DNA from: Curvularia clavata
Taxonomy: Eukaryota
DNA: 64,000 nt
Reading direction: 5' to 3'
Assembly (NCBI GenBank): GCA_023920165.1
Contig: CP089280.1
Span: 372,001 to 436,000, forward strand
The translations under genes and the position numbers were made by a program. The notes beneath the pieces were generated by a model that saw only the letters and a program-made list of their open reading frames with translations, was not told the origin of the DNA and did not search any database. This document shows, piece by piece, positions 1 through 64,000 of this stretch (position 1 is its first letter; the number at the start of each line of letters is the position of its first letter).

Positions 1-3000
1 AGCTACCAAGACCACGGTAGTCACCACCACGTACACAACAACCACGACCTTCCCGCCCCTGTGCGTAAACGCCCCCGGAAGCCTGGCCGAGCGAGACCCC
101 AAAGACTACCCCTTGGCTCACGTACAGGCACCAGAGTCAATACGCAAGTTCTACTTTGAGTCTGGCGGCGAACTGGCTTGCTTTGAAGAGGCAGATGCTG
201 CATCAGAGAGAGTCCGAGAGGTATGCTTTGCACAAGTCTAGGGATATGCCTGCAGCCGACGCCTTTTGCGTTACAGCTACTCATGTCACCACCTTCCTTG
301 TCACCCCGATCTTGACTGACGCTTTAGTTGCAGCAGAGAACTCTCCACGAAACCCTCCGATCAAAGGGCAAACTCCAGAAAGTCGAGTCTTTCAACGGCT
401 CTCCAGTCTTCGCCACTCCCAACCGCACGACGCGTCCCAGGATACGGCCACATCACCAAGGACTACGCTCCGTGTCTGCTCGCCGAAAACGAGAAAATGC
501 AGATGAATCGTCACCGCCTCCGTCAATAAGCAGGGCTGTCGAGCTGGTTGGCATGCATCGTCAAAGCAAGAAGCCGAGGTTGGATCGCGACAAGGGGACA
601 GACCCTGCCCAAATGGCCCCCAACGGTGCAACAGACGAGAATGAGGCTTCGTGTCCCGCCACGCCAGAAACACACAAGAGAGAGTCCAGCTCATCCTATC
701 TTTTAAAATCACGACCAGGCCCTGCCTCCAAGCCCAGCCTGAGAGCTACATCCCAACACTTTGGACCCGGCAGAACGCCATCCAGGTGGCGCCTCCGGGA
801 GTCGTCTGCTGGACCCGCGCAACCTGAAAATAATCCTCCCAGCCAGCGGGAGCACTCTCCAGAACATTCATTCCCAACAGGAGTCGTCGACGGCCCTGGC
901 GTAGCGGCTACACCCCCAATTGCTGAGTCAGACCTGGAACCGGTTGGTCCTTTTGCTGAAGATGGTTCCTTTTCCGCCTCGAGGCTCGCCCCACTGGACA
1001 CGAATCCTTTGCAGGACGCCAGCCTACCGAGCCCCAGTCTGTCGCCCATCACCGCTGCAGCAAACCTTGCGCAGCAAACTAACAATGGCGCATCATTTTC
1101 GGGTATGGATATGGACGTCGACTATGACGCGAGCGAGCTTTCTGGACTCGACCTCTCCCAAGGTGAGTCCAGCAATTCGCACTCGGGCGACTTTGCTTTA
1201 TTTCCCTACGGCTCAAGACACGACGACTCCAATACCCAATTGCCGACACCCTCAATCATGGACATACCAAACATGCTCAACTCGTTTGATGCCCTGCCCG
1301 AGCAGATGAAGTCATATGTTCTTTATCAAATGCTCCGCCGGTGCAAGAAACCGACTTTACATTTCGTCGCCGACGTAGTAAACCCTGCTCTCAAACGTGA
1401 CTTTATCGCCTCGCTCCCCACTGAGCTGAGCCTGGAAATTATTGGCTACCTAGATGTCAAGAGCATGTGCAGCGCCGCACAGGTATCCAAGTACTGGCGG
1501 AAGTTGACTGACACTCATGAGTCCGCCTGGAAGGATCTGCTCGACAGAGACGGCTACAAATTGCCACACGGCGAACTGGAGCGAGCTGTACAAGAAGGCT
1601 GGGGATGGCAATACCCTCATTCTCCCGATAGCTATGAGCGCGACCTGAGGGCTCAGTCGGTTACTTCCAGGTCAGACAACGAAGCCTTTTCAGGCTTTTC
1701 CAGTTCAAATTTGTCTGGTGCTCTGCATGACCAAGAAGGTGCAGTGACTCGATCATCGTCAACTCGCCAGAAGAGGAAAGCCACCAGTAAGCATGGCAGC
1801 GGTAGTGGCAAGAAACAACGCAAGAACCGGGCTTGTACCAAGACACAGGCTGCGCTATATCTGTGTCCTGCTGACCTTCAGGAAGGGCCACACGCGTTCG
1901 CCAAGCGTGCGGAAGCTGCCATTTCCGATCCCAACGTGGGTCTACCCAGTCTGCGCACTATGCATCTCTTCAAATCCTTGTATCAAAGGCACCACATGAT
2001 TCGAAAGAGCTGGATGGCCGAGGACACTAAGCCAAAGCACATTGCGTTCCGCGCCCATCAACGCCATGTTGTGACTTGTTTACAGTTTGACACGGACAAA
2101 ATTCTTACTGGCAGCGACGATACCAACATCAATGTTTACGATACCAAGACGGGAGCGCTGCGCAACCGTCTCGAGGGCCATGAAGGTGGTGTGTGGGCCC
2201 TTCAGTACGAAGGTAACACTCTGGTGTCAGGCTCCACGGATCGCTCGGTCCGTGTATGGGATATCGACAAGGGAAAGTGTACACACGTCTTCCAGGGGCA
2301 CACGTCTACAGTCCGATGCCTGGTGATACTCAAACCAACACAAATTGGTGAGACAATTGATGGCCAGCCCATCATGATGCCCAAAGAAGAGCTCATCATT
2401 ACCGGCTCGCGTGACTCTTCGCTTCGTGTATGGAAGCTACCTAAGCCGGGAGATCGGAGTATTATTCAAGCTGGAGCATCTGCCAACGATCACGACAACC
2501 CCTACTTCATACGCGCTTTGACTGGGCACCATCATTCGGTGCGCGCCATTGCTGCCCACGGCGACACTCTGGTGAGCGGTAGCTACGACTGTACAGTTCG
2601 AGTATGGAAGATCTCAACGGGCGAGGTACTCCAACGCCTTCAGGGTCACTCGCAAAAGGTCTACAGTGTCGTCCTTGATCACGCTCGTAACCGCTGTATC
2701 AGTGGCTCTATGGACAACATGGTCAAAGTCTGGTCTCTGGAGACGGGTGCTTGTATATTCACACTCGAAGGACACACTTCGCTAGTTGGTCTTCTCGATC
2801 TGAGCCATGAGCGCCTAGTATCTGCTGCTGCTGACTCCACTCTCCGCATCTGGGATCCAGAAAACGGACAGTGCAAGAGTCGCCTTTGTGCGCACACGGG
2901 CGCCATTACTTGTTTCCAACACGACGGGCAGAAGGTCATTTCTGGCTCTGACCGCACTCTGAAAATGTGGAATGTCAAGACGGGAGAGTTTGTTAAGGAT

Positions 3001-3275
3001 TTGTTGACAGACCTGAGTGGTGTATGGCAGGTCAAGTTCAACGAGCGCCGATGTGTCGCCGCTGTTCAGCGCAACAGCATGACATACATCGAGGTACGTA
3101 GAGACGTCTTCCTTCTCATCTTTCATGGCTAATGTTGCGACAGGTTCTCGATTTCGGTGCTTCACGTGACGGTGTCCCCGCCGAACAGCGAGGGCGACGC
3201 ATTGTTGTAAACTCCAAGGGCCACGAGATCGAGGATGTCACCGATACCGAGCCCATGGATGCGGAGCAGGCCTAG
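1..3275 (+). CDS. CDC4: F-box/WD40 SCF substrate receptor Cdc4 (5' end lies before the window); exons <1-220, 328-3093, 3144-3275
   Basis: D-domain (QMKSYVLYQMLRRC), F-box (DFIASLPTELSLEIIGYLD) and WD40 repeats (GHEGGVW, GHTSTVRC). Frame 2 is open from base 2 to a GTATGC donor at 221, and the TTAG acceptor at 327 is in phase. Intron 3094-3143 gives the terminal exon VLDFGASRDG...EQA*. Confidence 0.93.
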
Positions 3276-3855
3276 GCTTATCACTCCTTGTTGCTCCAGA
3301 GGGGAAACCACAAGGGCACATAGACGCAAACAGGATATCTTTGAGGATGGCGTGAATGTTTCCATTTGTACAAAAGCGATACCCAAAACCCGCGCTTTGG
3401 CGAACGAATTGATGACACTGCATCCGAGTTTATTATTTCAGGTGGTAATACGACGTGGACTACTGGCGGCCTGGCCTTGGCCGGCACTTTGCAAGGTGGA
3501 GAGTAGCATCTATTTGTACATGTTGGGTCACAGGTGTTTTGTTTCTTTACATATGCATAGCTAGGGCGTTTTCAACATTCTCAGGCCGCATTGGACAGGC
3601 GCAGAACTGTTTCAAATATTATAAGCTATTTACCAAGTTTTGTTGTTGGCAGTCTGTGAGGCGTTGATTCTAGAAAAATAAAATGGATCGCAGTAGTACG
3701 CCACTTTCGCCGGCGGAATGACGCGCTATTGCCCCACTGCCGCGGTTGCAGCTACAATATCCTAGCTCAGGTCGCATACAACAAGCCAATACAAACTTGC
3801 CCCAGATATAGGACAACGGACCGCTCGAGATGCAGTTTCTAGTCAACATTCCCTG

Positions 3856-6008
3856 ATGCCGACGTATTTCTTTCACCTTACTTTCGAGCTTTACCCCTCG
3901 CGCTCGTCGGCAGAGAAGGCATTTACCCCACCACCGCAGACCGACATCTTCAATTCTGAGCTCCCGGCGCATCGAAGGGCTTCCTGGGGCGCCTACCCCA
4001 GTCCGTCTCCTACAACCCATACCTATAGCGGGCCTTCAACTTCTCGCGACCAGCGAACTACTTCTCATCGGCTCAGCCAGCGCGCGCGACCGTCGTTCTC
4101 TGATCACCACGACAGTCCCGTCCCCGTCATCAAACCCCCAAAGAGACCCGCACACAGACGAACACAGAGCTTTGCACACAAAGACTGGCGCTTCGATACC
4201 ATATCTATCCTCAGCATCGATATGAAGCCTGCCGATGACACTGATCTTGCCCAGTCTCGTGCAAAGTCTCTCAAACACCCTTCCCACGCCTCGAATACTA
4301 GTGGCCTAGCGACTAAGGGCAAGTTCATACCCTCTGACTTGAAGGATACAGAGGTTGGCTGGGGCGTGGTGCATCTATATCGAGATGGGCAGGAAACACC
4401 GGGTTTATACGATGAAGTTGATCGGGGAAATAAGACCTTCAACGAAGAAGACTGCACAACACTGTGCATACTGGCGGTCCCATCGTACATGACACCATCA
4501 GACTTTCTGGGTTTCATGGGCGAACAGACAAGAGAGCATGTCTCGCATTTTAGGCTTATTCGGACGAGCAGAGCCAACAAATACATGGTGCTTATGAAAT
4601 TTCGCGAGGCCAAGAGGGCGCGTGAGTGGAGGAAAGAATGGGATGGTAAGCCTTTTAACAGCATGGAGGTAAGTCAGTCGTATTGGGACCAAACGATAGC
4701 ATCGCAATTGCTAATGGAGTTTAGCCGGAATACTGCCATGTCGTCTTCGTCAAGTCGATCAACTTCCAAAATGGCGACTCGAACAGCGACCCAACTTCAT
4801 ATCCAGATCTCACAAACGATCCCTTTGCACCTGCTGCAACCAAACAGCCCACAGCTCCTCTCCCGTCAACCACGAGTGTTTCTTCGCCTGTTGATGGCCC
4901 TTCGTTAGCATCATCACTGACTGCGAAGCCACACGCTCCGCCTACACCTGCTCTGGTAGAGCTGCCAACATGTCCCGTCTGTCTAGAAAGGATGGACGAA
5001 ACAACAGGTCTTCTCACGATTCTGTGTCAGCACGTCTTTCACTGCGCATGTCTCGAGAAATGGCGAGGTTCTGGCTGTCCAGTGTGTCGATACACCCAAA
5101 ACGATGCCTTTACCTTGCACCACGGCGCCGATGGTGATAGTCCGGACAACGAATGTAGCGTTTGCGGCTCCACCCAAAATCTGTGGATTTGTCTCATCTG
5201 CGGCAATATAGGATGCGGCCGTTACGACTCAGCCCATGCGTTTGCACACTACGAGGCCACGAGTCACACATACGCCATGGACGTGGTGACGCAACACGTC
5301 TGGGACTATGCGGGCGACGGCTACGTTCACCGATTGATCCAAAACAAAACCGATGGCAAACTCGTCGACATGCCCGCCTCGAACCAGTCCTTCAGCGCAC
5401 CCGGCATGACGGGCTATGCCAACGACACGGTCCCGCGCGAGAAGCTCGACAACATGGGCATGGAATACGCCTACCTACTAACCTCGCAACTGGAATCCCA
5501 ACGCGCCTATTTCGAGGAGCAACTCGAGCGTGCCGTTGACAAAGCCTCCAAAGCCGCTTCGGCCGCCGACGAAGCCACCCGCAGCGTGGCCTCGCTGACG
5601 CAAAAACTCGACCTCCTCTCGTCCCAACACGACGACGCTACCGCCACCATTGCATCCCTGACCAAAGAATCCGCTCGCAACGCCCAAAAAGCAGCGCAAG
5701 CCTCCGATCTCGCTCGCGCCCTCACCAAGCAGCTCAAAGAAGAGCAGATTGTAAACGAGTCCCTCATGCAGCGAATTAAGCATCTTGAACTCAAGGCTCA
5801 AGAGGCAGATGCAAAGGTTCAGCAGCTGGAAGCGCAAAAGGCCGATCTCGAGGAGCAGAATCGCGATTTGAGTTTCTTCATTAGTGGGCAGCAGAAATTG
5901 AAGGAGATGCAGGGGAATGAGGTGCTGGGGTTGGAGGAAGGCGAGGTCGAGGGCGCGAGTGTGGAGGTGGGGAAGGGTAAAGCGAAGAGGAAGGGGAGGA
6001 AGAAGTGA
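3856..6008 (+). CDS. ETP1: BRAP2/Etp1-type RING + ZnF-UBP ubiquitin ligase; intron 4669-4724
   Basis: BRAP2 domain (LCILAVPSYMTPSDFLGF...FNSME|PEYCHV), RING (CPVCLERMD...CQHVFHCACL...CPVC), ZnF-UBP (CSVC..WICLICGNIGCGRY..HA..H), coiled coil and basic C-terminus. GTAAGT/GCTAAT/TTAG intron joins the two ORFs. Confidence 0.92.
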
Positions 6009-7218
6009 TGGGAGGGGAGATGTTGGTCTTTCTACTTTAAATCCCTCTCGATATTGTGTTTTAGCGGCATATATGGGTGGAGGATAGGCGTTCCTTTTTT
6101 TTCTCTCTCTTCCAGTCTCTCGCTCGTTTCTCTCGGAAAGGGTATTGGCGTCAAATAGAGAGAGACTGGCGGGAATGGTTCCAAGATACCCTGACTTTCT
6201 GATGGAGTTTGGTGGACAAGTATCAACAACGGGGTTTGTCATATATTGGAAATGAATACATCGTTTTGTATCCTTCATCCTTAGCTTTCACCATGACTAG
6301 GGTATACCAAAAAGGGATACATACGTATTTTGTCCACATGTGTACGAAACAGTGCTTCGTCATGCATCTCGTCTCCTTTTCTTGGGCACTTGAATAAAAA
6401 CAGGAGACAAAGTAGGTAAGCAATCAAGCAACCACACAGTCAAGGCCATCTCACAAAAAAAGCACTCCGTTAGTTTCATATACATGACTGTATAACATTC
6501 ATATGTATTTACTCCTGTCCGCCTCAAACCCCCATTGCTCCATCCTCCTAGCTCCTCCCTAATTACTCCTTCCCTGCCTCTCCCCGTTTGTAAAAAAAAG
6601 AGGTACATGAAAAAGAAGAAGAAGAAAAAAAAGAACACAAACAAGAACAAAGGCGTTTTCTTCTCTTTGTAGAAAAGAGAGGGAAAACACCAGCCGTTTC
6701 GGGTCGTCAAAGTCGTATTTTTCATGCTAAACAAGTGATCGGATGGATAGAGAGAGACATCGAGATAGAGTATGAGAGAGAGCGCGAGAAACAAAAAAAG
6801 AGGTCGTAAAATAGAAACATGATGCTGGCTGCTGCTTTTTTACTCACAGGGCACCACAGAACGTGGTGGCCGGGAGAGCAGAGCAAAAGGAGGGCGAGGA
6901 ATGCAGATGTTGAGGTGAGGCGCCGATGCAATGTCCATGGGACGGGGGAGAGAAACCAAAACGCCGTAACCAATGTGCGCCCATCATGCTTTGCTTTGCT
7001 ATGCCTGTCTGGCCGTCATGTTGACGACAGGCGGCTAAAAGAATTGTTGTGGTTGTTGCGGTACAACAAACTGGAAGGAGGTGTGTATGAATCGTTATAT
7101 CCAGTAGTAAACATTGGCAGAAAGTGAAGTACATTGCCAGTCTGGAGCGTCAAGCAAGAGTGTCGAGGAACTTCAAGTCGAATACTGAGTTTCCAATACG
7201 GAGTGTTGGCCGACCATC

Positions 7219-9954
7219 CTAGATCCAGTCATCGTCGACGACCTTCTTGGAGTGTCCAATCGAGATCTCCTTATCGAAGCCTAGTCCGAGACCAAGGCCA
7301 ATGTCCATCTTTGGCGGTGCGTGAAGCTGAGGGGGAGCCTCGGTCTTCTTCTTAGGGCTCTGCTTGTGCGGGCTGACACTGCTCTTATTGTCTCCAGCAC
7401 CCATGCGCACAGTCTTGACATCCCAGTCATCCTCAAGAGCGGCGCCGATCCATACCTTGACACTGTCATGAACAGCGCCATAGTACTTGGGGTTGCAAGC
7501 GCGGAGGTGACCCATAACCTTTTCGAAACCGGAAACTTTGAGCTCCTGGCGGAACTCATTGCGGGCGGCGCGAGTGGGCATCGATGCAATGATACCATTG
7601 AGGAGATCAATGTGGGTGGCGAGGTAGTTGGTTGCGTCCCATTCTACACCACCGACGTAGGGCGCGGCTGGCACAATCGCTCGCTGACCAGGGAAGTGAG
7701 TCTTGGCATAAGACTTGCCCTCTGTTGACCTTGGTGGGATAGGGACAACGTTCAAATGGTGGATGAAAATCCAAAAGACCTCCTTGGTGACATTAGAGAG
7801 CTCCTTGCACCAAACTTGGTACGGACGTGGCTGGTGCATCTGGAGGATGAACGGGACTGTCGAGGTCTCCTTCTCCTTGACTGGGTCCTTGAGATACTTG
7901 ACCAGTTCAGCGGCACGAGTGCCTAGTTCAGCCTCTGGAGCCATGGAGAGGTGGGCGAAGATGATCTCGATGATAAGCTCACGCGTAGTAAACTCACTCG
8001 GACCTTTGTGCTCCTCGTCAAAGAGCATGGCCAGCAGGGCTGGGTACAGCGTTGACGAGATCTCGCGGAGCTGCTTCAAAGCTGTTGCAGTGGTGCATAG
8101 ACCCTTGAGACAGCGAAGCAGTTCGTGAAGCAAAGTGTCCTCGTGGTCTTCACGCCACTCCATCTCCATGATTCGATGGAGGAGGCCCACCAGTTCGGTC
8201 ATGCCACCGTCTTGGATGAAGTTATCGACCCAGTCCACAGTCTCATTGCGGATCAACAAACGAAGTTTGTGGAGCTTGCCGACCTCGACGTCCTGGGGCT
8301 TGGTCGTCTTCTTCAAGTAAGCAATAAACTCATCAGCCTTGACCGATTTCGCTCCGTTGGAGACGGAACGCTCCGAAGTATTGGACCTCAATGACCTCAT
8401 AGAGGGAGACTTTGGGATGCTTGCAGTCTTTGCGGACGTCTTACGTTCGCCCAAGTCACCCTTTTGCTTCTTTGTAGGAGAGTCATTTCTGTTAAAAGTG
8501 AATGTTCTGCTCCTAGGGCGCTCACGCTTAGTAGAGTAACCTGACTGGTCGGCTTCCTGGTCAACCTCTTCTGGCGATCCATGGCGTGACTTGGACGACT
8601 TTTGGGGTGCCTGCTTGGCACTGTCGCTGGTGGATGAATTCCCAGACGTGTTGCGCGAAGTTTGAGGCGTGTCCAGTTTGTGCATACGCACAAAGTCGGC
8701 CTTGACCTCAAGCTTCAGTGTTCGCATCTGTGCTCGCTGGTGTGTGGGGATATTTCGTGATTCCTGTAGGGTCAGCGCATGAGCAGGTGAGCGAAACAAA
8801 AAACTACTCACAAGAACCTCTTCGAATTCGGCATCGACAACTTTGGGATCGGGCTTGACAATGGGAGCAGGGGGACCGTCTGCCTGCTTAGCCTTGCCAT
8901 TGAAAGCAGCCACAGCAGCCATGACTCTACTTGTCTTCTTTGGTGAGGCTGGGGGTGGCTGCGGCGGGGGCGCCATGGGCTTGACACTGAAATCTTTGTT
9001 GCCGCTGTCGGTGCTGGCTCTACTGAACATGGGCCTTGAAGGCTTATTCTTAGTGGGAGAAGGGTCCCTGAAGCGGCCCTCGTTGCCCTGGGTGTCAGAC
9101 AGCGGCATGCGCTCGTTGCTCCGCTTGCGGGAGAAGGTGTCGAGGAGCAGCGAAGTCGTAGACGAACTAGGCGCAAACATGGACTTGGGTCGCTCTTTGG
9201 CTGCGGGGCGCTGTGCGGGCTGGCCATTGTCCAAAATGTTGCGCTGCTTGGAGGGGGACTGGTCACGCGCGGCGGTACGGGTACTGCCTGGGTCGATGCT
9301 GCGCCGCCGCTCGTTCAAAGTGGACTTGTTGGTGACAGGCTGGGAGCTGAACTCTGCCCAGATGGGCGTGGGAGGAGGCGGCGCATAGGCGGCGCGGGAG
9401 GGCTCAGTGTTTTCCTTGTCCTTTGCATTCTTAGTGGGCGACCTGTCGCGCGACTTGCCCTTGCCGAACATGGAGGTCAGATTGGATGAGGATTTGGGCC
9501 GCTTTGGCTTGTCGTCATCTTCTTGTGACCGCCTGGACTCGGCCGGCTTCTTCTCCTTGGGCTTCTCGTCGGCACGCTTTGCCAGGGACCGCAGGGAGAC
9601 GGAGCTGAGCGACTTCTTGTGCAGGCTCTTTTTGGTATCGCTTGATCTGTTGTCCTGCGACTTGCGGGGCGATGGTGGGTTGGAGTCGTACTGGGAGGAA
9701 GTCCGCAGCTGGCTGTGGGGGTGGTCCGGGGGAAGCAGTGGCTCGTGGAAGGCAGGGGCGGGCAAGAATGGCGGCTCGGTTGCAATTGGTGTGTATGGCA
9801 AGGCCGAGCCCTCGGTGGGCGAGCGCCTGTGGCTCTTTGAGGAGGAAATGAGCGACCTGAGGACGGCGGATCTGTTGCGGCGGTGGCCTGTCGTGGGCGC
9901 GGCAGAGGCAACGGCAGCGGTCGAGGTGGTGGCAGCCATGTGTGGCGCGGCCAT
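7219..9954 (-). CDS. Rho-GTPase-binding (formin GBD/FH3-like) domain protein lacking FH1/FH2, Rid1-like; 48-nt in-frame intron 8764-8811
   Basis: Long S/K/P-rich disordered N-terminus, then KLHKLRLLIRNETVDWVDNFI..GG...EWREDHEDTLLHELLRCLKGL, typical of Drf_GBD. GTGAGT...GCTGAC...TACAG intron lies inside the ORF. The start at 9954 (ccATGG) is inferred; the ORF track starts at 10077. Confidence 0.75.
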   Translation of the reverse strand: MAAPHMAATTSTAAVASAAPTTGHRRNRSAVLRSLISSSKSHRRSPTEGSALPYTPIATEPPFLPAPAFHEPLLPPDHPHSQLRTSSQYDSNPPSPRKSQDNRSSDTKKSLHKKSLSSVSLRSLAKRADEKPKEKKPAESRRSQEDDDKPKRPKSSSNLTSMFGKGKSRDRSPTKNAKDKENTEPSRAAYAPPPPTPIWAEFSSQPVTNKSTLNERRRSIDPGSTRTAARDQSPSKQRNILDNGQPAQRPAAKERPKSMFAPSSSTTSLLLDTFSRKRSNERMPLSDTQGNEGRFRDPSPTKNKPSRPMFSRASTDSGNKDFSVKPMAPPPQPPPASPKKTSRVMAAVAAFNGKAKQADGPPAPIVKPDPKVVDAEFEEVLVSSFLFRSPAHALTLQESRNIPTHQRAQMRTLKLEVKADFVRMHKLDTPQTSRNTSGNSSTSDSAKQAPQKSSKSRHGSPEEVDQEADQSGYSTKRERPRSRTFTFNRNDSPTKKQKGDLGERKTSAKTASIPKSPSMRSLRSNTSERSVSNGAKSVKADEFIAYLKKTTKPQDVEVGKLHKLRLLIRNETVDWVDNFIQDGGMTELVGLLHRIMEMEWREDHEDTLLHELLRCLKGLCTTATALKQLREISSTLYPALLAMLFDEEHKGPSEFTTRELIIEIIFAHLSMAPEAELGTRAAELVKYLKDPVKEKETSTVPFILQMHQPRPYQVWCKELSNVTKEVFWIFIHHLNVVPIPPRSTEGKSYAKTHFPGQRAIVPAAPYVGGVEWDATNYLATHIDLLNGIIASMPTRAARNEFRQELKVSGFEKVMGHLRACNPKYYGAVHDSVKVWIGAALEDDWDVKTVRMGAGDNKSSVSPHKQSPKKKTEAPPQLHAPPKMDIGLGLGLGFDKEISIGHSKKVVDDDWI

Positions 9955-10404
9955 GGAGTCAAGGTCCAGCAGGCCAAAAGGGAGGGGCGAAGAAGAGAAG
10001 GCGTGGAAGTGGACAAGCAAATCTAGGGCAGAAGTTTGGGGGTCATGGGCGAGAAATGCGGACGGGCGTGGTTGCATAGGCCGGCTTGGGCGTGCCGGTT
10101 TGGTGGATAAACACTGCGGGCGATCGTCCCAGCAACGCCGCGCTAGTGTGGGGAGCCCTGGAGCAAACGCCCATGCATGGCCATGCAGTCCACCGTCATT
10201 CCACTAACGCCCATCCGACGCGCAAATTCATGCATCCTCTGGCCAGAGAGCACAAGACGCCCTGCGACAGGTGTCAACAACAAACACGCTCGATTCGGTC
10301 CTGTGCTGCGTCTCTATCAATGCGCACCCCACATTCACCTCGTCAGGTGACCCTGCCTATGCACTCCCTCCACTCTACTACGACACGACTACTCAGATGC
10401 CCTC

Positions 10405-12637
10405 CTACTTGCCCACCCCTCGCACCGTCCTCCTGCGCTGCTCCATCTCGCCAATTCTGACCAGATTGCCCACCACGTTCGTCCCCGATTCTCCACACCC
10501 AGTGGTAGCCACACAGATGCCTGCTCCCGGCTCGACGCCACAATTGCACACGTTCCTCACACACACGCTCCCGATCGGGCACCCCTCCGGCCCAAACACG
10601 CTCCTCTGGCATCGCACAAGACTCACATCCCCACAGCTGTACGCATTCTTGTCAAAGCATACGCCATTGCCCTCAATCGTCGTCGCGCAAATACATCGTC
10701 GCGACCCGCTGGCTCCAATTCCGCACAGCCGGTCAAAGTTGCAGCTCGAGTCGCATAGCCGCGATGCACACACGCCGTTGACGCACTGCCGCCCGGATGT
10801 GCACGCATTGCCGCACCGCCCACAGTCAAGCGTGTCTGCCGTCGTGTCCCGGCACACGCCATCGCACAGCTGAACGCCCAGTCCCTCGCACGGAGGTGCG
10901 CTAGGCGTCGCGCTGCTCGTTGAGACTACAGACGATGCCACTTGTGTTGAAGATGTTGCCGACACAGTGCTCAGCGATGAGACAGCAGACGACAAGCTGC
11001 TGCTTGGCCCCTGAGACGACGTGATGATGCTAGAAATAGTCGCCGATGATGTCGTGACCTCTGATGTGCTCGTAGACGACAAGGACAAGCTAGTCGAAGA
11101 TACAATGCCAGTCGGAGAACTTTCTGAAATAGCTGACGAGCTGTTCGAGAACATTGACGAGCTGCTCGTGGGCGCTATGCTTGTCACGTTCATACTGCTG
11201 GTCGATATCATGCTCGTGACATTAGAACTAACAGATGGGCTACTGGTTGGCTCCACACTAGTAACATTCAGGCTGCTGGTGGGCTCCATGCTCGTAATCT
11301 CTGCGCTGCTCGATAGGGTGCTGGTCGGCGCCATGCTGGTAATATTTAGACTGCCGGATGGGCTGCTGCTAGGCACCATGCTGGTGATATTCAGACTGCT
11401 GGATGCCATGTCTGTGGGTACAATGCTTGTCCCATTCGAACTGCTAGTGGGCTCCATAGTCGTAACATTGGAGCTACTAACTGGGCTGCTAGTAGGAGCC
11501 ATGCTGGTACTATTTGCGCTGCTAGTCACCACCATGCTCGTTACGTTGGCACTGCTAGACGGGCTGCTCGTGGGTTCTATGCTCGTAACATTCAGGCTGC
11601 TAGATGGGCTACCGGTAGGAACTATGCTTGTGATATTCAAGCTGCTAGATGGGCCACTAGTCGGCTCCATGCTGCTAACATTTGCACTGGTCAGGCTTGC
11701 AGTAGATAAACTCGACGCTGTCGCCGTGACAATCGTGCTGCTAAAGTTGCCGGTCGCGCTGGCCGAGGTGTTGCTATCCAAAGAGCTGCTGGGTCCTGCC
11801 GAAGATGTGGCTGATTCGGACAATGAGGTGCCTGTGGCGTTAACAGAAACACTACTCATACTCAAAGACATTGTCGAACTTGAACCTGTGCTATTGGGGC
11901 CATTAGTTGATACCGAAGATATCGTAGCCGAAATCGACGACTCAGACGACAGTGGCACACTTGGGCAAAAGCTCCCAGTGGTCACAACAGCCGTGATCGT
12001 AGTCGTTGCCGTGTTCGTCACAGTCTAGCAAAAACCAACAATTAGCCTCGTTCCTTTTCTTCACAAACTCTATTGCAATCTCCGTGTCTAACTTACCGCT
12101 CCAAGATATGTCACCACATCTGCTGTGATATTCGCACAGGAGCAGGCGGACGAGTAGGCCGCAGTATTGCACGCCTGCGTGACAGATACAGGCAGGGTAC
12201 CAAACACAGTCGTGGTAGAGAAGTCCGTGGGGAGCGCCTGGCGCGCCATGATCCGATTGCCCCGTGCCGCACTCGACATAGGCTGTGGTGTCTCACTCGG
12301 CGTAACGGGCCCTCCTGAAGTGAACGGACATGGCGAAGTCGTCGTCAACACAGTCCGAGTGAGACGCGTAATAGTGATACTGTAGCGAGTTAGCCTACGC
12401 TGTAATCTTGAAAGACGAAATCCTCCAGGTGCGCGCAACACACATGGGATGCCAAATCACACTGGTGGTGAGAAAGTCTTCGCAGTCTTCTACGCCTCGC
12501 ACAATGCGTGGGAAGCTGCCGTCTCCATAGACGGCGTTGTAGCAAGAGTTTCCGGGTGAACACTCTTGTTGGGGGCCTAGTCTGGCTGCGGAAGCCGTGG
12601 CGAGAGCAAAGAGGGTACCAAAGGTAGATGGCTTCAT
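10405..12637 (-). CDS. Secreted Ser/Thr-rich mucin-like protein with N-terminal Cys module and C-terminal Cys-rich (Stig1-like) domain; introns 12380-12443, 12025-12096
   Basis: Signal peptide MKPSTFGTLFALATASA. Both introns restore the frame across three ORFs. Contains the AYSSACSC motif, a ~330-aa S/T stalk and a Cys-rich C-terminus. Confidence 0.8.
11160..11680 (-). repeat. Degenerate coding tandem repeats (~11-15 aa, consensus S-[LA]-N-[IV]-T-S-[MI]-x-P-T-S-S)
   Basis: About a dozen imperfect copies visible in the translation (ANVSSMEPTS, LNITSIVPTG, LNVTSIEPTS, LNITSMAPTS...). Boundaries are approximate. Confidence 0.75.
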
Positions 12638-13953
12638 TCTTGAACACAAGGTAGCGATTGTGGTAGCAAGTCTTCTTCTCCTGTTGTTAAGAGTTGACGT
12701 TTGCGTGACTGCTTGTATTGAGTCGAGCGGATGAGCAGCCTTTATACAGTTCCTTTGGTGCGCGGATAACCTTTTTCTTCCCATGTGATTTTGAAGACTG
12801 AGGTAACTGAGACGACTGGAATGGGAATATCCGTCTTGTCAAGTCGAGGCATCGCTCACGACTTCTGGCTACCTGGCGCTAGGTCTGGTGCTAGTAACGC
12901 CATCTTCTTTTTTCTCTTGCAAGGCGTCGGTGGGCATGACTCTCCTCCTTCGAGCAACACACGCCGGGCTGGAACAGTGGTGTGCTGCTCCAGTGTCGCC
13001 CAGTGGCGGCCTAGCATTGATCAAGGACAATGGCGCGGTAAACTGACTATCGATGGCTTAAAGATATGGCCTCAAGTTCTCATTTCTTACCAAAGGTTGC
13101 ACAGTTTAGCCAAGCCGTTGGTCAGGTAATTGGCTCCCGCAGCTTATGCAGGTACGATACTGTGCAGGCATACGCTGTACGGTAGGAAGAAAGACCGATC
13201 AACCACTCAGCGTGGTGGCTATGCCCGCCATAATGGCTCATTGAGATAGGTCCCTGTCTCGTTCGCCCCCCAGAGAGGGATGATTTGCATGAGATGTTGC
13301 ACAAGTGGCGAGGCCGTGTGGTAACCTGGTATAATTGGTGGCGTTGCTGCTAACCATTCGCTTTGAGCTGTGATACTAGGTATTCTGCTGAGAGCCTCCC
13401 TCGCTACATATTTTTCAAAGACGTATAACGTTAGGTGCAGTGTGAGTCTGTAGCCATGGTTCTGGGATCCCATACGGATGCTGGTGCTCTCTTGGTTCTC
13501 CAAGTCACAATAATTTCCGGTCCCAAGGGTACCAAAGATATGGCTTAGAAAATGAGTTCTGGACGGTAGTTAGTCGTGTCACACCAATTACTCCATGTCC
13601 GGTGCTCAACGGTCGGATTGTAGACTCATCCATGTCACCGGTTCATGTAGGACAGTGTTACGCTTTTGTGATACATGTCTGTTCGAGTCCTAGTGTCATC
13701 TACCAAGATACAATCTGCAGGGCAGAACTAACGGGTAATCATCTGTGGCCACTTAAACGCATGTTTATCATTTTCGCTCACGGATCTCGCATAGCTTCTT
13801 GTGCAATGCCTAAATCTAAGACCATCTTGATCAGTCGAACCAAGCTTTAAGACTGTACATGGTTCCATTTTCGGTTGCCGAATTACCGAGACTACCCCAA
13901 GTCGAGAGGAACAGTTCAAGTACGCCATTAAGTAAGGCTGAGAATCCACAGAC

Positions 13954-15436
13954 CTAGGCGGGCGGGAGAAAATTAGCGAAAAGCATTCCCTGAACGAGAC
14001 CGTATACGATGATGCCCCGAACAAACCATTGCGTTTTTGGGGGACGATTCTTCGTGAAATTTTCATGCGCTGAGTCTGTTATCCATGTGGCGATCATGAG
14101 ATACCAAAGCGGATACCCCGAGGCGATCCGATTCACAATCTGAACATGGAAGCTCGTGACAGCCAAGGCAGCCAGCAGTAATTGTGGAAGTGCTAATTCA
14201 GGCAGCTTGCATATGGCAGAGCTTGCGTCTCTTGCCGTCGTACTTTTACCAACTCCAGGGTCAATATTTTCCTGCAACAGGTTTCGCACGCAGCTGCGAA
14301 GATGGGTAACACTCGAGGTAAAAAGAAGCCATACAGTCGGTGCTGCTAGCACGAACAGAGGCAGATTCGATAGAGTCCAATACCGGAAAAGTCCCACATT
14401 CCTAGCGATAGTTAGTCCAGTAAGCCTCTTTGAGAAGCCTACTTACCAGTAATGACTTTGTACCCATGAGTAAATGCTTGGGAGGCTCTTCTCACACCAT
14501 GGTCGTGTTCCGGCGACACTCTCTCGATTACAAAACTCCAAAAATGCAAAGTATTGTGGTCCGACAAAGGCTAGGGCTATCATGCTGCCAGAAACACAGG
14601 CGATGAAGATCTTCCTTATGTCATGAACGCTCCGCTGGGTAGATGTAAGGTTAAGAAGATACCCCGCAACATCGTATAATAAAATGGTACCACTAAACAA
14701 GCCATTGCTCCTCATAAGTGTCGCAGCAGCGAAAAACAACCCGGCACCGAGCTTTTGGGCGTCTTCTTGGAAAGAGAAAGTCCTAGTCCTAGCCATGGTC
14801 TTGGATTGGGCGTACAAGAGCATCCCTGTGAAATTGAGAAAAGAGAACATGGCTTCTGCGTATGGTGCACACATGAACAAAGAGGCTGGTGTCAAGACAT
14901 GCAGGACAGCCGCAATGAAAGAGACGGTTTTGCCCCGCTGCGGTTCCAGAACCAAGGTCAAAAGGCGATACAGCACTAACACAGAGAGGAGGTGGCAAGT
15001 GTTGGAGACGAGGATGCCAGCCAGCACATAGTAATGAAACGGAGGCGTTGCGCTTCCACTCATCACTGCTGGCCATCAGCACTCTAAAAGAAGCAATAGG
15101 CGGCTCTTACTCACGTTGACCCACTAGGCCCAAAAGTCGCGAGTAGACGCCGCTGAATGCCCACGCTTGCTCGTGGATCAGGCCACGCTCAGCTGCCTTT
15201 ACAAAGTACAACGCGTCCCATCTCACTAGGTTGAGGAGGAAGCGCTCAAAACGTGTAGAAACTTCGAAATGACGGTAACGCTGCACGCTCGCGTCCAGCA
15301 ATATGAGGCCGGATGTGTCGTATCCAGGGCCTGGACAGAAGGCTGCAAGGGCGAGAAGAAGTACCTTCCATAGTAAAAATACGTAAACTAGGCGATTGAT
15401 TTGGCCCTGCCCAAGGAGGTCGAATCCGTTCTTCAT
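13954..15436 (-). CDS. GPI18: GPI mannosyltransferase 2 (PIG-V); introns 15069-15114, 14402-14446
   Basis: Motifs PGYDTS, RWDALYF, EQAWAF, APYAEAMF, RSNG, YSWVQSHYW|NVGLFRYW, HVQIVNR and terminal FLPPA; multi-pass hydrophobic. The first intron has an in-frame NAGNAG acceptor. Confidence 0.93.
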
Positions 15437-15656
15437 GTTGCAATGCGATCTGATGCAATAGACATAGAGTGGTGGCAGAAGGAGTTGCCGCGCTCCGATT
15501 GGGCAGGCCACTAGCGTCGGCACAATAATTTTCCGCTTCCGCGCCCACTCGCTTCGCGTGGATTTCGCTAGGTGCGACTTCTGCGCCCGCTCTCGATTTC
15601 TTCGTCAAGCCCAATATCGCCAACGTCAACCTCGTCGACCGCCGCCAACACATCCT

Positions 15657-15835
15657 GTAAGCGCACTTCCACGCAATGAATGCTCGTTAGCATTTCCGCC
15701 GCATTGCTCTGCATTTGCATGAGCATGTCGCGCAAAGATGGCTAGAGCGTAGACTGGCCGCAAGGCCTTCTTGCTCTTACGAGATTCAAACCGAAAATGC
15801 GTGAACATTCGCTAATGGTTTGTTCTCTATGACAG
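15657..15835 (+). other. Probable 5'-UTR intron of the eL8 gene, highly structured
   Basis: GTAAGC donor at 15657, GCTAAT branch at 15811 and CAG acceptor at 15835, three bases before the ATG. Confidence 0.7.
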
Positions 15836-15838
15836 AAA

Positions 15839-16870
15839 ATGCCACCAAAAGGAAGCGGTAAGAAGCCTGCGGCTTTCCCCCAGGCCAGCTCCAAGTCGGC
15901 TGCGTCCAAGAAGCAGAAGGTGAGTTCTCTTCCACGCTGAACAATATTTTTTGTTACTGAACCCCAGTCTTTCTGCTCGCCCCTACCACACTCCATTCCC
16001 CCCAATTGCGCAAATTCCGTTCTTCTCAAACCTGCTGCTAACTAGAGTAGAACCCCCTCATCGAGAAGAGGCCCCGCAACTATGGCATCGGCCAGGACAT
16101 CCAGCCCCAGCGCAACCTCGGCCGCATGGTCCGATGGCCCGCCTACGTCCGCCTTCAGCGCCAGAAGAAGATCCTGAACATGCGTCTCAAGGTCCCTCCT
16201 TCGTTAGTTTCCCCGAAAAAAATTTGCATCTAACAGAACGTGTCTGACTTTGACCCAGCATCGCTCAGTTCCAGCACGTTGCCGACCGTAACCTGTATGT
16301 CTCTCACCCCGACCTACGTCTTCGAAGACTAACACAATATTCAGCGCCACCCAGGCCTTCAAGCTCCTCAACAAGTACCGCCCAGAGACCAAGGCCGAGA
16401 AGAAGGAGAGGCTCACCAAGGAGGCTACCGCCGTCGCCGAGGGCAAGAAGAAGGAGGATGTTTCCAAGAAGCCCTACGTCGCCAAGTACGGTCTGAACCA
16501 CGTCGTCGGCCTCATTGAGAACAAGAAGGCTTCGCTCGTCCTCATCGCCAACGACGTTGACCCTATTGAGCTCGTCATCTTCCTGCCCGCTCTCTGCCGC
16601 AAGATGGGTGTCCCATACGTCATCGTCAAGGGCAAGGCCCGTCTCGGTACGGTTGTTCACCAGAAGACCGCCGCTGTCCTGGCCCTGACCGAGGTCCGCT
16701 CCGAGGACAAGAACGAGCTCCAGAAGCTCGTCACCGCCGTCAACGACGGTTACCTCGAGAAGCACCACAAGGAGGCCACCCGCCACTGGGGTGGTGGTAT
16801 CATGGGTGCCAAGGCCAACGCCCGCATGGAGAAGCGCAGGAAGGCTGTTGAGAGCGCCATCAAGATCTAA
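15839..16870 (+). CDS. RPL8: 60S ribosomal protein eL8 (L7a/L8); introns 15920-16050, 16203-16258, 16295-16344
   Basis: [60 protein letters not shown]; strong codon bias. Confidence 0.97.
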
Positions 16871-17171
16871 GCGAGTCTTGGGGTGCTTTGAAGGTTTCAT
16901 GATGACTTTATGGCGTGTCTCTTATCTCTGCATGTACGCGGTTCACAATACCAACGGAGTTTAGGAGGGTTAAAAGCAGTCGCTAACGACGACTACATTG
17001 ACTGGAATCGATTTGATAACGCACGCCAATTCTACACTGTCATGTGATGTGATGCCATGAAGTATCCGGGCGGCTTGCCCATGTGTCTGAATTACCATGT
17101 TGCTAAGATCAACTGCGCTCACAAGCGCTCTCTTGGGTCTGGTCTCCCTGCTCCAGCTCATGCAACTCATT

Positions 17172-18722
17172 CTAGAAGTTGTCAATTCGCGTACCAATGC
17201 TTCGCGCATCCGCCAAATTCACCAACTCGCTCCCCACCACGACGTCCATCAGTCCCAAACCAACGCTCTTATATATCACATTGCCCTTTGTCAGCCACTC
17301 AATCAAGCTCTTATGCGCCTTGTCCTCACTCTCATGATGCTTATCTTTCTCTTTCCCACCCGCACCACGCGTCTTCTTCTTACTCGACTCACACTCTCCC
17401 AACTCGACACCACCCAAATCAAGCCCTTCATCCTCCATCTTCTTACTCGCCATACATTCTTTGCGCCTCCTCTCTGCATCACGTTTAAGCATAACGAGCT
17501 CGCCGATTTCGACGACTTGCTCGGGGCCCAGACCTGCTTGGACTAGTTCACCGGCTTCCCTGAGGCACTTGTCGACACTATCTACGATGATGGCGCCGCC
17601 TTGTTGTGCGTGCTTGTGAAAGTGGCGGTGGCCGTGTTCAGGCGCAACGTTTTGGCGTATGATGTCTGGGTGCAGTTCTACCATGGAGGGGGAGAGGGAA
17701 CCAATAGCGGCTATGTAGCGGCCTTTTTTCCGGCCTTCGGGGTTGGTTAAGATGGCAGCTGGGAAGAGAGGCGCTACAGAGGGTGTGCAGAGGAAGATGC
17801 AGCTGCTGGAGCGGAGAGTTGCATGTAGGTGACGAGTGTACTCGCTATGGGAAGGGGTCAGGATTTGTATCTTTGGCCTAGAGAGAGCTTCCGACTGTGA
17901 CGGATCTCTGTACGTGGGAATATGCTGTGGGTCTGGATTGAATGCTCGGGGCGCTTCGTGGGGGTTATACAGCATCTCGAGCAATTGGTGTACGTGCTCA
18001 AAATCGCGATTGATGATGTTGAGGTGGTGAATATCTTCTCCTCGAAGTAAGAGTGCGAGGCGTATATGCCAGTAGGCTTGTCGCCCAGCCCCAAAGACAA
18101 CCACGTCGTGCACGTTATGCCGTTTCTTAAAGAGCATAGTGCTTGCGAGCGCAGTGCGGAAAGCTGTTACTTCGGAGGTGTTGAGGAGAGCGCGCGGCTT
18201 ACCCGAGTTGTCGAAGAGGGTGAGGCTCCCATGTTGTGTGGAAGCTGAAAACGACAGTGAGTGAATAGACGATCTTGTCGTGGGCAAACTCTTGGTTGAT
18301 GACGTAGATTGCTGGGACAGTGTGAGTGAACCCAGAGAAGAATTTATCGACCCAGTCTCAGACGGTCGTGAGTCCTGGATGCTGTTGTTTAGATGTGTCG
18401 TGATCTTGACTCCCAGGCCATCGTTGCTACATGGTATTAGCGACTTGTGTCTTTTCTCTCTGCAAAACCACGCGAAGAAGGAAAATTGATATACGTGCCT
18501 ACTAGCTGGTGTGACCATCATCACTCCTCCATCTTTACTCCTGAAACTCGTTCCCGCTGATTGGTAACTCTCACAACATCCATTGTTGTCATCCTCTTCG
18601 GTACTTGTCGAGTAGTGATGTAGCGCATCAGCCAGGCTTTGCTGCAAGTCGAGTATATCCTGCTTGGTCAGCTGCAAAAGAAGTTTGCGGATATCCGGCT
18701 CAGATAAGACCGTCAAAGACAT
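17172..18722 (-). CDS. Ornithine cyclodeaminase/mu-crystallin family protein (PrnX-like); probable GC-AG intron 18427-18498
   Basis: VTAFRTALAS, VFGAGRQAYWH Rossmann motif, IAAIGS, CLREAGEL and IYKSVGLGLMD. Confidence 0.85.
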   Translation of the reverse strand: MSLTVLSEPDIRKLLLQLTKQDILDLQQSLADALHHYSTSTEEDDNNGCCESYQSAGTSFRSKDGGVMMVTPASRHVYQFSFFAWFCREKRHKSLIPCSNDGLGVKITTHLNNSIQDSRPSETGSINSSLGSLTLSQQSTSSTKSLPTTRSSIHSLSFSASTQHGSLTLFDNSGKPRALLNTSEVTAFRTALASTMLFKKRHNVHDVVVFGAGRQAYWHIRLALLLRGEDIHHLNIINRDFEHVHQLLEMLYNPHEAPRAFNPDPQHIPTYRDPSQSEALSRPKIQILTPSHSEYTRHLHATLRSSSCIFLCTPSVAPLFPAAILTNPEGRKKGRYIAAIGSLSPSMVELHPDIIRQNVAPEHGHRHFHKHAQQGGAIIVDSVDKCLREAGELVQAGLGPEQVVEIGELVMLKRDAERRRKECMASKKMEDEGLDLGGVELGECESSKKKTRGAGGKEKDKHHESEDKAHKSLIEWLTKGNVIYKSVGLGLMDVVVGSELVNLADARSIGTRIDNF

Positions 18723-19146
18723 GGTATGCAAAGCACAATTGAAAGGAAATGGAGCAGTCGGCAGTTGTGATGGTAGTTGTGCAGCAGAGGGGTATCAAGG
18801 AGGGTATGATGTAGATGGGCAAGGGCGGCTTAAGCTTCCTAAGCAAGTGGGGGGTGAGCTTAGGAGGGGCAGCTGCGGCTCTCTTGGGAAAATTGGAGCT
18901 GAACAGGCATCTTCATCCATCACGTATGAGTAAGCAGCAGAAGCAGTCATGGACGGCTTGATGTATAAGCACAAAAACTACGGAGTAGATGCCGATAATC
19001 TCCACATAGCGCCGTACATGCAACACCCCATCATATCAGTCGTAACCATGATCTTTTCTGTTCCTTGCTATAGTACATTGTTTTTTTTTAACATCAAAAC
19101 ACACAAAGTTATCATTGGTCTTTATCCACGACTGCCTTGTTTGCAT

Positions 19147-22100
19147 CTAAGCGAAGTAGCTCTTCCAGAGTACACCCTCAAGATCTTCTAACTGATCTTG
19201 CTCAAACGCCTGTTTTGATGATTAGTATTTGATTTGTATTGAGACGTTTTCATGGAGAATGAGGAACTTACCTTGACGTCCACATGCCAGGTATCCTGCC
19301 TGGTCTTCTTGAAGTCTGCCAAAATAGTCTTGACACTCTTGCCTACCATACCGGGATCGGCTGCTGCCTTCCTAGCGAGCGTGGCTAGCACTTCCGGTAG
19401 CCATGTTGGTGGAGGACTCTGGTAAGGGAATGCTTGGACGAGCGCGCCCAGGCCCAGTACAGCAGCATGGCGAGTCAAGACGAGCTTGCCCTGCTCAGCT
19501 GTTGGCGTGCCTGGAATGCGCTTCTTCGGTAGTGGGTTCTTGGTGAGCTGCTTGGTGAACTGCTCCTTGAGCGTCGAGACTTGGCGATCACGGAATGCAA
19601 TGGGGGAGCAGCGAATCATCCCGGACAAAGTAGTGGCGGCACCCATACGCACCTCCAGCTGGGAGTCGGACAGCATAGCAGACACGCAATCGAACATGCT
19701 TTGCTGCTGTTCTTCGCTCATCAGGAATAATCGACGGAAATAGATGACCTGGATGTTGATCAGAATCCTCAGACGCTGATGCCAGCTGGTTGCGTTGCGT
19801 CCGATCCGAATAAGCGCAGCGATAAATTCCGCGTCTTCACCTTCGCGATGCGGTATGTTGGGCAGGTGCCGGAAAACGTGGTAAGCGAGGGATTGCAACT
19901 CTGGATCCTCCTTGATATCCATCATGTGGAGCAGTTGCTCCATGAAGACATCTGGGAAGAAGCTAACAAGCGACGTGCATTCATACGAGGAAAGAGTAGT
20001 ATCAAGCCAGAGCAGGACTGTTTTGCCACCCGATGTGTATGAAGAGGGCGTTTGTTGTCCCGCAGGCCGCTCCTGGCGCCATACCTCGAGTTGGTTGAAG
20101 ACGTCAGTGATAGTCTTTGAAAATTCTTCAGTGGGTTGGTACGGGCGGACACCGATTGAAGAAGCCTCCTTTTGTGCTTTGATGAGCGTGCCGACGTCCT
20201 TGTAAGATTCGTGGTAACGCGTCCTAAAAATGCCTGCGATGGTCTGGCCCATAGCTTCACGTACGCCCTTGTACGGGTGATCAAGGTGCTTCATGAAGTC
20301 TTCCAGGATTGGCTTCTCAAGTCGGAAGTGCCAGCCGGCATCGGAGATGCACTGGGTAAGCAAGTGGATCTTCGAGCTCTCCTTGAAAGCGGCATTGGAC
20401 TCCATGTCCAGGCGGAAGCTGGCCAGCCAGTCAACTAGCGGCCATCCACGTCGAGGATCTTTGGACTGTAACACAACATGCAAGAACGTGGTCCAGTAGC
20501 CGGAATTTTCTGGAGTCAAGCCATCCTGGAAGATGCCGCGGACGATAGGGAAGACGTACTCCCACACCGCTTCGCGCTGATCAGCTTTGAGGTCTGGTGC
20601 ACACGAAAGCAACGCAGCCATGATCTCAGCAGTCGCGCGGTGTTGATGCTTATCACTGCCATCACCATAAACCGACTGGGTCAAATCCTTGATATCTTCA
20701 AATGTGGCTTCTGTCAGGCCACAGAAGACAAGATCAAACGAGTGAGTCAGCACCATTGCGCTCGACATGCGGAAACGATCAGCGCTGTTATCGCGAGGCT
20801 CCTGCTTCATAAACGCAAAGTAATTCGAGAACCAGGATCGAGTCAGATGCTTCGCAATCTTTTGGCGGACCCCATTCTCAACGTCGTCGTATGCCAGCTG
20901 TGGGGCATTTGGCTTGAACGCCGTCATGCTCTTGGTCCATACTAGCCATCCGGGGTAATCAAAGTCGATGTAGTACTTGGCTTCTGGCTGTGCGAATGAT
21001 GCCAAGTACTCTGCCGTCCAATTAGGATCTTCTGGCCTGGTCTCGACTGAGATTTTGTCGGGCAAATCTTCTTCGTTCAACAAGTATTTCTCGTAGTCAT
21101 GACCTGTGATAGCGCGGGTCTGGATGACTGAATAAAGGCCGATGAGTGCACCAGCGTACAACCCCCGGAGACTGGGATGTTGATCAATGGTTCCCTTGGT
21201 GACAAGGTCAATCATCTCATCAGATGCAACAGTGTCGTAGCGCATTCCTAGATTGACGATGATGGCCGCAGTCCTGCTAACCTTCTTCCAGTGTTCTGTG
21301 TTGGCAATCTCTACAAGTTCCTTGGACAACTGAGACTTCTTCTCTTCAATGCGAGCACGCTTCTTCTTGATGTAGTCACGTCGCTTGCCGACTTTAGCAT
21401 GTACACTGTCGCCCTCACTGGAGTCGATGGCGTATGCGATAGACTCTACTACTTCCTTGGGCAAAATGACCATGCGTTCCATTGCTTTGCCCATGTCCAT
21501 AATCTGGAAAGTAGCGTTGGTTGCAAGTTTCTGCACCGAGGGTTTATCGGCACCAGTGACCTCGATGAAGGCCTTGATAAGCTTGGGTGTAAACCGCCAG
21601 TCGCGACTGATTGTCTTTGCCAAACTACCAAACAAGAGCGCGAACATGGCACCCTTGATACGAGGGTAGTCGCTCTCTGCTACAGCCTTGACAAAGGCGT
21701 CTAGCAGGGATGGGATAACCAGCGGTCGAGCGCCAAGCACACACTTGACAGCTGATTCGTTGGCGGTTTGTGCAGTGCGTCGTATCTCAGTGTAGAGGGA
21801 AATGCTTGATTCAGCAAGATCGAGTAGCAGAGTCATGTCAAGGTCCGTCTTTGGTCGCGGGTTGGCGTTGTGTCGCAGCCTTTGCAGGTGATAGACGTTT
21901 GCCCTTCGGACGAGCAGAGGTCGTGGATACTGCTTCCGTAGTCCGCTGAATCGGAAAGGTCGCTCGTCATTCTCCAAAAGCCTAGATATCCGGTCAAGTA
22001 CATGAGCGGATCGCTCAATGCCAACGTCGATGAACCATGAACGGTAGGCGTTGTACAACGAATTGAAGCATGGAACATCGTCAGGCTGCTTCTCAATCAA

Positions 22101-25100
22101 GAACTTGTGTACGTTGTGAAGCATCTCGCCAACCTGCCTACGTAAGTCGTGGACGAGATTGTAATTGTCGTCGCCACGGCGTAAAGGATACCCAGCTTCG
22201 TACTGGAAGGTAGGCTTGACTTCTTCGTCTTCAGCTTCGCCAAGACCAGCATCGTCGTCAATGCCTTCTGTGTCCATGGCGTCTGGATCCGAGCCGTCAT
22301 TCGATTCATTGCTGCCATCGGTGAACTGATCGTGTCGAACATCAAAAAGGACTGAGATACCAGAAATGATCAATCGCAATAGAACGAGGTTACGAGACAC
22401 CTCATCAGACCAATCTTTTCCGGTGCCTTCGCGCTTGATTGGAGAATCCGGTTGTATAAGAGCATTCAGCGCCTTCATCGCGTTGCTGGCATGAGCCTCG
22501 AACAACTTGACTGCGAAGTCTATCTCTTTCGCGCTCGGCGTGTGCCACTTGATGTTCAGCTTCTTGATGTCAACTTGTCTGCCCCATGACTCAGTTGACA
22601 AGCCCTGTTCGAGCTCGTCTTGCTCATAGATGGAGTAATCAATCGTATAGGTGCAGGTCAGGTTGAGAAGCAAGTGGTGGATGAAGTTAGAAACATGTAC
22701 AGTGGGTGTACCTCGACACTTCTGTTGCATGTATTCTGCAATCTCAAATAGTTCGTCCTTCCATTCAAGAACTGCATCACCAACATGGACAACACACATG
22801 CTAAGAATGCACAAGTTCCACACAAGCGCACGATCGCGCGGGAGTACCTCGGCACCTGTTGTTCGTGTTGAGCCAGCACCAATCTCATCAATCTCAGTAC
22901 GGATACCTGCCAGGAGATGTGGTAAGAGGCGCTTCAGGGCTTTTTCGGGGTTTATCTTAACAAGACTGTTGCAGATGAACGCAATAGCATCTTTTGCCTG
23001 GTGAACCACATGGTTCGTGATGAAGTTGGCAATCTTATCAAGCGCGATATCGTACAGCTCAGGAGACAGTGCAGCAAGCAGTGGCGTGAAGGCCGCTGGG
23101 AGTTGGTTCACCACGTATTCCTCGGGCGAACCACTGCGGACTCTAGACGCATCTGGCAAATTCTCCAACAGTGTGAAGACGCGGCCAAGGAATGTGATGA
23201 GGAACTCATTGAGTCCGGTGGTGGAGGACCGGAGTATCATAGCCTCATCGTGGTCACTAAGTTCTTCATCGTAGTTGATCTCAATATTGCCATTGGCATT
23301 CTCGAGTCGATCGACTTGGGCTGTAATCCACTCCAGAGCCAAGCCGGTGTCACCACCGGCATCGTCCATGGGCGAACTTGCACCATCTCTAGAAGTCTCA
23401 TCGTTCGACGCCTTCTTTGCCTTGGTAAGATCCTGGAATGGGATCAGGTAGCACACACCCTGAATATATTGCAAAGTATGCAGCGTCTTCTCTAAGTCGT
23501 TGGCGTCAATACCAGGTAGTGCAAGCCCAAGCACCGATGTAACGTGGCACCGAAAACCTTTTGTCTTGGCCATGACCTTTGAAAGCATGTGCAACGCACG
23601 GATAGACGAAATTGTGCGATGCACCTCGACGAGCCCCTGCATTGCGGGGTAAATTCGCTGTAATGCACCTGGCAGAATCAGGTTGGGCTCGAGGTACGCC
23701 AGACTTTGTAGAGTGGACAAAGCGTATTGCACAGCTTTGTCACTTTTAGAGAAGATACCCATGAACGTGACCTCGCGCAGGCAGAGCACAAAGCGTCGCT
23801 TGACCGCATCATTCAGTCGTCGTTCCTCTGGCACGTCCATCTCGCCACTGTGCTCTCGGTTCCAGCGTAGCACGAATATGTCGGCAAGGTAGTACACAAA
23901 CTGCGCCAGAGGCCTGGTCCAACTTCCAGAGTTGGAGGGATGGAAAAACGTTTCAACTGCTTGGACCAAGCCCTCCAGCTTGGTTAGTGTGGAATCTGGA
24001 TGTTCAGCAGAAGCAGGCGACAATGACATTGCGATGATACGGGCAATGTGGTGTGTGGATGGATGTTTCCGAGGATCGCGGTCTAGCATCACAGCTAGCC
24101 CCGCCCCAAGATCGACCGTACTGCTATATGGAGAGGTTGCTTGACCAACTGGGATCTCGAGCAGACGTAAAATGGCCGTGAATATTTGGGACGATTGCTC
24201 TCCCGTGAAGATTCCATACTGCGAAAAGGGCACATGGGCCGCAGTCAGATTGTCCCGGGCCAATCTCGATAAGGTGTCGATGTAGTGTGCATCAAAGAGT
24301 CGCGATCGGTTTACGAGTGACCACAGGTGGAAAAATGTGGGGAGATATTCTTGTGGCAGTAGCTGCTGCATGCCCTCTGGAGCTGGATGAGTCGGGAGTA
24401 GCAGATTCAGCAGCCCGACAACAACAAATGCATTCTCACTAAATGAGGTGCTGAAGAAGGGCAAGAGTTCTTCGAGCATGGCTGGTATCTCCTTGGGATC
24501 GAAGTAGGACTGCGCAAAGGTGCACATTTTGGTCAGGGTGCGAATGTTACGCTTGACGTTTGGTGGGTGTGAGCCGCCCGACTCCGAGGGCAGAACAAAC
24601 ATCTTTAGCTCCCTATATAGCGGTCGCCAATCGAGTATTAGGTCGATGCCAGGTCGGAGGTAGTGTTTACGCCTGTCAAGCTGTCAGTGGCTACCCGTGA
24701 CTTGAAACTTCGGTTTCAGTTCCACTTACTTGGTCAAGACCATGAACATGCTCGCAAAGCGCTCGGCCACCAAATAGTCTAGCCCTGGGGCCAGTGCCAG
24801 CTCATAGTAGAGGTTCACCAGCTTCACGCGCGTGCTGCGAGGAAGATCAAACTTGAGCGACAGCCAGCCCCGAATCTCGCGCGTCCAGTGCACTGCGCCC
24901 GGCGCAAAGTCGCCCGCTGAGACGGCAATATAGAGATGCTTCAAACATGTGTTAAGGCTCTCCTCGCGGTCGCCCTGGTCTTCTGTCTGGTAGGGAAGAT
25001 ATTCAAAGTATGGAAATGTTCGAGGGCGGCGCCTGTCATCGGCCCCGTTGACGCTGCCGTTGGCCTGCCGCCAGTCGCCACCCGGAGAGGTAGCACGAGA

Positions 25101-25166
25101 GGTGTCCGGGCCCGAGCCGGTGTCGAGGGCGCTCATGAGCTGCGATATGCGTTCGCTCACCGCCAT
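19147..25166 (-). CDS. BLM10: Proteasome activator Blm10/PA200; exons 24730-25166, 19272-24672, 19147-19209
   Basis: ETFFHPSNSGSW, ALPGIDANDLEKT, RHAAVLGLGALVQAFPY and FKKTRQDTW. The spliced last exon gives the canonical HbYX end LWKSYFA*. Confidence 0.95.
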
Positions 25167-25939
25167 GATGCCGGCTGGTGAAGGGGTAGGTGAGGGATTC
25201 TATGTGTGGCCGGGGTATGCCTAGGGCGCGGTGGGGAGTGCGTTGAGATGTAGGATCATTAATGCCGGGCTAGCAATGCGTAACCGATCAAAGCCAAGGC
25301 TTGTTTGTTCACTGAGACTAGCAAGAGTCAGCAAGCTGTTGGGGGAGTGGTATGGCAATCAATGACGGGGGCCGTGGCAGGGCATGGGTATACGGGATGA
25401 AGTGAACACCACTGTATGCAAGCAAGACGGCGGGGCTGGCGGCGAATTGGGGGCAGCACGCGACTTACATAGCGAGTGGGTTTGATGTGGTATTATTGTT
25501 TTCCGCTGGAGGCAAGAATATGGTGTTGGAGATGTGCTCAGCCCGGGTGCAATGGTGGGGAGAGCCAGGTGGTTGCTGTGGGTAGCCGCTGCCTCGTTCC
25601 TATGACATGTAGGTTCCAGAAGCTTTGGCCAGGCGATGTAGCAGCGCGGCCAGCCAGCTCGACTAGGCCAACGCGTAGCGGGAACTTCACCAGGATACTG
25701 CTGCGAATAAGGAAAGCTTTTTTTCGACTCACTCCACAAAGGCAAGACCTTGCTACGCTGCTTCTCTGGAAACAGCCGTTGAGACGTGCTCGACTGCACA
25801 CTGGCCGGGTGCGCTATATACCGTCGCTCCTCCGCCAGGCATTCGCGAGACGCGCAACACTGAGGTCGCCACGCAGTAAGCAACCCCGTTTCCACTCCCT
25901 CTGCTAGTATGACTTTGCTTTTTGCCCCGTTATCGTCCA

Positions 25940-26088
25940 GCCGCCACTCCCGGTGTAATTCCTGCTTGTCGTCTCATCTGGGGACCCTTCGTTTCCCTTG
26001 CGTTTTCGTCCCTGTGCTCGTGGTACAGCACGCGACACGTCGGTCGTGCTCGACATCATCTTAGTCGTTTACCGTCCGACAGACAGGA
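25940..26088 (+). ncRNA. Candidate intronic box H/ACA snoRNA
   Basis: ACAGCA (ANANNA) at 26025-26030, a 3' hairpin GTCGG/CCGAC with internal pocket and CGAC/GTCG upper stem, and ACA at 26083-26085. It sits inside the PSF3 leader intron. Confidence 0.5.
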
Positions 26089-26111
26089 TCCATTGACGTG
26101 TTTCAGAAAAC

Positions 26112-26805
26112 ATGAGTTCGTACTACGATGTGGATGCCATCCTTACAGATGCCCAGAAGGTACCCTGTACCTTTGAGCTTACCGTTCCTGGACTCGGCTA
26201 TCTCGAGGGCAACATGAACGGCGACATGAAGCAAGGCTCAAAAGTCGAGCTGCCCTTGTGGCTCGGCGAGATGCTTGCACTGAGGTAAACTGGGTGTTGC
26301 TTCTCTTTTGATATTCGTATATTCACGTCATCTACAGCCAGAGTCTAAACACATCTTCCCTCGTGACTATCGATCCTCCTTCAGCCTTGTCCCAGCGCGT
26401 ACTGAACGCCCTCAAAGCTGACCCACGCACTGTTGATCTTCGTGCTCTAGCCCCACACTTCTACAACCTCGGAGCACGCATTCTCGAGCTGTTCGAGGAG
26501 GAAGAAATGATCGAAGTGCTAAGCGACGTAGGTTCCGCGTCACTCCTCCTGGCTGGGCATCAAAGCTGACCCATGTAGACCTTCAAGGCCAGAGCTGCTT
26601 TGATAGCTGATCAAGCACACAACCCACGAGGCGCTCTAGGAGAAGGCGCCGACTTCATGAGAGGCCTAGATGAAAATGAGCGGCAGTGTCAGTATTCCGC
26701 CAATCGGCTTTGGCATCATGCAGCTAATGTAAGGCAGTATTCCGCGCAGCACACGACAGCGCAAAAGGAGTGCGCACGTGGATGGTAGATCTTAAGAAGA
26801 AGTGA
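26112..26805 (+). CDS. PSF3: GINS complex subunit Psf3; introns 26285-26337, 26528-26578, 26688-26737
   Basis: MSSYYDVDAILTDAQKVPCTF, KVELPLWL, NALKADPRTVDLR, FMRGLDENERQLFR. All three introns are canonical and keep the frame. Confidence 0.93.
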
Positions 26806-27058
26806 GCACGGCCGCCAGACGCTAGTTAGTAGAACAAGCCAGGTCAACGCCGCACATCCTCGAAGAACCGAGAGATTGGCTGCACAGCATAGCAGTAATG
26901 ACCAACAGAAACGCAGACAGAAGGAAACACAAGTTTGGAAGGCTGATAGTGACACACAATTGCGAGGCAAGCAGTCATGGAAGCCTACCTTCTGATTACA
27001 ATACAATACCTCAAATCGTCCAGCCAGTGAATTCAAACATGTCTTTGTTGCATCAACC

Positions 27059-28764
27059 TTACCGCATCGTTGTACCCAGATTACTGTTTTGCAGCAGCAG
27101 AGCCAGCTGATCCGGCGGATAGCCTAAAAATACGGGCCCGTTGAACACCATCTGAGGTATCATCCTCGGGCCTGTTGACTCTCCATGCTGCTCTGTATGC
27201 TGCCGCTGCGGCGAGGGTTCGGCGGGTGGCACCTTGGCCGTCGTGGCTCCCGGCGGCGACGACGGGGGTACTGCAGCTTGGGTTGCTTGATGCTGTTCGT
27301 GCGCTTGGTCCATCATAGCGCGATGATCGAATGGGCACTTTGCCGTGGTTTGCGGCGTCTCGCCGACTGGTCGTCCTGTATCCAGTGGAAGCTGTGGCGA
27401 TGCCGTCGGGACAGAGCCGACTGACGACGAGCTCTCTGCGTTGGTGTATTTTGCCGGAATCGATATACCCCAGGGTCTACTAGGAGACTCGCCTACCCTG
27501 ACTTCCTTCAGTGGACGGTCAAAATGTGCTGTCCTAGTCTCGTCCATTGCGTGGTCCTCTGATGGTTCCTCGGGCGTTGGAGTGCCATCATGGAGACTCG
27601 CCGAGACAGCAGTAGCCCAATTCTGAACCTTGGTGTCTGCTCTGGCGGCGGCAACGTGGTTAGGTTCAGCCTCCGGCTCTTCGTCTATCGCATCTTCAGG
27701 ATCCTCGGGCAGCCAGGCTTGGTGCTTTTGACCTAAGCCTTGGATCATGTTGACCAGATTGCCATACTTGCGATCCAACTGTGCAATGCTCTCCTGGTTA
27801 CTTTGGAAACGTGTAATGCAAACTTCATGACTCCTGGGCAGCTCATGTTTATGTTTCTCAAAATATTCTGCAACCTCCTCAGGGTTATGCTGATCGAGGA
27901 AGCGGATGGGACAGACAGCCGCAGAGCCAGATGCAGCTACCGAGGCAGTCAACGAGGCAGGTTTATTGCTACATATCTCGGCGCGGATAGGATCGGCGAA
28001 TGAAGGTCGTTTTGATCTACGACCACGCAGACTGAGGCGCGATGTTGAGCTTCGCGGTGTAGCAAGCGGGCTGCCTCTACCACTTCCAGACGCGAAAGGA
28101 CAAGCTAGCTTACTTGGCGTTCCAGCAACTGTGAAGTCTTTTTCAAGAGGTGAAGGGGCTCTATTGCTCTGGGTCTCAGGTAGCGGGGTCGGTACATCTG
28201 CGGATGGGCCGCTCCATATTTTTACACTTGAAGTATTTTCAGGGGCACGTAGTTGGGCAGCAGCCTCCTCGGCCTTCTGGATGACCAGTGCCCGGCTCTT
28301 TCGCTCTACATCGTCGCTATGTGCTAATTGCTCCACCAAATTCACAGTCATATGTGGTTGTTCGTCCCCAATCCGCTCAAGCTCTTGCAGAAAAGTGAGA
28401 TGATCTTGCGACAACGTATCCGGTGCAAACCGTTTCAAGAGGTCTAGATACTGGTGGATGTCAGTTTGGGTCTTTCAGAATAGTGGTACGCTGAGACGTG
28501 AGAAGATGTCCGGATCAGGTCATGCTGTGGTTGTTTTCTGTCAAAGCCGCGAGAGCAGCTGCAGGTCTAGAGCTAAAGTGTATCATCATGGAAGGGGGAG
28601 GGCTAATAGAGATTGTCGCGTACCTGTTGCTTAGCCCATGAGAGCTTGGTTTCTACCTGCTTTTGCTGATCAAACAGAGCCTGGTATTCTCCGCTCAGAG
28701 CTGTGAAACCTTCCACGAGCTGCTCAGCGAGCGCTGTGACGTTGCGCTGAGCCTCGTCAGCCAT
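27059..28764 (-). CDS. Conserved-looking fungal hypothetical protein with N-terminal coiled coil and Cys-Pro motifs; 173-nt intron 28451-28623
   Basis: MADEAQRNV...LSWAKQQ|YLDLLKRF joined by a GTACGC...ACTGAC...CCAG intron. Ordered core CPIRFLDQHNPEEVAEYFEKHKHELPRSHEVC...LDRKYGNLVNMIQGLG. Confidence 0.8.
28512..28592 (-). ncRNA. Intronic box C/D snoRNA with 18S rRNA guide
   Basis: Box C ATGATGA (28589-28583), guide TTAGCTCTAGA (28576-28566), D'-like CTGC, internal hairpin and box D CTGA (28518-28515), about 50 nt from the branch point. Confidence 0.8.
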
Positions 28765-29197
28765 AGCGCAGTTAGTACAAGGATGAAATGGTTGATGATT
28801 ATGTTGTGCGTATAGAAAGCAGGAAAGCCCAGCCTTGATGACGCGGCAATGAGGCTCGCGGCTGGGAAAAATAAGAGATGGACGGAACTTCGGCAAGGAT
28901 TGCAGAGTCGGAAGAAGCGGCTGCCCGCGCCACGCTTAGTCATCGCTACCAGCCACTCACCTCGGAAGAGGCACCCAAGCCGGATGCTGAGGAGGCGCGT
29001 CAGGGTGCACTGCGCCTTGGACCTCTTACGTAGCATCTTTTCTTTAACTACCAGTCCTATCCAACATGATACCCTAATATACAAACCCCTATTGTCTAGC
29101 GCAGCTCTAAGAACGTCTAGCAGCAACCACGTCACAACGACCCTGAAATTCCAAAGTTCCTGAACAGCCGACGCCTAATATCTCAACAATATTTACA

Positions 29198-30384
29198 ATG
29201 GGATCAATCCACGACTCTCGTATACACAAGTGGTTCGCAACCTCGCCTCCGGTCGCATGGACAGTGAGACAGTTACGGGAAATTCTCATTGGGTCCCTTA
29301 AGCAAGGTCCCATCCCGCAACATGTGGCATTTGTCATGGATGGGAACAGGCGATTTGCCCGGAATCACCACATTGAGACTGTAGAAGGGCACAACCTGGG
29401 CTTTGAATCACTGGCTAGGGTATGGGGAATCAACAATGGCCTTTCATTTCTGGAGCCATGCTAATTTCTTCTTTCAGATCCTCGAGGTATGCTACAAGAC
29501 TGGAGTCAAAGTTGTGACAATCTACGCGTTCAGCATAGAAAACTTCAAGCGGTCGAAGCACGAGGTAGATGCGCTCATGTCAATGGCCAAGGTGAAGCTG
29601 CAACAGCTGGCCGAACACGGAGCATTACTAGACCGTTACGGAGCATCCGTTCGCGTGTTGGGTCAGCGCGAGCTTGTTCAACCAGACGTGCTTATGGCTG
29701 TTGACAAGGCCGTAGCCATGACCGCCCACAACAAAAAGTATACAACCGCAATCACTGCAGGTACCCGTGCTAACCGTCAACAGGGCCGTGCTGAATGTAT
29801 GCTTCCCCTACACGTCTCGCCACGAGATCACCACGGCCGTCATGAAGACCGTCGAGACGTACAGCACCCCTATGCATAATTTGTCTACTCCATCAAAACG
29901 CGCCTTTTCAGAATCACACATTACACAGCATATCCGGAAGCAAATGTTGGAGGAAGACATAGAAGGTGCACTTGAACAGGTCGAGTCGCGCCCGGCGTCA
30001 CCATTTGCAAAAGAAGCAGCCCCAACAGAAGACGGCCGGTCTTCATCGACCTCGACAGCCATTAACCCGTCCGACAAGGATGATTCGCAGAATGAGCCTA
30101 CGTTTTTGGATCCCGAGTCAATCAGTGCGCAGACGCTGAACGACAACATGATGACGGCGGACGCTCCACCGCTAGACTTGCTCATCCGCACTTCTGGCGT
30201 CAAGCGACTCAGCGACTTTATGTTGTGGCAGGCTCATGAGAACACGTCAATTGTGTTCCTGAAGTGTCTCTGGCCCGAGTTTGATCTTTGGCAGTTCCTA
30301 CCAGTCCTAGTAGAATGGCAGTGGCAGCAGAAGAAACTGCAGGAGGAGCAGCAGCGCGTTCGTGGGCGTTCCAAGACGGAGTAA
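29198..30384 (+). CDS. RER2: cis-prenyltransferase (dehydrodolichyl diphosphate synthase catalytic subunit); introns 29420-29477, 29738-29783
   Basis: PQHVAFVMDGNRRFAR, GH..GF, YAFSIENFKR, DLLIRTSGVKRLSDFMLWQ and LWPEF. Confidence 0.94.
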
Positions 30385-30960
30385 GGCGTTCGAGCAACAT
30401 CAGAATGGAGTTTCCAGCCATGTCATAGAAAGCGGATCTAGACTTCAGCGCGCATCAAAGATACCCAGAATCAAGTATTCCTTCCGTCCCCCTAATGCAC
30501 GCTACAAAACCTGCAACGTAGACAACCAGTCGATCTCGCCTAATGGCGCCCTCGAGCGGCCTCGGCGGAATTTCTAGTCGTATGGCCGACCCTGCACGTG
30601 TACGCTTCAGCTGGTACTAACGTATGGCAACCGTATTTCGTGGGCTGGCGGTCTAGCACGCGACCGATGGACACGCTAGCCACTTGTAGCGCAACAACCC
30701 CAAACGTCATCCTACCAGTAGGCATGATAGCCGAGGAGACGAGCTATCAGCGTAGGCGCTGGGCCATGCCTTATATTCCGCCCAGTCCAGGTTTCTGAGT
30801 GGCCTTGGACGCCTGTCGTCACATCCAGCGCATACATCGTTATTGCTCGTAACCAGTACAAGTAGACCTCGCTATCTCATATCCTAGACTTGCGTTACTC
30901 CTTATCAGCCACAGATTGGTTGCCTCACGCGTCGACAATCAACAGCGACAGCAACACACC

Positions 30961-32023
30961 ATGACTGCACCAAACCTTCTCACAATACCCGTCGAACTCC
31001 GGGAGCTCATATATGGCTTTCTCTTCAGCAGCTACACCATCCGGCACGGGTTCAAGCATGCAGGCATTTCCGCAGAGAAACCGCAGTCTTCAGACCGCAT
31101 ATCACTGCTGCTCACTTGTCGCCAGATTCATGCAGAGGCCAGCCGCCATCTCCCTCTGAACTGCACTCTTCATTTTCGCGGCACCGAGAACCTACTTGAG
31201 ACACTCCTCTCGGTCGATCAAAGTGTGCTGACTAACCTGCGCCACCTTCGAGTTCGCGCCTATCCTTTCCCTCTGTACACTGGAGGGACTTCGCACTATT
31301 ACCCGACCTACTATGCAGCAAACGCACTGACCCTACTCCCTGGCTTATGTCTTGACACCTTAGTCGTGGAAGATTGCTGGCACGGCTTCGGAATGTGTGA
31401 TGGCTGGCGAGACGTTACAACCTATTTCGACATCGAAAGCCTCCTCACTAGCGACGCATGGAAAGAACTTACCTACATAACCCCTTGCACTGACTTCATC
31501 GCCTCTGGATACGATCACAAGCACAAAAGGTCAGCCCAGCCTGGGAACTGGGATGCACTCATCAAGGAACGTGACGGAGACGAGTATGGCGCAGAGGTCA
31601 AGATGTACCTAGTTCCGTACGACCAACAAACAGCCACCGGCCATGAAAAGACTGAGGATGGACGTAGCATGCAGCCTTGGGCAGCGGAGCCAGGAGACAG
31701 GATCAACGAGCACTGGAGCGTCGCAGGGCCAGACCAAGGCCTGAAAGGTGAAGTCAGGATCCTAGCGAAGCGTGGTAAGAGGTCAAGAGCAGTGCAGCTA
31801 GGTCTTAGCGAAAAGAAGACATGGAAAGAGCTCAAAGGAAGAGAAGCCGGTGGCTTTGCCCCCGAAGGTGAGCAGACTTTGGCACCTATAGACACACAAG
31901 TCTCTAACCAACGTCTCTTCAGGTTGGACGCCATACCACCATGACATGGCAGACGCAGTCGGATGGATATATGGGGGTTATGGCCGAAGAATGCAACTAG
32001 CAGACGCCGCTCTTCACAGCTGA
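30961..32023 (+). CDS. Hypothetical protein with N-terminal F-box-like motif; intron 31868-31922
   Basis: LLTIPVELRELIYGFLF and LLLTCRQIHAEA are typical of fungal F-box-like proteins. The GTGAGC/CTAAC/CAG intron gives the last exon GWTPYH...ALHS*. Confidence 0.75.
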
Positions 32024-32665
32024 CTACATCGCTTCACAACACAGCCTATCCACGCGCCATGGATGTCCGACTCCCAAAACCACAACTGAATACAGTAAGA
32101 CAGTCGGCCTCGTGGCGCAGAAATTCGCACCCTTGTACTCATTAGCGCAGGTTACCAGGGTGTAGAGTGGCGCCGTTGTGAGGTGGCTTGGGTGTCTTGC
32201 GCGCTGTGCTACGTAGTGTATTGGGATTGCTGGTCAGACCGCGTTTCGCCGCAGAGCCCTGTTCTAGAAAGATGGTGTTACTTTATTGACTGGTTATTCA
32301 ACATTCTGATACCAAGAGAGCTAGGATGGAAATTATTTAGAAGGACTGTGTAGACGGGAATAAGATGCATAGAACAGTAAACCGCCAGTCATCAGTCGGC
32401 GCGGACCGTGGCGCAAAGCTAAGATCTCAGTTCCGCATGTCTATACTATTGTGCAGCTGTCTTGCATTATCATAGGGGGTTTCCGTTTTCACACGGTTGT
32501 CTCTCGCTTAGCGACTGTGAAGTCAGTCGTGATGCAAGTACAAGTAGGTACGTTTGACTGCACACCCACTTCTCCAACGCTACATAGGATTGTAGCCTGC
32601 TTGCTCATACGCCTCACTCTATCTCCATGCATTAGCTCTCTGTCGGTGAGCAGGCACTCGACAAC

Positions 32666-34659
32666 ATGGTAAGCCTATATGCAAAGCAGTAGGCGCACGA
32701 ACTAAACATTGCCAGTGCCAACTATCCCACGTCGTATTAGCACTGTCCATTGGACTCTCAATCGCTCAGCAGTACCCCCTTCCCGTCACCTACCATACCG
32801 TACTTAAATCACCTGTGGATCCCGACATTACTATCTCCTTCAAACAACCCGACCCCGGTACATGCGCTACTGTCTCTGGTATGCAAAAGCAGTACTCGGG
32901 CTATATCAATCTCCCTCCATTTACACTCGCACCATTTCAGCAAAACTACTCGATCAACACCTTCTTTTGGTTCTTCGAGGCGCAAGATAACCCAGAGACT
33001 GCGCCGTTGACGATATGGCTGAGCGGTGGGCCTGGACAGTCTAGCATGGCTGGCCTCTTCACTGAAGTAGGGCCATGTGAAGTCATACTAAGACCTGACG
33101 GCAGCTACGCCACACAGCCTAGGCTCTGGAGTTGGAACCGGAAATCCAACCTATTGTTCATTGACCAGCCTACTCAAACGGGCTTTTCGTATGATGAGCG
33201 CACGAATGCGTCGATCGACTTTAGCAACGACTATCCCACTGACTCCAGTGTCCGAAAGCAGCCATTACCGCTTCCGGCAGACGTACCCGTGTGGCGCTTC
33301 AAGAACGGAACCTTCGCTTCTGGTCTAACTACAAACACGGAAGGTCTGTCCGCCATTGCCGCCAGATCGGCATGGCATTTCCTTCAAGGGTTTCTCTCTG
33401 CTTTCCCCAAGTTCAACCCTGGTGCACGTCCCGGCGGCAACGTCGTTAAGTCTGCTGCTATCAATCTCTTTGCTGAGAGCTACGGAGGTGTTTACGGTCC
33501 TACTTTCGCAGATTTCTTCGAAGAACAAAATGAGCGGCGGAAGAATGGGACAATATCGAGCGCCGCGTTGGAAATCCATTTGGGCTCTTTGGGGATTGTG
33601 AGTGGCGTCTTAGATGTAGTAATCACTACAACATCAAGCCTGGAGTTTGCCCACGACAACACATATTGTATCAAAGGAATTAACTTCACGACATACCGAG
33701 ACGCCATCGCGACAGTCAACAAAGAGATGGGCTGTAGGGATCTGATCATGGAATGTCGTGCGCTCGCTGCCAAGAATGATCCTAACAGTCTCGGAATCGA
33801 TAAAGACACCAACAAAATTTGCGCCAGTGCGGCGTTGACCTGCCAATTAGCTGGCAGCCCTGCTTCGGCCATACCTAGAAGCGTTTACGACTGGAGAGTA
33901 GAGCCCCAGATTCAGCCGTCCGCCGCCTACGGGGAATATTTGAACGATGCCAAGGTTCTGCAGTCAATCGGCTCTCCGATCAATTTTACCATAAACAGTA
34001 TTGCTGTTATGAAGGCATTCAGCTTCAGTAAGTATCGTTCATTAAAGAAAACTCCAGAAACAACTGAATTTCTGACCTACTCTGTAGACGGAGATGCTGC
34101 TCGTGGAAATCAGGTGGAATCTTTGGCGCGCTTGCTCGCTCGCGGTATTAAGGTAGCCCTGATAAACGGTGATGCAGACCTTATAGGTAATTGGTATGGA
34201 GGCCAGAATGTGTCACTTGAGCTGGCTGGTCTGGTTCCAGGATATGATACCGCGTTCCCGGCAAGTGGGTATGCCAACATCGTCGTTAATGATTCGTACA
34301 TTGGCGGAGTCGTTCGTCAGTATGGCAACTTGTCATTCTCTCGAATCTATGACGCCGGTCACCAGTTGCCCCATTACCAACCAGAAACCGCCTTTGCTGT
34401 CTTCAATCGGATTATTCAAGGTCGCGACATCAGCAAGGGACGCGTGGTTGACTTGTCGACATTCAAGACAAAAGGGCCTAGCGCCTCTCTTCACAAAAAC
34501 GCGGTGCCGCCTGAACCAGAATCAGTTTGCTGGATCCGAGAAGCGGCTGCAACTTGTACCAAGGAAGAGAGAGCTGCGATCCGGCAAGGCGAGGGTATGG
34601 TGAAAGCTGGCATATGGACGCCTTCAGAGACAATCGTAAAGAACGAGGCAAGGTCCTGA
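32666..34659 (+). CDS. Secreted serine carboxypeptidase (family S10); ATG-only first coding exon, introns 32669-32715 and 34028-34087
   Basis: Spliced N-terminus MCQLSHVVLALSIGLSIAQ is a signal peptide. Motifs YSGY, WLSGGPG, FIDQP, nucleophile AESYGG, GDAD and AGH. Confidence 0.9.
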
Positions 34660-35239
34660 AGCTCGTCGCTGCAACGAAACTCCCATTCCGCCTGCTACGT
34701 CGCGTAGACTCACCGTTTAAGAAAGGAGAGCCAGGAAACGGAGGAAAGAAACGGGACTGTTTTATGCCTCTTGCTGCATGTGTGTTGTGAGTGCTATTGC
34801 ACTGACACCCCGAATTCTACATATACGAACTCTTCAAGTGCTCTCTCGTTTCCTGGTCCAAATCCTATCACCAGTTGTGCAGTTAAATAATCCTTATTGA
34901 TACAAGACTGCTTCTTTTATTTTTATTTTTCACAAGTGGCTCGTCTGCGACGATTGGCCTGTCAAAAGAGTGTCGAATTCAAAATATGGTACGGATCCAA
35001 ATCAGAACAGCAACAAATCCTATAATGGGAAGAAGCTCATTGGGCGGTCAACGAGCAGAGAGAACTCTGAAGTTGTCGAACCGTGGTTGTGATAACAATT
35101 ATGGAACGCAAGGCAGCAGCACAATGTCTATAAGTACCTGCTCTTCTGATGCTGTGAACTCAGTCTCCAGCTCGGCAGTAACCATCAACGTCACTCTCCG
35201 AACAATTCCCGCCTCTTGCTTGATTCAAACTTCTCCAAA

Positions 35240-35724
35240 ATGGGTAACTGTTGCTGCGGCGTCTCCCGTGACCACAAAGACGACAAAACCTCATCACATG
35301 CCAATAGTCCAAACAACAGACCCATCATGCTCGAAAAAACAATTGAAGAAACCCCATACACATACTACATGCCGTCATGGCGCCCACCAAATCTCTCGCT
35401 CATCCCCGAAGCCAGTCGCGAGAGCCTCCCACGCACCCCTTACTCTTACTGAATCGCGAAGCGAGAGACATTATGCCCCAAAGCAGCAAGGCAGTACCGC
35501 TGACTATGCTGCCGTCATCTCCTCCTACACCCATTCCGGCTTTTGTACCCTTTGTCCAGTAAGCCACGCCTGCGCCGCAGACTGTGCCGCCTCCGCGGAA
35601 AGCCACGCCTGCGCCGCAGACTGTGCCGCCTCCGCGGAAAGCCACGCCTGCGCCGCAGACTGTGCCGCCTCCGCGGAAAGCCAACACACCGCCAGAGATG
35701 CACAGTACTGATGCGGCTGTGTGA
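35240..35724 (+). pseudogene. Possible orphan or disrupted small gene (MGNCCCG N-terminus, Pro-rich repeat tail)
   Basis: ATG in ccaaaATGG context. The ORF stops at 35452, and a Pro-rich continuation in another frame is interrupted by TAA at 35560-35562. No convincing intron reconciles the frames. Confidence 0.35.
35561..35683. repeat. Perfect 39-bp tandem repeat, 3 copies plus 6 bp
   Basis: Unit AAGCCACGCCTGCGCCGCAGACTGTGCCGCCTCCGCGGA at 35561, 35600 and 35639. Confidence 0.98.
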
Positions 35725-36848
35725 GTGTATGCAGGGTCTCCCTTGCTTTTTCACTGCGTGCAGTATGAGGTATAATGATAAGCCCGAGGCTTCTCTTTAT
35801 TCAATAACATTCGGATTGGAAGAAATTGTGTTCTCTTGTGTTGACTCGTCTTGTTTCCAAGTACGCTGTAATGTAGTCTTGATTCTGAGCATGCTAAAAT
35901 CTAGACAAAATTCCACGCCGCTTTGCTCTCTTCTTCTGTCCCATTGGATCACACTCTGCGCCTTTCTCTTAACTGCTTTGACTAAGCACTCCCGTGTCCT
36001 TAACGTCCTCCGTTCCCAGATTCAATCGCACCCTTAAGCTATTTATTTTTTTGGAATAAACGGATCAAATTGATCAATCATATCACAAGACATGTATACC
36101 AACCCTTTCTCACATCCTCTTTCTCCTTATGTTTCTCGTTCATATGCAATCATGTCCTTTCAAATAGATTGCAACATCCAGTCGTACTAAGGTCGAACGA
36201 TGCATTGCACACAATAGAAGAGCATTGTCCAACATCGGACTTGTTGCCGGGCACGAGGACAAGGTGACTGGCTGTATATCGCGTTCTTTCTTGTGCTGAC
36301 CGAGTGATGTGCGGCCATCGGGACCTGTAAAGCGATACGTCTGTTAGATGTTCCGGTTGGATTGATCACTCGGAGAAGGGACACTGAACAGATGCTGGTG
36401 CCGATAAGTCTTCACCTCACTCCTGGATATTGTTTTACAATGCACCAAAAGTAACTGTCAAAAAGAGGACGTATTGAATTGTTTTGATTATATGGCACAT
36501 GTCAGGGTATCAGGAAAGAAAGATACATGGTAAAAGGAAAAGGAACTTTGAAAATGATATGCATGTTGTACAATCCTTTACTATCTGAAAAAAAAAGTCA
36601 AAAACACCGCCGCTATGCTATATCACCCCTCGTGCATGATGAGCTTTTTTTCGCATATGAAGAAATATTGTAGGACCCTTCGAGTCAAGTGAAGAAACGT
36701 CCGTATGAGGATATTGGTAAGGAAAATTGATGAATATACTCATCACTCGGAGAAATAGCAAGGCCGGAAAGAAGCCAGAAAAAATTTAACCAAATTATCC
36801 GCTCATCGTGAACCAAGCCCAGCCCCAGGATAAACAAAAACGTAAGGC

Positions 36849-38537
36849 TCAAATCTCGATATCAACGCCAATGTCCATGCTCGCAATAATGTCATCATCC
36901 ATCTTGGGCTTTCTGAATGTCGGCAGTCCTTTCCGCTCCGTCTTCTTCTTGTTGGGCTGCTGAGGGTTAGGAGTAGATGCCCTTGAGCTGGCGTCGCCGT
37001 CGAAAAGAGCATCGACCTCGAGCGCCTTCTTCTTCTGCGCCTCTTCCTCTCGTGCCTTTCGGGCTTCCTCTTCTGCTTTCCGTCGGGCAGCCTCCTTCTT
37101 CTGCTCAATCTTCTTTTGCCGCTGTTGCTCAAGCTGGGCTTTGCGGACGCGCTCAGCCTCGAGGATGCGGTTCTTGCGGTTGAGCTCAGCAACTCGCGCA
37201 GCGGCTGCCTCGGACTGTGTCGCAATCTTGGGCTGCGCTTCAGACGTCGAGCGCTGGAGAAGGTGTGCGTATTTCTTAGACTTGGCGATACGTGCGCTAA
37301 TGTCCGCGTCGGTCCAGTAGTGGTTCTGCAGCGCCTTGAGATCGTTATATTTCCGCTGAAGGAATGACTGTGACGGCACTTTGGAGTTTGTCTCCACAAG
37401 AGACTGGCGATAAAGATCAAGGTCCTGCTCGGTAAATCGCTGGTTCGACATGAACTGGAATTGGTACTCCTTCTTCATGGATCCATGTTGTGCAATGACG
37501 TATTGATCAGTCGCGACACGCTTTCCATCCTTGCCTTCAAAGACATAAGGTTTGCCAACCGAGAAGCCTTATGGATGGGTTAGCCACATTCATGACGTGG
37601 TGTTTGACTTGCTTACCCTTGATTTGTGCCATCTTGTAGGTGGTGCGCCGTTGAGCATCCTGGCCAACACCCACACGCCCAAAGGCGCCTGTTAGGGCCT
37701 CTTCAAAGCCAGGGTGGAAACACACTTCTGAGAAGAAGCCTCGACCGACGCGCACCGATTCAAAATCACGTAGGGTCGCGGGCACCTCCTCACGGACCTT
37801 TTCTGGTACTCCGTCGTCCCACTCAACATCGCTTTCGCCATCTGCGTCAATGTCTGATCCGTCCCGGTCGCCGGAGCTGGACCGCCTGCGGTCGCCACGT
37901 CGGTCGTCGTGTCGCTGCCTTTGCTGACCTCGCTGCTCTCGCTCGCGCTTGTATGCCTCGAGCTTCTCATTTTTGCGGGGTTGCACCTTGGGGCGACTGC
38001 TCTTGCGCGTTGAGTCGTCGGGATCTTCTGAGTCGGCCTTGCGCTTCCGGTCGTTTTGGACATTGGCAGCACGCCTGGCGAGTTCTGCCTTGAAGTTGGC
38101 ATTGCTCATTTCCTCGGCGCGTTGTCCCAGAATCTCCTCGCGTTCCAGCTGCGACATGCCCATGATTCGTCGCTTATCTGCCTCGTCGATGTATTTGCCC
38201 TCGAGAGGGTAAGGCACGTCGGCTGCGTGCGCGGGCTCATCATCGTCACGGTCCGAGTCAGACTCGTCCATGGCATCGGATCCCAGTGAGTTTGGCGATG
38301 AGGCTGCAGGCGACGAACTGCGTCGAGTCAGCGCCATGGTGCGGAAAGGGGTGGAAGTGGTCGGTGGAGGGTTGAGCGGAGGAGTATGGGTGGAAGAAAC
38401 GATGGAAGGGAGAGGCGATGGATGGAAAAGGTAATGGTGGGTGAGAGAAGTACTCACGCCTCGCCTTCTTCTACGTCTGCCTCTTCGTCACCACCGGCGA
38501 GGGCGAAGAGCTCGTCGTCGATATCATCGGCCGACAT
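36849..38537 (-). CDS. RTF1: Paf1 complex subunit Rtf1 (Plus3 domain); introns 38318-38457, 37568-37616
   Basis: MSADDIDDELFALAGG, YPLEGKYIDEADK...EREEILGQRAEE (histone modification domain), Plus3 (GFEEALTGAFGRVGVG...SNQRFTE) and MDIGVDIEI end. Confidence 0.93.
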
Positions 38538-38866
38538 TGTGAAGGAGACTGATGGGAATTTGGCGGTGGATTTCTGGGGTGTATGAGCGACGATATGGAT
38601 GATACTGGGGGGTCGCTGAGGATGCCGTGAGGAGATTTGGGCGCGCTTAAGGGGGAAGAGAGGAGGGATGAAGAGGAACGTGGGAAGTCCAAAGGTCGGG
38701 GAAACGCTCGCTGCGCTCGGACCACGCCGCGTCTTGAAAGTGGGCCACTTTAGCGTCCAGTGAGCGCATCATAGCCACTCTTTCCTACTCTTGTACACGC
38801 TTTTCGCAAGAACAACAGCATGTTTCCTGTATTCTTCTCCTTGTGCAGTGGCCTGACGTGTTCTAG

Positions 38867-39625
38867 ATGTCTCCTGTAATTTTCTCACCACGAACATTGT
38901 CGCGCGGAATTGGCCGCACCTCTCAATCCCCTGTCCTCGCTTTTCTTGCCCCCAGTCTTACCACCCGCACGCCCCGTCCGACTTTAAGGTTTTCCAGCAC
39001 AACGGCAACGCCGTCTTCGTCGCAAACCACAGACAATGGCAAACCCGTACGGCCACTCACGCCCGAGCAGCGCGAATTCCTCTCGTCAGCGCTGCGAGTA
39101 AACCAGACTGGCGAGCTCGCTGCCATCCTCATCTACGCCGCCCAATCGCCCGTCATCACGCGGTCGCACCCCCACCTGCGTCCGCTTATGAAGCACATGT
39201 ACGACCAGGAGGCAGGCCACTACAAGTACTTCAACGAAGTCATTTCCAAGCACCGCATTCGCCCGACAGCCATGACTCCCATCTGGACGGCTGCGGCGAG
39301 TATTCTGGGCTGGTCAACGGCGGTCATGGGGCGCGAGGCTGCAATGGCATGTACAGAAGCCGTCGAGACGGAGATTGGGACGCATTACAATGAGCAGGTG
39401 CGCGTGCTGTTGGACTGGGCCAAGAAGTGCGAGCAGAGGGGGGAGAGCCTGGGACCCGAGTTGGATAAGCTGGTAGCAGAGTTGAGGCGGATAAGAGACG
39501 AAGAGCTGGAACACTTGGATCATGCTGTCGAAAACGACGCCAAGAATGCAAAGCCGTATGAGCTTCTCACCGAGATTATCAGGGGTGGCTGTAGGGGAGC
39601 CATCTGGGTGAGTGAGCGAGTGTAA
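38867..39625 (+). CDS. COQ7: 5-demethoxyubiquinone hydroxylase, mitochondrial di-iron protein
   Basis: Arg/Ser-rich presequence; LRVNQTGELAA, QEAGH, AMACTEAVETEIGTHYNEQ, RDEELEH and AIWVSERV. Confidence 0.95.
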   Translation: MSPVIFSPRTLSRGIGRTSQSPVLAFLAPSLTTRTPRPTLRFSSTTATPSSSQTTDNGKPVRPLTPEQREFLSSALRVNQTGELAAILIYAAQSPVITRSHPHLRPLMKHMYDQEAGHYKYFNEVISKHRIRPTAMTPIWTAAASILGWSTAVMGREAAMACTEAVETEIGTHYNEQVRVLLDWAKKCEQRGESLGPELDKLVAELRRIRDEELEHLDHAVENDAKNAKPYELLTEIIRGGCRGAIWVSERV

Positions 39626-39677
39626 CGTGACCCTTGTTGAAACTATGTGTAAATGTTGTAGTATACTGTACATTAGG

Positions 39678-39698
39678 CATGACATGACATGACATGAC
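39678..39698. repeat. (CATGA)4 microsatellite downstream of COQ7
   Basis: catgacatgacatgacatgac read directly. Confidence 0.85.
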
Positions 39699-39922
39699 TA
39701 GGGCGGAATCAAAACAGGTTTCTCTCCTCATTGAGAGTATCGATCACGCATGACTTGCCTGCCTATACGCATTGCTAAGCGCAGAACACAGGTCACTTGA
39801 TACATGTAACAGGCAACATGTTCTAATTTTGAGCAACAAAAATATCTACAAAAGATGCAAACCAGCGTGGTTGCCGTCATCTAGAAGCTCAGAAGAGTCG
39901 GATCTGATCCTATGGATACTCG

Positions 39923-40951
39923 TTACGACAACATTTTGACAATGGAGGCTGCGGTAGCATTGTTGATTGGGAACGTTGGGTGCAACTCATTAAGCCACAA
40001 GTACTCATTGACAGGGTACTCGCAGCTCGGGTCCTTGATGTACCAAGTGGGTGTTCCGCTATGCAGTTGTTAGCCAACCGTCTTCTTAGTGCATTCGCAA
40101 CAAGAGAAGAATACTCACTTCATGTACGCCTTGCAGTAGCCCGTGACGTTTTTCAACCCAGCTGTCTGCTGGTAACTTGCCGGGTTCTTGATGACACTGT
40201 TGTACAGGCTCCAGGTATCATACACAAACATGGTGGTGCCTGTGTGCTTCTTCCGGAACCCAGCTACCATGTTGGCAACTCTTTTGTTCCAGTCGACAAT
40301 GGCCTTGCCCTCGTTCTCGACGGCATATCCGCCATCGTCTTGGTTTAGCGTCAGGGGCGCCAGATTGACGGGAGGAACATTGAGGAAGAGGAAGTTGCGG
40401 GCTCCCGTGGCGTAGATGTCGGTTAGTTGCTGCTCGTATACAGAGAAGATGGCATCGTAGAGGGTCGAGTTGTTCAGCCACCAGCTGTTGCCCACGTCGT
40501 TGATGCCGATGAAGAAGGCAAAGAGCGATGAGCTGGATGTCCAAGGTGCAAAGTCAGGGTGGGACCCGTAGGTAGGCAAGAACTGAGTCTGGACTTGGTT
40601 CTTCATGCTGATGACGGTTGGTGCATACGGGGTGACAAGGGCGGAGTCGACAGTAGCGCCACCGTAGGCCATGTTGTACGTGAGGAGAGTGCTAGCATTG
40701 TAGGTGGTGGTTAGGAAGCCAACCCAGTTAGGCCCGTTGGAAGATGTCCAGCCAGGATAGGGCGGGTTGCCGAGTGGGTTGGAAGGGCTTGGCTGGGTGC
40801 CGTTTACGTTGAAGCCAGTCTGAGTATACGAATCACCAAAGACGAAGAGATGGCGTACATTCTTCCATCCAGACCACGAGGAGCGTTGTGCTTGGGGTGC
40901 AGCGAATCCAGTGGCAGCCAAGGACAGGGCGAGAACAGTTGATTTAACCAT
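39923..40951 (-). CDS. Secreted SGNH/GDSL esterase (CE16 acetylesterase-like); intron 40059-40118
   Basis: Signal peptide; FGDSYT, NMAYGGAT, IGINDV, GARNFLFLNVPP. Spliced last exon contains YLWLNELHP. Confidence 0.9.
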
Positions 40952-42193
40952 GTTGCCGATTACCCACAATCAATGGGACGAGACAAGACGAGACGAGCAG
41001 AGTGAATTTGTACAGACATTTCCAGGCGAAAGCATGTTAATAAGTATGCTACGGACTAAGTTGATGGTAGGCCCGGCGAGTGATCCGGGATAATGGAACG
41101 ACGACGCTAACAGGGCAGAATAGATGGAAATTGATGGGCGTACGCAACGACCCCACAATTTGGATATAAAGAGTCTGTCTGTACTACGTAGCAACGGAAG
41201 AATTAATTCTGGGGATGGCATTGTGGTGCACTAATAAGAGGCTCCGGGGAAGTCGTCCCGGATTGGCTGAGGGACGGGTAGTATGGCAATGCTCCGTGTC
41301 GTAAAGGGAATGGTGTCGGTACACCACTCAACGACGCGACGCGATTGTTTCGATAGAAGATCGACGAGAAATTCCGGATGCGAGTTTTGGTGTGTATGAA
41401 GAATGGCGATGTAGCAGGGCGTCACGTGGGCTGCACTATGGGATGCAGTCATGGTGAGACAGGTCAGCCAGGGCGCGATGAGGGAGAGACATGAGCTCAG
41501 CAACCTTGATTTACAATTGCGCCTGCCAGATGGTCGTTCGGGCGAAGCGGAAGGGCGGAAGCCAGATAGACACGTAAGGTAATGGTTGGTGCCGGCCGAG
41601 CATGGCCATTGTCCAAGTCGATGGATGGTCGGATGCGTAATTGGGGTGGCTGACAAGTGGCGTAAGGCTGAGAGGCGGCTGGGCCAATGCAGACCCCGGC
41701 TCCATGTAAAGCAGAGAGAGAGAGAGTGCCTGTTGTCATGTTGCCAGACATTCAAATACTATTCTCATGCGTTTGTCCTTGCTCATTTCGCTGCTGGCCG
41801 CAAAGCAGCGTCATCCCTCCTTGAGTTTGGGCCCATCCCTTTTGCAGCAAACGCACAGCTCAATCTTTGCTGCTCGACTCGGCTTCGCTGCAATTCCGCA
41901 TTCCGACTCGACCTCGACCACCTCTCCGTCGTCCGACTAGCCAAGCTGACAGAAACACCGAGAGCTGGCGAGTCTACAAACCTGATTGTCCGATCCTGCG
42001 TGTTCCGCCGTCCGAAATGCCCGCTTACTGACTCTCGAGCCCTCGCATATATCCTGCATTCGCTTGACTGCCGAGCGTTTGTCTCTACAACCACCCAGCC
42101 ATCTCACACCAGCCCCACCCATTACCAGCTTCCCTTGACTTCGCGACAACACACCCACCACACACAGGGACAAACTGCTAGCACTCGCCAGTC

Positions 42194-45100
42194 ATGGCGG
42201 GAATGGAGAACATCGAAGTCCACAGCAAGGTATGTCGCTCGCCCACTCTCCATGTCACACCTACTGATTGATGCCAGTCGTACCTTGTAAGATGGGTCAA
42301 TGTTTCTTCAGGACACACAATATCCTGGAGCGTTCAGCCGCACAAGAAATCCCTCAACTTTGGCATCTTTAAGCACCCCGGAAACGCGACTGGTTCAGCC
42401 CCTCTGCCTCCCTCCGCTACCTTCGAGCCAGGTCCGGGCACCCCGAGTCTCGAGCCGCCGGTAACACGCGGACGCGGAGCTTCGACCTCACGAAACGACC
42501 GAACCGTTGTCCTTGAAAAGTTGGCTGCCCTTGGCCTCAAACAGGTACACTGGCATGGAAAATGCGAGGCCGACTTGGTCACCATGGGCACCTACGACAT
42601 ACCTCCTGGCGAGGGCGGCATGTATGGCCTGGTCTTTGACAACACCTTTTCCAAGACTGTGTCCAAGACGGCCACCTTTGTCCTCATGACCTATCCCACC
42701 AATGCCGCCCCAAAGTCTGGTCACCACATGCACTATGCCCAGGCAATGGCCGGCGCAAGCACAACTAGCCTCCCCAGATCAAACCCTTCTATAAATCCTG
42801 CAGAGTCGTCCGAGTCCTTGCCCCAGCCGCAGGGAGAGCGTCCCCGATCACAATATGCTCAAAAGCAAGGCAGTCTTTCCGGCTCCTCCTTCCTCACCGG
42901 AGTGCTGCACAAGAAGAGGAGGAAGAGGAACCAGGGCTATGCGAAGCGCTTCTTCTCATTGGATCTCACATCCTCGACATTGTCATACTACCGCAACGAC
43001 CATTCTTCCGCCCTGCGCGGTGCCATACCCCTCTCCCTAGCCGCTATTGGCGCAAACGAGGAAACCAGGGAAATCTCGGTAGATTCAGGCGCTGAGATCT
43101 GGCAGTTGCGCGCCCTCAACGACAAGGACTTCCAAATGTGGAAAACCGCGCTGGACCGTGCATCAAGAACAGCTGCAGACAGAGGAGCCATAGCTTCGCC
43201 GACGCTGCAGATACAAGAAGGCACGTTCCAGAGCTTTCCTCAAGCCCCGAGTGCGGCCGAGGAGAACGAATGGGCTAGAGTCGAGGCTTTGGTGGGAAGA
43301 GTTTCCGGCACAAGAGATGCGGTGCGGAGATTGACCCAGCAAACCGAATCCAAGTTGGCTTCCACAAGTGCATTGACGCCTACAAAGACGAACGATGCAC
43401 CATCGCCCACGCCATCCGAAGCAGAATCTGGTGACTATTTTCCAGAGCAAAAAGCCCCTGAAAAGACTGCTTTCTGGAAGCGCAAGCCAAGTTCTTCTGC
43501 TCAGAGCGGCTCAGGAATGTTCAAAAAAGGTGCCTCAGGCAGCGCTGCATCACCTGGAGCAGTCCCCCCTGTACCTTCCTTGCCCGCAAATATCTCTGCC
43601 AACGGCACACTTGCTGTTCCCAAACAGAATGGCCGTCCAAGTAGCACAAGTGCTCCTCAGGACGACTTGCATGAACACTGTATGGCTTTGCTGAGAGACT
43701 TGGATTCCGTAGTGAAGGACTTTTCCAACCTCATCAGCGAAAGCAAGCAACGCCGAGCCCTAGCCCAGCCCCCACTTTCTGCTGTGGCATCACGCCAAAG
43801 CTTTGAATCTACTGCAGAATCCATCGACGAGTTCTTCGATGCTAACGATGGCGACGGTGGCAAGTCCCAGCTGCTTACTATCCGGCGCGATAGCGGTGAC
43901 GACGAGCGCGAACAGGAACCATCTCCAAATGAAGACTCGGATGGAGAGTCAGAATCCTCCTCGGAAAATGGAAGCGAGATGATGCGAGATCGGCCACGCA
44001 TGTCGCTGGAAACGACACCGGCGCTTTTCCCTACAAAGCCTACGTCTCTCAAACCTCTGCCTCTCAGTCCCGTTGAGCGCCGGGCTACAGTTCCTGCGCC
44101 CAAGGTCCAGCCCCCAAGTCTGATTGCATTCTTCAGGAAGAACGTTGGCAAGGACCTGTCGACTATTGCCATGCCCGTATCTGCCAACGAGCCCACTTCG
44201 GCATTGCAAAGACTAGCCGAGCAGCTCGAATACAGTGAACTGCTAGATGCTGCTGTCACAGCTCCATCAGAAACCGGTGAACGCCTTGTCTACATGGCCG
44301 CGTTTGCCATTTCAGCTTTCAGCAATGCCCGTGTCAAGGACCGCGCCATCCGCAAACCTTTCAATCCCATGCTTGGTGAAACGTATGAGCTCGTCCGTGA
44401 AGACAAGGGCTTCCGTTTCTTCGCCGAAAAGGTCGTGCACCGTCCAGTGCGCATGGCCTGCCAAGCTGAAGCACAGGAATGGACCTTTATCCAATCCCCT
44501 ACGCCCATGCAGAAATTCTGGGGCAAAAGCGCCGAGATCAACACCGATGGCCGGGTTCGCATCTTCCTGCATGCTTCCGGTGAGCACTATTCCTGGACCC
44601 TGGCAACCTCGTACCTGCGTAACGTCATTGCGGGCGAAAAGTACCTCGAACCTTCCGGTACCATGACCATTTTCTCGGAAACCACAGGCGCAAAGGCCGT
44701 GTGCACTTTTAAGGCCGGTGGCATGTTCGCTGGCCGCTCGGAAGATGTCGTAGTCGAAACATTTGACAACACAGGCTCCATCCTCCCCAGTGGCGCGACC
44801 GGCAAATGGACAACCGAACTTCAGCTTACATCCAACGGCCAACCAACAGGCAAGACTATCTGGAAAGTAGGCAGTCTCGTGGACAAAGCTGAGAAACACT
44901 ACGGCCTCACCTCCTTTGCTGCCGCACTCAACCAAGTCACAGCTATTGAACAAGGCCACATCCCGCCCACCGACTCGCGCCTCCGACCTGATCAGCGCGC
45001 CCTCGAAGACGGCGACGTTGACAAAGCCGAAGCTCTGAAAGCGCGTCTTGAGGAGCGCCAGCGAGCCCGCAGAAGGGTCATGGAAGAACACGGCCAAGAG

Positions 45101-45253
45101 TGGAAGCCCCGCTGGTTCACCAAGGTCGGTTCTGTCGAAGCAGCAGCCTTGGGCGACGAAGAAGTTTGGCGCCTCAGGGGTGGCAAAGACGGATACTGGG
45201 AGTGTAGGGAACGCGGTGAGTGGGGCGATCTGACTCCGGTTTTTGAGACTTGA
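42194..45253 (+). CDS. OSH3: Oxysterol-binding protein homolog Osh3 (GOLD-PH-ORD); intron 42230-42277
   Basis: IEVHSK|SYLVRWV and FDNTFSK (GOLD), LHKKRRKRNQGYAKRFF (PH), FFAT-like DEFFDA, KPFNPMLGETYE, EKVVHRP and PTDSRLRPDQR (ORD). Confidence 0.94.
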
Positions 45254-45892
45254 AACGTGCCAAGATGACTAGAAAAGGGAGATGGGAAGTGCAAGCGTAT
45301 AGAGATACTAGAAACGAAGTTCATGAACGAGTTAAACGAACGGCGAAGGGATGTGGTATATATCACGATTGATGGTTGAACGTTTTATGAATGAAGGGAA
45401 CTTGGACTCGGTGACTGTAAAAAAGTCACGAGCCTAATATAGAAAATTTTAATTTAACATGTTAGCAGCGAGGAAAACAATAATATATGCATATGTAGAA
45501 ACAACACACGACTTTATGGCAATATAGCAGCAGTACTCATAGAACCATCAGTGACATTTAACAACTTCAATCGTACAACTTGATATCCTGCGTACTGCAA
45601 CGAAAGACACTAGGAAAAGAAAAGAGTGTAGTGCCGCCATCAAGGCAGCCAACTACATGCGTAAGCAGACTCGTGAACGTGCAAAAGAAAAGAGCGAGCG
45701 AAGCAAGAACGCTAAAACACAACTCTGATCGAAACAACTCCATCGTTCCATAGTTCATTTCAATCACTCCACCGTCCCATAACTCGTGCCATAACTCATT
45801 CCAATCCACGCCATTATCCCATAACTCATCTCAAACCCCGTCATCATCTCATTCCTCATTCCAAACGTACACAACCCATCACCTCACCCCCT

Positions 45893-48800
45893 CTACGACA
45901 CATGAATCGCAAGTCCATTGCTACGCGGCGAATGAATCTGCATCTGCATCTGCTGGTGCTGGTGCTGCTGATGCTGCTTAACAAGCTCATCACTTCCAAA
46001 CGTCCAGTCCTGGACACCCTTGAACCCTCCCTCCTGGGACTCAGCCTTTCCAGCTCCAAACGCCTTGGCATCCCACTTCTCAGTACCCTCAGCGCCCTTC
46101 CACTTAGGGTCGGTGCCGAAGACGCGGAAGAGCAGCGCGTTGAGGCGCTCGTACTCGGTGTACGACTTGGGCCAGCCGCCGAAGCGCTGGTAGGCGAGCT
46201 TGAGGAGGTGGAGGTGCTTGAGGGCTGTGGCAGCCAGGTCGATGGTGCTGGAATCAATGGCATCGGGGTTGGGTGTGTTGGGTGCAGATTTGATGTTGAC
46301 GCCTTCACGCGCGAGGAGCTGGGCAGTCGTGTCCATTTCGTCGTCGTCGTCGTTTTCGTCGTCGGCGATACCGCTTCCGTTGGATGAGCTGCTGACGAGG
46401 ATGCGGAGAATGTCTTCGTGCACGAGGATGGCCTTCTTGAAGCAGTCTTGTGCCATGCTGCCTGTCTTTTCGCCCTTGGCGGCTTGCGCTTGGTAGTGCT
46501 GGCCGGTCGAGGTGTAGAGTTGGGCAAGAAGCTCGTATGTCTCGATCGTGACAGGCGCGCGAGGGCCGTGGGCTCGGCGCATGTTGTACGCAATGTCTTC
46601 GGCGAGGCGAATCGCCTTGACGGGGTGACCGCCCAGGTAGCGCGCGCAGATGAGGCGGCGACCAAGGTTGAGCAATACTTCGGCAGGCCAGGAGCGTTGA
46701 GCATCGCGTGTCTGCCAGAGCGTAGTAAGAAGCCATTCCAACGTCTCGTAGTCTTCCTGTTCACCGAGCAGAGCAGACAGCTGGCTGAGTTCGTACAGCT
46801 GGATATGAGCAAAGTTGATTTTGAGGCTCTTGCAGATTTCCAAAATTCTCTTGACAATGCGGTTGGAGAGGGCAAGCATCTTCTTGCGCAAAGCAGCATC
46901 AGGACACTTCTCATCGCCGTCACGACCAACCAGTAGGGAGGCAAGCTTGAAGCCCATACCAATAGCTCGTGGGCCGTTGTACCCGTCGTGCTTGCTGGCG
47001 AAGAGGAAGCCCAAGTTGGCAATGTCATAGGCCTCGCGGAACTTCTTCTCTCTCGTAAGCTGGCTCACACTTCGGTTGCTAGACAAGATGACTGAACGGA
47101 TAAAGTCCTTGTTACGGCCACTACCAAGGTAATCGAGGATGCCGATGATGAAGATGCGAGGTGACTCCTTGCTAAAGTCCTTCAGGTCTTGCGCGTCACG
47201 CTTAACAAAGAGATCAACAGCTTGGTCCTCGACAACCGAAACCATGTCCTTATTGTCGTTACGGCGCAGGTAGTATCGAAGGGGGGCAGCAGCAAGAAGG
47301 ATATTTGTGAGACTGTCGTTGTTCTGGAGGGTCTGGTGGAACTGCACCCAGTAAAGGTACTCCATGGTGAGGTCGGCATAGATTTCCGGGAACGTGATGC
47401 TGAGATCCTTCCTGAGATGGTACTGCAAGGAAGCGAGGAACGCGAGAGACGTGCGACCAGTCTTGGTCAGGTCAAACGACCACTTGGAAGCATACCTGGA
47501 ATCCTTGGCACAGATCTGGCGGTGCAGTTCCTGTACCATGCTGTGAGCAGTGCTGGCCTGTCCAATAACTAGCAACGTGGAGGCGATCGAAGCAGCCGAC
47601 TCCATCTGTTTCTGTGACGAGGTTTCCTTTGAAACAATCTCAGAGACAGTCTTGGAAATTTGCTTGATGGCAACGTCCGTCTTTTGCTGGCGCGAGTACA
47701 GAGTAGCGAGCTCTTTCAGACTAGTAAGCGAAGACTCGTGGCTATAACCATATTGCTGAGTAGCTTCTTGGAAGTGCGATTCGCTGATAGCCAAAGCGCG
47801 CGAGATGGTCTCTGACTTCATGCTACTGGAGGATGACGAGTGCATCTGCTTCAGGTAGAGCGATGACAGTGCATTGTTAATTTCCGTAACCGTGGTAGTG
47901 GTAGTCACTTGCTTGCCTGACTGAGACACTGCCTCGTAGAGAGAAATTGCCTCCGACATGTGCTGCTCGCTGCTCTGAGCGACTTGTGCAAGCGAGAGAG
48001 TCGCGTTGATAGCGATAGTAGATTCCGCGCCGAAGACAGCAATGGAGGTCTCACGGTACTCTTTGGTGACCTTGTACATATCGGACCAACTGGCCTTGGT
48101 CTCCTCAAGACACTGGTAGTAACGCTCGTACAGTGTCTCAACAAACTTAGTATCGGCAAAGATCTTGTGCTCCTTGTTCTGTCGGACAAAGGTGTTCCAA
48201 AGTACCTTATAGAACGTCACGGCTTCGGCATAACGACGATCTTCCCAGTACGTTACGGTGACAACTTGTAGAGCATCCAAAGCCCTCTTGTGACAGATGT
48301 CGGACTCCTTGTTTAGGGCTACGAGAATCTGTAAGTAGTAGTCAAGCCAGTAGCCGTGGTTTCTGGGGTGTGCGCGACATCTCTGGGCCAGAATGTACAG
48401 AGTCTGTATGGTGTTCTCGTGTGTGTGGCCAAATCGTGCACGGTATACAACCAAAATCTCTTGGAAGACACTGATAGCCTTGTCTACGTAGCCGTGCTTG
48501 TCGTAGAAGCTGATCAACAGATTCTTTGCCTTCTCGAAGATTGCTTGGTCAACCTTTTCAGTGACGAGGACAGCGCGGAAGAACCGATTGTACACGTCGT
48601 CAACTTTATCCAGTTGCCTCATTTGCAGGTAGCATTCCGCGAGTCGCTCAACCAGTTCGACCGATTCTTGGACGAAAGAAGTCGCCATAGCAACATCGTG
48701 GATGGAGCTTGCAAGGAAGGAAGACCAGGTACGCTTCAAGGTGGCGTGAATGACGTTGATGGCTGCAGTGTAATTACTCTTTGCCATATACTGAGCCGTA

Positions 48801-51800
48801 AGCTTCTTCGAGAGTGCAATAGTGCTAGACTCTATCGTCTTGGAGCTCGATATTGTCGTGAAGAAAACATCCTGGAATACTGACTCGGAGATTGTCGTCG
48901 TGGTCTGCGTGACTGAACTGGAGCTGGCTAGGCTGTGCTGAACAAGCTCGCTAGAGGTTTGAGAGAGTTCCTGGCTAATCTCACGAGACTCCTGCGTCTC
49001 TTGCCGGTTAACACTATGGTAATAAGAGCTTGCAAACTTGAAGATGGAGAGTGCTTGAGTGTGGGCATTCATGCTCCTCATCTCCTTGGCGACACGAGTG
49101 AGTCGCGAGACGATGCTCTCGGAATAGGACAGCTGGTGAGATTCGTATTGCTGCCAGACTGACGAGAGCACTGCTGTGGACTCGCTGGTCCGTTTTTGGT
49201 TTTTCAAGAATTGGGAGTAGGAAGTGGCAATCTCAATATTCTTTTCGTGCCACTCAGTGGCCATGACAGTGCGACACTTGGAAGAAACTTCCATCCATAG
49301 CTCAACGTACAGCCTCTCTGCCTGTTGAAACTCCTTGCGGTGAAGGTGTTGCTGAATCACACTGAGGAGAGCTTCAATTGACGAGATGGTCGTGATTGAG
49401 GTAATCTCCTCTTCAATCTCGTCGCTGCCCATGATGGAACCGTGCATATCAGCATGATCGTGATGCGGCATAGGTTTAATGACAACACCCCCAGTCTCCC
49501 AGTAATCATCGTTTGAGTGGCTGGACCCAGATTCATGGATCTCGATCAACTGACGAATCTTGAGCGCATTCTCTGTCTCGTTGATAGACTCATAAAGCTG
49601 CAGAAGCAGCTGACGAGCCTTGATAACAAGCTCAGAGGAGCTACCATACTGCGTCTCATAAGCCTTGATGAGCACCATCAGAATCTGTTCGCGGTGCGTC
49701 ATGGTCTCAGTTCGCGACGAGGAGGTTTGCGTCTCCGTGATACTCAAGAACTGAGTAGCACATTCAATGGTCAATGGATGAATAGGCGACAAGGTCTCTT
49801 TGCTGATGATGGTGCAGATGTACAGATACTTTGCAATCTGTGTAGTGTTGGAAACCATCATATAGCAAGTTGCAATCGAAAGATAGGTTTGCAGCACAGC
49901 AGGGTGGTTCTTTGTGAAGAGTGTTTCACGGACTTTGCTGACAATGCGTTGAAGCTCAAGGGTCTGAGGAATTGGGAGTTGCAAGTTCCAGCAGTTCGAC
50001 TCCAAAATGGACAGCATTGTTGTGTCGGGGAAAACTTTCTTAAGCTCGGCAGTTGGCTTGAACTCTCCAGACTCCTTGGGGGCCAGAGGAGATTGCTGTA
50101 GATGCAAAACCCAGTACCTGACTGCGTACTCGAGGAAGCGGTGCTGCTTGAACAACTTGTCCGGGGTGGAAGGATCAGAAATCTCAAAGGTTGGCTCGGT
50201 CTTGCTATCCTTGAGTACAGACTTGGTGTAAGCCAGAACCCTGAGGAGTAGATCTGTCTCACTGTCTTGGAGTGGAATAGGAACCTTGCCGCTAGTTGCC
50301 AAGTCATGCAGAGTGGAGTGAATCACAGGGTGCTTGAATCGCACAATGCGCTGGTGCAGTGTGAAAAGTGGCTCCAGAGATCGGAACATTTCATTGACGT
50401 TGACTCCCTTGTCAGAGACAGTACCATGCTGAACGTCGACCGAGAACAGGGTATGGATCTCGTCAATGGTAAGAGGTCGCTCAGCAGCCAAGACCCATGA
50501 CAGCATAGTTTTTGCGTCATTGTTGGGGTTCAGCTGCTTGATAAGGCTGACGATGAGATCGGAGACAGATGGTTTGGAAGACTCGAAGCCATCCATTGTC
50601 TTGGCCAGGGCATCTGGAGACTTCTGGCCGTTCAGTAGCTCGCAGATCAATGTAAGGCGCAAGAATGACCCATTGGATGCTTGAATGATTCGATCCAAGA
50701 GCTGCTCTTGTTCAAGAGCACGCTGACTGTGGAAGTGATGGTTGTGCATCAGCGCCCGCAGTGCAACGGCGTGCAAGTCATCCCGGACATCATCGCGCGT
50801 AATCTCGTGCTGAATGCCCATGGACGGCGAAGAAAGCTTCACGGAAGAAGACATCGTGATCAGTCTTACGCCGCGACCCTGCTTCGTAACCTTGGCCAAC
50901 TTTTCGAGAAGACCGGACGAGCTGAAACCGCCCATTGCCTGGACAGAGGCGCTCTTGGACTCAGCAATCTCATCGAGGCCGTCCACTACGATGACAAGCT
51001 CATTGGAGCCAGCAGCAGGATGCTGTAGAGCTTCTGTCAAGGCTTGCCAAAGGCACTCTTCGTAAGCCTTGATGTCTTCAGAGTTTCGGCACTGATTATA
51101 GGCCCGGAAGAGTGCCCAGTACATGTTCATGTTGCCGATGCGCAGATTCAGCAGCTGGAATAGCAATGACTTCACCACTGCCAATGAGGATGCGGCAGTG
51201 GGAATGTCGGGTGAAAGCGAACAAAACAAGGTATCATATTGCTGGCGATTCATGGGCCGCTGTAAACGCTCGACGATAGATCCAGCAAGTGTAGTCTTGC
51301 CAGCACCCGATTGACCAGTGACTAAGAAGATGCGGTTCTGGCTCTGGAAGAATCGCGTCAAATGCTTGTTGAACCACAAGCAAGTAAACTCCTAAAAATG
51401 CAAGATTTAGTGCTTGTTCGATGCAACAACACATGATTTCACTTACAGCTTGGTTATCGACATATGTTTCGTGGTCTCGAGTGATAGCTGCAATCACTCG
51501 ATCCTGAGAAGCAAGCCATCGGCTGAGATGCTGAACATCGATGGATTCTCCCTCTTCAAAGACCTCGTTCTCGATCTGGGATTGCCAGATCAATTCAATG
51601 ACAGTGTTCTGTCGAGTACGAAACGACTCGATAGTGTCACCAAACTGCTCAAAGATGTCTAGACTGGTAGGACCAGATGACATTCCTGGGCTAGTTAGCT
51701 CTTGTGCTATTGTTGGCTCTGAGAATACAAAACCCATACCTTTGGCGGCGTAGTAGAACTGAATGCCAACGTCAACTACGAGGCTAATGAGATCAGCATA

Positions 51801-52962
51801 GAGGAGGCAAATCTGTTCGCGGATCTCTGGGCTCGCGGCGAGCAGCTCTGAACGGTGCAGAACCGAGTGAAATGACATGGCAAACTTGTAAAAGATGGAG
51901 AATGCCTTGTCCAGAGCTTCAGAGTTGTGATGGCTAAGCTCAAGAAGTAGTTGTGCATGGCCATAACCGACAGTAGCAGCAGAGCTGCTATTGTGAGCAA
52001 ATGGCTGGATGGCTTGTTCGAACTTGTGAAGTTGCTCTGCGAAATAAAGGGCGCGAATGAGGACCCTGTCCCATCGGCTTCCCTTGTGGGGGAGCGTAGT
52101 CAAACGCTCAGATCTGATCCACTCGAGAAAAGAGACATAAGTAACATCGCTGATGCTCTCATGTGCTACTCCGAGTGCCTTCTTGCTGCGATCGGCCAAA
52201 GCGGCAGCAGACTCTTGGACGAACAGATTTTGGTAGTTGCCTGTGCTGTTCAGACGTTTCTTTGGGGACTTAATACTACCAAAGTTCCCACTCGTGGCAC
52301 GAGAAGAGGCAAATGACGATAGGCGCCCTTTAGTACGGAAGAGTGCTCCAGGTGAGTCGACCGGAGAGAGCACGCTCGCTCCATTTGCTCCATTGGTTTG
52401 TCTGGAGGAAGAAGGTCTGACAGACATGATGCTGGGCCGACAGATTGGTGGAGTGGTGTATGAATAGGAAGATTGAGTCGAAAGATTAGAGCTCACCGAC
52501 AGTTTGCGAAGTCGGGCAGATTGCGGCACTCCTAATGGAGGTGATCTTTGGGGTCTCTGTTCAATGGAGGCAGGGCTGGTCTCGAGAGATAGGGATGGAA
52601 CAGGCAACTTGGGTTCAGTGGGTGCCAAGGGACTTCTTGACGCCGATGCTGGCTTTTTAAGAGACTGTGTAGATGGTCGAGACTGCAGTACTGGTGTAGT
52701 GGAGGTAGAATAGCTGATCTCAGGAGCAGATGGCTGTCCCTTTGTAGATGATGACGATCGTGAGGGAGAGCCTCGTGTGGATGTTTGCAAAACAGAAGTT
52801 GCTTGAGAGTCAATGGAGGAGACGGATGAAGCACGTCTGTCTGTACTCTGAGTGTCGTCGGTTGAGAGGGACGAGCGCTTCTTTTTGTGTTTTTCTGTTG
52901 ATAATCATCAGCATAGTTTCAAGAGCAGGAGAAAAGCAGCACTCACTGAATAAATGAAGCAT
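45893..52962 (-). CDS. Large STAND/NACHT NTPase with TPR-like helical repeats (~2302 aa); introns 52895-52946, 51686-51739, 51392-51446
   Basis: Walker A GQSGAGKT, Walker B VIVVDGLDE, AERPLT winged-helix motif, FLEYAVRYWVLH and kinesin-light-chain-like TPR turns (FGHTHENT, YGYSHESS, HGPRAPVT). The four exons sum to 6909 nt in frame. Confidence 0.88.
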
Positions 52963-55900
52963 GTGGATTGAACCGAGAAAGCCCAGTGTGTGGAACGTAG
53001 GCGGTCTCTATAAATCATAATTTAGAAGCTAGTATAAGCGGGGGTGGAGCTCATAGACAGAAAGCAGGGGTGTCATGATGATTGCATGGTATGGACCGTC
53101 GAGCCACGGTTACGACGCTAGGGTGCAGGTGCCGGAGCATTCTCAGTGTATTTCTTTTGGCTAATTCAGCTAGGCAAGGGTGAAGGAATGTCCAGGGCCT
53201 TGAAAGTGGCTTTAGCTGACTATGCAGGTGGACGATCCCTGTCCCAATATCGAAACCAAAAGCTCGGGTGTCCTGTGTGCACGAAATGGGGCATTGGCGC
53301 GTAGGGATAGTCTACGCATACGAAGCCCGCCTATCATGTAGGTGGAGTGCGGCGCATGTTCCGTCACAAACTGCGTCGGCCAAACCGATCAGATATGCAA
53401 GGTGATAAAGAATGCACTGTGGAGCTGGATAGCTGCTGTGACGCCATAAAGTACGACAGTGGCGGATGTAGGAATATTGAGGGTTGATGCAGGCCTGGTG
53501 GATGAGGCTCTTGTCAGGGTTCAACTGCGGGCACACCGACTGTCTTGAGAAGATTGACACAACCTTGGGTTGCTCTTGAAGCCAAAGGAGGCCCGACATG
53601 AAACATGGAGAGGAGGGTGTCGTACCGCGTGCCATTGGCTGAACCGAAGTCACTCTACACAGGACTAGTGTGCTGTCAGGGATGGACATGATGGTACAGA
53701 CGGTCGAGAGCGGCAGTCGAGGAGTGGCTCGGGCTGGGTGACGTGCATGCATGCAGCATTGGTACTGTATGAAGAAACGAAGTGGACAGCAGCAGTCTTG
53801 TGGTTGCAGTAGTGTCGATCAGCCAGGCTCGGCAGCACTTTCCATACCTCAAAGCCACAAGGGCCGGGCGGGTGTGCAGGAACGGACCTCCCGCGGTTTC
53901 CACGCACGCACACTGATCGTCTTGGTTCCACTCCCATCCCAATCCTCGCATCACCGACATGAGCCAGCCACGAGCGTGATCAGCATCCAGCATCGTCGAC
54001 GGACTGCCCGCTGCGGCCTGCCAATGGCCGAGCCCAGCCACTCATCCCTCCCAACCATATTCTTTTCCCAAGCCATCCGGCCGCTCGCGTATCGTCCCTC
54101 CCGCCCAACACCTGGGGATGGCTCAGCACTACGCTCCTTCACACGACATACATGCGGACTCACCGAGCAGACAGGGCCCCAACCCCAGCGAGGATTGAAA
54201 TTGCCAGGACCAGTCTGCATCCTCTTCAGCTCTCCACGATTGTGCCGCCTCACCACAGCAGCTGAGGTTTGCTTTTGTCAGCCTTTTCCGGTACATCATG
54301 CACGCTCATCGCTTAGTAGCTGCAGATCGCCCTCCACTCGCTTTGCCTCCACCCCTCCACTTGACTTCTCTTCGCAGAGCTCGTCTGCAAAAACGCGCAT
54401 GCCGCCTTGCCTCTTTGTGGACAGGCTGCCCTGCATCATTCCCAATCTGGTGCCCCAGCACCACTGCCGTCCATTTCTAGATCGCCGTCCTCCCAGCACT
54501 GCATCCATCTCCCTAGGCTCCGAGGAGCAGCCAGACATCATGCAGCTACCACGAACCGTTGCATTCTTTTTCGTCCGACACAGCGTCACTCGACACTCCA
54601 ATTACGTCTTGCTTTTTTCCTCGTGTGTATTAATACACTCGAGTCAGTGGGCGCCAATGTGAACTACCTCCACCTTTGTGACGCCAGCCTGGAACCGAGC
54701 TTCTCTGTTCTGCGCCAGTACACCAAAGGTTCTGATTGTGCCACGAGCTCACGTTTTCTTTCTCGGCCCAATGCCTGCCGCATTCTAAACGGCCGTGTCC
54801 CGTACCCTCCCTAGCAAACCATCCAGTGCTTTTTATCCCGAGTGGGACGGGACGGGACAGTTTACACTACCGTCGGTGATTCTGCGTTTTGTCCTCACAG
54901 GCCACCAGAGCAAAGGACGCGTGGCTATGCCAAACTACAACGGTTCATGATACGTACATGCATATCGTCAAAACATGTGTCCTCTCCTAGTATACACTAA
55001 TAAAAGACGGGCTGTACAAACAAAGTGCGCTTCAGACGGTTGCTTATTCCGAGCGGTAAGGCGCATCAAGCCGTCGTCGTTGAGGATACTCACTGCTCTG
55101 TCCATCCCCACTCTTGGCTTCACAAGGCTGTCGATCACCTATCTCGATACTGTAGCAAAGCGGAGCCTGCTGTGGAGTACCTTTGAATATCGGGAGCCGT
55201 CACTTGGCCGTCGATACTTTGGGAGCAACCTGCTTTCGATCGTCACCAAGCACACTTCCCCGCTTTACCAGATGCTCCATCTTGATGCTCTACTCTAGTG
55301 TGCAATCACATATCGCCGCATCGACTCGAGTGGATCGCTTCTATTGGCTGTACTGGTTGGATTGCATTTGCACCAAGACTGATCTGCTTGGGGAACTAGC
55401 GTACCTAGTCCCTTGCGCTGAAATTTTTGGTTACCAATGAGACGCGATATGATGGAATCGTGCATGGGCTTCTTTGAGCCTGTCGCTTTTACCATACCGG
55501 ACCAATAGCGGCTCTTTCGGCCTTGAGCTTCTGGTATATCGCTATTCTTGACGCCAATTCACGCATGCGAAAATCCAAGACAGAGTCAGTAATCCATAGC
55601 CCGTCAGATGGAAGTCCATGCACCGGCAGTCGGGCTCGTCATGAGGAGTTGGGAAAAAGAAAATTACTTCGTTACCATTCAATCGCAATGCATTAGCTTG
55701 TCTGTACTCGAATATAATGCGGTCTTACAAATGCTAGGTGTGTAAGCTTTCTCTCACATGTCTTGCTACTTGGCCACATTGCGCCCTATTACTTCCTCTG
55801 CTGATCATCCTTTACACTGAGGTTTCTCTGGACTGGGACACCATGTCGACAGATGACTTCGTATCGATATGGACGGCTACGTGGTCGTCGTCTGTCGGTG

Positions 55901-56523
55901 ACACGTCACGTGCACGTACGCAGGCAGACTTTGGTACAGAACATTTCTTTTCCCGTGACCCGTTCGTGTATGTGTACATAACCCTGCCTACCCACCCCTC
56001 AGGGCACCTGGGATCCTTCGCGCTGTCTTGAGAAGATCAAAGCTGTTATCTGTTGAGTGTCGGTCCAGGTCACAGACTCCCGGTCTCGGATCCCCAGCGC
56101 ATATTCTGTGCAGACGAGCGAACCATGTCCATTGTGCTGGCGTAAGAGCGCTCACACACCCCGGTGTTGCTGACCATGCTGGTGAGGAGGAGGCTCAATT
56201 ACCCCGCGCATGCCCCGCATTTGATACTGGCCGGCCAACCACGGGATTCTGATTAGACGCCTCATGCTCGCAAGATAGGTATCGGAATGTTTCCGAAGGC
56301 GCGGCTTGTGTCATTTGGGAAAGAGCATCCTCTGCAATCCCGAGGTAACCTCCATGCGCGCTTGATTCATTCAACAGCGGTGGCTAATCATAACACAACT
56401 GCCTCGTCCTCACTATCTCAACTTCACTTCACTTGACTTCGCTGCTGTTGCTGTTGTTGCATATTTCAAAACTCTTGTCCTCTGCTCCAAAGTTGTATTG
56501 GTTTTGCTGCATCAAGACTCACC

Positions 56524-57457
56524 ATGTCTCCCCCGTCTGCAACTGAGCCCCAACCGGGTGACCACACAAAACCTGACGCGGTTGCGCCCCTGGAGCCTGG
56601 TCTGAGTGAGAAGGAGGCCAAGACGAAGCCACTCGTGTTCCCTGGACCTCCCAAGTTTGATGACCCATACAAGGAGCGCGCATATCTAAAGGGTCGCCTT
56701 GCAGCTGCTTTCCGCATTTTTGGCAAATATGGCTTTGATGAGGGCGTCGCTGGTCACATCACTCTGAGGGTTAGTTGCTAGACTTGATCAACATGCACAT
56801 GATGCTGATGCGGGGAAGGATCCAGTAGATCCAACGACTTTCTGGGTGAACCCCTTTGGAGTGGCCTTCAGTATGATGAAGGCCTCGGACCTAATTCTTG
56901 TAGATGCAAAGGGCGAAGTCATTGATGGTGGCGAATGTCGACTGCTCAACACGGCAGCATACATGATCCACCACGCCGTCCACACTGCCCGCCCAGACGT
57001 CGTGGCCGCAGCGCATTCACATTCCATTTACGGTCGTGCCTTTTGTGCGCTTGGCCGTAAACTTGATACCATCACGCAGGATTCGTGCGCATTTCACAAC
57101 GACCACGTCCTGTACGAGTCTTTCAACGGGATTGTACTTGCCGCGGAGGAGGGCGAAAACATTGCCAAGTGTCTGGGCAACAAGAAGGCAGCTTTGCTCC
57201 AGAACCACGGTCTGTTGACGGTTGGCAGGACTATCGAGGAGGCTGTCTTCTGGTTTGTGAGCATGGAAAAGTGCTGCCAGGCGCAGCTGATGGCGGATGC
57301 GGCGGCGGCAGGACGCGGAGGTGAGACGGTCAAGATCAACGAAGAGGACGCTGTCTACACACACAAGGCTGTTGGAAGTCCGCGGGCAGGATGGTTCAGC
57401 GCGAAGCCTCTCTTTGACGTCATCCACAAGGAAACGAATGGAGAGTACTTGGAGTAG
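56524..57457 (+). CDS. Class II aldolase/adducin family protein (Mug14-like); intron 56770-56818
   Basis: EGVAGHITLR|DP, FWVNPFG, IHHAVHTARPDVVAAAHSHS and LLQNHGLL metal-binding histidines. Confidence 0.92.
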
Positions 57458-57816
57458 GAACGGGAATCATGTTTGTATGTATTAGTTGAATGAAAAAGCC
57501 CTCGGAACAATTGTTGCTATACATGCCGACGAGGCGCCAGTGCAGTCATGTGCCCAGAAGGTCATTCTCCTACGTAGTCTAGGCCCCACCGCCTGGCAAT
57601 TCGGCCGACGGCCGCTGGACCCTGGGCCGCGACATCATCACTCTAAAAATCGCCTTTGCTACCGCTACGCTACCGCTGTGCTGCTGCTCTCAGTTATCCG
57701 CCTTGTCCCGAAGTCACACTTGCCTCTGCGCGCTGCCCCGGAGTTTTTTCTAGCAAGACAATTCCTCCCGCCACTGGACAGCTGCACGTAACGCGCGAGA
57801 CTTCTCTTAGCGCGTC

Positions 57817-60105
57817 ATGCCAAAAGGTCCCGCAGTGGTAATTGTCGCCAGGTACCGCTCAACCGTATTCACGGCTCCACATTCCGACTCTGTAGCTGAC
57901 ATTCTTTGCAGGCACGGCGCACGCCTCGATGCTGCTGATAAGTCGTGGCACCTCACTTCACCCACCCCCTACGACCCCCCGCTCACATATGGCGGCTGGT
58001 CCCAGGCAAAGGCCCTCGGCCAGCGCATAGCCGCATTGCTCCATGAGCGCGACACCCAGCAGGCCGACGAGGCAAAGACTGCTTCTGCCCACGATCCTAC
58101 ACAACTCGACTTGAGCAAGCTGAATATCTCGCAAGAGGGCAAGGCGCATAGCAAGGGGTCTCAGCGACCGACAAAAAAGAAGCGCAAAATTATCATACAT
58201 TCCAGTCCCTTCCTGAGATGCGTGCAGACGAGCACCGCAGTCGCAGCAGGCATCTCGCAGTTCCAACCACCGACCACACCAGTGCTGAGCACACCGACGC
58301 CGTCCAAGGAGAAGAATGACCCGTTTGGGACCTCTTCGAAGACGCCGCGTGCCAAATCCACGACTACGCAACCTCGAACCTTTGAGCCGCTCGCCGACCC
58401 TAACCTCGAGATCCTGCCGAAACCTAATACCGGCCCCGAGAAAATCTTACTGCGTATCGACGCTTTCTTGGGCGAGTGGCTATCTCCAGAATATTATGCA
58501 GACATCACGGCGCCTCCGAACTCGACCATGATGGTAGCAGGCGCAAAGGCAGATTTACTGCGGAGGGGTGATTACATTCAAGAACAGCCCAACCCGAACA
58601 GTAGCAGAGGGCATTTTCCAGGAGGCTGGTCGGGAAACAAGGCCATTGCCAATACTACACAAGGCGCAACCGCAAGATTGGGCAGCTTGGCCCAGGCTAT
58701 GCCCCTACGCGAACGTTCGAGTAGCTATACAGGTCCATTGGGCCTACCGGCAACACTTTCAAAACAAACGGTCTCGCCGCTTGTGGCGCCTGTGCCTGTG
58801 CACACACCGGTTCCTACCAGTACACCAAGTCGCGTCTACCAGCCCCCGCACCCGTCATACTCGGTCTCCCCAGCCGATCCCATTCCACGTGGATACGTTG
58901 CCCATGCACAGGAAGCGTGTGTGCAAGTTGACTTTCAATGGGATAGCATGCGGGAACCTCAGAACTGGGGCGATGGCGGTAAGTTTGGTGACGAATGGAG
59001 CGCAATGCACAAACGCTTCAGGAGAGGTCTTGCGGGTATGCTGCAATGGTACAAGACGCATGGTACCGCACCTCCCAAGAACCAGTTTCCCGGTTTTATG
59101 TTCAGAGAACCGCTGCGGCTGACTCCACCACGTATTCCGCATGCTAAAACAGACCCCTTTCCGAACTTTACCGACAGCTCGGCTGGGCCTGATGAGGAGG
59201 ATGAAGAGCTCGTGCTGATCTTGGTCACTCATGGAGCCGGTTGTAATGCCCTGTTAGGTGCTATGACCAACCAGCCTGTACTCATGGACATTGGCCTCGC
59301 CTCCCTCTCCATGGCAGTTCGGAGAGACGAACCCAGGACTACCCCGGCACCGGCGACTCTGCATGAGCGGCGGCTCTCAGTCATGGACACTGGCATGCCA
59401 GATACTTACGAGGTCAAGCTCTCGGCTTCAGTCGACCACTTGCGGCCCGGTGTCGACCCTTCCAAACTGATATCTGCACAAGCACAAGCGCAGTCACCAG
59501 TGGTATTGCCAAGTCCACTACTGGATCACCGTCGGCGATTCACAGGATCCTCGACCGCTAGCACACCATCAGAGGCACCTTTTTCGATTGGTGAGCCATA
59601 CAGGACACGGAACAGCTCTATGAGCCGGACCATGAGCTCAGGCTCGAACTCACGGTTCATGCAAAGTGCAATGAGTGGCGCCGTGTCTCCCGCAAGCGGC
59701 TTGTGGTCTGGAACCAGCACGCCGTCGGGCGAAACCGAAACAGGTCTCCACTCTACATACCAACAAACACGGTCAAAGTCGACGACCGCGACTACCCCTG
59801 CCGCGTCGTTTAGCGAGAGAGACAACAAGTCCATACCGCAGGTTGACGGGGCTTACGATGCGACTAATCCTCTAACCAGACTAGATTCAAAGGAAGAACG
59901 AGAGGTTGGCGACAAATCGACGCCTTTGGTCAGCGCCGCTACCCGCAAACAGAGCGCCGTCAGCTCGACAGGTCTGTGGGGTGCAAAGCCCGCACCCAAA
60001 AGCAGTAACGGGCTCTGGGGGCCGCCTAAGCTCGATGACGTGTATGAACATCGGCAGGGGCCAAAGAGGAGGTGGACCATGACAGAGAGGGAGGATGATG
60101 GTTAG
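57817..60105 (+). CDS. Histidine phosphatase (phosphoglycerate mutase) superfamily protein; 60-nt in-frame intron 57852-57911
   Basis: Splicing restores VIVARHGARLD; also DPPLT, HSSPFLRCVQT, LGEW and ILVTHG. Long disordered inserts. Confidence 0.88.
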   Translation: MPKGPAVVIVARYRSTVFTAPHSDSVADILCRHGARLDAADKSWHLTSPTPYDPPLTYGGWSQAKALGQRIAALLHERDTQQADEAKTASAHDPTQLDLSKLNISQEGKAHSKGSQRPTKKKRKIIIHSSPFLRCVQTSTAVAAGISQFQPPTTPVLSTPTPSKEKNDPFGTSSKTPRAKSTTTQPRTFEPLADPNLEILPKPNTGPEKILLRIDAFLGEWLSPEYYADITAPPNSTMMVAGAKADLLRRGDYIQEQPNPNSSRGHFPGGWSGNKAIANTTQGATARLGSLAQAMPLRERSSSYTGPLGLPATLSKQTVSPLVAPVPVHTPVPTSTPSRVYQPPHPSYSVSPADPIPRGYVAHAQEACVQVDFQWDSMREPQNWGDGGKFGDEWSAMHKRFRRGLAGMLQWYKTHGTAPPKNQFPGFMFREPLRLTPPRIPHAKTDPFPNFTDSSAGPDEEDEELVLILVTHGAGCNALLGAMTNQPVLMDIGLASLSMAVRRDEPRTTPAPATLHERRLSVMDTGMPDTYEVKLSASVDHLRPGVDPSKLISAQAQAQSPVVLPSPLLDHRRRFTGSSTASTPSEAPFSIGEPYRTRNSSMSRTMSSGSNSRFMQSAMSGAVSPASGLWSGTSTPSGETETGLHSTYQQTRSKSTTATTPAASFSERDNKSIPQVDGAYDATNPLTRLDSKEEREVGDKSTPLVSAATRKQSAVSSTGLWGAKPAPKSSNGLWGPPKLDDVYEHRQGPKRRWTMTEREDDG

Positions 60106-61519
60106 GGCTGTGATTTGGTAATGTGATGAAGTTGTGTGATGGCTTTGAGCGTGGAATGAACTTTGTTTAATCATGTGCGAGATTACGCTACGGGAAAAAG
60201 ATTTCGGTCTAGAGTAATGAAGAACATGAACCTTTTTGGACACTTGCAGATACCTCGAGACGCATGCAACGATTCACATCACAAAGTTGTCTTCACAGAG
60301 CCTGAGCCTTTCAGTTCTTGTTTTGATTTTTCGAACGCAGCGATTTATGCCGCTTCGCTGGATATACCTGGTCAAGCCGTGATAGTGGATTGGGCTAGCA
60401 TTGAACAGTTCGCGGCGGAATAACCCAAGTGCATGAAACAAGCTTTTTAGAGAATGATGCCAAAGTGAGATGTCCTTCATATTGCCCTTGGTTTTCTCGT
60501 CATTTTCTTGACTTCTCGCGTCTTATCACTGCAGCTTTTGGGGTATAATGGTGCAATTGGGTGCGTGGTCGCTATCACATGACTAGAGACCAACAAGAAT
60601 ATACTACAGCAGGCAGTCACCAGTGGTCACCCACCTGACTGCTAGCCCGCCGACCGGAGGATAGAGCGCCGCTGCCATTTAGCTGCCGTTATCTCTGTCT
60701 ATTTGTTTGATCCTCTCGCATTGCTCAGCCTTTCCTCCAGTTTCCTCGCACTATCTTACCATTCTGGCGTTGCTTGAATGCCTTTGTGAAGGTGATTTAT
60801 TGGAGGACTTGAGCTGTGCGAAACTTTGTATTGTCTCAGATCAGTGTATCTACTAAACACAACCAAAGCCGTAACATTTTTTCCGTGCCGATCATACACT
60901 GGCTCATGTGACTGGCTCTTTCACACTCATCCACCCCACCCCCACCCACCCAAACGCAGCTCAAGGGGGCGCCCATAGTCGTCAGCGGCGTCTACTTATG
61001 GTGCATCCGTCTTCAAGGTTGCCTAGTAGTACTCCAAGAGGTGTCCATCTTTATTGGCCCTGTCTTGCCCCCCAAAGCTGCAGGCTTCAGGCCACGCGCA
61101 CGCCGCAGCCGAGAGTGCATACGCATTTACATAGCACGCAGCTGCATACATGAGCGTCGTCTTCCCCAGCTTCACGGCCCGCTCCAACGCACCGCACAAC
61201 CCAACCCGCCATCCCAACACCGGCCCATTTGCACAACCGCGCTCGCCGCGACAGGCAGCCCCAACCACCGTGTCGAGCTCACAACCCCCACCGTTCGTCT
61301 CCACCCCAGCCGCTAAACCGATCACTTGCGTCGCGCCGGAGCCGCTGCTCGGCTTCTGATAGGCGGCCCCGTCGGCCCGATCTGCTTCCGGGCGGGCGCT
61401 TCACGCGCAGGCCCTCATAGTGCACGCCCGTGGGCAGGAAGGCTTGCATTGGCACTTGGTGTGTGGACGAACTATTCACGCTTTATCCGTGAACAAGTTT
61501 GCAGCAAGCCGTCTCAGCC

Positions 61520-62641
61520 ATGTCTGTCAAGTCAGTACTCCTCTCCTCGCTTTCTCTCCCTCTCCCTTGCCCTCTCTGTCGCTCTTCTCCCCGTCTTGCT
61601 GCTGCCGTTGCGTGCCCCTCTTTCCCCACGGCCTCACTCGCAGTCTAGAACAGCGTGTACCCCAGGCACACAAGACGCTTCGCAGCACCGCACCATGGGC
61701 TTCAGATCCGAGAAGACGGACAAGGCGATGAAGAAGACAAAGTCTAACCGCAAGTCCAGTTGGGTAATGCTTGCTGAAAATGGCGGCTACACTCCGCTGC
61801 CCGGCGAGCAAACGCTGTATCAGTCTCCTCCTCGCACCGCGCTATCATTGCAGACGAGCAACCGACACCCTCCAAGCGCCTCGTATTCACAGCAATGCAA
61901 GTCGGGCGTTGTCTTCCTCACCAACCGACGAGTACGATACATCCGCCACCATAAAGTCTACGCGGCACCGACCAGAGCTGACCTTCTCGATAGATCATCT
62001 ACCTGCCCGTGTCCCCAACACCACAGCTACAGTCCTTCGCCGTCCCCATTCTCAATGTAGCCGACTCCCGCGTAACAGCGCCATGGTTCGGCGCAAACAA
62101 ATGGGAAGCCATGATTCAGCCCGTCCAAGGTGGCGGTATACCACCACAGCATTCTGAGCTTGACCTTGTTCTGGAATTCAAAGAAGGCGGCGCGTTCGAT
62201 TTCGCAAGCATATTCGAGAGACTAAAGGAACGGCTGCGGCAGGCCATCGAGATAGCACGGGAGAGTGGTAGCGGTGGTGATGTGCAAGATGGGACCAGAG
62301 GCGTTGGAGGTATAAACATCGACAACGTGCACTTGGAAGATCTACCAGCCTACGAAGAGAGCCGGCAACACGCTAGGGTACCTGATCCGTTACCTAGCCC
62401 ACCCATGGACAACTCTGCGCCCGACAGTGTGGGTGTTGGCAGACCCGTTGTTGCGGCACCAGAACCCGCTAGCCCACAAGCATCAAGCTCACTGTCAAGC
62501 CCGCGGACACAGCAAGACCACTTCGAGCCGCCCTCAGATCCACCGCCAGGTTATGAGGAGGTGCAGAGGAATAGCATTGTGGATGAGCTCGAGAGACAGG
62601 TCAGAGATAATCCATGGCAGGATAGAGAGGATAAGCGATGA
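61520..62641 (+). CDS. WW-domain-binding protein 2-like (GRAM/PH-like domain plus PY motifs); introns 61531-61759, 61932-61993
   Basis: Spliced N-terminus MSVNWVML; GVVFLTNRR|IIYLP, APWFGANKW, LEFKEGGAFDF; LPAY and PPPGY motifs. Confidence 0.88.
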
Positions 62642-63235
62642 AATCGGGCTTTTTTTTTATTCTTCATGTGCCAGAAAATGGCTATGTTTGAGCAGGGCGT
62701 TCCGGGGAATCAGCTTCACATGGCTGGGGTGAAACATCACAAACTTTCATGTATCATTCAACTTGACTTCATTAGGTTCAAGAATCACACACACAGCTGG
62801 CTTCGGTCGCTGGCTTCTAGCAATGACATGTATCCTGCCCAAGTCGAAAGCCCACCTGTATCAGCACTCCAGCCTGACGATGATGCGCAGTTCAAGCGCA
62901 TGACAGACCACGCGTCGCTGACTGACATGTGAAGCATGCCTTGACCGCCCGTCCTTCAGCCTCTTTCCCTGTCTAAGCATGTGAAAGCTAACTTCCCCGG
63001 AAGCATGACGACCCCCGCAAACACACTAACCCAAAGTGGTACTTACCTCGGCGATTTTGAGGCGAATGACCTAATTGCCTTAAGCCGACGCGAGGATGCT
63101 ATTCACAGGCTTCTTTCTCCCTCTTCTTCTTCTCTCTCCCCTAAACTCTCTTTCCCTCCTTCTTAAGCTTTTCGCATCCCCCATCATCTCTTGACGCATA
63201 CCCATCTTGTCTTGATATCGTCTTCTAGCGTCAAC

Positions 63236-64000
63236 ATGGCAAACCAATCCCCCAACAAAGGTATGTTAGGGTGTACAAAGACACAATCATGACACAGTAT
63301 GCTGACGATGCTGGCAAATAGTACAGGAGCGCCTTACGCAGGTCGAAGGCCACCTCCGGGGTGGTGCTGGAAGCTCTGGTGCATCCAAGGGAAGGCAGAG
63401 CCTGCTTGAGAAGAGGCCCGATGATGTGAGTGTTAGACTGTGTTTTAGAATAATGGGACGAAAAACATCAGCCATGATTTGTATGCTGACGGGACGGTTT
63501 CACAGGTCGTCGTAACCTGCGCGCTTCGCACAGCCTTCACAAAGGGTGGCAAGGGTGGTTTCAAAGACACACAAGCAGCTGACCTCCTCCACGGCGCTTA
63601 CAAAGCCCTCATTGAGCGCTCTGGCATCGACCCCAAGCTCGTCGAAGACATCGCCGTCGGTGCTGTCCTCGCTCCAGGTGGCGGCGCAACCGAGTTCCGT
63701 GCCGCCGCCCTTGCTGCTGGCTTCCCTACTACGACTGCTGTTAAGAGCTTGAACAGGCAATGCTCGTCCGGTCTCCAGGCATGCGTCGACATCGCCAACG
63801 CCATCAAGTCGGGCATGATTGAGGTCGGTATCGGCGCCGGCGCGGAGACCATGAGCTTGCAATACGGACCCGGTGCCGTTACCGAGTTCTCTGACCTTCT
63901 CGAGAGCCACAAGGAAGCCGCAAACTGCAAGGTGCCCATGGGTGTGCTATCCGAGCAGATGGCAAAGGACAAGGGCATCTCACGAGCAGACCAGGACGCC
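63236..64000 (+). CDS. POT1: Peroxisomal 3-ketoacyl-CoA thiolase (3' end beyond the window); introns 63261-63321, 63426-63505
   Basis: PTS2 RLTQVEGHL; PDD|VVVTCALRTAFTKGGKGGFKD, catalytic NRQCSSGL, GIGAGAETM. Confidence 0.93.

Follow-up and report, generated by a model that had tools for sequence, protein, structure and literature searches.

Two described box C/D snoRNAs stand closest to the element analyzed here. Afu-199 (AM921939; Jochl et al., 2008, PMC2377427), the Aspergillus fumigatus member represented in Rfam as RF01501 (Afu_199), was cloned 26 times, with a cDNA of 79 nt and a northern blot signal at 80 nt. That report placed it in intron 1 of Afu7g02320, in sense orientation, and classed it as an orphan. 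Nc CD15 (GenBank EU780939; Liu et al., 2009, PMC2780460) is an intronic Neurospora crassa snoRNA of 73 nt, which was tabulated with the method codes C and N. Its predicted target was 18S-Am159, paired through the D′ guide (11/0 bp), and no homolog from S. pombe, S. cerevisiae, Arabidopsis or human was entered in its table row (Liu et al., 2009, PMC2780460). The sequence in Additional file 1 of the same paper reads ...GUGAUGA-UUC-UUAGCUCUAGA-U-CUGC-CAGCUGC... (PMC2780460).

The window, meaning the whole stretch of 64,000 nt (64 kb) of Curvularia clavata DNA that was analyzed, contained a comparable element. A preliminary description made from the letters alone had claimed an intronic box C/D snoRNA at this place, and every element of it was present on the minus strand:

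27059..28764, minus strand: host gene, with exon 1 at 28764-28624 (47 codons, ATG at 28764) and exon 2 at 28450-27059, encoding a 510-aa protein
28451..28623, minus strand: host intron 1, 173 nt, GT..AG, with the joint 28450/28624 seen in contigs
28512..28594, minus strand: box C/D snoRNA of about 80 nt (RF01501 match at 28512-28593, family model match at 28510-28594)
28583..28589, minus strand: C box AUGAUGA, read from the sequence
between the C box and the D′ guide, minus strand: spacer UACACU, read from the sequence
28566..28576, minus strand: D′ guide UUAGCUCUAGA, 11 nt, which pairs with 18S 156-166
28561..28564, minus strand: D′ box CUGC, a degenerate CUGA, separated from the D′ guide by one C
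28545..28560, minus strand: internal stem-loop AGCUGC-ucuc-GCGGCU, running from D′ to C′, with covariation in alignment A1
about 28537..28543, minus strand: divergent C′ box UGACAGA, its terminal GA nearly invariant
28519..28535, minus strand: D spacer ('D guide') AACAACCACAGCAUGAC, A/C-rich and ending in CCACAGCAUGAC, with a conserved target absent
28515..28518, minus strand: D box CUGA, read from the sequence

A C box of the form RUGAUGA near the 5′ end and a D box CUGA near the 3′ end were thus both present. Intron 1 carried the signals GTACGC, ACTGAC and CAG. Transcript-like contigs from 4/4 runs (four studies, none recorded as RNA) joined 28450 to 28624 and omitted exactly 173 nt, which indicated that the intron is real. 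The same contigs left 28474-28607 uncovered and were uninformative on the small RNA. Within the intron, 33 nt preceded the C box and 64 nt followed the D box. The candidate branch A was at 28461, 54 nt past the D box, in agreement with the earlier placing of box D about 50 nt before the branch point of a 173-nt intron.

The Curvularia snoRNA and Nc CD15 had in common the C box type, the D′ guide UUAGCUCUAGA, the one-nucleotide spacer, the D′ box CUGC, the start of the stem, (C)AGCUGC, and the intronic position. They differed in the C′ box, which was GUGGAGA in Nc CD15 and UGACAGA in Curvularia, and in length (73 nt vs. about 80 nt). The D spacer of Nc CD15, ACAACUUCUAAUGU, proposed there for tRNA-Thr, was unrelated to that of Curvularia. 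Afu-199 and the RF01501 consensus shared with the Curvularia snoRNA the guide, the stem, the box order and the length of ~80 nt, and Afu-199 is likewise described from a first intron, in sense, of a gene of unknown function. However, the D′ box was CAGG in the RF01501 consensus and CUGC in Curvularia. In addition, the D guide of the consensus, caUGUAUUAU-CUGA, sets 18S U167 at position 5, whereas the Curvularia snoRNA had no such guide. The hallmark of the family, namely the D′ guide UUAGCUCUAGA followed by one nucleotide and a CUGN D′ box, was found in the Curvularia snoRNA, and the guide is identical in the RF01501 consensus.

At gathering thresholds, Rfam returned no match in the whole 64-kb window. 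In a sensitive scan of 301 nt, RF01501 matched the snoRNA over its full length with 35.2 bits (E = 7e-5), below its gathering cut-off of 45; this was the outcome of the Rfam check that the preliminary description had proposed. When RF01501 was applied to 20 orthologous loci, 6/20 matched at E ≤ 0.1 (33.2–50.4 bits), and locus L010 alone (50.4 bits) passed the cut-off. This indicated that the score below the cut-off was due to a narrow model and not to an unrelated RNA, the RF01501 model being too narrow to find the Curvularia member.

We read Afu-199 and Nc CD15 as one family with a conserved 18S-A159 guide, a link that Canzler (2018) may already have stated and one that joins the orphan Afu-199 with Nc CD15. 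The Curvularia snoRNA is a further member of this Pezizomycotina family, which has already been described and whose target was predicted in 2009. The novelty implied at first therefore did not hold, since the same RNA and the same predicted target were in print as Nc CD15, and the Aspergillus member as RF01501, Afu-199. Through this locus, a snoRNA family specific to the Pezizomycotina gains a member from the Dothideomycetes, and little is added beyond annotation. Overall, the element is very probably functional, an intron-encoded box C/D snoRNA that is orthologous in Curvularia (Pleosporales) to Nc CD15 and Afu-199, with a predicted guide for A159 and a D region that holds no conserved guide.

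Metagenome contigs were scanned with a pattern composed of the C-box core TGATGA, a gap, the guide and YCNG, and 109 loci were obtained. Eight of them (L001, L011, L091, L003, L050, L070, L107, and L076), which had no snoRNA layout and no host homolog, were set aside by inspection as chance matches. The full architecture was found in 101/109 loci, which together with the window represented 66 distinct sequences. Because the C-box core, the guide, and the C and G of the D′ box were fixed by the search pattern, the ortholog set is no measure of their conservation, and evidence on guide and boxes independent of the pattern came only from Nc CD15 and the Rfam consensus. The second and fourth letters of the D′ box, the stem, the C′ box, the D spacer and the D box were observed free of the pattern.

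The C box in the 66 distinct sequences was ATGATGA in 43, GTGATGA in 22 and CTGATGA in 1. The D′ box was CTGG in 27, CTGC in 19, CTGT in 15, CTGA in 3, CAGT in 1 and CCGC in 1. The earlier assignment of CUGC as the D′ box was borne out, in that CUGN stood in the same register in 64/66 sequences, with the perfect CUGA in 3 and with C and G fixed by the pattern. A D box CUGA was present at the expected distance in 66/66, 69–86 nt from the start of the C box. The internal C′/D′ motif was divergent in Curvularia (CUGC, UGACAGA), and its register was constant over the 66 sequences. The terminal GA of the C′ box (G58 and A59 in alignment A1) was conserved in at least 90%. In the same alignment, 83.7% of the cells of the internal stem were paired, and 27 cells were changed on both sides. 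None of 500 shuffles was as good (0/500), and slid registers gave at most 58.3% paired cells.

Some features would suit a non-functional relic, or a chance look-alike inside an ordinary intron. Besides the Rfam score below the cut-off, both the D′ and C′ boxes were degenerate, and no terminal stem was evident: the flanks CCUUCC and UCCGG were unpaired in register, and none formed in the minimum-free-energy fold. By inspection, a terminal stem was also absent from the orthologs. A short terminal stem is common among intronic snoRNAs, and it is not obligatory. The fold of the snoRNA was not more stable than its shuffles (z = +1.23). The 11-mer guide alone was within chance, as 41/100 shuffles of the 64 kb gave at least one match with no more than one mismatch. 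However, a family covariance model (R1), built from 61 orthologs (the window, the three relatives closest to it and a truncated copy were excluded), found a single site in the 64-kb window with 74.8 bits (E about 4e-13); the runner-up had 8.8 bits (E = 3.7). This indicated that the whole element is well beyond chance. The boxes, the guide, the covarying stem and the intron position were also kept where the host proteins were only 29–40% identical, and the entries for Afu-199 and Nc CD15 document expressed members in two other classes (PMC2377427, PMC2780460). A relic or a look-alike is thus hardly credible, and the reading as a functional snoRNA was retained.

The snoRNA and its host were linked over long distances. 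A homolog of the host protein was encoded on the same strand in 63/64 family loci that had 600 nt or more of downstream sequence, the exception being L006, and the HSP identities of these homologs ranged from 29 to 91%. Exon 1 and exon 2 flanked the snoRNA in 19 loci. There, the C box began 32–71 nt after the GT (median 36; 33 in Curvularia), and the D box lay 62–70 nt before the AG of exon 2 (median 65; 64 in Curvularia). L018, a Neurospora-like metagenome member with the D spacer of Nc CD15, had a homolog of this host protein encoded downstream of it, and L010, the locus passing the Afu_199 cut-off, was also in the same host gene. That indicated that the pairing of snoRNA and host is older than the split of the classes. 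Judged by sequence comparison, the snoRNA stays in one host intron across distant Pezizomycotina, and this intron, shared across classes, holds it at a constant 62–70 nt from the 3′ splice site.

For the target analysis, the rRNA set was taken from eukaryotic rDNA contaminating prokaryote assemblies (other fungi), in which 18S, 5.8S and 25S were delimited with Rfam. L140 gave 18S, 5.8S and the 5′ part of 25S, and L143 gave full rDNA; a complete 25S came only from a distantly related fungus. The D′ guide formed 11 Watson-Crick pairs, at positions 2–12 from D′, with the 18S of L140 and L143 (target A159/A160). The complementarity to conserved 18S that had been noticed at the outset was therefore a perfect 11-bp match. 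With CUGC as the D′ box, the +5 rule leads to the A of UCU[A]GAGC. This A is position 159 in the complete fungal 18S of L140, opposite the fifth nucleotide upstream of D′. It is the nucleotide named in the preliminary description, and Nc CD15 has the same predicted target.

Other snoRNAs act on the same 14-nt stretch of 18S. In the Neurospora table, Nc CD32 is entered as the counterpart of vertebrate U44 (SNORD44) and Nc CD17 as that of U45 (SNORD45); CD32 guides Am161 and Um167, and CD17 guides Am154 (Liu et al., 2009, PMC2780460). They are, however, different snoRNAs with different target nucleotides, and on these assignments the predicted site is neither the U44 nor the U45 site, as the preliminary description had held. 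Bases 154, 161 and 167 of the L140 18S were A, A and U, which agreed with the assignments of Nc CD17 and Nc CD32. An identity of the Curvularia snoRNA with SNORD44 or SNORD45 (U44, U45) was rejected, since position 5 is A159; A161 would need a D′ box AYCU. The human positions matching Neurospora Am154, Am161 and Um167 we take to be A159, A166 and U172. A duplex of the D′ guide with 25S (position 1145 of L140, 13 bp, 2 GU, starting from position 4) was also rejected, as it needs the non-conserved spacer CAC and leaves the conserved UAGA end unpaired. No vertebrate, plant or yeast counterpart of A159 was entered in the table of Liu et al. (2009, PMC2780460). A search of the literature on filamentous fungi found no mapped methylation at 18S A159 in any fungus. 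The methylation of A159 is predicted to be fungus-specific.

Following established snoRNA biology, debranching of the spliced intron 1 and exonucleolytic trimming would release the snoRNA. Snu13, Nop56, Nop58 and Nop1, assembled on the C/D and C′/D′ motifs, would presumably protect it. The D′ guide, as its sequence predicts, would then pair with 18S 156-166. Because A159 (Neurospora numbering) faces, in this duplex, the nucleotide five positions upstream of the D′ box, Nop1 would be expected to 2′-O-methylate A159.

The region upstream of box D behaved differently from the D′ side. The D spacer varied by clade among the 66 distinct sequences, and its D-proximal letters drifted even among the nearest relatives (CAGCAUGAC, CAGCAUAAC, CAGCAUAGC, CAGCAUAC, and UAGCAUGU). 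A motif, AACAACCAC, was conserved beside C′, at a constant distance from C′ and not from D. Complements of AACAACCAC had no match of 7 nt or longer in the L140 rDNA including its spacers; the complement CTGTGGT occurs at 147 in the 18S of L143, and a match of 5–7 nt to 18S 146-152 was estimated to be within chance. The best duplex of the D guide with the rRNA of L140 and L143 was at 18S-1531 (10 Watson-Crick pairs, 1 GU, 1 mismatch), and it was equalled by 53/200 shuffles, in keeping with the early remark that no target could be assigned to this guide. Within the 64-kb window, the D guide matched itself only, with 92/100 shuffles as good, and the window contained no tRNA genes. As far as the account of Canzler (2018) covers them, the tRNA-directed regions of the Neurospora set showed no conserved pairing with canonical targets. 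These results together supported the orphan status of the D guide.

The same results bear on the reading as a true double guide. In this reading, the D guide would act on a target 5′-GUCAUGCUGUGG-3′, with the U opposite position 5, and the RNA methylated would be an snRNA, a tRNA, an mRNA or a variable segment of 25S. The D spacer of L032 and L098 was exactly as in Curvularia, and for Nc CD15, whose D guide is different, a tRNA-Thr target has at least been proposed (Liu et al., 2009, PMC2780460). However, the letters nearest box D differed among close relatives, and the searches of rRNA, of the window and of its tRNA genes, as well as the conclusion on the Neurospora set, argue against a second target. 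We consider a true double guide in Curvularia very improbable.

One pattern in the family still pointed to 18S. The end of the RF01501 consensus, caUGUAUUAU-CUGA, complements 18S 164-172, and the U167 that it sets at position 5 is the site assigned in the Neurospora table to the D′ guide of Nc CD32 (Liu et al., 2009, PMC2780460). Of the 66 distinct orthologs, 13 had CAUGUAU (complementary to 18S 166-172), the runner-up in frequency among all 18S 7-mers. The Curvularia spacer contains CAGCAUG, which complements 18S 169-175 of the L123-type 18S. When the 13 nt next to box D were compared with 546 segments of 71 nt covering 18S and 25S, the top six all fell at 18S 111-231, with 16–18/66 sequences vs. 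10 for the next region. When the full 20-nt spacer was used instead, 18S 551-671 ranked first. The nucleotide opposite position 5 shifted between lineages (166, 169, 171, and others). The D region is most likely the remnant of a second guide, once directed at the neighboring 18S segment and now drifting, and contributes no more than a few additional base pairs next to the D′ target.

Such base pairs might still have a role. The D spacer (CAGCAUG in Curvularia, CAUGUAU in other clades) could provide extra base-pairing with 18S ~166-175, immediately 3′ of the D′ target, which would stabilize the short 11-bp D′ duplex and not itself direct a methylation. In the yeast cases described by van Nues et al. 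(2011, PMC3116282), extra pairing comprises 4–11 bp, often lies in the unused second guide region without adjoining D/D′, and is found in snoRNAs with the shortest guide duplexes. The snR75-type yeast snoRNAs, as presented there, resemble the Curvularia snoRNA in having one active guide and, in the unused guide region, complementarity to the rRNA beside the target. The frequency of CAUGUAU and the position of the best six 18S segments favor such pairing, and a register that varies relative to box D is more in line with pairing than with guiding. Unlike the snR75 type, however, the pairing in Curvularia is statistical only, and neither its register nor its sequence is conserved in the clade. 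The ortholog counts are inflated, as the orthologs are related, and the hypothesis is post hoc. The drift in the Curvularia clade leaves 6–7 bp at best, and 7 only with a G175 in the 18S of the species, as in L123. The higher rank of 18S 551-671 with the full spacer is a further point against it, and many Sordariomycete-like members had nothing of the kind. A stabilizing role of the D spacer is accordingly a tentative possibility, and we hold it to be rather unlikely.

It may further be speculated that the ancestor of the family was a double guide, acting on A159 through D′ and on U167 or nearby through D, a state that the Aspergillus consensus would still reflect. In most lineages, Curvularia among them, the second guide would have become a register-free clamp on the 3′ side of the 11-bp D′ duplex, and the family would have stayed in intron 1 of a single gene since the Pezizomycotina arose. 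This history is doubtful in its full form. If it were true, the family would be a natural series leading from a methylation guide to an accessory pairing element. In any case, the variable D spacer offers a natural series on unused guides that decay or turn into extra base-pairing.

The host gene itself gave few indications of function. Its exon-2 protein matched, with 100% identity, a Curvularia clavata protein that NCBI lists as hypothetical. Relatives of the host protein were counted in hundreds, in the Pleosporales and beyond, and all were without names. A Pfam search of the protein found no family, and a protein atlas search returned only Ascomycota clusters without names. This agreed with the early statement that the host is not an obvious ribosome-biogenesis gene. 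In print, the product of Afu7g02320, the host gene of Afu-199, was found only as a protein of unknown function that is enriched along with the glutaredoxin GrxD (PMC6762210). The divergent neighbor of the host gene in Curvularia encodes a cis-prenyltransferase.

Upstream of box D, the snoRNAs of one clade (L026, L033, L039, L058, and L106) share a well-conserved spacer, UUUCAAAUUGAC(U/A)-CUGA, which is unlike the D spacer of the other family members. In this lineage, the spacer may act as a true second guide specific to the clade. Complements of 9–13 nt to the UUUCAAAUUGAC(U/A) spacer found no match in the rDNA loci tested. An alternative pairing was also found for the D′ region of the window snoRNA, which together with the spacer CAC could form 13 bp (two of them GU) with 25S ...CGU[A]GAGUUAAGGUG, on the following rDNA-bearing contig:

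L140:3827–5108, alternative 25S match at 25S position 1145, duplex starting at position 4 from D′

This pairing was regarded as fortuitous, because it depends on the spacer CAC, which is not conserved among the orthologs.

No known domain was found in the host protein (window 27059–28764, minus strand), which contains several Cys-Pro motifs (CPFASG, CPIRF, and KCPFDH). In Aspergillus, Afu7g02320, the host gene of Afu-199, is included as an unknown protein in the enrichment list of the monothiol glutaredoxin GrxD (PMC6762210). This hints at a possible role of the host family as an iron-sulfur or glutaredoxin partner. The host gene lies head to head with a neighbor that is apparently interrupted by introns:

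29147–30384, plus strand, cis-prenyltransferase gene of the dehydrodolichyl diphosphate synthase type (PF01255)

In one contig of sequencing run X1, position 28435 of the window was joined to 28624, and 15 other letters stood at the joint. This contig probably came from a related organism with a different exon 2 start and not from use of an alternative splice site.

Only one family-like locus with ample flank had no detectable host protein homolog, despite 2027 nt downstream:

L006:1949–2033, minus strand, family-like snoRNA locus

It may be a relocated snoRNA copy, or its host may be very divergent.

Eukaryotic 18S rDNA was present on 50 contigs (L110–L159) from prokaryote genome assemblies and MAGs. 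Many of them shared one fungal 18S type and were filed under Streptomyces, Nocardia, Micromonospora, and other genera; the contigs with this single type across different bacterial genera are therefore contaminants. A group I intron was observed inside the LSU of L143.
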